Positions 1 to 40,621 of a stretch of 40,621 nucleotides of DNA are shown here, piece by piece. The DNA is taken from sequence record PX596819.2; one strand, given 5' to 3'. Position 1 is the stretch's first letter; every line of letters begins with the position of its first letter. The notes beneath the pieces were generated by a model. That model made no database searches. It was given only the letters and a program-made list of their open reading frames with translations, and was not told where the DNA came from. The position numbers and the translations under genes are program-made. Source of the stretch: a phage.

Positions 1-180
1 AGAGACTCAGAGACAGACCCATAGTCCCAACCTATCGTCTCCACCACCACCGATAGTCATGACCTATCGTTGACCTGAAGTCTTGACAATCGGTCCAACC
101 TTATGATAGACTTGGGTATGGCCTTTGGTCCGGACTGAAAGAGGGACTATGGGGATACTTGAGGTTCTTGAACTGTGAGA
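1..180 (-). repeat. Terminal-repeat-like region (single copy in this window); minus-strand reading begins TCTCACAG and ends GAGTCTCT at window position 1
   Basis: Minus strand of 173-180 reads TCTCACAG, as at the start of the T7 terminal repeat; it lies just beyond gene 19.5 and is flanked by ACTGTAGG-type short repeats. Window start and end are not identical, so the repeat is present once. Confidence 0.4.
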
Positions 181-204
181 TGTGGTCTCAAACTTTTGGT
201 CCAA

Positions 205-400
205 AACTCATCGTCACTACTGTAGGCCACAGCCACTGTAGGTCAAGGACCGTAGGTCAGGCGACACTAGGATAGACCAATAAGTAGGATGACCCTAAGT
301 GAGCTTCTATTAAGGTGTTACCTAAAGTCCTTGACTACAGTAGCTAAGGTCAGTAGAGTAGCGTCAGCTATGAACTGACCTTAGGTCCGTCTTTCGTTGA
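205..400. repeat. Array of short degenerate repeats (ACTGTAGG / CCTAAGG / CCTAAAG-like) next to the terminal repeat
   Basis: Repeated cactgtagg, accgtaggtc, gaccctaagt, cctaaagtcc, gaccttaggtcc motifs visible in sequence; analogous to the short repeat arrays flanking the T7 terminal repeat. Confidence 0.4.
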
Positions 401-417
401 TTGTTACCATGATTGCG

Positions 418-576
418 TTAACCACACTGAGACACCAGAGAACATACGAGAGTCTCGACCCACCCGACCCACTGACTTCCAGCAGTAATGCCAGCAGCAA
501 GTAGAACAGCAGCAAGAAACCTGTATGTAGCTCGATTGGTCGCCAGAGCTTTAAGTACAGCTTTGGTCTTTGCCAT
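418..576 (-). CDS. Small hydrophobic protein at the gene 19.5 position (52 aa)
   Basis: ATG preceded by GGAGGT; lies between the terminase gene and the terminal repeat, as gene 19.5 does in T7. Assigned by position only. Confidence 0.35.
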   Translation of the reverse strand: MAKTKAVLKALATNRATYRFLAAVLLAAGITAGSQWVGWVETLVCSLVSQCG

Positions 577-756
577 ATGCTACATACCTCCTGTATCTAT
601 GGTCGGTGACTATCTGTATTGGAGGGATTATGATTAATATCACCCTCCTTCCATCGGTGCAATCCTTAGGTAAGAACTCGGAGTCTGCCTCCTAAGGTCT
701 TGCATAAAGTCTGCATATGTATATTCACTACAGTAATACTATAAGTAACCATTGGT

Positions 757-779
757 CTTTCCTATAGTGATAGTTAAGT
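757..779 (-). promoter_or_regulatory. Phage RNAP promoter (phiOR-like), minus strand TTAACTATCACTATAGGAAAG
   Basis: Match to the 11-copy promoter consensus of this genome; located after gene 19 as phiOR is in T7. Confidence 0.6.
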
Positions 780-873
780 CCAAACTTCTTATAAAACAGT
801 AGGTTAGACTAGTAGTAACTATAGGTTACTAACTGCGTATTAATTCAGTTTTCGCCTATAGTTATTCATTCAG

Positions 874-2637
874 CTAGTGGAACGTAACGTATGACCCAAG
901 TCCAAGCTCATCGTCCGTATCGTGAGTTACCCTGACACCATTGTCCCAGAACTCAGTGTGGATGGACTCGAAGCCTTTCCGTGGGTTCTCCATCTGTTCC
1001 TCCAGCCACTCCTCAGTGACTTCACGTTCGCCTTTGTTGGCATCCTTAGCCATAGACTCAACGAAGAACTGTACACCGATAGCCAGCGCATCAAGTCGGT
1101 CATCGTGTGCCAAGGCTCCACGTTCACGAGATATACGTGTCATCTGGTAGAAGAGAGAGTAGATAGGGTTACGAACACCATCCTTATCAGAGGCTGACTG
1201 GTAGTCTTGGACGATAGCAGCAGCGTTAACGATAAGTCTGTGAGACCCCATGATAGGCTCCAGAACGTCACAGATTCGGAGTTCTTTCTGACCCTTACTC
1301 TTCACTTCAGTTACAGCAGCAGGATGGATACGGGCCGCTACAGGCTTGAATAACTCAAGGTACATACCATCACCGAAGTTACCCTCAATGACGTATTCGT
1401 TGACCTTCCACTTACGACCAATCTTAGCCAGAGCTTCCAGCGTAGAGTCTTCATAACCGCCACGCATACCACCAACTTCCATCGCGAAGATGTAGCCGTT
1501 GAGCTGGTACAATACAGCATAGCCAGTTTCATCCTTACCACGACCACTAGGGTCAATGACAAGAATCTTCTGGGTGTATGAACTGAAGGCAGAACCTACA
1601 GTCTGATACGTGTGGTATGAGTCACCCATGAGTCCAACGTTAGGAACGTCCTCACGCTTGTTCTGAGGGTTTGGCAGCCATTGGTAGACCATTGGGCTGG
1701 ACGCTGGGTCCAAGTCTGCTACGATAAGGTCACGGAGCTTCAGAGGGTACTTCTCGGCATCACTCAGGTTCGGGTTAAGCATGAACTGTAGAGCGAAGCC
1801 AGCTTTACCATAGGACAGCTCACGTTCCTTCAGGTCAATATCATCGAAGCGTACTTCATCAGTCGGACGCCAGTAGAAGGCCTCAGGGTCCTCTTCCAGC
1901 TCTGCTTGAAGCATAGGAGCCAGACGGTCGCCGTAAGACTGCCAGTCCTTCCTGTCGCGTGGATAACGAGCTGGCCAGATAGTAGTGGTGTACCCACGAC
2001 CTTCCAGCTCACGGTACAGGGTCATCTCGTTCTGAGGAGTACCCAGATAGATGATTGTACCTCCCGGCTTCAGGATAGCGTCGAACTCTTTCACAAGCTC
2101 TGATAGACGGTCTCGCGCAGCCTGAGTAGCAGAGTTGTTTGGAACCTCCACGTCATCGGCAATCAGGATGTCAGCACGACTACCAGTTAACTGACCAGTG
2201 ATACCAACTGACTTAACCGAAGGTGAGTGGTCTGGCTTGGCTGGCCCAACGTCGAAGCTAATAACCGCGTCCCTCTGTCCCTGCTTAGGCTTGAGTTCCT
2301 GAAGCTGAGGCATGAGGTCGATGATACGCTTGATGAAGATGGAGTTCGCATCGGCTCGTTCCTTTGAGGCCGACACAATCATGAACTTCAAGTCTGGGTT
2401 GTTCCATAGCTTCCAGACAACGAAACCACAGGTTAGAAACGACTTACCAATACCACGGAAAGCCTGAAGGATGAAGCGGCGATTATCCCCAGCAGCCAGC
2501 TTCTTACACATATCTATCTGGCAGCGGGTTGGAACCGGAAGGCTAAGAGCTTTCCAGAGAACGAAGATGAAGAACACGAAGTCTGCCTTCATACGGGCAG
2601 TCATTAGCGCCTGACGCGCCACTAAGTCTTTACTCAA
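874..2637 (-). CDS. gp19: Terminase large subunit (DNA maturase B, gp19)
   Basis: 587 aa, same size class as T7 gp19; last large gene of the map; ATPase and nuclease regions recognisable. Confidence 0.93.
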
Positions 2638-3083
2638 TGCGTCGCCTCCTTATCTTGCTGTAAGGCTCTCACAGTGTCCTGAAGTGCCTTAATCCACTTG
2701 TCTCCTTTCACTCCGATGGCGATAAGACGTTTAGCATCTCGTTCGTCAAGTTCGGCGTAACTAGCAATGACGCATCGACCGTCACTTTGTGTGGTTCCAC
2801 TCGTTGGTTTGACTCGGATGCGCAGCCGCTTATTGTCAGACTGAAGGTCAGCAATAATCCTATCAGTGCTGCCTTCCAGCGAGGACATTTCGTCCTGAAA
2901 CCGTTTTGACACTTTGTTGACTTCAGCTTGGACAGCAAGCCTTGTATCTTCCGATGCCTTAAGATTCGAGGTGTATTCTGCATTGACCTTAGCCTCCCAC
3001 TTATTGTTAGCGGTGTGGTAGCCACCAGCAAACATCACTGCTGCAAGTAACCACGGAGCCGCTCTCTTTAAAAATTCGAGCAT
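2634..3083 (-). CDS. gp18.5: i-spanin (Rz-like, gp18.5)
   Basis: 149 aa, N-terminal TM segment ([12 protein letters not shown]) then charged coiled-coil region; sits between small and large terminase genes as in T7. Confidence 0.75.
2708..2983 (-). CDS. gp18.7: o-spanin lipoprotein (Rz1-like, gp18.7) embedded out of frame in gp18.5
   Basis: Alternative frame inside the i-spanin gene encodes a lipobox LTISGC followed by ASESNQ; start taken at the internal Met of the 107-aa ORF, so the exact start is uncertain. Confidence 0.6.
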   Translation of the reverse strand: MQNTPRILRHRKIQGLLSKLKSTKCQNGFRTKCPRWKAALIGLLLTFSLTISGCASESNQRVEPHKVTVDASLLVTPNLTNEMLNVLSPSE

Positions 3084-3143
3084 AGTTGCCCTCCCGGTTT
3101 ATCAGATTTTCACGTAGAGTCTCCTCCACTAGTTAGTGTTAAC

Positions 3144-3185
3144 CATAAAGGCCACTACACATAGTAATGACCTTGAGTCTAACAC
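3144..3185 (-). other. Conserved hairpin motif (copy 1 of 3), candidate RNase III processing site (R18.5-like position)
   Basis: Motif cat(a/g)aaggccac-N13-15-atgaccttgagtcta recurs three times; the transcript folds as an ~11 bp stem (AAGGUCAU.. / ..GUGGCCUU) with a 5 nt loop. Confidence 0.4.
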
Positions 3186-3449
3186 TTATTGAACTCCATA
3201 CCCTGTGTCATTATCTTCCGTAGCGGAGAGCACCTTATCGTACTCTGCGTTCAGGGCCTCCATATCAGCCAGCGTCTTCTCGTCCACAGACACCTTACTT
3301 AACACAAAGTTGTGACGAGCCAGTAGCTTCTCAATGGCGTTGTAAAGCTGAGGCGAACGCTTAGAGTCATCCCGCAGGTCTTGCAGCATGAGTCTAGCAC
3401 GTTCAGTATCTAGCATTAAGAGGAACTTCTCTAAGTCCATCTGCGTCAT
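3186..3449 (-). CDS. gp18: Terminase small subunit (DNA maturase A, gp18)
   Basis: 87 aa; size and position as T7 gp18 between the holin and Rz genes. Confidence 0.75.
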   Translation of the reverse strand: MTQMDLEKFLLMLDTERARLMLQDLRDDSKRSPQLYNAIEKLLARHNFVLSKVSVDEKTLADMEALNAEYDKVLSATEDNDTGYGVQ

Positions 3450-3640
3450 GTTTTACCACCTCCTTTAATCGTTTTGTAGACTAGCACACCAATCTGGACA
3501 ACGGTGTACGCGATAGCTGCAACGTAGAACCATTCGTTCAGTGTAAGTCCGAAGAAGAACCGACTGGCACCATCAGCCGCAGCGGTCCCGACGATAGGAG
3601 AGGCTTTAAGGACCTCATTCTTGAAGTCTAACTCAATCAT
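3446..3640 (-). CDS. gp17.5: Holin (gp17.5-like)
   Basis: 64 aa with a hydrophobic TM segment (WFYVAAIAYTVVQIGVLVY) and charged C-terminus; follows the tail fibre gene as in T7. Confidence 0.75.
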   Translation of the reverse strand: MIELDFKNEVLKASPIVGTAAADGASRFFFGLTLNEWFYVAAIAYTVVQIGVLVYKTIKGGGKT

Positions 3641-3799
3641 AAAACCTCCAGTTTAAAGCGGGTCGTCCGTTACCCAAAGTTGTTACCATACGTTGGTCAG
3701 CGTGTAGTTAGCCTCTACCTCCACAACCTTCGATGGATTTTGATGATGAAATTCCATTCTGATACCATCAACCGCTTCTAAATAACGGGCCATTATTAT

Positions 3800-5995
3800 T
3801 TATACGATATTGTTCCCCATCGGTACCATGCTCATCGTAGGCGCTACGGAGTAGGATACAATAAGAGAATCACCGGGGGCGAGCATAACAAAGCCAGATG
3901 TCATACCTGTCACAGTTTGTGACCCACCGCGATTGAATTGGATACTCGTCACTGTGCCTCCAGTTGTAAGCACATTCTGGTACTCGCCTGTAGTATTTGT
4001 GTAGGTGAACGGGGAAGCCGTAACCGTGATAGGTTGGCGCAATTTTGTCGGGTACACATAAGCATTAGCGTCCAAGTCAAAAACATTACGGAAGCTACTA
4101 TTCGTGCCTGAATCGTAAATGCCTCCGCTGCCAGTGTCAAAATAGTTAACAGTCAGGTTTTCGATGTTCGCGGCAGAACAACCAGACTGCATTTCGATAC
4201 GCTCATGTAAGCCACCTACAATTCTCGCCCGGCGAGATGAACTGAGCAGAACGATGCTTTTGCCTGTATAACAGTTCTCCAGTACCGTATCTTGCCCACC
4301 ATCCAGCAGGTCTGCTGTCCCGTTAGCCTCAAAACCCATACCTACGAACTTATTCTGGCGTGACCCGCCTGAGGTAGTTATACCGTAGGTTCCGTTAGCC
4401 TCAGAAGTTCCGCCTATGAAGGTATTCAGGTCAGTGTCATTCAGGCGAATACCTGTACCCCCAACGCCTTCCATGATGGTATTAATAAACAGGTTTGCTG
4501 TTGACTTCAGGTTTCTGGACGGAGAAGTGCCAAGTACAAGACCGTAGTAAGGCTTGTTAGTAACTGGTTGCTCATTGATGGAATATGTTATGTTCTCGAA
4601 TACACTGGCAACGGTCCATAATAAACTCATAACCTTACCTGTTGTTGGGCTGGCCTCCCTTAAATTGATATTACGCATAGTTAGGTGTGAAGAATTCTCT
4701 ACATATAGAATGTGCTGGGTATTCGCATGACCTTCTATACCAATGTTTTCCACCACAACGTCGTAAACAGCTTGCAAACCATATTCTGAACCGTCGATCT
4801 TAAAAGCCTTCTCACCGGATGTACTTTTAAGGATAGTGTTATTTTTACCGTCCCCGAAAATATGAACACCTTTAACAGCAAAGTTTGGACCAGTCGCATA
4901 CGCATAAATACCAGCAGGGATGTATCCGCGTCGCTTATCTGTCTGGGCCACTACCGCGTTCCTGAATGCTGCCAGCTGTGCACTATTGTCAGTCACACCA
5001 TCACCGACGGCACCGAACCACAAGGCATTAATAGGGCCATCAAAGTCTCTCACCCAGCAACCGCTACCTGAAGGGTCTGATTCTCCGGTACCAGCCAAGA
5101 AAGCTGAGATGGAACTATACGGTACCGATGGGCTTATGATAGTACCACCATTGTGCGACGTTTTTGGCATGGTCGGTACGAAAATAAACTCGCCACCACC
5201 AGTAGGTTTTCCACCTGTTACTAATATATAATCAGAAGACCATGATTTTAGTTTTACCCTTGAGGTATCCCTCCCATATAAGCCATAAAATCCAGAAACG
5301 GAATCTAATTCCCCTATTAATGAATATCCAAGTTTGCTAGCAAGATGACTACGCAATGATGCATCACCAACACTAACCCACGCACCTACTCCAATCCCAC
5401 CGGAAGATTCAGGAGTTGAACCAGTAGGAACGTTCTTTGGAAGCGTACCATCCCAGCGGTAATAATCACTATCCTCCTCCCATAGCAGTACCTCGTTCCA
5501 TGTTGTAATGTTGAAGCCTTTCTCGAAGGAGCGACGGGTAATATAGCCAATTTTACCAGATGCCTTGATACTCTCAGCGATTCGTCGTGCTTCGTCCTCG
5601 CTATCCTTAGCGTTGCCAGCAGAGCTACCAGCGGCATCGGCATATTCCTTCGCTAAGTCAACCGTTTGGTCTCGACCTTCTTCTGCAATATGGATAGCCT
5701 GAAGCTCTGAATTGGTCAGGTCACTAGCTGTCAACACTGAGCCATTCCTGAAGTCTACCACTAAGTCAGTTCCAGTCTGACGGTGAATACGAACGATGTC
5801 GAAACCTGATTGGTCAACCAACATCTCAATCATCGTTGGATTAAAGAATCGGTAATCTCGGCCAACTTCCAGTACACGGTTCATGGTAGGGTTAGAGCTA
5901 TTCACCAGCGTAACAACAACAAACGTTCTGGCTAGGTAGTCGAACTCAATCCTGTAATGAGTGTTTCCTGAAGGGAATTGTGTAATAGTGGACAT
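3800..5995 (-). CDS. gp17: Tail fibre / tail spike (gp17) with T7-like N-terminal anchor and a distinct C-terminal beta-helix-like domain
   Basis: N-terminal ~150 aa (EFDYLARTFVVVTL, VDFRNGSVL, HIAEEGRD) resemble the T7 gp17 tail-attachment domain; the remainder is Gly/Asn/Thr-rich with repeated short strands, typical of tailspike beta-helices. Confidence 0.85.
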   Translation of the reverse strand: MSTITQFPSGNTHYRIEFDYLARTFVVVTLVNSSNPTMNRVLEVGRDYRFFNPTMIEMLVDQSGFDIVRIHRQTGTDLVVDFRNGSVLTASDLTNSELQAIHIAEEGRDQTVDLAKEYADAAGSSAGNAKDSEDEARRIAESIKASGKIGYITRRSFEKGFNITTWNEVLLWEEDSDYYRWDGTLPKNVPTGSTPESSGGIGVGAWVSVGDASLRSHLASKLGYSLIGELDSVSGFYGLYGRDTSRVKLKSWSSDYILVTGGKPTGGGEFIFVPTMPKTSHNGGTIISPSVPYSSISAFLAGTGESDPSGSGCWVRDFDGPINALWFGAVGDGVTDNSAQLAAFRNAVVAQTDKRRGYIPAGIYAYATGPNFAVKGVHIFGDGKNNTILKSTSGEKAFKIDGSEYGLQAVYDVVVENIGIEGHANTQHILYVENSSHLTMRNINLREASPTTGKVMSLLWTVASVFENITYSINEQPVTNKPYYGLVLGTSPSRNLKSTANLFINTIMEGVGGTGIRLNDTDLNTFIGGTSEANGTYGITTSGGSRQNKFVGMGFEANGTADLLDGGQDTVLENCYTGKSIVLLSSSRRARIVGGLHERIEMQSGCSAANIENLTVNYFDTGSGGIYDSGTNSSFRNVFDLDANAYVYPTKLRQPITVTASPFTYTNTTGEYQNVLTTGGTVTSIQFNRGGSQTVTGMTSGFVMLAPGDSLIVSYSVAPTMSMVPMGNNIV

Positions 5996-6043
5996 TATGC
6001 CTCCTGTTATGAATTAAAATGGAGACCTATGGTAGCGCCTCCA

Positions 6044-6066
6044 GTTTCCTATAGTGATAGTTTAGT
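6044..6066 (-). promoter_or_regulatory. Phage RNAP promoter (phi17-like)
   Basis: Minus strand ACTAAACTATCACTATAGGAAACTGGAGG just upstream of gene 17, overlapping the gene 16 stop. Confidence 0.65.
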
Positions 6067-9000
6067 CCTTGATGTGAATGCCTTGTTCCTCAAACGTTCC
6101 AAGCAACAGCTTCTGGGTAATGGGGTCGTTCGGAACCAGTTCACGGAGCGTATTATACATCCCGGTCATGTAGTCACGCTCGTTGACACGAGTATCAGCC
6201 TTGAGGTAGCCAGCCAAGTTGTAAGCCGAAGCGCCAACGTTAGCAGCATATCCGAAAGCTGGAACCTGCTCCAAGAAGTTACCAACAACATTCATCACAG
6301 GGTCACTTGTAGCTGCACCATACGCGATGGCACGTTCAGGCTTCTCTGTAGGAGAACGAGGTAGGATAGACGAACGGAGCATCTTAGTGTCCTCATACCC
6401 AGCGATGCCACCCAGAATGTTAGCTACCCCAAGTGGGCCACCCAGATGTGAACTACGGGACAGAGACGCATAACCAATCATCGTCGGGTCCAGAGCTTGC
6501 TTAAGGTAATCACGGTCTCGACCATCCTGCATGGCATAAGCCTTGACGTGCGCCTGAGCCATGTAGTAGATACCAGCCAGGCCCATAGACATCACGGTCG
6601 ATAGTGCAGCATCAATCGCTCGGTTGTTCTTCGTGGCGTTATAGAAGGTACGCATGGTTCGCCCATTGATGGACTTGATTACGAAGTTCTTAAACTGAAG
6701 GACAGTCTTAGCGATAGGACCATAAGCCTTGGCGTCCATGTTGGACAGCTTATAAGGACGGAGTAACGTTTCGTCAGCGATGGTGTCACCCATACGCCAC
6801 AGGTCCATAGCCCTTGGGTCCTGACTGAACGCCTTCTTATCCTTGATGGTATACTTCCCGTCTGGACCACGAGTCACTGACTCACGGATTAGGGACTTAA
6901 TACCATTCCACTGCTCGTTAGAGATACCAGCGGTCTTCAGCCATCGGTCATCGAACTTACGCTTACTACCAGTCAGGCTATGCTCCACGATGTCAGACAG
7001 GAAGCCTTGACGTCCAGCGTCTAACAGGTAGTTTGTTGTACCGTTGAGGACTTTAGTTAACGGCGAGCGTACTGCAAGTTCACCAGTGTAATACTTGGCA
7101 GTCCCAAGAGCTGTAGCCGCCCCGCGACCTAGGTCGCTATAGGAGCGAAGACGGTCAATGACATCCTGTTTAGACGGGCGGATTGAGTCATCAAGTTCCT
7201 TACCGAAGAGAACATTGTGAAGGTCCTTAATCTCTGAGGCTCCGACCTTCTTGTTACGGAAGGCTAGGTCACGGAACATCGGGACTCCATGAAGCATTGC
7301 GCGAACGTTACCGCGAGCCAGCATACCGCCAATCTCCGTTAAGTTCTGAACACCCATGTAGGCATTCTTAGCGAAGAACGATAGGTCCGTCATTGTGCGC
7401 ATCACGGTAGCGAAGGCCGCATCGTCAGCACCATCACGTCGAGCACGTCCAGTGAGAATCTTCAAGGTGTCACGCAAGGTAGATACCTCACCTTTCAACT
7501 TTCCGTCATCACCAGCTTTGTTCATCATGGTCTCAACTAAGTCCTTCATTTCCTTCGTGGTCTTTCCTGTACCAGCCATGATAGCAATGTCACCATTAAT
7601 TCGACGGTTGTAGGCCGGGACAATCTTGTCCATGTCCCACTCGCGAAGACTATTGACGCTGAACTGCTTACCATTTGGCAAGGTGATTTCCATGTCGTTA
7701 TCGAACAGGTTGCGAGCCTCAAGGAAGTTATTGTTCTCCAGACCAACCAGACCGTTGATGTTTTCTTCCATTACGGATGAACGCTCAAACTGCTCTGTAT
7801 GGGAGATACCATAAGCCTTATCATTAGCATACTTCTCTACCATATCCATAGTCACCTCTGGTGCTGCTTGAGATGCGTTGCCAGATGTAGTTTCACCAGA
7901 TGTAGTGTCCTGACCATCTACAGAAGACTTCTGCCCTTTGGCAGCTGCCACAGCCGATTCAGCTTCAGTTGTTGCTTTGGTGATTCTGTCTCGAACCTTA
8001 TCAGCCTGTCCTTTCATGTAGTCGAGACGCTCGGTGTTAATACGGACGTGAGACTTCTGTGTCTCAATCATCTGCTTCCGACTCTCAATCTTAACAGGAA
8101 TGGTCTTGCTATTAGGCTTAGCAGCTAGCTTTTCTTCCAACTCCTTCAGCTTAGCTTCATGAGAATCCAGTCGGTCCTTGGAGTTCTGGAGTTTCTTTTC
8201 ACGGTCTGCAACTCGCTTCTCAGCGTTGGTAAGGACATCTTTGAGTTCCGCTACCTTATCAATTGCCTGTGTAGCTGCATCGTCCAGTTTCATCTGGTCA
8301 CGAGCTGCTTCTACAGAAGAACGATGATTTGATGCAGTACCTACAGTCTTACCTGCCGCTGGTTGAGATGCCCGTAACTGCTCTGCTAACATCTCGTCCA
8401 CTCGCGCCTTGACTTCAGGTCTTGACGCATAGCTTGTCAACCATGACTTCTTGATGGCCTCCTGTAATGCCTCTGGGCTTCCAAGCTCATTGATATAAAG
8501 CTGCTTCATCTGAGAACTGTAGACTACAGGAACGTAGGTTCCCTTGAATCTACTACCCGGAAAGATAGACTTAGCGTCTGTACGACCAAACATCGCTGGG
8601 TTCTCCATCATTTCACGCTTTGCGTCAAACTGGTTCTTCAGCATGTCATAGACTTTCAGTTCCCCCGGAGTAAGTTCAGACTTCAGGTTCCCGCTACCAT
8701 CCTCAATAGCCAAAGCTACGCGCTTATAAACATCCTCACGCAGAGCTGAGTTATCTCGCCAGAACGCTGTCTGGAAGTACGGGTCCTTGAGAGCCTCAGT
8801 AACCGCATCGTCGATGTCGTTGTAGAACCGATGGTCCACAGCACGAAGTCTCTCGAATACGTCTGACGCAGTGGTCCCGATTTTACCTGAGGCCCCTGAC
8901 TGCATACCAGTCGGTGAACGCACTAGGTCAGCAGCGACTCCACGAATCTCAGGGTTCTCGGACCGAAGCAGCTTCAGGCCAATCTCAGTCAGACCACCAA

Positions 9001-10468
9001 GGTTCACACCAGCAGCGGCACGTTCAGGCTCAATCACTTCGTCAAATACTTGGCGTGTCTTAGGGTTCAGAGGGTTCTCACCAATCAGGATTGAACCATC
9101 TTCAAGTCGTACACTACCCGGCTCATTCGGAACGTCAGCGAACTTAACGCCTTGATGGCTAAAGGTCTGCTCACCATCCTGAATAGGTAGACGAGACAGG
9201 TCCTGACCATCAGTGTTGCGAGCTGTCTCACGAGCTTCCAGACGTGTAGCTGGGCCAGCGAACTCGTTAGTGTTGCGACCCAAGGCTCTGCCTAGACCAT
9301 CAGCGATAGCAGTCATACCTCCACCGAAGAGAGCACCACCAAGGATAGCCTCAGCCACATGAGCATCACCACCAGCCACTGATGTACGGGCCATCTCTGA
9401 CACACCAGCAAGTGCTCCAGATTGAGCAGCCACTGTGAACATCTTGTTGACCAGCTTACCACCTTTGCCAACCTGTCCAGCGATAGGAACGTAGGTCAGC
9501 GGGTCTACACCAGCACCAATCACACCAGCGGCTAACTGAGCACCAACCCCGGCCTTGGCCTTCTCTTGGTCCAACTTCTGGTTCTCAAGCGCCAAGTTAA
9601 TAAGCTCGGTCAGGTTCTGAGGGGAGCCACCAGTAATGACCCCGTAATACTGAGGAAGAACTCCAGCGTTACGAATCTGGTCCAGCTCCTCACGAGACCA
9701 CTTATGGTTGTTCCATCGTGTCGGGTTAAACACATCGCCAATGACATCAAGTGAGTCCTCGGTCTGACCAGCGCGGATAGCCACCCCGACCATAGAGTTC
9801 TTCACTTCAGCTTCTGTAGCCGCGCCGAAACCGAACCACGTAGAGCGATCCTCTCGTTCCTGCATGGTCTCGCCAGTAGATTTATAGAACATCTCACCGA
9901 ACGATTCGTTAGGAGCTTCAGGTGATTGACCCTCAATGTTTAGACCAGCAGCGGTCGGAAGGTTCTCGCCCAGAGCTACTTTAGGTTTCGCCTTTAATCC
10001 TTCCGTGAGTGCGTCAAATACGTTAGCGCTTACTGGTGGAGTCTTTGGGCTAATGCCATTGAGTGCTCGTGCGACTCCCTTCCGATAGACTTCAGGGTCG
10101 TACCTGGAGCCTGTCTCGTGGTAGCCGATAGCTTGAGCCAGAGAAGACAGGGTGTCAGGGTCCGATAGGTCGAGACTCTGGGTAGCTGGAATACCAGTCG
10201 CAGCAACCACTGAGTTAATATAAGACTGAGTGTCGTTCTCGTTAGGAGGAGCCCATCGGTTGATAATCTTCTCGATGGAGTCATAACCTTGGCGACCGTA
10301 GCTTTGAAGGTTTTTCGCTAATGCTCTTACTCCTGATTCAGGACTATCGAAGATAACGAATGCACCATCATCGCCCACAGCACCTTCCCATTGGTCCTTA
10401 CTTACCCGGAGGTTACCCAGATTATTATTGCGAATACCACGAGTCGCCATTATGTTACTCCTTACCAA
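6062..10468 (-). CDS. gp16: Internal virion protein D (gp16) with N-terminal lytic transglycosylase-like domain
   Basis: 1468 aa; N-terminus (GIRNNNLGNLR.., SPESGVRALAKNL) resembles the T7 gp16 transglycosylase domain; long coiled-coil segment mid-protein; position after gp15. Confidence 0.9.
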   Translation of the reverse strand: MVRSNIMATRGIRNNNLGNLRVSKDQWEGAVGDDGAFVIFDSPESGVRALAKNLQSYGRQGYDSIEKIINRWAPPNENDTQSYINSVVAATGIPATQSLDLSDPDTLSSLAQAIGYHETGSRYDPEVYRKGVARALNGISPKTPPVSANVFDALTEGLKAKPKVALGENLPTAAGLNIEGQSPEAPNESFGEMFYKSTGETMQEREDRSTWFGFGAATEAEVKNSMVGVAIRAGQTEDSLDVIGDVFNPTRWNNHKWSREELDQIRNAGVLPQYYGVITGGSPQNLTELINLALENQKLDQEKAKAGVGAQLAAGVIGAGVDPLTYVPIAGQVGKGGKLVNKMFTVAAQSGALAGVSEMARTSVAGGDAHVAEAILGGALFGGGMTAIADGLGRALGRNTNEFAGPATRLEARETARNTDGQDLSRLPIQDGEQTFSHQGVKFADVPNEPGSVRLEDGSILIGENPLNPKTRQVFDEVIEPERAAAGVNLGGLTEIGLKLLRSENPEIRGVAADLVRSPTGMQSGASGKIGTTASDVFERLRAVDHRFYNDIDDAVTEALKDPYFQTAFWRDNSALREDVYKRVALAIEDGSGNLKSELTPGELKVYDMLKNQFDAKREMMENPAMFGRTDAKSIFPGSRFKGTYVPVVYSSQMKQLYINELGSPEALQEAIKKSWLTSYASRPEVKARVDEMLAEQLRASQPAAGKTVGTASNHRSSVEAARDQMKLDDAATQAIDKVAELKDVLTNAEKRVADREKKLQNSKDRLDSHEAKLKELEEKLAAKPNSKTIPVKIESRKQMIETQKSHVRINTERLDYMKGQADKVRDRITKATTEAESAVAAAKGQKSSVDGQDTTSGETTSGNASQAAPEVTMDMVEKYANDKAYGISHTEQFERSSVMEENINGLVGLENNNFLEARNLFDNDMEITLPNGKQFSVNSLREWDMDKIVPAYNRRINGDIAIMAGTGKTTKEMKDLVETMMNKAGDDGKLKGEVSTLRDTLKILTGRARRDGADDAAFATVMRTMTDLSFFAKNAYMGVQNLTEIGGMLARGNVRAMLHGVPMFRDLAFRNKKVGASEIKDLHNVLFGKELDDSIRPSKQDVIDRLRSYSDLGRGAATALGTAKYYTGELAVRSPLTKVLNGTTNYLLDAGRQGFLSDIVEHSLTGSKRKFDDRWLKTAGISNEQWNGIKSLIRESVTRGPDGKYTIKDKKAFSQDPRAMDLWRMGDTIADETLLRPYKLSNMDAKAYGPIAKTVLQFKNFVIKSINGRTMRTFYNATKNNRAIDAALSTVMSMGLAGIYYMAQAHVKAYAMQDGRDRDYLKQALDPTMIGYASLSRSSHLGGPLGVANILGGIAGYEDTKMLRSSILPRSPTEKPERAIAYGAATSDPVMNVVGNFLEQVPAFGYAANVGASAYNLAGYLKADTRVNERDYMTGMYNTLRELVPNDPITQKLLLGTFEEQGIHIKD

Positions 10469-12737
10469 TTAGTACGTTTGCGATACCCTCCAGTGAGACG
10501 TCATTGTACATCCCACCGCGCTTCTCGATGTTGTCCTCTCGGTCAGCTCGACGTTTGTCACCAGCAGCTTTAGTCCAGACGATACGCGCTCGCTTGTTAG
10601 CGTCACGTTCTGCCTGAGCATATGCGGCATCTTGTTCCTTCTGCTGTTGTTCGCGGTAGAGTTTACCTACAAGTTCTTTATCGTAGCGAATACGAATAGT
10701 CCCTGTAGCGTCTTGGAGGAAGATAGAGCCGTTCTGTTCAAAAACGGACAACTGAGAGTTCACTACCCAAGGGTTGGCCTTAATGAGCTGCTTACGAGCG
10801 GTGTCGATAATGTCTCGACCCACCTGCCACGACTCTAGGTTATCCCCGACAATAAGCTGGTGCTTGGACACCATGCCGATGGACTTACCGTCAGAACCTT
10901 CAGACTGGAACGTTACTGTGTTCTCATTCAGCCAGCGTTGAGTCTGCTGAGTTGCATCGTCAGCGTTACCTGTACGATAGTACCATGAGTCCCAGACCTT
11001 ACGAGCACTTGCGTCCAGAGACGTAGGAATACGCGAAAGGTCCTTATTCCGAGAGTCGTTCTTCAGCTCCTGCCACGCCTTGTCTGACTCCATGCGCATC
11101 TCACGGCTTTGACTTGCAGCTTGCTTATCAGCTTCAATCATCGTCTGAGGGTCCAGACCCATCTTGTCCATCTGGTCGAACGTAGAGAACAACTGAGCTT
11201 GGTCAGGATACAGAGCAGCGAAACTTGAAGGGTCCTGAGTGTAGGCACGACGAAGAGACTCGAAGCGTTTCATCTTGTCTGGGTCGTACTGTCCACGGAT
11301 GACCGCAGCTTGCCACTCACCAGCAGCGTCCTGAGTAAGCGTCTGGAAGGCATTACGGAACGGACCGTTGTTAGTGTCAGCCCTCAACAATGCCACCTTC
11401 TGAGCGTCCTTAGCGGCCTCAGGGATGTCCATCTGGTCAATCTGCTGTAGCTTGGCAGACGCATAGTTGTTCATGTCAGAACGCTTGAACTCGCCTGTAG
11501 CGTCAGAGACCGGAAGGTCCTCATAGTTGGTGGACACGTTGTCCCCAGCCAGACGTCGCTGATACACTTGGTCAATGACCAGTTGCTTGTTCTGGGTCTG
11601 GATTAACTTAGTGTTCTCCTTCGCCTGTTCAGCAGACTTACGCTTTACAGCTTCAAGCAAGCTAGCTTCGGCATTAATAAGCATCTGACGCTGAGGCGTT
11701 AGTTCTTCACCTGGCTGAAGCAGGTTGTTCTGCTCCTTGAGTTTCTGAATCTGGGCAAGACCGATGGTTGGGTCATCCTGAAGAATCGCAGACTGAACGC
11801 CTAACGCTAAGTCTTCCTGATACTTAGCCACCAGCTTGTACTCAGTACCTTGAGCCTCAACCACAGCAGCATTGAATACGTCAGGGCCTACAATCTCTTC
11901 GATGGTAGCGTCAACACCATTAAGGGTGATACGCTCGCCACGGACTTGCTGTAGGAAGTTTGAGCCTCCTGACTTCTGGATTGCGTCACGGACCGTCTGG
12001 GTGATGACCTCTCGTGCTCTCTGGTCCGAAGGTATAGCAGCAGTCGTCAGTCCATCCCGAAGGTAGGCCATGAAGGTCTTTCCAGACTCAGGCGAACGCA
12101 TCAGGTCCCCATCGTTAAGGAACGAGTTCATCTCAATACGAGTGTTCAACATTGCTGTCTCTTCAGACTGCTTGCTGAAATACTTATTGAATGACCCGTA
12201 GATAGCGATGTTTCGGTCCGTGATGTTATCGTTGAAGCCACGCTGGAAGAACTCGTCGGTAGGGTTAATACCCGCCTCTTCAGCATAGGACTTAGCGGCA
12301 TCCTGAAGTCGCTGGTGGCGATACTCTTCCATGTCCTGACGCGTACGGAACTCACCGTTCTGAATCTTAACGTTAATCTCGTCGTCTACAGCAAAGGCAG
12401 CATTACGACCAGTCTTGACTCGAAGTGCTTCCATAGCGTAAGGGTCATCCTGATACAGCAATGTGCCGTTCTGGATAGCCTCACGTCTTTGCTGAGGTGT
12501 CAGCTTACGGATAATCTCGTTAGACCGCTCGTCGGCCCGTGTTTTCTCCTCGTCTTTGAACTGCTTGTATAGTCCAGTACCAGACTCAACGAAGTTGGTT
12601 AACGCCCGAGCCAGACCTGAGTCACCAGTTGGAGCCTGAACGCTGGCTGCTTGATAGTTGACGGCGATAGTTTTACCCGGCGCTCTGCCACGACCCATAG
12701 TCCGATTAGCAAGAGCTGATTCAATATTACTAGCCAT
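10455..12737 (-). CDS. gp15: Internal virion protein C (gp15)
   Basis: 760 aa vs 747 in T7; position between gp14 and gp16. Confidence 0.88.
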   Translation of the reverse strand: MASNIESALANRTMGRGRAPGKTIAVNYQAASVQAPTGDSGLARALTNFVESGTGLYKQFKDEEKTRADERSNEIIRKLTPQQRREAIQNGTLLYQDDPYAMEALRVKTGRNAAFAVDDEINVKIQNGEFRTRQDMEEYRHQRLQDAAKSYAEEAGINPTDEFFQRGFNDNITDRNIAIYGSFNKYFSKQSEETAMLNTRIEMNSFLNDGDLMRSPESGKTFMAYLRDGLTTAAIPSDQRAREVITQTVRDAIQKSGGSNFLQQVRGERITLNGVDATIEEIVGPDVFNAAVVEAQGTEYKLVAKYQEDLALGVQSAILQDDPTIGLAQIQKLKEQNNLLQPGEELTPQRQMLINAEASLLEAVKRKSAEQAKENTKLIQTQNKQLVIDQVYQRRLAGDNVSTNYEDLPVSDATGEFKRSDMNNYASAKLQQIDQMDIPEAAKDAQKVALLRADTNNGPFRNAFQTLTQDAAGEWQAAVIRGQYDPDKMKRFESLRRAYTQDPSSFAALYPDQAQLFSTFDQMDKMGLDPQTMIEADKQAASQSREMRMESDKAWQELKNDSRNKDLSRIPTSLDASARKVWDSWYYRTGNADDATQQTQRWLNENTVTFQSEGSDGKSIGMVSKHQLIVGDNLESWQVGRDIIDTARKQLIKANPWVVNSQLSVFEQNGSIFLQDATGTIRIRYDKELVGKLYREQQQKEQDAAYAQAERDANKRARIVWTKAAGDKRRADREDNIEKRGGMYNDVSLEGIANVLIGKE

Positions 12738-12748
12738 TAGTCCTCCTC

Positions 12749-13336
12749 TTAGCTATGACCTGTAGGTGTGCCTTTAGCAGCACTAATTGGTGCAGCACCA
12801 CCAGAGCTTGATGCCCCAGATATTGATTTACCAGCGGCGTACCCCTGCATCCCGGCGCTTGCAACATTAAGTGCATGAGCCAGTGGGCTGGTCTTGATGA
12901 TTCTACCTTGACCTCGGATAGCAGACTTGGTGTTCTCAATGTTGGCGATACGGTTCCCGAAGATAGCCGCATAGTCGCGGTTGTAACTTTCGGTAATCCC
13001 TACTCTCTCCTTGACTGTATCTCCTTCGACCTGACGTTCAATCCTGTCCATAGAGTTACCTTCCAGACCGGACTCAGCCACCGCAGCTCGTACCATACCC
13101 TGATTGCGTACACCGTTGAGCGTGGTCTCTGTAAGTTCAGCCATCTGCTGCTCCTTCAGGTCTCGCTCCTGCATCTTCAGGTTGGCGTCAGAGTAGTTCA
13201 TCTGCTTAACCATTTCCTGAGCCTGTCGGTTCTGAGCGTCAATTGCTGCTCCTTCAGCCTTGGCCTGTTGTGATGCGGACATAGTGGCCCCGGCTACAGA
13301 CATGACTCCTAGACCGATACTTATGGGTTCACACAT
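12749..13336 (-). CDS. gp14: Internal virion protein B (gp14)
   Basis: 195 aa vs 196 in T7; synteny. Confidence 0.8.
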   Translation of the reverse strand: MCEPISIGLGVMSVAGATMSASQQAKAEGAAIDAQNRQAQEMVKQMNYSDANLKMQERDLKEQQMAELTETTLNGVRNQGMVRAAVAESGLEGNSMDRIERQVEGDTVKERVGITESYNRDYAAIFGNRIANIENTKSAIRGQGRIIKTSPLAHALNVASAGMQGYAAGKSISGASSSGGAAPISAAKGTPTGHS

Positions 13337-13791
13337 ACGTCCTCCTTAGAGATAGTGAATAGTTGAAAACGCTCACCAGTTACTGGGCTTACAGTCCAAT
13401 CATCATGGAATTTAGCGCCAAGCAACTTCAAGAATTTAATGTGAGACTTATTGCCTGACCACACGTAGTTCCAGATGGTACCGTATTGGTCTAACATTAA
13501 GTCCCTGTACTCAGAGATACGCTTTATGAACTCTCGCTTCTCTTTAGGTCTCAGCTTGTTGACCAGACCTGAAGTCAAGAACCATACGTTATCCCCTTGG
13601 TTTCCACCATAGGCAAACACTTCTCCTACACCGTTCGTTAAAACCACAGATGACGGAGATAGGTGCTTAAGCAGTCTTTCAGAGAGACCCACGGTTGACC
13701 CGTAGTTTGCTTTGCATTCATTAACATCATCTGCTGAAAGATGCCACAGAAAGTAATGGACATCTGGTTCCGTAGCCTTGCGAATATACAT
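13321..13791 (-). CDS. gp13: Internal virion protein A (gp13-like)
   Basis: 156 aa at the gene 13 position, directly downstream of a phage promoter. Confidence 0.65.
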   Translation of the reverse strand: MYIRKATEPDVHYFLWHLSADDVNECKANYGSTVGLSERLLKHLSPSSVVLTNGVGEVFAYGGNQGDNVWFLTSGLVNKLRPKEKREFIKRISEYRDLMLDQYGTIWNYVWSGNKSHIKFLKLLGAKFHDDWTVSPVTGERFQLFTISKEDVCVNP

Positions 13792-13820
13792 AAAGTCTCC
13801 TTATAACCTTAAGGGCCTAT

Positions 13821-13843
13821 AGTCCCTATAGTGATAGTTAAGG
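13821..13843 (-). promoter_or_regulatory. Phage RNAP promoter (phi13-like)
   Basis: Minus strand CCTTAACTATCACTATAGGGACTATAGG upstream of gene 13. Confidence 0.65.
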
Positions 13844-13867
13844 TAAATCTATAGGCCCTTCAATAAG

Positions 13868-16225
13868 TTAGACGGAACGAGCTTTCTTAGCGTATGACGC
13901 CTCCCAGCCACAACCAACGATGGACACTGGGGTAGGATAATCTGACTCTAAGGTTAGACTCGTGGTTAATGCGTTACCATTCATAGCGAAGCGATACTGA
14001 CCATCCCCAATGTTGGTAGTCCCGATGGTTTGCTGACCAAGGGTGTACCCGTTGAAGGTATTCACGAACTCCCGCTCACCGTTTCTGACAATGAGTCTCA
14101 GAGCGCCAGTGTCTTTGTAGTTGATCCAAGCCCGACGAAGCTGTAGACGACCAGTGTCTTCAGACTGAGTGCCACTATCATCTTCAATCTTAATCAGGAA
14201 CCGTGAGAACTTGTAGGACATCAGATAGGACCGTCCGATGAACACTGTGCGTCCTGACCAATCGCCGTTGAGGATAACAACAGTAGAGATACTGGTCAAG
14301 TCCCCAAGGTCCACATAAGCACCCTGACTGTCAATTAGATAGTACCGACCGGGAGACGGAGCGTTGCCGCCATAAGCAGCACCAATGTCAACCGTAGTCT
14401 TATAGGTGTCAGCATTATATGAGCCAATTGGAATTACCATAGACACCTTGGAGTCAACGTGTAGTCTATATGGCTCTGACGGTAAGTCAGTTGCCTCCTT
14501 GATGAACTTAAGGTGCTCAATGTCTACCCCTCCTTGGTGCTGACGAACGATGAACATGGTAGAGCCAATAGAAGCAGACGCCAGAATCTTATCATCTTTA
14601 GGGAACTCCCAGTGTGACCAAGAGGCTTGAAGCTGTACGCCGTCCTTAAACAAGAACTTGTAGATGTAGATACGGTTGTATGCACCTGTAGAGTTGACGC
14701 AGATGTAGTTCTCAGTCCCTGTACCTTGAATATCAAACACCCCGTTAGGGATGTAGGACAGTACGTGACCAGTTGTATCATCGGCATCCTTCACATCAGA
14801 CACATCAGCTACAGCGAAGTATCGCTTAATGCTGGTGAATGACCCACGAGGAGCTGAGAAGAAGACTGAGCGTCCTACAGCGAACGGTCTGGCATTATCA
14901 CCTAAGGCAAACTCTGAGCCTACATCAAGCTGGATAGACTTCGCAGTTAGGACCCCAGAGCTTGTCATCACGAACTGCACCTCGTCTGACCAAAGTAGTA
15001 GTTGCTCGCTAAACGGGACTGCATACTTAAGGATTGAGATTCTAGGGTGACTTACGGCTACGTCAATAGGGTCGTCATCACTAAGTGTCGCCACACTCTT
15101 AGGGAAGAACGCAAAGTAGCTGGCTGAACGACTCATGATTACGTTCTCTCCTGACAGGAACCCCAGCCTGTTCCTGTAGAAGAACACATCGTTAATCGTA
15201 GCATCCACGAAGCTAGGCATGGGGTTTGTGTCATCATTACCAGCACCACGCTTAGACCAGTCCAGAGTCTTGAACTCAAAGGAGCCGTCAGATTGTCTCA
15301 CCAGAGCGTGAGGCATTGTGGTGTTATCGAACCCAGTGACCACTCCCGGCTCTACTGTCTCCTTCCACGTCTTAGTGTTGGAGTCATACATCACGTAATA
15401 TTCATCTGCACTACTGTTGGTCTCACCTTGGATCTTAATGATATACCCATTAGGAGCTGCAAGAGGTAGTTTAGAGATTGTCTGCACAGTGTCTAGGACT
15501 GGGCTTATTAGCTGATTAGCGTAGCCATCCTCCGTCTCCACTGAGTTAATGTTGGTCCCTGAAGGGGCTGTGATTAGCAGGAAGCCAGACCCAAGGTCGA
15601 ACGTGAAGGTAGGATAGGCAGCAACAAGAAGGTCTCTCAGAGCTGCACCGATGGCCTGAGCATCCACCTTAGGTGGGTCATTCTCGGCATCATTACCTGC
15701 TGGCAACTTATGTGAAACCTTAACGCCTCCATTGATTCCAACCTTAAGGGTGCGACCATACTGTCCACCACGCAGGTTGATTAAAGCACGAGCTTTACGA
15801 TTATAACCAGAGTGTGACTTCTCGCTTCCACCTTTAACGACAACCTTACGGTTAACAACGAACGTATAGTCTGCCACGGTAACGACACGGATGTCATCTC
15901 GTGGGTTGGAGGACTTAACGTAGTCTACCGCACCGGAAACTGAGTATTGATTACCACTCAAGTCAACTACCTGAATGTTGGACCCGTTGAACACGATGTA
16001 ATACTGCTCCTGCTCATCACGGTTAATCAGGTGGAACTTAGGGTTGCTCCCAACGTCGATGTCAAGACGTCGCTTGAAGACTGTAGGCGGGCGCTTCTGG
16101 AGGCCATCACTCTCTGAGGACCAGCAGTTAACCTGTGACTCGCCTTGGTCTGAGAACCTCAGTATATCAGGCTGCTGGCTAATGCCCCCTTTAAGATTTT
16201 TTATACTCTGTGTGATAAGCGGCAT
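13868..16225 (-). CDS. gp12: Tail tubular protein B (gp12)
   Basis: 785 aa vs 794 in T7; synteny. Confidence 0.9.
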   Translation of the reverse strand: MPLITQSIKNLKGGISQQPDILRFSDQGESQVNCWSSESDGLQKRPPTVFKRRLDIDVGSNPKFHLINRDEQEQYYIVFNGSNIQVVDLSGNQYSVSGAVDYVKSSNPRDDIRVVTVADYTFVVNRKVVVKGGSEKSHSGYNRKARALINLRGGQYGRTLKVGINGGVKVSHKLPAGNDAENDPPKVDAQAIGAALRDLLVAAYPTFTFDLGSGFLLITAPSGTNINSVETEDGYANQLISPVLDTVQTISKLPLAAPNGYIIKIQGETNSSADEYYVMYDSNTKTWKETVEPGVVTGFDNTTMPHALVRQSDGSFEFKTLDWSKRGAGNDDTNPMPSFVDATINDVFFYRNRLGFLSGENVIMSRSASYFAFFPKSVATLSDDDPIDVAVSHPRISILKYAVPFSEQLLLWSDEVQFVMTSSGVLTAKSIQLDVGSEFALGDNARPFAVGRSVFFSAPRGSFTSIKRYFAVADVSDVKDADDTTGHVLSYIPNGVFDIQGTGTENYICVNSTGAYNRIYIYKFLFKDGVQLQASWSHWEFPKDDKILASASIGSTMFIVRQHQGGVDIEHLKFIKEATDLPSEPYRLHVDSKVSMVIPIGSYNADTYKTTVDIGAAYGGNAPSPGRYYLIDSQGAYVDLGDLTSISTVVILNGDWSGRTVFIGRSYLMSYKFSRFLIKIEDDSGTQSEDTGRLQLRRAWINYKDTGALRLIVRNGEREFVNTFNGYTLGQQTIGTTNIGDGQYRFAMNGNALTTSLTLESDYPTPVSIVGCGWEASYAKKARSV

Positions 16226-16234
16226 AGTCCCTCC

Positions 16235-16462
16235 TTAAATCATACTCATTATGACGTATCCTTCAGCAATGTCGCCAACGTCGGAAATGTGGACAACCTT
16301 ACGCGCTACCTGTTGTCCAGTATACCCGTTGTCCCACTCATTCAGGATAAGCCAGTCGCCAACCTTAAAGTCCCGGTCGTTAAGTCTCAGCTCTGCTGTC
16401 TTTAGACCTAGTTGTATCGGACCAAAGTGCTGGCGGTGAATCTTCAGGTTGTGACTAGCCAT
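16235..16462 (-). CDS. DUF3850 / ASCH-like small protein inserted between tail tubular genes
   Basis: 75 aa with the pattern LKIHRQHFGPIQLGLKTAELRLNDRDFKVGDWLILNEWD..GYTGQ..GYVIM, which I recognise as the DUF3850 (ASCH/PUA-like) family signature; T7 has no gene at this position. Confidence 0.55.
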   Translation of the reverse strand: MASHNLKIHRQHFGPIQLGLKTAELRLNDRDFKVGDWLILNEWDNGYTGQQVARKVVHISDVGDIAEGYVIMSMI

Positions 16463-17028
16463 TAGTCCCTCCCGATGTCAGACATCATGTTGTAACGACC
16501 AGTGTCCATCTCGTATTCCATGACCTGCTGATAGAGTTCTGCTTCCTGCTCACGAAGGTACAGTTCAGACTCTGGGCTACCGAAGAACTTAGCGTTGAAC
16601 TCACGGCTAGCCTTTGTAACGATGTAGTCCCTGAAGACCACTGGCATCTCAGAGAATGGTTTCATCTCAACAAGCTCTACCGTTATAGGGTCGGTGAAGG
16701 TGGTTGACTGAGTGGACAGGTCGTACAGGTATCCACCCATGTTGCTATAATAGCTGGTGGCCCCGGCAGTCATTACACGAAGGTATGACGGTAGGAATCG
16801 AATCCTGTTGTCTTTGACATCAGGTGTCAGGATAGCAGCTTCGTTGATGTTAAAGTTCCAGCCTTTAGCTTGGACCTGACGATTGACACGATGCAGGATA
16901 CGCTGAGCGTTCGAGATGTCAGCGTTCCCCTCGTCAAGCTGTAGGACTGCTGGTTCACCGATAGCAGCTAACATATCGTTGATGGCATCTAAATCATCGT
17001 TAGCGTTAAGTGGAATGTATTGAGCCAT
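16462..17028 (-). CDS. gp11: Tail tubular protein A (gp11)
   Basis: 188 aa vs 196 in T7; synteny. Confidence 0.88.
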   Translation of the reverse strand: MAQYIPLNANDDLDAINDMLAAIGEPAVLQLDEGNADISNAQRILHRVNRQVQAKGWNFNINEAAILTPDVKDNRIRFLPSYLRVMTAGATSYYSNMGGYLYDLSTQSTTFTDPITVELVEMKPFSEMPVVFRDYIVTKASREFNAKFFGSPESELYLREQEAELYQQVMEYEMDTGRYNMMSDIGRD

Positions 17029-17040
17029 AGGCCCTCCTTA

Positions 17041-17086
17041 AGCAAAAAAAAAAACCCTCAAGCACCCGAAGGCACCCAAGGGGTTT
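17041..17086 (-). terminator. Tphi-like intrinsic terminator after the capsid gene
   Basis: Minus strand AACCCCTTGGGTGCC-TTCG-GGTGCTTGAGGG followed by T11: GC-rich stem, UUCG tetraloop and U-tract; same position as T7 Tphi. Confidence 0.7.
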
Positions 17087-17089
17087 CAA

Positions 17090-18402
17090 TTAGTTTGTGA
17101 AAGATACGTTGAAGGAACGCACAGGCGAACCGTCATACAAAACAATCACTGGACCTTCCACGCCAGAGGTGGCCCTGAAGTAGAGACTGTTGGTTCTACG
17201 GGAGTAACTAACACCATCAGGCGTAGTAACATCAAGAAGCGACCAGTCGGTCACATCTGAAAGCTCCGGGAAGTCAACCTTCAAGCTGGTTCCCACCGTA
17301 GAACTATACGTCTCTAAGGTAGGACCCTCTGTAGAGAGGGCCTTAAGGGTCGTTAACCCCCTGCCGCTGCTGTGAAAACCAGTGCGCCAGCAGCTTCAGG
17401 ACGCAGGCCACCGTGTCCCATAGCGTACTTACCAACAATCAGGTCGCCCTGAGCATCGACGTCACGGTCACGTTCCAGTGCCAAATCACGCAGCTTAACA
17501 GTACCAACAGCAGAACGGTGAGAGAACAGGCCAACAACGTTGTCAAGAGCAACTTTAGTATCACCACCAGCAGTAGCTGGGAAGGCGTGCTTCTGACCAC
17601 TCGCAATAGTGATGCCGTCAGCGCCACGAGTTTCACCAGCACCACCCTGAGTCAAGTGTGGAACTTCAACAACAACGAAGCCCATCACGTTACGGATGTT
17701 ACCAGTCTCTGGGTCAATCAGCGCAGCATAGTTAGCAGCGTTAGGCATCAGAGCAGCGAGGATTGCAGAGTAGTTGTCAGGTGTGGTGTAGAAGTAACGG
17801 TCGCCAGCAGGAACGTAGTTGGCGGTCAGCTTCGCACGAGCAATAGTCAATTGACCAATGATTGCTTCACCTAGTTTAGCTGGAGTGTTGAGGTCAGCTT
17901 TCTTACCAACTTCCAGTACGGACGCAGTACCTAGACCAGCGATGTTCTCGTTGGATGCGGATGGTAGGTTGCACAGGATAGCCATTTCAGCCAGAACAGC
18001 ACCATCAGCAGCGATAGCCAGAGCTTCACCCAACTGGTTGGAATACTCACCAGCAACGTCATAGTGGTTCATCGCGTCTTCAATGTCGAAAATCATCACA
18101 TCGGCAGTCAGAAGACCATCAATGGTAATCACTTTCTCGGTATGTTTGATACCTTTGCGCTTATCGGACAGTCGCTCACCGGGAGCCAGATACACACCAG
18201 AGGTGCGACCCATGACCGGGAACTGAGCAGACTTGCCATTCTGAATGGTACGGACAATATGCTTGTCAGCCGTTACAGAGCGGCGAGTGAATGCGGTCAG
18301 GACTTCACCAGCAAATACCTTCAGGAACAACGCTAGAGCATCGGAACTGGATTTACCTTTACCTTGGTCTGTACCAATTTTCTGACCAGGAACGTTTGCC
18401 AT
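17090..18402 (-). CDS. gp10B: Minor capsid protein 10B, predicted -1 frameshift product of gene 10
   Basis: Slippery heptamer G GTT TTC (plus-strand gaaaacc at about 17374-17380) about 6 codons before the 10A stop; the -1 frame stays open to 17090, adding roughly 94 aa. The 68-aa track ORF 17090..17296 is in exactly that -1 frame. Confidence 0.5.
17353..18402 (-). CDS. gp10A: Major capsid protein 10A
   Basis: 349 aa vs 345 in T7; ends ..ALVFTAAAGG; strong promoter and leader upstream, terminator downstream. Confidence 0.93.
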   Translation of the reverse strand: MANVPGQKIGTDQGKGKSSSDALALFLKVFAGEVLTAFTRRSVTADKHIVRTIQNGKSAQFPVMGRTSGVYLAPGERLSDKRKGIKHTEKVITIDGLLTADVMIFDIEDAMNHYDVAGEYSNQLGEALAIAADGAVLAEMAILCNLPSASNENIAGLGTASVLEVGKKADLNTPAKLGEAIIGQLTIARAKLTANYVPAGDRYFYTTPDNYSAILAALMPNAANYAALIDPETGNIRNVMGFVVVEVPHLTQGGAGETRGADGITIASGQKHAFPATAGGDTKVALDNVVGLFSHRSAVGTVKLRDLALERDRDVDAQGDLIVGKYAMGHGGLRPEAAGALVFTAAAGG

Positions 18403-18505
18403 ATGATAATTCTCCTATTCAATTGAAAGATAAAGTTTATTACTTACTGTACGCCCAATCCGTATGGACTGAAGTAATATGGGAAACCTTGAGTCTTTCT
18501 CTTGG

Positions 18506-18528
18506 TCTCCCTATAGTGATAGTTTAGT
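18506..18528 (-). promoter_or_regulatory. Phage RNAP promoter (phi10-like), ACTAAACTATCACTATAGGGAGA
   Basis: Identical to the T7 promoter from -8 to +6 (TCACTATAGGGAGA) and different at -12 to -9; upstream of the capsid gene. Confidence 0.7.
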
Positions 18529-18529
18529 C

Positions 18530-19489
18530 CTACAGGCTTGAGGCTGCTACCTTAGCGCGAACTTCCATCGTGTACTTAGCGTCACGCAGGTATCGCGGGT
18601 CACTCATAGCCTTAATCATGTCAGCCTTGGAGCTGAATGCTTCGGTCTTAGGAGACTTAGGTGCTACCACAGGTTTAGCCTGAGTGGTGATGGTACGCTT
18701 AGGTTTAACACCTACAGCTTTACCCAGAGTCTTTCCAGCCAGATTGAGCAGAGCTTTGGTAGTCGCAATGTCCTTACGAACGATAGCAGCTTCAAGTGCT
18801 TCACGAGTTGACGGGTCGTTTGACTCAAGGTGGTACAGGATTCGATTAAACTGTTCAGCACCACCAGCGTAGCGAACCACACCAGCAGCATACTGTTCAG
18901 CCAGAGCTTCCTGACCCCGTACAAACGAATCTACGAAACGCTTGGTGTAACCTGCTTCCTGCAACTTAGCGTAGGATGCGTCAGACAGCTTACCGTCCTT
19001 GGCGTATTCAGCCTTGATAGCGGTAATTTCATCAGCAGTGACCTTGCCAGCTTCTACAGCAGAAGACACCATGTCGTCGAATGCAGCTTCGTTTTCATCC
19101 AGAGCGGTGACACTTTCGGTCAGATCTTTTGGTGCATCACCTAGTTCGATGAACTCAGGCTGCTCACCATCGGTCTCAGACTCTTCGTCATCTGACTCGT
19201 GGTCTTCTTCACCTTCAGTCTCTTCGACGTTCCCGTCTTCTTCGGTCGCCTCTTCGTTTTCGGCTTCCAGTTGCTTGAAGGTAATAGCGTCGTCGCCATC
19301 ACGAACAGCTACGTCCTGTTCAAGCATAGACTTCTGGTGTTCGTTCAGGTCCTCAACGGAACCAGTGATTGCATTAGAGCTAACGCCGAACTCGGCATAA
19401 ACTGATTGAGACATTAAGTCGTTCTCCTTTAAGTCGTTAATAGGAAACACAACAACCTGCCAGTCAGTTACGGCTGGCCATGCGTTCAC
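18530..19489 (-). CDS. gp9: Scaffolding protein (gp9)
   Basis: 319 aa, highly acidic with Glu/Asp runs; position between portal and capsid. Confidence 0.85.
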   Translation of the reverse strand: MNAWPAVTDWQVVVFPINDLKENDLMSQSVYAEFGVSSNAITGSVEDLNEHQKSMLEQDVAVRDGDDAITFKQLEAENEEATEEDGNVEETEGEEDHESDDEESETDGEQPEFIELGDAPKDLTESVTALDENEAAFDDMVSSAVEAGKVTADEITAIKAEYAKDGKLSDASYAKLQEAGYTKRFVDSFVRGQEALAEQYAAGVVRYAGGAEQFNRILYHLESNDPSTREALEAAIVRKDIATTKALLNLAGKTLGKAVGVKPKRTITTQAKPVVAPKSPKTEAFSSKADMIKAMSDPRYLRDAKYTMEVRAKVAASSL

Positions 19490-19504
19490 TCACTCAAGTT
19501 GTGT

Positions 19505-19527
19505 TGTTCCTATAGTGATAGTTTAGG
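19505..19527 (-). promoter_or_regulatory. Phage RNAP promoter (phi9-like)
   Basis: Consensus match upstream of gene 9. Confidence 0.65.
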
Positions 19528-21091
19528 CTTGAGCCATGTCCTCACCAGCTCCCTGACCTACAGCAGCACCCATGTTAGCGCCAGCAGCTGACGCACCGTT
19601 GACCACAGCTCCTTGAGCGGATTGTTCAGCCATGCGCTGAATCTTCTCGTCTTGCGTCAGGAGTAGGCCAGCGGTGTCAATACCAAGAGCGTTCAGGAGT
19701 CGCAGCTTAAGGGTTGGCAAGTTGATGTCAGGGTCCTGAGCTAGCGGCTGAAGACCAGTCATCATGTTAACCGCCTGAGTCAGCTTCTCCAAGTCCTGAC
19801 CACGACCTAACGCTTCCAGACCAGTGGAGACCGTAGGCTCTACCGCTTCTTTCGGAAGTTCAGGAATCATGCCAGCAGACTGAAGTTGGTTCATCAACAC
19901 ACGGACGATAGGTAACTGAAGCTCTTGTGATTGTACTGAGTACACGCCACCTAAGGTCGCCTCCAGTTCGCCAGCAACATAACGAATCTCTTCAGCAGTA
20001 ACTCGCTCAGCATTACGCTGAACAGCACTATTAAGAAGGAAGGCCCAGCCTAAACGTTGCTCGATAGCGTCAGCCACCGACTTGGCAATCGTAAAGTCCT
20101 GACCTTTCGTCAGTTGCAGGAAGTTGATGTCCTCGACGCGACCAGCCACGAACTCACCTGTGGCTGCCTTGTTCAGACGACGAGGCTGCGTGATGCCGTT
20201 CGGGTTAACGAGGCCAACCACCTTGGAGGCTACCTTAGCCATTTTGGTGATAGCTTCTGTAATCGTCTCCAGCGAGTTCAGGTCTCCCAGATACTCCTCG
20301 CAATAAGAACGACCATAGTCTTCACCATCCAGTCGAACCATTCGTACCGGGATGTATGGACATGCAGTCAGTGGGTAGGAACCCTCGGTCCCTGCTACCT
20401 CAATTCCTTCCACTTCCTCATAGCGTAGATACTCGTCGTCCTGACGGTAGATGTGCGTGTACACTTCCAGCTCTGTGTCAGGCTCATAGTCTTCTGCGTT
20501 GAGTTGAGACTTCACGTCTTCTGGTAGAGCACTAAACGCTACCTTGTCGAGAGTCACAATCTGTAAGACGTTACCGAAAGCATCACGTTGAACAACGTAG
20601 GACACTAAGCGGTACATTCGCATAGGACTGTAGGTTCCCTGTTCAGGCTCTGGAATGTAGAGCAGACAGTTACCGGAGACGATAAGCTGCTTCAGAGCTT
20701 CGAACAATGGGACACGGAAACTGTTAGTCTCCATGTAGGCCATCAATACACGCTCGACCATAGCAAGCCCTTCGTCAACACGAGCAGCAGCCTCTGAGTC
20801 CTGACTCAAGGTCTTGGCTTCATATTCTGAGACTGTCAGTCGCATCCACGGTGACTGAGGGAATAACGCCAACATCAGCTTTGCAGCTAAGTTGTTCAAA
20901 CAGCGAGCACCTACAGCTTGCCACGGCGTCACGTATTCCGTAGACGAGTTGTCGGACTCCTTAGGAAACAGTGACGGGATGGTAACGGCAGCACAGTTTT
21001 GTGCGCGGGTCTCGTAAGGCTGTCGTCCGTTCTTCAGTCTATCATAAACTGCCTTCGCTCCTTCAGCAGCAAACCCTTCACGTTCAGCCAT
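19523..21091 (-). CDS. gp8: Portal (head-tail connector, gp8)
   Basis: 522 aa vs 536 in T7; synteny. Confidence 0.9.
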   Translation of the reverse strand: MAEREGFAAEGAKAVYDRLKNGRQPYETRAQNCAAVTIPSLFPKESDNSSTEYVTPWQAVGARCLNNLAAKLMLALFPQSPWMRLTVSEYEAKTLSQDSEAAARVDEGLAMVERVLMAYMETNSFRVPLFEALKQLIVSGNCLLYIPEPEQGTYSPMRMYRLVSYVVQRDAFGNVLQIVTLDKVAFSALPEDVKSQLNAEDYEPDTELEVYTHIYRQDDEYLRYEEVEGIEVAGTEGSYPLTACPYIPVRMVRLDGEDYGRSYCEEYLGDLNSLETITEAITKMAKVASKVVGLVNPNGITQPRRLNKAATGEFVAGRVEDINFLQLTKGQDFTIAKSVADAIEQRLGWAFLLNSAVQRNAERVTAEEIRYVAGELEATLGGVYSVQSQELQLPIVRVLMNQLQSAGMIPELPKEAVEPTVSTGLEALGRGQDLEKLTQAVNMMTGLQPLAQDPDINLPTLKLRLLNALGIDTAGLLLTQDEKIQRMAEQSAQGAVVNGASAAGANMGAAVGQGAGEDMAQA

Positions 21092-21101
21092 TCGTCACCT
21101 C

Positions 21102-21350
21102 CTATATAGAAATACCGCCACCAGAGGAGCGAGAGACCTGAAGGCTACGCTTACCGGAACGCTTCACTTTCTTCTCGTCAGATGCGGTTGTTTCAATATC
21201 CACATCCTCAACTTTGTCGTTCGGTACTTCCACTGGTGCTGCTGGGGTCTGAGCCTCAACAACCTTAGGTGCATCGTCAGCTCCAAGACCAACGGTCCCT
21301 AGCGTACTTTTCACCACTTTCTTGAAGGCCTTACTGATTGATTTACCCAC
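21102..21350 (-). CDS. gp7.3: gp7.3-like virion / tail assembly protein
   Basis: 82 aa, basic N-terminus (MGKSISKAFKKVVK) and C-terminus ..RSSGGGISI; position before the portal gene. Confidence 0.6.
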   Translation of the reverse strand: MGKSISKAFKKVVKSTLGTVGLGADDAPKVVEAQTPAAPVEVPNDKVEDVDIETTASDEKKVKRSGKRSLQVSRSSGGGISI

Positions 21351-21765
21351 GATTAATCTCCTTGTTCGTGCTAACGCACTTTGTTGTTACGATGTCTACC
21401 GACCCAGAAACATGCTTGATACGAGAATACCAGCCAAGACCCCAACGCTTGCACTCTTCGTTTACGATGTGCCTGACAGTCTCAAGAACCTTGCGGGAGG
21501 ACTGCGAGTCACGACGAATAGCGACGATTGAAAGGTCAAGACCGGGAGTCGGTCGGTGCCAAGATGTGGTAGCCAGCATGTAGAGATACGCTACTGGTTG
21601 ACCTGAGACATCGTAGATTGTGTACTCTTCACCGTCGAACTCGTCAGCCATACGGTAAGTATGAACCTTGAAGTCCTCGAATGACTTGAAGTTAGACTGC
21701 CCGTCTTCCCAGAGGCGACAAGCGCACATGTGGCGACCTTCGCGTGAGTTGAGATATGGTAGCAT
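21343..21765 (-). CDS. Hypothetical protein at the gene 7 position
   Basis: 140 aa ORF between gp6.7 and gp7.3; assigned by position only. Confidence 0.45.
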   Translation of the reverse strand: MLPYLNSREGRHMCACRLWEDGQSNFKSFEDFKVHTYRMADEFDGEEYTIYDVSGQPVAYLYMLATTSWHRPTPGLDLSIVAIRRDSQSSRKVLETVRHIVNEECKRWGLGWYSRIKHVSGSVDIVTTKCVSTNKEINRG

Positions 21766-21769
21766 TGTC

Positions 21770-21994
21770 TTACCCCATGTTGACGCCAGAGGCTCGCATA
21801 GCGCGGCTAACTGACGATTTATCTTTAGGTGCAGACTCCTTCTTGACCTTCAGGTCTTTGATACCTTTGGTCTCGTTGGTGTCCACATCCGATTCAGCCC
21901 CGATGTCAACTGACGCAACTTCCTCACTCAGAGGTGCTGGTTCAGGTGCTTGGACCGAAGGCTTCGGAGTGCTAATCTTTGGACTGAAACACAT
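21770..21994 (-). CDS. gp6.7: gp6.7-like virion protein
   Basis: 74 aa starting MCFSPKISTPK, the same start as T7 gp6.7 (MCFSPKIKTPK); synteny. Confidence 0.75.
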   Translation of the reverse strand: MCFSPKISTPKPSVQAPEPAPLSEEVASVDIGAESDVDTNETKGIKDLKVKKESAPKDKSSVSRAMRASGVNMG

Positions 21995-22008
21995 AGTCCC
22001 TCCTACAG

Positions 22009-22281
22009 TTAATCGAACTGAACGGTATCTTTCAGCTCACGACGCATAGCAATCGCAGAGTCGAGAGTGTCCGAGCAATACTGGAGACCCTTGATGAACC
22101 CGGCGATGAACGCATCGCTATAGCCTTGCTGCTTTAGGAGACTGATAACTCCCATCTTCTCAGCGTAGCTTGCGTTGAACAGTACGTGCAGGAACTGGAT
22201 GGCAGACTGGGAGATGTTCGGGACATCAAGTCTTTCTTCCTGTAACTGCTTAACAACGTTTTCAATAGCATTAATCGCCAT
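22009..22281 (-). CDS. gp6.5: gp6.5-like protein
   Basis: 90 aa at the gene 6.5 position, directly downstream of a phage promoter. Confidence 0.6.
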   Translation of the reverse strand: MAINAIENVVKQLQEERLDVPNISQSAIQFLHVLFNASYAEKMGVISLLKQQGYSDAFIAGFIKGLQYCSDTLDSAIAMRRELKDTVQFD

Positions 22282-22342
22282 CTTGAATCTCCTCTTTAAG
22301 TTAAGACTAAAGTCTATCTTATAGTCATATCTTAGGTCCTAA

Positions 22343-22365
22343 AGTCCCTATAGTGATAGTTTAGT
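22343..22365 (-). promoter_or_regulatory. Phage RNAP promoter (phi6.5-like)
   Basis: Consensus match (minus strand ACTAAACTATCACTATAGGGACTTTAGG). Confidence 0.65.
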
Positions 22366-22414
22366 GTTTCACCTATGGATGACTGTTGGATTGATAGGAT
22401 ATGACTATCGGTTA

Positions 22415-22510
22415 GACTCAGTGTTTAGGGCGGTTGTTCGACTCGAACCACTTGTACATGCAGTAAAGGGCTAGAAGTCCGGCCCAGTAAATTACACGGA
22501 TGGTGTCCAC
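22415..22510 (-). CDS. Possible small hydrophobic ORF at the gene 6.3 position (about 31 aa, GTG start)
   Basis: AGGAGGT 6 nt upstream of GTG; overlaps the gene 6 stop; too short for the ORF track. Weak. Confidence 0.25.
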
Positions 22511-23361
22511 AGGATGACCTCCTTGGACTTAGGATCATAGTCAGATGCTCGACAAATACGAGCGACCTGAGCTTGGACCAGAAGTTCCTCCTCGGTCATT
22601 CCAGCTTTAGCAGCAAGAGTCACCATGCAGTCCCATAGCGTCATGTCTTCACGCTTTGGATACTTCTTCCACTCAGTCTTAATCTGGCCTTTGTTCCTAC
22701 CAGTCTTAAGCTCACGGCTCTCCTGCACGAAGTAGTATGGCTCGTCAAGGAATGCACGAGTGGTATCCTCACCCATCCCCGGAATCCCACCGTATCCATC
22801 TGTAGTGTCACCCTTGATGGTCTGCTCCATGTGCCAGTAGTCTGCCTCAGCAGTCGTATGGCTTAGAATTTCACCAGTGGTTAACCAGAAGAACTCACAG
22901 TTCGGGATAGTCTTAAAGTCCTTATCGCAGGACACCAGCACCGCATGGTCACAGCCCACAATCTGAGGTCGTGTCCCGATGATACCCATACAGTCATCAC
23001 CCTCAAGCGTAGGACGCAGGAAGCTGTTGAACCGTGGGTCAGCCATCACTTCTGCTACGAACTTCTTGTACCCTACAGGCTTGCGAGAACCTTTACGGTT
23101 GGCCTTATAGGTAGGAAGAACGTCCTTGCGCCAGTTAGCGTCATCAGTGAAGCACATCACAATCTTAGCGTCTTTCCATGCCTTACGCTTCTTAACGATT
23201 TCAGCGATGGTGTTCTCAAGGATACGACGAGCCTTGGCATGGTCGCAGATAATGGTCCAGATGTCATCACCCCAGTCTGTCTCGTCCTCGGCAGCAGCCA
23301 TAGATGAAAACACTAAGTAGTCACCATCCAGAACAAGAGCTATCTTCTTATTCGAAGTCAT
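22492..23361 (-). CDS. gp6: 5'-3' exonuclease (gp6)
   Basis: Track ORF is 300 aa (to 23394); motifs LVLDGDYLVF, CDHAKAR, PVGYKKF, DKDFKTIPNC, TEWKK resemble T7 gp6. Start placed at the internal ATG that overlaps the upstream stop (ATGA); may extend to 23394. Confidence 0.88.
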   Translation of the reverse strand: MTSNKKIALVLDGDYLVFSSMAAAEDETDWGDDIWTIICDHAKARRILENTIAEIVKKRKAWKDAKIVMCFTDDANWRKDVLPTYKANRKGSRKPVGYKKFVAEVMADPRFNSFLRPTLEGDDCMGIIGTRPQIVGCDHAVLVSCDKDFKTIPNCEFFWLTTGEILSHTTAEADYWHMEQTIKGDTTDGYGGIPGMGEDTTRAFLDEPYYFVQESRELKTGRNKGQIKTEWKKYPKREDMTLWDCMVTLAAKAGMTEEELLVQAQVARICRASDYDPKSKEVILWTPSV

Positions 23362-23486
23362 TCTTTCACCTCCTTGTTGCATTTGAGACACCACCAGTAT
23401 GAGCTACCAGCATATCCCTCCAGCATAGGATGTTGTCCACACTTTTTACACTTTAACCTAGATGCAAATAAACCTTTCAGGCTCAT
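23358..23486 (-). CDS. Small Cys4 zinc-ribbon protein at the gene 5.9 position
   Basis: CKKC-N17-CLKC; the 42-aa form starts at an ATG overlapping the gp5.7 stop and ends overlapping the gp6 start (ATGA at both ends). The track gives a longer 60-aa form to 23540. Confidence 0.45.
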   Translation of the reverse strand: MSLKGLFASRLKCKKCGQHPMLEGYAGSSYWWCLKCNKEVKE

Positions 23487-23692
23487 AGACAGCCTCCGTG
23501 TTGATTCAGGAACTTGGTGCCAGCAGCGGTAATCTCCCACGCACCATTGTTACGCCCATCCATAGACAGGCAGCTTAGATGTCCACGACTCGCAGCCTCA
23601 GCCACAAGTGCAGCGTTGTTGCGCACATAGTTGGACTGGAAGGTCTTCGGGCAGGACTTAAGGGCCGCTAGGACCCGTAAGTATTCACTCAT
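23483..23692 (-). CDS. gp5.7: gp5.7-like protein
   Basis: 69 aa starting MSEYLRVLAALK..FQSNYVRNNAALVAEAASRGH, as I recall for T7 gp5.7; synteny. Confidence 0.7.
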   Translation of the reverse strand: MSEYLRVLAALKSCPKTFQSNYVRNNAALVAEAASRGHLSCLSMDGRNNGAWEITAAGTKFLNQHGGCL

Positions 23693-23973
23693 TGCTTGAC
23701 CTCGAATCGCAGGTTGGACACGCCGAACTGGTGATCATCAAAGGCGTACATCAGCTCCTTCTTGACGTACTTCTTGACGGCAATCTCAATGGCAGACTCA
23801 GGGCCTGACTCGATTGCTGCTTTGACCATGGCAAACTGAAGTCCATCCAGCTTCTCACCCTCAGCGTAGGCTTTAGTAACCTCAGCCAATTGGCGACACA
23901 TGGTCTCTTCTTCTTTTGAGTTGACAACCATCTTCAGGTCGAAACTTACACGAATACGTTTAGTAATAGCCAT
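23689..23973 (-). CDS. gp5.5: gp5.5-like protein
   Basis: Track ORF starts at GTG (23991); I place the start at ATG 23973 (MAITKRIRVSFD), which overlaps the DNA polymerase stop as TAATG. Confidence 0.6.
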   Translation of the reverse strand: MAITKRIRVSFDLKMVVNSKEEETMCRQLAEVTKAYAEGEKLDGLQFAMVKAAIESGPESAIEIAVKKYVKKELMYAFDDHQFGVSNLRFEVKQ

Positions 23974-23975
23974 TA

Positions 23976-24128
23976 GTGACACTCCTTCCACGTTGGTCCA
24001 ATCTTACCTTCGGTATCAAGGACACATTTAAAGTTATAGAACTCACCCACCTTACGCATAGCAAGTTGAGCAATTTCGACTGTACGTTCTGCTATTTCTT
24101 GAGTACGACAAGCAATCTGTAACTCATC
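23976..24128 (-). CDS. gp5: DNA polymerase, 3' exon (C-terminal 51 aa: DELQIACRTQEIAERTVEIAQLAMRKVGEFYNFKCVLDTEGKIGPTWKECH)
   Basis: No start codon or RBS; translation continues the polymerase exactly where the upstream ORF stops, and resembles the T7 DNAP C-terminus (DEIQVGCRTEE...LDTEGKMGPNWAICH). Confidence 0.8.
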
Positions 24129-24728
24129 CTTTCTGTATTCTCCCATTACTGGAAGTGTCGGACTATATCATCAGTCTTTGAGGTGACTGTCTGGCGCTTC
24201 GGGTTACGTGGGAATCTCACCCACGGCCCTACTCCTTTCGGATAGTCTCTACGCCTTCCACTCTCTCTAATCCACCCACAGGCGGCTGAGAACGACACAT
24301 TGAATACTTCGGCTAACTTCGTTCCAGTACACCCAGTCTCTACCCAGTAGTCTCGTGCTTCTAGCTTCCTAGCAGCGTATCGCTCTTGGTTTGTCTTGAC
24401 TAAGTGTGAGTCCCGGTCTAATACTTGTAGATGTTCGACGTTGCAGCAAGCTCTATTATGACACTTGTGGTCTACTTCGAAACCTTCAGGTATTGGACCA
24501 TTAGCTTTAGTCCATAAAGTTCTATGATACATCTCTAGGACACCGTTAGTCCTCTTTCGGAAGTATCCATCCTGATTCAATTTATGTGACGTAGGGATTA
24601 TGCAGCCAGTCTCAGTGGCCTCAAGAATTAACTTCTTGCCTCTCATACATCCTCCCTATGGCTTGGCTCGGTATTGTCCCATTAGGAGTTCACCGAGTTC
24701 ACCAGATTTAATGTGCACCATGATGTTA
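24129..24728 (-). mobile_element. Intervening sequence (about 600 nt) in the DNA polymerase gene: putative group I intron carrying an HNH homing endonuclease ORF
   Basis: Polymerase reading frame is interrupted after ..AYMAWVH by an in-frame TAA and resumes at DELQ.. 600 nt downstream; the upstream exon ends in T and the insert ends in G (AAAG|GAT), as at group I intron boundaries; the insert encodes an HNH protein. Confidence 0.7.
24146..24646 (-). CDS. HNH homing endonuclease encoded inside the polymerase intervening sequence
   Basis: 166 aa with HNH motif EVDHKCHNRACCNVEHLQV and the upstream GYFRKR..YHRTLW..GPIP pattern typical of phage HNH endonucleases. Confidence 0.8.
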   Translation of the reverse strand: MRGKKLILEATETGCIIPTSHKLNQDGYFRKRTNGVLEMYHRTLWTKANGPIPEGFEVDHKCHNRACCNVEHLQVLDRDSHLVKTNQERYAARKLEARDYWVETGCTGTKLAEVFNVSFSAACGWIRESGRRRDYPKGVGPWVRFPRNPKRQTVTSKTDDIVRHFQ

Positions 24729-26744
24729 ATGCACCCATGCCATGTACGCGAAGTCTCCTTCCCAGCCGTGTACATACCCGGCCTCTTCGAGCATACGTTC
24801 AGTCTCAACAATCCAGTGCTTACAGACTACCGCACCATCACCTTGAAGTAAGGCGTTCAGTGCTGAGTGTGGAGACCGGATGTGAATGCGGCGACCGTCA
24901 AGTCCACGCAGCCAACGGCGTTTCCACTTAACGATGTTCTCTCCGTCAACCCACTTAGAGTCTGAGATTAACGTACTACTCACAGCTTCCCTGAGGTCCT
25001 TGATGGCTGGTGTACCCTCAATGAATTTCTTCATGAGAGCTGAACCTTCCTTCTTACCACCTCCTACTATCAGTCCAATCTTAGCGGCCCCTGCGCCATA
25101 CAGGAACGCATAGATGAACGTCTTAGCGTTGTTACGGAAAGCATCATGGTCGTGGTTAGACTTATCGCGTGGGACGTTAGGTGCTAACCCAGCGTTGACT
25201 GCGTTGGCCCAGTGGATGTCACCTTCGACCACAGTCTTCGCATAGTCACCACCATCAAACGGAGCCGCTCTGTTCCCCAGACAACGAAGCTCAAGACCTG
25301 AGGCATCCACACCTACTTGAATCCAAGGGTCTGGATTACCGTCCTTCTTGTTCCATGCTGCACCGAAAGCACCACGGCAAGTCTCACCATATGGAGCACC
25401 GTTAGCAGGGACCTGAGCCATGTTTGGTGAACTATGAGTAGCACGTCCGGTTACTGCCCCGCATGGGTTGATTGAACCATGCATACGTCCGTCTGGACCT
25501 ACAAGTTTCAACCATGCGTTCTTACCTTCAGCCGCCTGACCAATGCGCTTCTGGACTACCAGATACTCACGGACCAGCTCTACGCAAGCCTGAGCCTCTG
25601 CGTCTGGTAACTTAACGTGTTCTAACGTCTCGTCATCGACTACAGGTTTCCCGGTGTCAGTGAAGTCCACAGGCTCCCAACCACGCTCCATCAGAACTTT
25701 CGCTAAGTGGTCTCCGCTTCCCGGATTAAACTCAACGTAAGTGATAGGTGTGAACGGTGCTCCCTCCATCGTGTCTCGTGAGTCGAACTCACAAGGTTCC
25801 AGACCTAAGCGTTGAGCTTTGTTCTTCGGCTTCTTGAATACTGACCCGACCTTAGGATACACGACTCGCGGATACTTCGGAAGGTCCTTGCCTGTCCGTG
25901 GGTGCTTGAAGAACTCCTTGCCACCCTTCGGTGCATACCAGCTACCGAAAGTCGAACGCAGCTTGTCCAGCAGCTCTGCACGTTTGACGGTGAGTTCACG
26001 ATATAAGCCTTCGACCATCTCGGTGTTCATCGGGTAGCCGTTACGTTCCATCTTCGCACAGGTCCACGCAGCATCATGTTCCAGACGCAACGCATAAATC
26101 TGGTCGAAGGCGAACTGTTCAGACTGGAAGTAATACTTGTCAGTCAGGAACTTCTTGAACAACGCCAGTGTGACCACAACGTCTTGAACGTTATAGTCCA
26201 GCATCTCCTGAGACGGTAACAACCATTCGTCCCCAGCCTTATATTCGATACCTTCAGCCTTGCACTTGGCAACGTAATCGTGTTTGTATTCACCTTTCAT
26301 CTCACCAAGACGATAGCCCCAAGCCTCAAGAGACTGACGTCCCATCATCTTAGGTGGCAGACGACCAGCTTTCACCGCGCCCATGTCTGAGAACTTAATG
26401 TTTGGATACATCAAGCGCCCCAGCACCAAGGTATCAATCATCTTGTGTTTCGGGAAGTTAAAACGTTTCCCAAAGTACAGACGTTTCAGCTTGTCAATAG
26501 CAGGGACGTCATAGTTTATACCATTATGGAAGACAAGCATACCATCAGGTGATGCGGCAATCTCTTCCACTTTATGCACATACTCTTTGAAGCCACCGAC
26601 GATACCGACCATCGGAGCTACCCCATACTTAATGGTCTCATTCGACTCGGCGTTAATCAGGACCCCGCAGTGGAACTGGGAGACTGTATCAAGGAGACCG
26701 TTTGTCTCGATGTCAGAACACCAGATACTCTTAAGGTCAAACAT
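24729..26744 (-). CDS. gp5: DNA polymerase (family A, T7 gp5-like), 5' exon
   Basis: Strong resemblance to T7 DNAP throughout (DIETNGLL, FHCGV, MDYNVQDVVVT, KNKAQR, GRATHSSPNMAQVP, DASGLELRC, FAYMAWVH). Start placed at the internal ATG with GGAGGA 6 nt upstream (MFDLKSIW); the track ORF begins earlier at 26780. Confidence 0.93.
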
Positions 26745-26765
26745 GGTTAATCCTCCGTTTAGTCT

Positions 26766-26806
26766 AATCATAAAGGCCACTCGATGTGAATGACCTTGAG
26801 TCTAGA
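26766..26806 (-). other. Conserved hairpin motif (copy 2 of 3), candidate RNase III site (R4.7-like position)
   Basis: Same motif as at 3144 and 34998; lies between genes 4 and 5. Confidence 0.4.
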
Positions 26807-26807
26807 C

Positions 26808-26936
26808 CTAGAAGTCTGTACGCAAGAAGTGGTACATGAACTTACGGTTAGCCTTCTTCCATGCCTTAGAATCGAACCTATGGTCTCCCAGAATGTTGGA
26901 CAGGCAGGTTGCCTCATCGCTCCACCATTTGTACAT
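26808..26936 (-). CDS. Possible small ORF (about 42 aa) between primase-helicase and DNA polymerase
   Basis: ATG-initiated ORF MYKWWSDEATCLSNILGDHRF.. filling the intergenic gap; no clear RBS. Weak. Confidence 0.2.
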   Translation of the reverse strand: MYKWWSDEATCLSNILGDHRFDSKAWKKANRKFMYHFLRTDF

Positions 26937-26983
26937 GAACCGATGGTAGCGAGCTTTAAGTTTTCTTAGCAATGTACTCCTCC

Positions 26984-28687
<1,704 letters not shown>

Positions 28688-28734
28688 TCACTCCTTAATC
28701 ACAAATGCGAACAAAGGGACAGGACTCATGGTCC

Positions 28735-28757
28735 CATCCCTAAAGTGATAGTTTAGG
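28735..28757 (-). promoter_or_regulatory. Phage RNAP promoter variant (phi4-like) with CACTTTAGGG in place of CACTATAGGG
   Basis: Minus strand CCTAAACTATCACTTTAGGGATGGGAC upstream of gene 4; A-to-T change at -2. Confidence 0.5.
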
Positions 28758-28968
28758 CTTTGAAGAACTTAGACAACTGGTCAGCTTTGGTGTCAGCTTG
28801 ACGCGCCTTCATTCCAGCTTCCAGTGAAGCGATGGTCAGCTTGTCAGCCAGAGCAGCAGCATCAGCCGCACCATCAGCAGTCTTCTTTTCTACCTTTCGT
28901 TCCAGTACCGCAGCACGACGATAACCACGCACCACCAGACGACCAAGAAATTCTATGAGTTTAATCAT
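28753..28968 (-). CDS. Hypothetical small protein (gene 3.7/3.8 position)
   Basis: 71 aa ORF between lysozyme and primase-helicase; Ala/Lys-rich. Confidence 0.45.
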   Translation of the reverse strand: MIKLIEFLGRLVVRGYRRAAVLERKVEKKTADGAADAAALADKLTIASLEAGMKARQADTKADQLSKFFKA

Positions 28969-28992
28969 TGAGTTATTCTCCTTTAGAGTTTA

Positions 28993-29463
28993 TTAACCAC
29001 GGTCGGAAGTGACCAGTTCATTGGTAGACAGCCAGCGTTGCAAGTCGAAACTTGGGCACGCCTTAGGTGCTACGTCATGGTGTGCTTTGATTTCTGCCTG
29101 AGGATACAGGACCTTCAGGTCAGCCAGCTTGCTGCGCAGGGAGTTCATCTGGGCTGGAGTGAAGTTAGCTTCAAACTGACCCTTATCGTTGATTCCACCT
29201 ACAAGGCAGACGCCTACGGACTTGGAGTTCCAGTCCTTAACGTGTGACCCTACGACATTGACCGGGCGACCCTCTTCCACAGTACCATCTCGCTTGATGA
29301 TAAAGTGGTAGCCTGCGTCCAGCCATCCCTGCTGCTTGTGCCACATACGGATGGTATCTACCCCGATGTCCATCTCTGGCTTGGTAGCCGAACAGTGAAC
29401 GAAGATAGCGTCAGTTGACTTGCGTGGCATGAATTGTACTTTACTTCCCATTATTATTTCCAC
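28993..29463 (-). CDS. gp3.5: Lysozyme (N-acetylmuramoyl-L-alanine amidase; gp3.5-like, also the likely RNAP inhibitor)
   Basis: 156 aa; DAIFVHCSATKP, GYHFIIKRDGTVEEGR, GVCLVGGI, APKACPSFD, ending NELVTSDRG, all resembling T7 lysozyme. Confidence 0.93.
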   Translation of the reverse strand: MEIIMGSKVQFMPRKSTDAIFVHCSATKPEMDIGVDTIRMWHKQQGWLDAGYHFIIKRDGTVEEGRPVNVVGSHVKDWNSKSVGVCLVGGINDKGQFEANFTPAQMNSLRSKLADLKVLYPQAEIKAHHDVAPKACPSFDLQRWLSTNELVTSDRG

Positions 29464-29495
29464 CTCTTGTGGTTCCTGATTCGACTTATGGTTGT

Positions 29496-29834
29496 CTAAC
29501 TTACTGAGTATTTTTCAGCCATAAACTTAAGGGTCTCGCTTGAGGTGCGAATATCCCTAACGTCCTCTTCAGTTAGTTTTAAATTAAATGTCCTACATAC
29601 TGAGCAGTCCATCATGTTTTCTTCCTGAGTCCCCAGCTCAAGGTGCTCAATGTTTACGCATGCACGGTTATCACACTTGTGTCTTACGACAAGACCTCCC
29701 GGTATAGCACCATTGGTCTCTATCCAAGCGGCTCGATGAGCACCCATAGATTGGCCACGGAATTTACGTCTACCATAGCCATTCTTATTGCGACTATTAG
29801 TCCACTCGATGCAGTCACTTTCCATTGTAAACAA
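29496..29834 (-). CDS. HNH endonuclease (free-standing)
   Basis: CIEW..NGYGRR..AHRAAWIETNGAIPGGLVVRHKCDNRACVNIEHLELGT is a typical phage HNH pattern; C-terminal LTEEDVRDIR segment. Confidence 0.8.
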   Translation of the reverse strand: MFTMESDCIEWTNSRNKNGYGRRKFRGQSMGAHRAAWIETNGAIPGGLVVRHKCDNRACVNIEHLELGTQEENMMDCSVCRTFNLKLTEEDVRDIRTSSETLKFMAEKYSVS

Positions 29835-30288
29835 CTATCTCTACGACCACCAGATTCAGATGTGACTGGAAGCGCTGTGAGTCAGTCGTGTGCATCTGGA
29901 GACGCTTGTGGTTGAAGACGTGTGATTTGCTAATCTTCACGTAAACTTCGTCAGGCTTGCCGTGGACGATGAACGTCTGACCCACACCAATCTTGTCGAT
30001 TGTCAGGACTTCTCGTTTCACTGTCACAGGAGGTACACTCGAAGCTGGCAGGACCTGAGTTTTCTTCTCACCAGTGCGTTTCCCAGCATCAATAAACTTC
30101 AGGCGCTTACCATACATGGCAGTAATCCAACATTTTCCATCACGAGATATATCCCACAGACCTCCATCAGATGGGTTAGTTGTTTTGCATATATGGCGAA
30201 CGAAGACTTCTTGCCCCTCTTCGAAACCACAGCACACGCTTGTGCTCAAGTCGGACAGGTCAACGATTGTTGCTCTACGCGTCATCAC
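29815..30288 (-). CDS. Hypothetical protein (157 aa), lineage-specific insert between endonuclease I and the HNH/lysozyme genes
   Basis: Start abuts the gp3 stop; 20 nt overlap with the downstream HNH ORF; no motif I recognise. Confidence 0.45.
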   Translation of the reverse strand: MMTRRATIVDLSDLSTSVCCGFEEGQEVFVRHICKTTNPSDGGLWDISRDGKCWITAMYGKRLKFIDAGKRTGEKKTQVLPASSVPPVTVKREVLTIDKIGVGQTFIVHGKPDEVYVKISKSHVFNHKRLQMHTTDSQRFQSHLNLVVVEIVVYNGK

Positions 30289-30737
30289 TTAACTCCTTTC
30301 TTCTTGGGAATGAGTATACCTGAAGGCAGATGTACAGTCGCCTCTCGGAGCCACTCAACCGGGATGAACTTATCGGCATACTTAAAGCCGTTCTTTTCGC
30401 ACCATGCGCCATACGTGGTTGGAGACCCTTTGTATAACTTGGAGCGGGAACTTGAGAACACGAACCGAATGTCTAACTCAGGGTGCTGTTCTTTAATCAA
30501 TAAGTGCTTCTTACGGTCTTCCACTGCGAAGATTCCCTTGGTCTCCACAATGATGCCATTTGGTAGCACAAAGTCTGGACAATAGGTATGAAGGGATTGA
30601 GGGATTGTGTACGCTATTTTATACATCTCGTACTCAGCCTTAACCCCGTTCTTCTCCAGCCACTCTTGGTTTTTTGCTTCCAGTCCAGACCGATAGATTC
30701 CTACCGAGTGTCCCCTACTCATGCTACGTGTCGCCAT
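30285..30737 (-). CDS. gp3: Endonuclease I (Holliday junction resolvase, gp3)
   Basis: 150 aa; HTYCPDFVLPNGIIVETKG, DRKKHLLIKEQHPELDIRFVFSSSRSKLYKGSPTTYG resemble T7 gp3. Confidence 0.93.
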   Translation of the reverse strand: MATRSMSRGHSVGIYRSGLEAKNQEWLEKNGVKAEYEMYKIAYTIPQSLHTYCPDFVLPNGIIVETKGIFAVEDRKKHLLIKEQHPELDIRFVFSSSRSKLYKGSPTTYGAWCEKNGFKYADKFIPVEWLREATVHLPSGILIPKKKGVK

Positions 30738-31168
30738 GTTTCTCTCCTTAGTATCTTACCTATTGTTGGCTGAGACACTCCGTAGATTGTAGCGAGTTGT
30801 CGCTGAGTAAGGCTCGAAGACCTAATTTCCTTGACTTTAGTGTCAGTAAGTTTGGACATACCGCACTTCTCTCCCGGAACATGAGGAGGGTTTACACCGC
30901 GCCCCTTGTTACGCATGTCCTGAAGGTTATCCAATTGGGTCCCTACAGTAAGATGCTCAGGGTTACAACACAGCGGAGTATCACAGGTGTGTAACAGAAC
31001 GCCATTAGGTTCTTCACCTGTAATCAGCTCGTAGGCTACGCGATGTGCAAGCATGGTTTTTCCATTGTGCCTAATCTGACCGTAGCCTTTGTTGTTAACG
31101 CAGCCAGTGAAAAGCCAGCAGCTACCTGAAACCACAAGTCGCTGCTTAAGGCTTTCTACTGTAGCCAT
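30719..31168 (-). CDS. HNH endonuclease with C-terminal HTH (free-standing)
   Basis: CWLFTG..NKGYGQI..AHRVAYELITGEEPNGVLLHTCDTPLCCNPEHL; C-terminal LTQRQLATIYGVSQPTIGKI helix-turn-helix. Confidence 0.8.
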   Translation of the reverse strand: MATVESLKQRLVVSGSCWLFTGCVNNKGYGQIRHNGKTMLAHRVAYELITGEEPNGVLLHTCDTPLCCNPEHLTVGTQLDNLQDMRNKGRGVNPPHVPGEKCGMSKLTDTKVKEIRSSSLTQRQLATIYGVSQPTIGKILRRETWRHVA

Positions 31169-31866
31169 TAGAAGTCGTAATCGCCACCAGAGCTGGAGTC
31201 GTCACCACCTTCGGAACCATCGTCACCGAAGTCATCGTCACCGAAGTCACCATCGGTTGACGCTTTGTAACCAGTGCCTAGGTCTTCATCATCACCCCAT
31301 CCACCATCGCCACCAGCACCATCACCTTTCCATTCCTTCAGTTCTACCAGAAGGCAGGACTCAAGCTGGAGCTTAACGCTTGCACCAGTCGCAGCATTCC
31401 ACTTGAACGGCAGGACTTTAAACTTGACCTTCAGCTTAGACCCAGCACCAATATTCGGGACGTCACGGATGAGTTTAGCATCGGTGTCGTAGAACCGTAA
31501 TACGATAGGCTCGGACTTGCCGTCTTTCAGGTAAGACGCAAAGCATTTAAACTTCATGGTAACAGTACCGTCACCATTCTCAATCCACGGCATGTCGCCT
31601 TCTCGTGGTTCAATAGGCTTCTTGCCACGCTGAACCTGAGGTGGGTTCTTCTCGTGGTCTGCGAGTGCTTTCGCATACGCATCGTCGTGAATCTTCTGTA
31701 AGACATCAATCATCTTACGGACCTTCGGGTTGCTCAGGTCGAATGTCAGGTTAACCTTATGCTCACCACGCTCGTTAAACTTGGTGTCTGCTTTGTTCAG
31801 CCATGCGTAAGGCTCAACGATACCAGCTACCGGAGTGGTGAAAGTCTTCAGTTGCTCTTTAGCCAT
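31168..31866 (-). CDS. gp2.5: Single-stranded DNA-binding protein (gp2.5)
   Basis: 232 aa, the same length as T7 gp2.5; acidic C-terminal tail ending in F (..GGDYDF). Confidence 0.93.
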   Translation of the reverse strand: MAKEQLKTFTTPVAGIVEPYAWLNKADTKFNERGEHKVNLTFDLSNPKVRKMIDVLQKIHDDAYAKALADHEKNPPQVQRGKKPIEPREGDMPWIENGDGTVTMKFKCFASYLKDGKSEPIVLRFYDTDAKLIRDVPNIGAGSKLKVKFKVLPFKWNAATGASVKLQLESCLLVELKEWKGDGAGGDGGWGDDEDLGTGYKASTDGDFGDDDFGDDGSEGGDDSSSGGDYDF

Positions 31867-31906
31867 TGGTGTAAATCTCCTAATTTAAAAGTTACGAACT
31901 GGACGT

Positions 31907-31929
31907 CTGTCCTACAGTGATAGTTTAGG
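31907..31929 (-). promoter_or_regulatory. Phage RNAP promoter variant (phi2.5-like) with CACTGTAGG
   Basis: Minus strand CCTAAACTATCACTGTAGGACAGACG upstream of gene 2.5. Confidence 0.5.
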
Positions 31930-32161
31930 TCTCAGGACGAATCCGTCCGACCACAAACCCAGCGTCCTCATACTCTTGGGACTTCAGGGTAGCCTCTTCA
32001 AGAGACTTTGCGTACACCGGAACCTCGAATGACTGAACGCGACCCTCAAGCTCAACGATGTATTTCTTTTCTACGTCAGTCATAGACCGCGCTCCTTCCA
32101 TTGGTTGTATAACGTAATGTAGTCCGGGTTGAGAGTCTTCTCGTACATCTCCCGGCACCAC
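31925..32161 (-). CDS. gp2: Host RNA polymerase inhibitor (Gp2-like)
   Basis: C-terminal part [14 protein letters not shown]...[13 protein letters not shown] resembles T7 Gp2 (SFEVPIYAETLDEA...AGFEVTRVRP); the true start is probably an internal Met. Confidence 0.6.
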
Positions 32162-32170
32162 TCACTCGGT

Positions 32171-32434
32171 TTAAGCATATCGGTTCACCATTACACAGTC
32201 GTCAGAATGGTCATACTCCTCTACCCTAATAATCATACTAGGAGTCTTCATATAAGCAAACGGTAGGAGGTCATAGTCATAATACTCACTGTGTCCTAAT
32301 GAGAACGCTAACATACCCTTACGCAGCGCCTTGTATGATCGGTAAAAACTGAGCGCTCTACGCTTCACCCCTACAGCTTTAAGTTCTTCATGCGTCATAA
32401 CACTTGTCCTTATGTTTCTCGTAAAGTTCACCAT
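32171..32434 (-). CDS. Hypothetical protein (gene 1.8 position)
   Basis: 87 aa ORF between the 1.7-like gene and gene 2; synteny only. Confidence 0.4.
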   Translation of the reverse strand: MVNFTRNIRTSVMTHEELKAVGVKRRALSFYRSYKALRKGMLAFSLGHSEYYDYDLLPFAYMKTPSMIIRVEEYDHSDDCVMVNRYA

Positions 32435-32714
32435 AGAACTCAGCTTTCGCCATGTCCTTCTCCATAGTAGCTAGCTCTGACTTCTTGCCAGCCCGGAGTC
32501 GATACTTCAGGACGTTCCCCATGCAGAACCCACGAAACTCGCTGACAGTCATAGACCGAGCGATAATCTCAATGGACTCAACACCATCAAAGACCTGATA
32601 GTGGGACGGCTTGCGTACACCGTCATCAGCTACAGCAACTGGATGAGGTGTTGAGACGCCGCATCGATAGGCATCATAACGTTCATAGCACGTCTTGCTT
32701 TCGTAGTGTGACAT
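32388..32714 (-). CDS. gp1.7-like protein (DUF3310-type; putative nucleotide kinase)
   Basis: 108 aa with a GNVLKYRLRAGKK segment that I associate with the DUF3310 / T7 gp1.7 family; position between 1.6 and 2. Family assignment is uncertain. Confidence 0.35.
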   Translation of the reverse strand: MSHYESKTCYERYDAYRCGVSTPHPVAVADDGVRKPSHYQVFDGVESIEIIARSMTVSEFRGFCMGNVLKYRLRAGKKSELATMEKDMAKAEFYGELYEKHKDKCYDA

Positions 32715-32968
32715 TAGAATACCTCCTTCACGAACTCAACGAACAGGCGAACGCGAGGCCACTTAGTGTAGACCACAGGTACGTTGGTCTCACGCTTCTG
32801 GCGAGCCTCTTCGGCTTTGCTCGGAGTAATCAGAGCGAATACTGTAGGTGATAACTTAATGGCCTTCCCGAAGTAGCCCAGCTTCTCGTTGCGCTTAATG
32901 CAAGCGAACGGGTTGTTGGAAAGGTGGAAGGTACTGGAATAACGGTTGAACATTAAGTTCTTAGACAT
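32714..32968 (-). CDS. Hypothetical protein (gene 1.6 position)
   Basis: 84 aa, directly downstream of a phage promoter. Confidence 0.45.
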   Translation of the reverse strand: MSKNLMFNRYSSTFHLSNNPFACIKRNEKLGYFGKAIKLSPTVFALITPSKAEEARQKRETNVPVVYTKWPRVRLFVEFVKEVF

Positions 32969-32992
32969 AGCGTCTCCTTAGGTTGTTGGTTG

Positions 32993-33015
32993 TAGTCCTA
33001 TAGTGATAGCTTAGG
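32993..33015 (-). promoter_or_regulatory. Phage RNAP promoter (phi1.6-like)
   Basis: Minus strand CCCTAAGCTATCACTATAGGACTACAACC; G at -12. Confidence 0.55.
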
Positions 33016-33033
33016 GTCTATATGGTGGCCCAG

Positions 33034-33070
33034 ACGCAAAGAAACCCAGCAGTCAGAAGACCACTGGGTT
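33034..33070 (-). terminator. Intrinsic terminator, candidate early terminator (TE-like) for host RNAP
   Basis: Minus strand ACCCAGUGGUC-UUCU-GACUGCUGGGU stem-loop followed by UUCUUUG; lies after the ligase/HNH block and just before the phi1.6 promoter. Confidence 0.5.
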
Positions 33071-33074
33071 GACG

Positions 33075-33536
33075 TTATAATGAATCCCTTAAGGCTACTG
33101 CCTCGGCTATGGTATCGAACGTACCGTATGACTTACGCTTTATCCGCAGTTGCCAGCGACCAGTTGATTTCTGGTATTGAACGTATTTCTCTCCAGATTG
33201 GCAGTGACTACGGGTTGGAACGTTAGTTAGGTTCACCGCCTGAGTCACACACCTGAGGTTCTCAATCCTGTTATCCGAAGGGTCCCGGTTGATATGGTCA
33301 ATCACCATCCCTTCTGGTATAGGACCGTGGGTTAGTTCCCAGACTACTCGGTGGGCCAGCAGTTGGCCCTTTGTCGTACTTAGAATCCAGTACCCATCCT
33401 TTCGTCTATAACCAAGATGTCTACCGTTTAGGTTTGAGACTCCAGAGGGAGCCGCCCTGTCTGCTTTAAATCTTGACCGTAGGGTCGTCCTCAGTTCCAC
33501 GCCACTGGTCGAACGAGGGATGCCGTAGTAAGCCAC
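33075..33536 (-). CDS. HNH endonuclease with AP2-like C-terminal domain (free-standing)
   Basis: AHRVVWELTHGPIPEGMVIDHINRDPSDNRIENLRCVT; C-terminus GRWQLRIKRKSYGTFDTIAEA. The start overlaps the ligase 3' end by about 70 nt, so the true start may be downstream. Confidence 0.75.
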   Translation of the reverse strand: MAYYGIPRSTSGVELRTTLRSRFKADRAAPSGVSNLNGRHLGYRRKDGYWILSTTKGQLLAHRVVWELTHGPIPEGMVIDHINRDPSDNRIENLRCVTQAVNLTNVPTRSHCQSGEKYVQYQKSTGRWQLRIKRKSYGTFDTIAEAVALRDSL

Positions 33537-34515
33537 TTGGTGTCTCCTCCATGTAGGTAATCTGGCAGGCCCAGCCTTTATAATAATCAGGGTCTGACTT
33601 TACGTTCTCTGTGAACTCGGACATTAGGGCGCGACTAATATTAGTTGCGGAGACCTCCATCCCGTTCTCAAGCATAACGTCAAAGCCTATTACCAGTCCT
33701 TCGTTGGTAAGACCTTCTGTTCCCCATATAGGCCGTACAACGTGACCGTCTGCCTCTTCGCTTGGTTTCATCTTGAACATACCTGACTTCTTTCCACGCT
33801 TCCAGCGTCCCAGTGGGTCTTTAACCACCAGACCCTCATGGCCCTCTTCTCTCTTCTTCTCATACAAGTCAGTAAGCTCGTCTAAGCTAAACACTGTATG
33901 ACTCTCAGATAATACCCAGTCGATTTCCGGGAAGTATTTCTGGAGGAGAGGGACGATAGCTTCGGCCTTCAGGCGCGTGACGCTATGGATAGGACCTTCA
34001 GCTTTCTGGTCGAGGATGACGTTGAGGTCTATGATACCGTAGACGATTACCTTGATATGTTCCGGCTTAAGGTTGAACAGCTCCTTGCGGGACTTGCGGT
34101 CTGTTGGCGTCCCACCCACTGCGAACTCGTGGTTCTTGTGGTCTCGGTACTTCGTGCGGATAAGACCTGAGGATGTGTTGAAGTCTACACCCTTGACCAT
34201 CACCTCGCCATCAATCATCAGGCCAGAGACCTCGTGTCCTGCTTGCTTCAGGAACCAGCGCCAGTCATCTGCTCGTGTTACTACACCTTCGTGCTGACGT
34301 GAGGCTGGGTTGCTTAAGTGACTCAATGCTGGAAGCTCTTTAGACTCACGGCTCAACCATTGAGTCTCACCAGTAGGGAAGACCGGAATATTCAACCGGA
34401 CACCATCGTACTTCACTTCAGCTTCCAGCGACCCAGCAGCTTCCAAAGCCTTCTTAACGCCAGACTCAGAGTAATCTACAGCGCGGTGCGGGTTAGTTTT
34501 GATAGTCGTTGTCAT
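33466..34515 (-). CDS. gp1.3: ATP-dependent DNA ligase (gp1.3)
   Basis: 349 aa; IKTNP start, adenylation motif VKYDGVR, GHEGLVVKDP, GWACQITYMEETP, all resembling T7 ligase. Confidence 0.93.
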   Translation of the reverse strand: MTTTIKTNPHRAVDYSESGVKKALEAAGSLEAEVKYDGVRLNIPVFPTGETQWLSRESKELPALSHLSNPASRQHEGVVTRADDWRWFLKQAGHEVSGLMIDGEVMVKGVDFNTSSGLIRTKYRDHKNHEFAVGGTPTDRKSRKELFNLKPEHIKVIVYGIIDLNVILDQKAEGPIHSVTRLKAEAIVPLLQKYFPEIDWVLSESHTVFSLDELTDLYEKKREEGHEGLVVKDPLGRWKRGKKSGMFKMKPSEEADGHVVRPIWGTEGLTNEGLVIGFDVMLENGMEVSATNISRALMSEFTENVKSDPDYYKGWACQITYMEETPSGLLRHPSFDQWRGTEDDPTVKI

Positions 34516-34777
34516 TATGATTTCTCCATGTGTCTAGTTGGTCAGCGAGACCGTTAAGGAAGTCGGTTGCAGTGTTGTACAGTACGTCTTCATCGTGGTG
34601 TGCGAATGTCTCAAGCGCGAAGATGTTACCAGCTCGGTCCTCAACCCTGAGTTTCATGCACTCTTGTCGAGACGCAGGGTCTTGAAACTCCTGAGAAATG
34701 ACAGCTAAGTCTAACTGATAGAGCCTGTTACACGCTGCTTTGAGAGCGTTGAGGTTGCCACTATAAAGTCGGCCCAT
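34493..34777 (-). CDS. gp1.2: gp1.2-like protein (dGTPase inhibitor homolog)
   Basis: Starts MGRLYSGNLNALKAACNRLYQLDLAVI and contains HHDEDVLYN, closely resembling T7 gp1.2. Confidence 0.75.
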   Translation of the reverse strand: MGRLYSGNLNALKAACNRLYQLDLAVISQEFQDPASRQECMKLRVEDRAGNIFALETFAHHDEDVLYNTATDFLNGLADQLDTWRNHNDNDYQN

Positions 34778-34781
34778 AGCG

Positions 34782-35009
34782 TTATGCTCCTACTAAGTAT
34801 TTTTCTCGGTTTACCAGAGAGTCTTTACCTTCAGCGTTACGGAAAGCACCCTTGACACCACCGCCGCGCTTGGTCTTGTTCAGCTTGCGGCCCTTCGGAA
34901 TGTAATATTCAGTCTTCTGACGTTCACGGATGCGCTCGAAGTTGATAGTGTTCTGATACATGTGGTTAAATCTCCAGTAGTTTACGTTAGGATTAATCAT
35001 GAAGGCCAC
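34782..35009 (-). CDS. gp1.1: gp1.1-like small basic protein
   Basis: Contains KGRKLNKTKR as in T7 gp1.1; the track ORF starts at GTG and the true start is probably an internal ATG. Confidence 0.5.
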   Translation of the reverse strand: MAFMINPNVNYWRFNHMYQNTINFERIRERQKTEYYIPKGRKLNKTKRGGGVKGAFRNAEGKDSLVNREKYLVGA

Positions 35010-35035
35010 GACTTTGAGTCATGACCTTGAGTCTA
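34998..35035 (-). other. Conserved hairpin motif (copy 3 of 3) at the 5' end of the phi1.1 transcript, candidate RNase III site (R1.1-like)
   Basis: Minus strand UAGACUCAAGGUCAUGACUCAAAGUCGUGGCCUUCAUG: 11 bp stem with two G-U pairs and a 5 nt loop, immediately downstream of the promoter. Confidence 0.45.
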
Positions 35036-35055
35036 ATCCTATAGTGATAGTTTAG
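35033..35055 (-). promoter_or_regulatory. Phage RNAP promoter (phi1.1-like)
   Basis: Minus strand CCCTAAACTATCACTATAGGATTAGACTC; first phage promoter downstream of gene 1, as in T7. Confidence 0.65.
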
Positions 35056-35131
35056 GGTTAACCTCTTCTGCGTTGGACTAAAATGAATACTGCGAGTGTT
35101 CCCAGCCACAAGGCCAGCAACTGTAGGTCTG

Positions 35132-35362
35132 TCATTTGGTTGCCTCTTCCCGTAGGGCCTTCTCGTGTGACCACTGTATTACCTGAATCAGCTCCTTCTG
35201 GCTGATACATTTGGCCTTAGCCGTTCCAGTCGGTACCATAGTCACCTTGACCAGACCTTTACCCGCCACTGTGGTTACGGTAACTACCTTGTTGCCACCA
35301 GATACGTTTGATACACGGTGTGCGAATTGCATGTTGTCTCTCCTGTTGTTAAGCGAATGCAA
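35132..35362 (-). CDS. Hypothetical small protein between gene 1 and the phi1.1 promoter (gene 1.05-like position)
   Basis: 76 aa ORF with TTG start overlapping the RNAP stop by 14 nt; an internal ATG (MQFAHRV..) is also possible. Weak. Confidence 0.3.
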   Translation of the reverse strand: MHSLNNRRDNMQFAHRVSNVSGGNKVVTVTTVAGKGLVKVTMVPTGTAKAKCISQKELIQVIQWSHEKALREEATK

Positions 35363-38030
35363 AGTCTGAAGACAAGATGTCTTCGATATTCAGTTTACCT
35401 TTCTTCGGAAGCTCAGGCAACTTGTCGCGCTGGCTCTCGTGAAGCTGGTACTCGAACTGCTCGTAGAAGTCGAGCAGCACATCGTTGTCGCGGTAGGTCT
35501 CGACCATCGTCTCACGGACACCACGGAACAGATACTCAGCATCAGCAGGAATGGTCCCGAAGCTATCGTGAATAACTGCGAATGACATCACACCATACTT
35601 GCGGTGAGTGTGGACTACAGTCTTGCGGAGGTGGCTGCCATCTTGTGAGTGAACGAAGTTCGGGCTAATGCCTGACTCCTGCTTGTGCTTGTCCAGCTCT
35701 TTCTTCGTGCCTTTATTGACTGTAGGTTGAAGGTTAAATGACCCTAAGAACATCAGGTTCAGACGCGTGGTATCCTTCTTGCGGTATTCCTGCCAGACCG
35801 GGAAACCATCAGGTGTTACCCAGTGTACCGGAAGGCAAGGCTTCAGGATTTCACCAGTTTTCTTGTCCTTCACCTCAGCAGCCAGCAGCTTGGCAGCACC
35901 TTGAAGCCACTTCATCGCGTCTACCGCAGCAACCACGGTCACACTCACAGCCTCCCAGATCATCTTAGCCATGAAGCGAGACGCTTGTCTTGGTTCAGTG
36001 AACATAGCGCCAGACCCTGAGTCAATCGCGGGCATCACGATGTCCTCGTACACTTGGTCTGCGAAGCCATACTCTTTCGACCCGTAGGCCAGAGTCATGA
36101 CCGAACGCTTAGTGACCTTGCGTGACATGCCGTAGGTCAGCCACTGACGGGCCAGCTCTCGTGTCCCCAGCTTGAGACGTTCGGTAATCTCACCAGTTTT
36201 CTTGTCCTCGTGAGTCACCATCTCGTTGTCCGTACCGTTAACCAGCAGGACTTTAAGCTCCTCCTCAATGCGGTCAGACACAATGCGGTAGATGTCTTGG
36301 ACCTTACCGGATGGAGTTAGGTTTACTGCATGTCCACCGATGTGGTCACGAAGCATCGCGCTGAAGTGCTGAATACCAGAGCAGGACCCGTCGAACGCTA
36401 TTGGCAGCGAACATGAGTAAGACAGTCCGTGGTGCATTACGCCAGCATACTCGAAGCAGAACGCTAGGAAGCAGAACGGAGAGTCTAACTTGCCCCACCA
36501 CTCAATGCTATCCATCGGTGCTTTGGCAGCAGCCATGATGTTGTCGTGGTTGTCTTCCACCCACTTGATGCGCTCCTCGAAGGTGACTTTATCGACACCC
36601 GCACAGTTTGCACCGTGGACCTTCAGCCATTTGAAACCATCAGCACCAATAGGCTTACCGACTGCCAGAGTCAGTAGACCCTTCTGCATGTCGTTACCCT
36701 GAGGGTTGAACATCGGCACAGCGTAGACGCGACCGCGCCAGTCCATGTTGTACGGGAACCAGATGGCCTTGAACTGAGAGAACTTGTTCGCTTGGTTGAC
36801 GATAAAGCTCAATGATAATCTGCGTGACTGTCTGGCCTTCTCGCGGCGATAGATGCCAGCAGCAGCCTTCTTCCACGCCTTGAGGTCCTCTTCAGTCTCT
36901 CCCACATAGTCTTCAGGCTTCAGTGGTTCCATCTGAGGGATGTCGTCAATAGGCGTGTTGTTCAGCTTCTCGACCATGTTCACTACGTCCAGCACCTTCT
37001 TGTTCACTTTCCAAGGTGTATTCTGGATGATGTTCACAGCGTCATAGACTTCAGGCATGTACACGTCTTCGTAACGTGCTACCGCAGACTTAGACCCTAA
37101 GCGAATCAATGGTAACGGTCTGCGACCTTTGGCCCAGTAACCACCGCCTACGACACCCGTCCACGGCTTAGGTGGAACGACGCACGGTTGGTAGACTGGC
37201 GCGATACCTGCAAGGCTGAAGCCACGTTGCGCCATCTTCTTGACCCAGAAGTCTGACAGGTGGACCATCTCAACATCAGCCGCTGCATTGCCAGCACCAT
37301 AACGCTTAAGCTCGACCAGTTGTGTAGACTGTATGACAATCTCAAGCATCTTGATGCCGACGTGTACCGCTTCTGTAGGACTCCAAGTACCCCACGCATC
37401 TTCCAGTTGGCCTTGCTCCAGCATGGAGGTCTCAACCGCTTGCATGTAGGCTTTCTTGTAGGATACCCCTGCTCGCTTGTTCAGGTTCTCAGCAATCGCC
37501 TTCTTGAAGTGCTCCTGCTCCTTATCACGGATGCGGCCGAAGCGGATTTCATCTTCCAGTGTGCGACCTATCGCGGATGCCATAGGAGTTATCGGAATGC
37601 CTTCAGGCTTGACCAGCTTGCTGAGGATGACTTTCAGTATGATGATCGCAGCAGACTCCGCAGAGATTAGCAGAGAGCGGTCTTTTACAGCCTTCTCGTC
37701 AGTGCTCAGCATGGTAAACGCTACGCTTGGACGCGAGGTCGATGACTTACCGTCCGGGCCTTCATGCCACTCACGGAAAGCCTTAGCGATGGTCGGAACC
37801 AGCGTTTGCATCAAAGGTTTGGCGACCTGATTGTCTGCCAGTTCCCCTCGCTCGGTCTGGCGCTCAAGGTTCTTGATGAAACGTCGCTCGCCTTCAGTGT
37901 ATGCCTCATGCTCAAGCTGAAGCTGTTTGACTGCAAGGTCTTGCCCGTAGTGGTTGGCCAGCAGGTTAAACGGCTCAATGGCGTTCGACACATCAGAGAA
38001 GTCGTGTTTGTCAATAGAGATGACGCTCAT
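35349..38030 (-). CDS. gp1: Single-subunit DNA-directed RNA polymerase (T7 gp1-like)
   Basis: 893 aa vs 883 in T7; ends ..DFAFA like T7 RNAP; AAGGA 8 nt upstream of the ATG. Confidence 0.97.
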   Translation of the reverse strand: MSVISIDKHDFSDVSNAIEPFNLLANHYGQDLAVKQLQLEHEAYTEGERRFIKNLERQTERGELADNQVAKPLMQTLVPTIAKAFREWHEGPDGKSSTSRPSVAFTMLSTDEKAVKDRSLLISAESAAIIILKVILSKLVKPEGIPITPMASAIGRTLEDEIRFGRIRDKEQEHFKKAIAENLNKRAGVSYKKAYMQAVETSMLEQGQLEDAWGTWSPTEAVHVGIKMLEIVIQSTQLVELKRYGAGNAAADVEMVHLSDFWVKKMAQRGFSLAGIAPVYQPCVVPPKPWTGVVGGGYWAKGRRPLPLIRLGSKSAVARYEDVYMPEVYDAVNIIQNTPWKVNKKVLDVVNMVEKLNNTPIDDIPQMEPLKPEDYVGETEEDLKAWKKAAAGIYRREKARQSRRLSLSFIVNQANKFSQFKAIWFPYNMDWRGRVYAVPMFNPQGNDMQKGLLTLAVGKPIGADGFKWLKVHGANCAGVDKVTFEERIKWVEDNHDNIMAAAKAPMDSIEWWGKLDSPFCFLAFCFEYAGVMHHGLSYSCSLPIAFDGSCSGIQHFSAMLRDHIGGHAVNLTPSGKVQDIYRIVSDRIEEELKVLLVNGTDNEMVTHEDKKTGEITERLKLGTRELARQWLTYGMSRKVTKRSVMTLAYGSKEYGFADQVYEDIVMPAIDSGSGAMFTEPRQASRFMAKMIWEAVSVTVVAAVDAMKWLQGAAKLLAAEVKDKKTGEILKPCLPVHWVTPDGFPVWQEYRKKDTTRLNLMFLGSFNLQPTVNKGTKKELDKHKQESGISPNFVHSQDGSHLRKTVVHTHRKYGVMSFAVIHDSFGTIPADAEYLFRGVRETMVETYRDNDVLLDFYEQFEYQLHESQRDKLPELPKKGKLNIEDILSSDFAFA

Positions 38031-38099
38031 ACTTAAAGTCCTTGTTATTAGTCTTTCACTTAAAGTCTCTTTGTTCTTTCACTTGGAGTCTTAGACCTT

Positions 38100-38122
38100 G
38101 AGTCCTATAGTGATAGTTAAGT
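38100..38122 (-). promoter_or_regulatory. Phage-RNAP-type promoter directly upstream of the RNAP gene
   Basis: Minus strand CTTAACTATCACTATAGGACTCAAGGTC, a full match to the consensus core, placed between the last early ORF and gene 1 and oriented into gene 1. Confidence 0.55.
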
Positions 38123-38127
38123 CAGAA

Positions 38128-38520
38128 TTACTTGCATATCAGCTGGTTAGCGTGGAGATGACTGAAGTCACCGTGAGTCGTGTGCTTGATGGTTGACCGT
38201 TGGTCTATCGCCTTCCAGCCTGAGACCAGAAGTTTACCATCGTCGGTGATTGGTCGTCCACCATACGCCAGACACATCTGCTCGGACTTATGGCCCTCGG
38301 CCAGGAGTCGTGCTTGCAGAACCCGGTCGCGCTCCTGCTGTTGACGTGCGGTATGTGACGAGTGGCGATGAACATAAGCGGTCTTGTTCCCTGTCTTCTC
38401 CCAGTAGTTGCGACCGCGAGGGTCCGTGCCGACGTACTTCCACTCTACGCCGTTCTTATCAGTGAATGTGTGAAGCGATGTGATTGAGTCCATTGCATGT
38501 ACCAGATTTGCCATATTCAT
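38128..38520 (-). CDS. Hypothetical early protein (130 aa), His-rich, immediately upstream of RNAP
   Basis: Start overlaps the upstream ORF stop (TAATG); no motif I recognise. Confidence 0.5.
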   Translation of the reverse strand: MNMANLVHAMDSITSLHTFTDKNGVEWKYVGTDPRGRNYWEKTGNKTAYVHRHSSHTARQQQERDRVLQARLLAEGHKSEQMCLAYGGRPITDDGKLLVSGWKAIDQRSTIKHTTHGDFSHLHANQLICK

Positions 38521-38723
38521 TACAGTTTACTCCCAAGAGTTGCTATATCCCAGACGTTCGCTAAGTTGCGCATGAATCGTCCGTTAGGTTGACGCACAGT
38601 CCAGCGACCCAGACGTACATAGTTGAATTTGTAGACTTTACGCGCTTTGTGGATGTCTTTCACCAGCACGTAGGCGATAAGTCCATAGCCTATGGCTATC
38701 AATAGTGCAAGACTCATAGTCAT
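38520..38723 (-). CDS. Small early membrane protein (67 aa, N-terminal TM then basic tail)
   Basis: MTMSLALLIAIGYGLIAYVLV then KDIHKARKVYKF..; ATG overlaps the upstream mini-ORF stop (ATGA). The track shows a 106-aa TTG-initiated extension that I consider less likely. Confidence 0.45.
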   Translation of the reverse strand: MTMSLALLIAIGYGLIAYVLVKDIHKARKVYKFNYVRLGRWTVRQPNGRFMRNLANVWDIATLGSKL

Positions 38724-38824
38724 AAACCCCAGAACAGTTGAGTAAGGACAGGAAGTTTGCCGACTAGAGTAAACATTCCCCACGCTACGAAGCCTGAGAT
38801 AGTCCAGATGATTGCAGTGTTCAT
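38720..38824 (-). CDS. Mini-ORF encoding a 34-aa hydrophobic peptide (MNTAIIWTISGFVAWGMFTLVGKLPVLTQLFWGL)
   Basis: GGAG 7 nt upstream of the ATG; stop overlaps the next start; single TM-like segment. Below the ORF-track size cut-off. Confidence 0.35.
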   Translation of the reverse strand: MNTAIIWTISGFVAWGMFTLVGKLPVLTQLFWGL

Positions 38825-38899
38825 AGTTAACTCCTATCAATGCAAGTGGTAATCTTTGAGGCCACCTGTCAGTTAGATGACCTCTCGTCTATCACTCTC

Positions 38900-39271
38900 C
38901 TACACTTCTACCGCGACGGTTGTCATCTTGGTTACAGTAAGTCCACCAGCCAGCTCAACTGCATAGCGTATCGCCTCGTCTTTGGACCTGAAATCTTTAC
39001 CAGCAAGGTGGTAAATGTCGCCGTTTATTACTTTGGCTGGCTTGCGGCTAACTGCTATAGCGTTGCTAAGGGAAAGCTCACCCTTCGACCACTGAGAGTG
39101 CCAGCGGCATACGCTCTTAGGAGATACGTTGAAGTCACTGGCCACCTTCGCAAGCATAGAGTCAAGTCTAGAAGAGCTACATTGAGGCTGGCGCACCAAG
39201 TCGTATGCCTTTGCTACTCGTATTTTAAAATCTACCGTGTAGCTGTTGCGGCTTTTAGTAGTTGTGTTCAT
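38900..39271 (-). CDS. Early helix-turn-helix DNA-binding protein (IS3-type transposase HTH-like N-terminus)
   Basis: YTVDFKIRVAKAYDL...LAKVASDFNVSPKSVCRWHSQW matches the pattern I associate with HTH_Tnp_1-type domains; no transposase catalytic ORF follows. Confidence 0.45.
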   Translation of the reverse strand: MNTTTKSRNSYTVDFKIRVAKAYDLVRQPQCSSSRLDSMLAKVASDFNVSPKSVCRWHSQWSKGELSLSNAIAVSRKPAKVINGDIYHLAGKDFRSKDEAIRYAVELAGGLTVTKMTTVAVEV

Positions 39272-39344
39272 GAGTGTATCCTTTGTTAATTAATTAAATA
39301 AGTGACAATCAGTCAGGCCACCAGCATTGATGACCTGTAGTCTA

Positions 39345-39494
39345 TCACTTAGCGTGCAAACTGTCGTGTATGCGCTTGCGGCCATCATAGACCGCTTTCA
39401 GGTGACGCATAGCGGCATCATGGTTTAATTGCCCGTTCTTGACCATAATCCGGGCGTTGGTTACGTGGTGTTGACAGAGACCATAAGTTACCAT
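39345..39494 (-). CDS. Possible small basic ORF (about 49 aa) coupled to the end of the kinase-like gene
   Basis: ATG lies 2 codons before the upstream stop with GAGGTGAGG upstream; fills an otherwise empty 216 nt gap. Weak. Confidence 0.25.
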   Translation of the reverse strand: MVTYGLCQHHVTNARIMVKNGQLNHDAAMRHLKAVYDGRKRIHDSLHAK

Positions 39495-40012
39495 CTTGAT
39501 GACCTCACCTCTTGCAGCTTGGAAACAAGGAAGAAGCAGTCCACCAGTATCAGCTTACCATTAATAGCCCGTACATTTCGTGGGCTTATCTCAAATTGAA
39601 TGTCTGACCCGAAGTTAGCGCAAGCATCCAGCGCCATCAGCACATCCATCAGACCTTCCCGCACAGTCTCAGTATCAGACCTGTCGTGTGCAGCTTGGAA
39701 TATCTCGTACCACCTGTGATACAGTTCAGCAGGTCTAGAGAATACAGGAGACCGTGAGAAGCAATCCCGCAGCACCTGATAGAGTTGCCACTGGTCATCA
39801 TCTAAATGCGCTTTGAGACCTCGTGTTGGTGGTATGTAGTCCATCTCATACGTGCCTACCTCAATCATCTTGACTTCAGGGAACAGTGGAGACTCAGGGA
39901 ACCATCCCCACGCCATACACTCCTTTATCGGGTCAGAAGAGACCAGAAGAACACGCTTCCCGCAATCCTTCAGGTAGCACTTAGTGAACGCGCCTTTGCC
40001 TATCAGTTTCAT
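39488..40012 (-). CDS. First early gene: gp0.7-like protein kinase domain protein (174 aa), lacking a shutoff-domain extension
   Basis: Gly-rich loop KLIGKGAFTKCY, then FGSDIQFEISPRNVRAINGKLILVDCFF, resembling the T7 gp0.7 kinase-domain segments LGNGHFSAAY and [25 protein letters not shown] as I recall them; AGGA 8 nt upstream of the ATG. Confidence 0.4.
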   Translation of the reverse strand: MKLIGKGAFTKCYLKDCGKRVLLVSSDPIKECMAWGWFPESPLFPEVKMIEVGTYEMDYIPPTRGLKAHLDDDQWQLYQVLRDCFSRSPVFSRPAELYHRWYEIFQAAHDRSDTETVREGLMDVLMALDACANFGSDIQFEISPRNVRAINGKLILVDCFFLVSKLQEVRSSRW

Positions 40013-40209
40013 GTTGTTTATCCTATAGTTAGTGACTATCAGTCAGGGCCTTCAGATGTAGACTCAAAGACCCTGTAGTTAATCACTATCGCTAGCAAGC
40101 TAGCTATCGGCGCACATTAAGAGTTTATCCAGATTGTTAAAGAGCACTCCCTTCAGTCAGAGGACTTCAGGTAGACCATTTCAGTGTTGGTCATCACCAT
40201 TGTTTCGAT

Positions 40210-40246
40210 GTGGTGCATACTACTTTAAGTCGGTACATCTTGTCAA
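40210..40246 (-). promoter_or_regulatory. Candidate host sigma70 early promoter (TTGACA-18 nt-TAGTAT)
   Basis: Minus strand TTGACAAGATGTACCGACTTAAAGTAGTAT about 200 nt upstream of the first early gene; perfect -35, good -10. Confidence 0.4.
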
Positions 40247-40497
40247 CTGCTTTCTGTCATCTGCCTGTTGTTCGTATGACTTATCAGGCTGTCTACTTAA
40301 CCGTGATGACCCGGCGTCTTCACTATCCGGTTGTTGCCGTGTCGTGTTGACGGAAGCTATTAGGCCATAGTCTAGACCTATAGTCAATAGGTAATTTGAA
40401 TTAATATCAATTAAGCTATCGTCGGCCCCATAGTGACTAAGAGGATATAGTCTTTGACTAAGATGTCTTCGACCTTAAGTCTATAGCTTTGTGTTTA

Positions 40498-40592
40498 TTA
40501 ACTGTAGGTCCTTGACTGTAGGCTGTGAGTGTCTTATGGTTGTGACTGTAGGTTAGTGAGACTGTAGGTTAGTGAGACTGTAGGTGTAGGAC
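40498..40592. repeat. Short direct repeats near the genome left end, including gactgtaggttagtga present about 2.5 times in tandem
   Basis: gactgtagg occurs five or more times in about 95 nt; analogous to the CCTAAAG-type repeats at the T7 left end. Confidence 0.5.
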
Positions 40593-40621
40593 GTAATGTT
40601 ATACTATATCACTATACAGAT

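Follow-up and report, generated by a model that had tools for sequence, protein, structure and literature searches.

Genome and early region

The window analysed here, the whole 40,621-nt stretch of sequence record PX596819.2 (40.6 kb), is the genome of a T7-like, Kayfunavirus-like phage, in reverse orientation. Compared with T7 ORF by ORF, it shows the usual gene order from gp1 through gp19; the RNA polymerase (RNAP) gene is on the minus strand (Table 1), and the left (early) end lies near position 40621. The nearest relatives include the Kayfunavirus phages YZ1, Penshu1, and GA2A, with ~90 to 92% identity over the early region. No direct terminal repeat common to both window ends was found (1..600 versus 40022..40621), and the window probably lacks one terminal repeat copy, since the YZ1 sequence continues for another ~180 bp at the early end. 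Short tandem repeats occur close to the early end.

The left-most early ORF encodes a 174-aa protein with the sequence quoted for it in an initial annotation made from the sequence alone. It is the first gene past a sigma-70-type promoter candidate; the regional count of such matches is not above that in shuffled sequences, so it is its position that supports the candidate. The sole ORF upstream on the same strand encodes 55 aa from a TTG start and overlaps the promoter region. Bulged hairpins between the early genes resemble the T7 early RNase III processing sites. Two of them, one 5′ of the 174-aa ORF and one at the end of the first early mRNA unit, are related copies, both matching a single element of phage pO2, and a third was seen further along the early region. 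The promoter candidate, the ribosome-binding site, the RNase III-like hairpins, and the location upstream of the RNAP gene together point to early expression of the 174-aa gene.

The five ORFs that precede the RNAP gene have predicted pI values of 5.9, 10.0, 9.7, 10.8, and 9.4, and none of them is acidic in the manner of Ocr; the 174-aa protein itself has a pI of 5.9 and 14% D+E. The only strongly acidic ORF genome-wide is the homologue of the gp9 scaffold. Searches of the whole window by tblastn detected neither T7 Ocr, pO2-type Ocr, T7 gp0.7, nor the stand-alone kinase of Dev2 (best E value, 0.67). The initial annotation had stated that an Ocr-like gene is missing and that the early region has no acidic Ocr-like ORF, and had noted, correctly, that gene 0.3 comes first in T7 and that T7 gp0.7 has 359 aa. 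Its factual parts all hold, because the checks on the ORF, its motifs, and the absence of Ocr and gp0.7 agree.

Three other small early ORFs were noted. The 123-aa ORF has weak helix-turn-helix matches (HTH_23, E value of 0.0024; BldC-type, E value of 0.0056). Over the C-terminal half it shares 85% identity with Dev2 gp0.2, from which it diverges in the N-terminal half, and it has the look of a mosaic DNA-binding protein made early. The 67-aa protein, encoded just 5′ of the RNAP gene, is hydrophobic, belongs to phrog_2385, and probably resides in the membrane. The 130-aa ORF matches phrog_7066 at residues 43 to 130 only, and its true start may therefore be internal.

Table 1. Positions of genes, regulatory elements, and motifs in the window
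Feature	Coordinates	Strand	Basis or detail
Short tandem CTACAGTCTCACTAAC-like repeats	near 40530..40590
Sigma-70-type early promoter candidate, TTGACA-18-TAGTAT	40217..40246	minus	Consensus scan, 10/12 matches
Bulged RNase III-like hairpin, 5′ of the 174-aa ORF	40024..40095	minus	−24.9 kcal/mol, z −4.39, 0/200 shuffles as stable
Shine-Dalgarno sequence AGGA	40021..40024	minus	Sequence reading; 8 nt 5′ of the ATG of the 174-aa ORF
174-aa ORF, phrog_11084 member	39488..40012	minus	ORF listing, ATG start
Gly-rich loop G-K-G-A-F-T, residues 5 to 10	39983..40000	minus	Between beta1 and beta2
Lys30-Glu31	39920..39925	minus	AlphaC-like helix after beta3; helix residues 27 to 33 in the AF2 model
Catalytic-loop equivalent F140-E-I-S-P-R-N146	39575..39595	minus	Aligned to gp0.7 FDMHSGN
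DFG equivalent L156-V-D158-C-F-F161	39530..39547	minus	Aligned to gp0.7 ITD213P
49-aa ORF, phrog_5058	39345..39494	minus	ATG within the 3′ end of the 174-aa ORF
Second RNase III-like hairpin, end of first early mRNA unit	39296..39356	minus	−24.1 kcal/mol, z −4.48
123-aa early ORF	38900..39271	minus	Weak helix-turn-helix matches
Third bulged hairpin, between early genes	~38850..38900	minus	z −2.4
67-aa ORF, phrog_2385	38520..38723	minus	Just 5′ of the RNAP gene
130-aa ORF	38128..38520	minus	Before the RNAP gene; phrog_7066 match
RNA polymerase gene	35349..38030	minus
gp7.7-like HNH ORF	31168..30719
gp7.7-like HNH ORF	29825..29496
DNA polymerase (T7 gp5 homologue) region	23973..26771	minus	Split into three ORFs
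681-aa ORF	26771..24726	minus	First piece of the split gp5 region
166-aa HNH endonuclease ORF	24646..24146	minus	Similar to T7 gp7.7; inside the split gp5 region
57-aa ORF	24146..23973	minus	Matches the gp5 C terminus; last piece
gp9 scaffold homologue	18530..19414		Strongly acidic

The phrog_11084 family

The 174-aa protein is a full-length member of phrog_11084 (E value of 6.5e-94; residues 1 to 174 against profile positions 2 to 170 of 170), and the same profile was matched by all 47 aligned homologues. An indexed search placed the family in 156 clusters at 90% identity, and an exhaustive profile search (E ≤ 1e-3) returned 751 representatives of 50%-identity clusters, nearly all of them stand-alone proteins of 155 to 200 aa. 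No fused domain was recognisable in the extended members. The family is present in 84 deposited phage records, among them those of Kayfunavirus, Dickeya Aarhusvirus, and Klebsiella Molineuxvirinae phages, siphovirus Seurat, Cellulophaga phage phi19:3, and Pseudomonas myoviruses of ~100 kb. In unrelated phage contigs the gene lies near operon starts among small unannotated genes, and no conserved partner gene was found there.

The label "serine/threonine kinase" exists for homologues in two Dickeya phage records and one UniRef entry, and no experimental or descriptive literature on the family was found. Pfam matched neither the 174-aa protein, the 47 homologues, nor eight extended homologues, a null result that says little because T7 gp0.7 itself is unmatched in the same Pfam copy. 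DUF6206 was matched weakly by three members (best E value, 0.028), NCBIfam gave no match, and sequence searches of the PDB, whether started from one sequence or from the profile, returned noise only.

Predicted fold

An AlphaFold2 (AF2) model built from the 47-sequence alignment is of very high confidence, with a pLDDT of 96.3 and a pTM of 0.90. In the model the elements follow one another as beta1, Gly-loop, beta2, beta3, an alphaC-like helix, beta4, beta5, and a hinge, and then three helices, a short strand, the catalytic loop, the DFG strand pair, and a terminal helix. The predicted structure thus has the bilobal core, five-stranded N-lobe sheet, alphaC helix, hinge, and helical C-lobe of a protein-kinase-like (PKL) fold. 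The protein begins directly at beta1, with strands at residues 2 to 5 and 9 to 13, and ends 16 residues past Asp158, where the model has one 13-residue helix and therefore neither an activation segment nor alphaF to alphaI. So modelled, it would be close to a bare nucleotide-binding and phosphotransfer core.

Foldseek searches of the PDB ranked mostly PKL folds at the top (APH(2″), CK2, RAF, choline kinase, CDKs, and Rio2), with ribosome recycling factor as a recurring non-PKL exception and no match with an E value under 1e-3. Against BFVD, a phrog_11084 member ranked first, followed by an uncharacterised Acinetobacter phage protein; the annotated kinases of the type of T7 gp0.7 (T7K) that were matched were A0A7L7SMK1 (3.9e-6), NahiliMali (2.1e-5), and IME278 (6.1e-5), and these are the nearest annotated viral structural neighbours of the 174-aa protein. 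A0A7L7SMK1 is listed among the T7K homologues in PMC13645617. The AF2 model and the Foldseek matches make the assignment to a protein-kinase-like fold a solid prediction, as the initial annotation's kinase-domain reading would have it, and the protein is very divergent from every solved structure.

Active-site residues

Conservation was scored over 263 diverse phrog_11084 homologues, down to ~30 to 45% identity. The two motifs quoted in the initial annotation, GKGAF (residues 5 to 9) and the catalytic-loop-like segment SDIQFEISPRNVRAINGKLILVDCFF (residues 136 to 161), show the strongest conservation in the family, which places them far beyond chance. Within the Gly-rich loop, G5 is kept in 95% of members, G7 in 99.2%, and F9 in 97%. 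The position of the kinase catalytic Asp is occupied by Glu141 in 263 of 263 members (100%), Ser143, Pro144, and Arg145 follow at 95 to 97%, and Asn146 reaches 99.2%; the +5 spacing from Glu141 to Asn146 is that of the kinase catalytic Asp to Asn. Asp158 (99.6%) lies 12 residues after Asn146, as expected of the DFG Asp, in a D-C/V-F-F motif with Phe160 at 98%, and is presumed to be the Mg-binding Asp. Beta3 is variable at positions 20, 22, and 24, so that no residue is conserved where kinases have the canonical beta3 Lys. Within the alphaC-like helix, residue 30 is Lys in 98.9% of members and Arg in the rest, and the adjacent Glu31 is kept in 93%.

The catalytic residues implied by a kinase assignment are therefore conserved in part: Asn146 and Asp158 are kept, whereas the catalytic-loop Asp is replaced by an invariant Glu and the beta3 Lys is missing. 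Lys30 is a candidate stand-in for that Lys, with a putative placement relative to the ATP site, and Glu141 is a putative catalytic base in place of Asp. The near-invariance of G7, K30, E141, N146, and D158 speaks for a site with a catalytic role, or with an obligatory role in nucleotide binding, and against a pseudokinase in decay.

Relationship to T7 gp0.7

The initial annotation had taken the protein for a stand-alone gp0.7-like kinase domain. The kinase-like fold and the register of the motifs agree with this reading; membership in the gp0.7 family does not hold. BLASTP found no similarity between the 174-aa protein and T7 gp0.7. None of the 47 phrog_11084 members matched the T7K phrogs (2828, 15752, and 18305), even at E ≤ 1, whereas the stand-alone gp0.7-type kinase of another Kayfunavirus, Cronobacter phage Dev2 gp0.5 (244 aa), matched them at 1e-53 to 1e-114. 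A match to the phrog kinase HMMs is how T7K homologues were defined in PMC13645617, and by that definition phrog_11084 lies outside the group. PF27024 is assigned to gp0.7 homologues in precomputed annotation and is absent from phrog_11084.

Profile comparison recovered a remote relationship. With hhalign, alignments of 47 and 9 sequences gave an E value of 0.0038 (probability, 9%), and alignments of 263 and 17 sequences gave 1.2e-4 (probability, 55%) over 134 collinear columns; reversed-sequence controls scored 13.7, with a probability of 0.1%. Targeted HMM-to-sequence tests gave 9 to 17 bits overall, and the best matches, at 15 to 17 bits in both directions, span the G-loop and the catalytic/DFG blocks. 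One further family, phrog_3809, was weakly matched by both phrog_11084 and T7K. The register was constant in every alignment: GKGAF with GNGHF (the gp0.7 loop being GNGHFS), FEISPRN with FDMHSGN, and LILVD with YITD.

By these sequence comparisons, phrog_11084 is a remote sister of the T7K kinase domain within the kinase-like fold, not a truncated copy of it. In T7-like phages both are early genes that precede the RNAP gene, and both encode a minimal kinase-like core that ends just past the DFG-equivalent Asp, with a G-x-G-x-F-S/T loop, a [D/E]-x4-N loop, and a Mg-binding Asp (presumed in phrog_11084) in the same register. They differ at the active site: Asp195 in the F-D-x-H-x-G-N catalytic loop is invariant in the T7K alignment but is Glu in phrog_11084; the invariant T7K K93 (V-I-K-V-G-F-K-K-E-D) lands in a gap of the profile alignment, phrog_11084 having no conserved beta3 Lys; and the D-C/V-F-F motif stands where T7K has DPV (PMC13645617). 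The 174-aa protein also has neither the ~65-residue N-terminal extension of T7K nor the C-terminal basic shut-off/DNA-binding domain of most members in Autographiviridae, although the latter is not strictly defining for T7K because Dev2 gp0.5 is likewise without it. The distribution differs as well, phrog_11084 being spread much more widely beyond Autographiviridae and coexisting with T7K in Aarhusvirus phages. The early operon of Dickeya phage Mysterion encodes both a phrog_11084 protein (gp02) and a full T7K with its shut-off domain (gp05, phrog_2828), which suggests that the two have non-redundant roles. The first gene of Mysterion (101-997), ahead of these two, encodes a 298-aa protein without any PHROG match.

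Exchange with Ocr

Nucleotide homology between the window and both pO2 and Escherichia coli phage JSS1 (KX689784.2) runs through the promoter region to ~40006-40028 and resumes at 39495, the first base past the 174-aa ORF. The gap holds an Ocr gene in each of these phages, of 167 aa in pO2 and 110 aa in JSS1. Because the homology breaks at gene boundaries, the slot expressed first holds either the 174-aa gene or Ocr, in exact exchange, and the different early-region strategy proposed in the initial annotation is borne out to this extent. The slot lies ahead of the conserved 49-aa gene, which is present in relatives with either the 174-aa gene or Ocr. Dev2 is without this cassette and carries its T7K-type kinase elsewhere, in a slot that follows its counterpart of the 123-aa ORF. 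The analogy between the 174-aa protein and Ocr (T7 gp0.3) is one of cassette position in these sister Kayfunaviruses only: the two share no sequence similarity, Ocr is highly acidic whereas the 174-aa protein is not, and the folds differ.

The early region of KX689784.2 (32500-39024) begins with an Ocr-like gene and contains no large kinase, and this record, the Kayfunavirus "Escherichia phage JSS1," was set aside as the carrier of JSS1_004, a kinase homologous to T7K. KX689784.2 and the JSS1_004 kinase study are cited together in a 2026 paper (PMC13522605); the kinase-bearing "Salmonella phage JSS1" is probably distinct from the GenBank "Escherichia phage JSS1."

Proposed function

We put the odds slightly above even (a probability of roughly 0.55) that the 174-aa protein is an immediate-early miniature kinase-fold phosphotransferase, with Glu as its catalytic base, that serves host takeover or defence evasion. 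ATP-Mg would be held by the Gly-loop, Asn146, and Asp158, and the invariant Glu141 would serve as the catalytic base instead of Asp. Lys30 on the alphaC-like helix would replace the canonical beta3 Lys in a WNK-like manner; WNK kinases borrow a Lys from elsewhere in its place. The 174-aa gene, at the leading genome end, would be the first that host RNA polymerase transcribes, within an RNase III-processed early message, and one or a few host targets would then be phosphorylated right after genome entry, disarming a defence or redirecting the host. Phosphorylation of host targets appears the most likely activity because the gene is the first transcribed and sits in the cassette slot of Ocr. A precedent is provided by T7K and JSS1_004, which use phosphorylation to disarm defences (PMC13645617, PMC12345140). 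Against an active kinase count the replacement of the catalytic Asp by Glu and the lost beta3 Lys, changes that are frequent in pseudokinases.

The Ser/Thr/Tyr content of the encoded proteins bears on several readings, as the early proteins of phages with T7K-type kinases are depleted in these residues (PMC13645617). This depletion was reproduced here for T7, with 12.6% in early, 14.1% in middle, and 15.6% in late proteins. The corresponding values in the window are 14.6%, 14.6%, and 16.7%, and the five pre-RNAP proteins have 16.0%; there is no early depletion in the window, in what is a low-power comparison confounded by phylogeny. The result weakly suggests that the 174-aa protein, were it a protein kinase, would probably lack the hyper-promiscuity of T7K.

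The foremost alternative, which we regard as unlikely though deserving of weight, is an enzyme of the APH/choline-kinase type, which phosphorylates a small molecule, or one with other nucleotide-dependent chemistry on the kinase fold, such as AMPylation; a metabolite, signalling nucleotide, or envelope component would be its target instead of proteins. The top PDB matches in Foldseek are of this kind, with APH(2″)-IIa/Ib (APH(2″) E value of 2e-3), corramycin phosphotransferase, and choline kinase (E value of 3e-2), and BFVD also returned choline/ethanolamine kinases; these enzymes share the D/E-x4-N plus Asp arrangement. However, at ~300 to 350 aa they include a large C-terminal lobe for substrate binding, which is missing here, and the TM scores are only 0.37 to 0.41. 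The end of the 174-aa protein 16 residues past Asp158 leaves it without the C-lobe elements that ePKs use on peptide substrates, which would fit a small substrate, but T7K, also without a C-lobe after DPV, is a protein kinase (PMC13645617), and T7K-type protein kinases are the nearest viral structural neighbours. The invariant Glu141 with the S-P-R triplet points to a specialised active site, the absence of early Ser/Thr/Tyr depletion is in line with a target other than protein, and coexistence with a promiscuous T7K-type kinase in Mysterion suggests a non-redundant job; against this, no conserved neighbour gene hints at a metabolite pathway.

We consider it improbable that the protein is a catalytically dead pseudokinase that acts by binding, as a stoichiometric inhibitor or as a nucleotide sensor or sponge, and whose function is nearer to that of Ocr than to that of a kinase. 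Two classic pseudokinase signatures are seen here, in that the canonical beta3 Lys is lost and another residue stands in for the catalytic Asp. Exchange in the same slot with Ocr, a stoichiometric inhibitor, and the undepleted Ser/Thr/Tyr content of the early proteins would also suit such a role. Nevertheless, G7, K30, E141, N146, and D158 are nearly invariant over ~260 divergent members, a pattern of catalytic constraint that is still compatible with obligatory nucleotide binding at a pseudokinase site.

The reading of the initial annotation, a bona fide gp0.7 (T7K) member minus its C-terminal shut-off domain, is largely refuted and very improbable: gp0.7-like motif order and register, an early location ahead of the RNAP gene, the shared ending shortly past the DFG-equivalent Asp, and the kinase label on Dickeya phage homologues speak for it, but the BLASTP and T7K phrog results, the missing PF27024 annotation, the active-site substitutions, the absent N-terminal extension, and the full T7K alongside in Mysterion speak against it.

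If the immediate-early phosphotransferase reading is extended to the whole family, phrog_11084 would comprise the smallest active kinase-fold enzymes, with a Glu base and an alphaC Lys, deployed as immediate-early anti-defence proteins functionally interchangeable with Ocr in many unrelated lineages; this generalisation is tentative and rather doubtful. The minimal effector kinases NleH1/OspG and the RIO kinases are the natural comparison. They keep the canonical Lys and catalytic Asp and more of the C-lobe, whereas the phrog_11084 proteins, at 155 to 180 aa, are smaller still and carry the Glu substitution. Phage kinases, namely, T7K and JSS1_004, have lately been shown to be broad anti-defence weapons, and phrog_11084 forms a second, far more widespread set of kinase-fold early proteins beside them, found in podo-, sipho-, and myoviruses of enterobacteria, Pseudomonas, and Cellulophaga. 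The family is of note for its size, its unusual active site (Glu for Asp and a relocated Lys), and its near-minimal length. If active, its members would define a new minimal kinase architecture, would suggest a second way of taking over the host, through phosphorylation or another nucleotide-dependent reaction, and could offer a compact tool for phage engineering.

Other features of the genome

The DNA polymerase gene, the homologue of T7 gp5, is split into three ORFs, with an HNH endonuclease ORF similar to T7 gp7.7 lying between the first piece and the ORF that matches the gp5 C terminus. Two more gp7.7-like HNH ORFs are present elsewhere in the window (Table 1).
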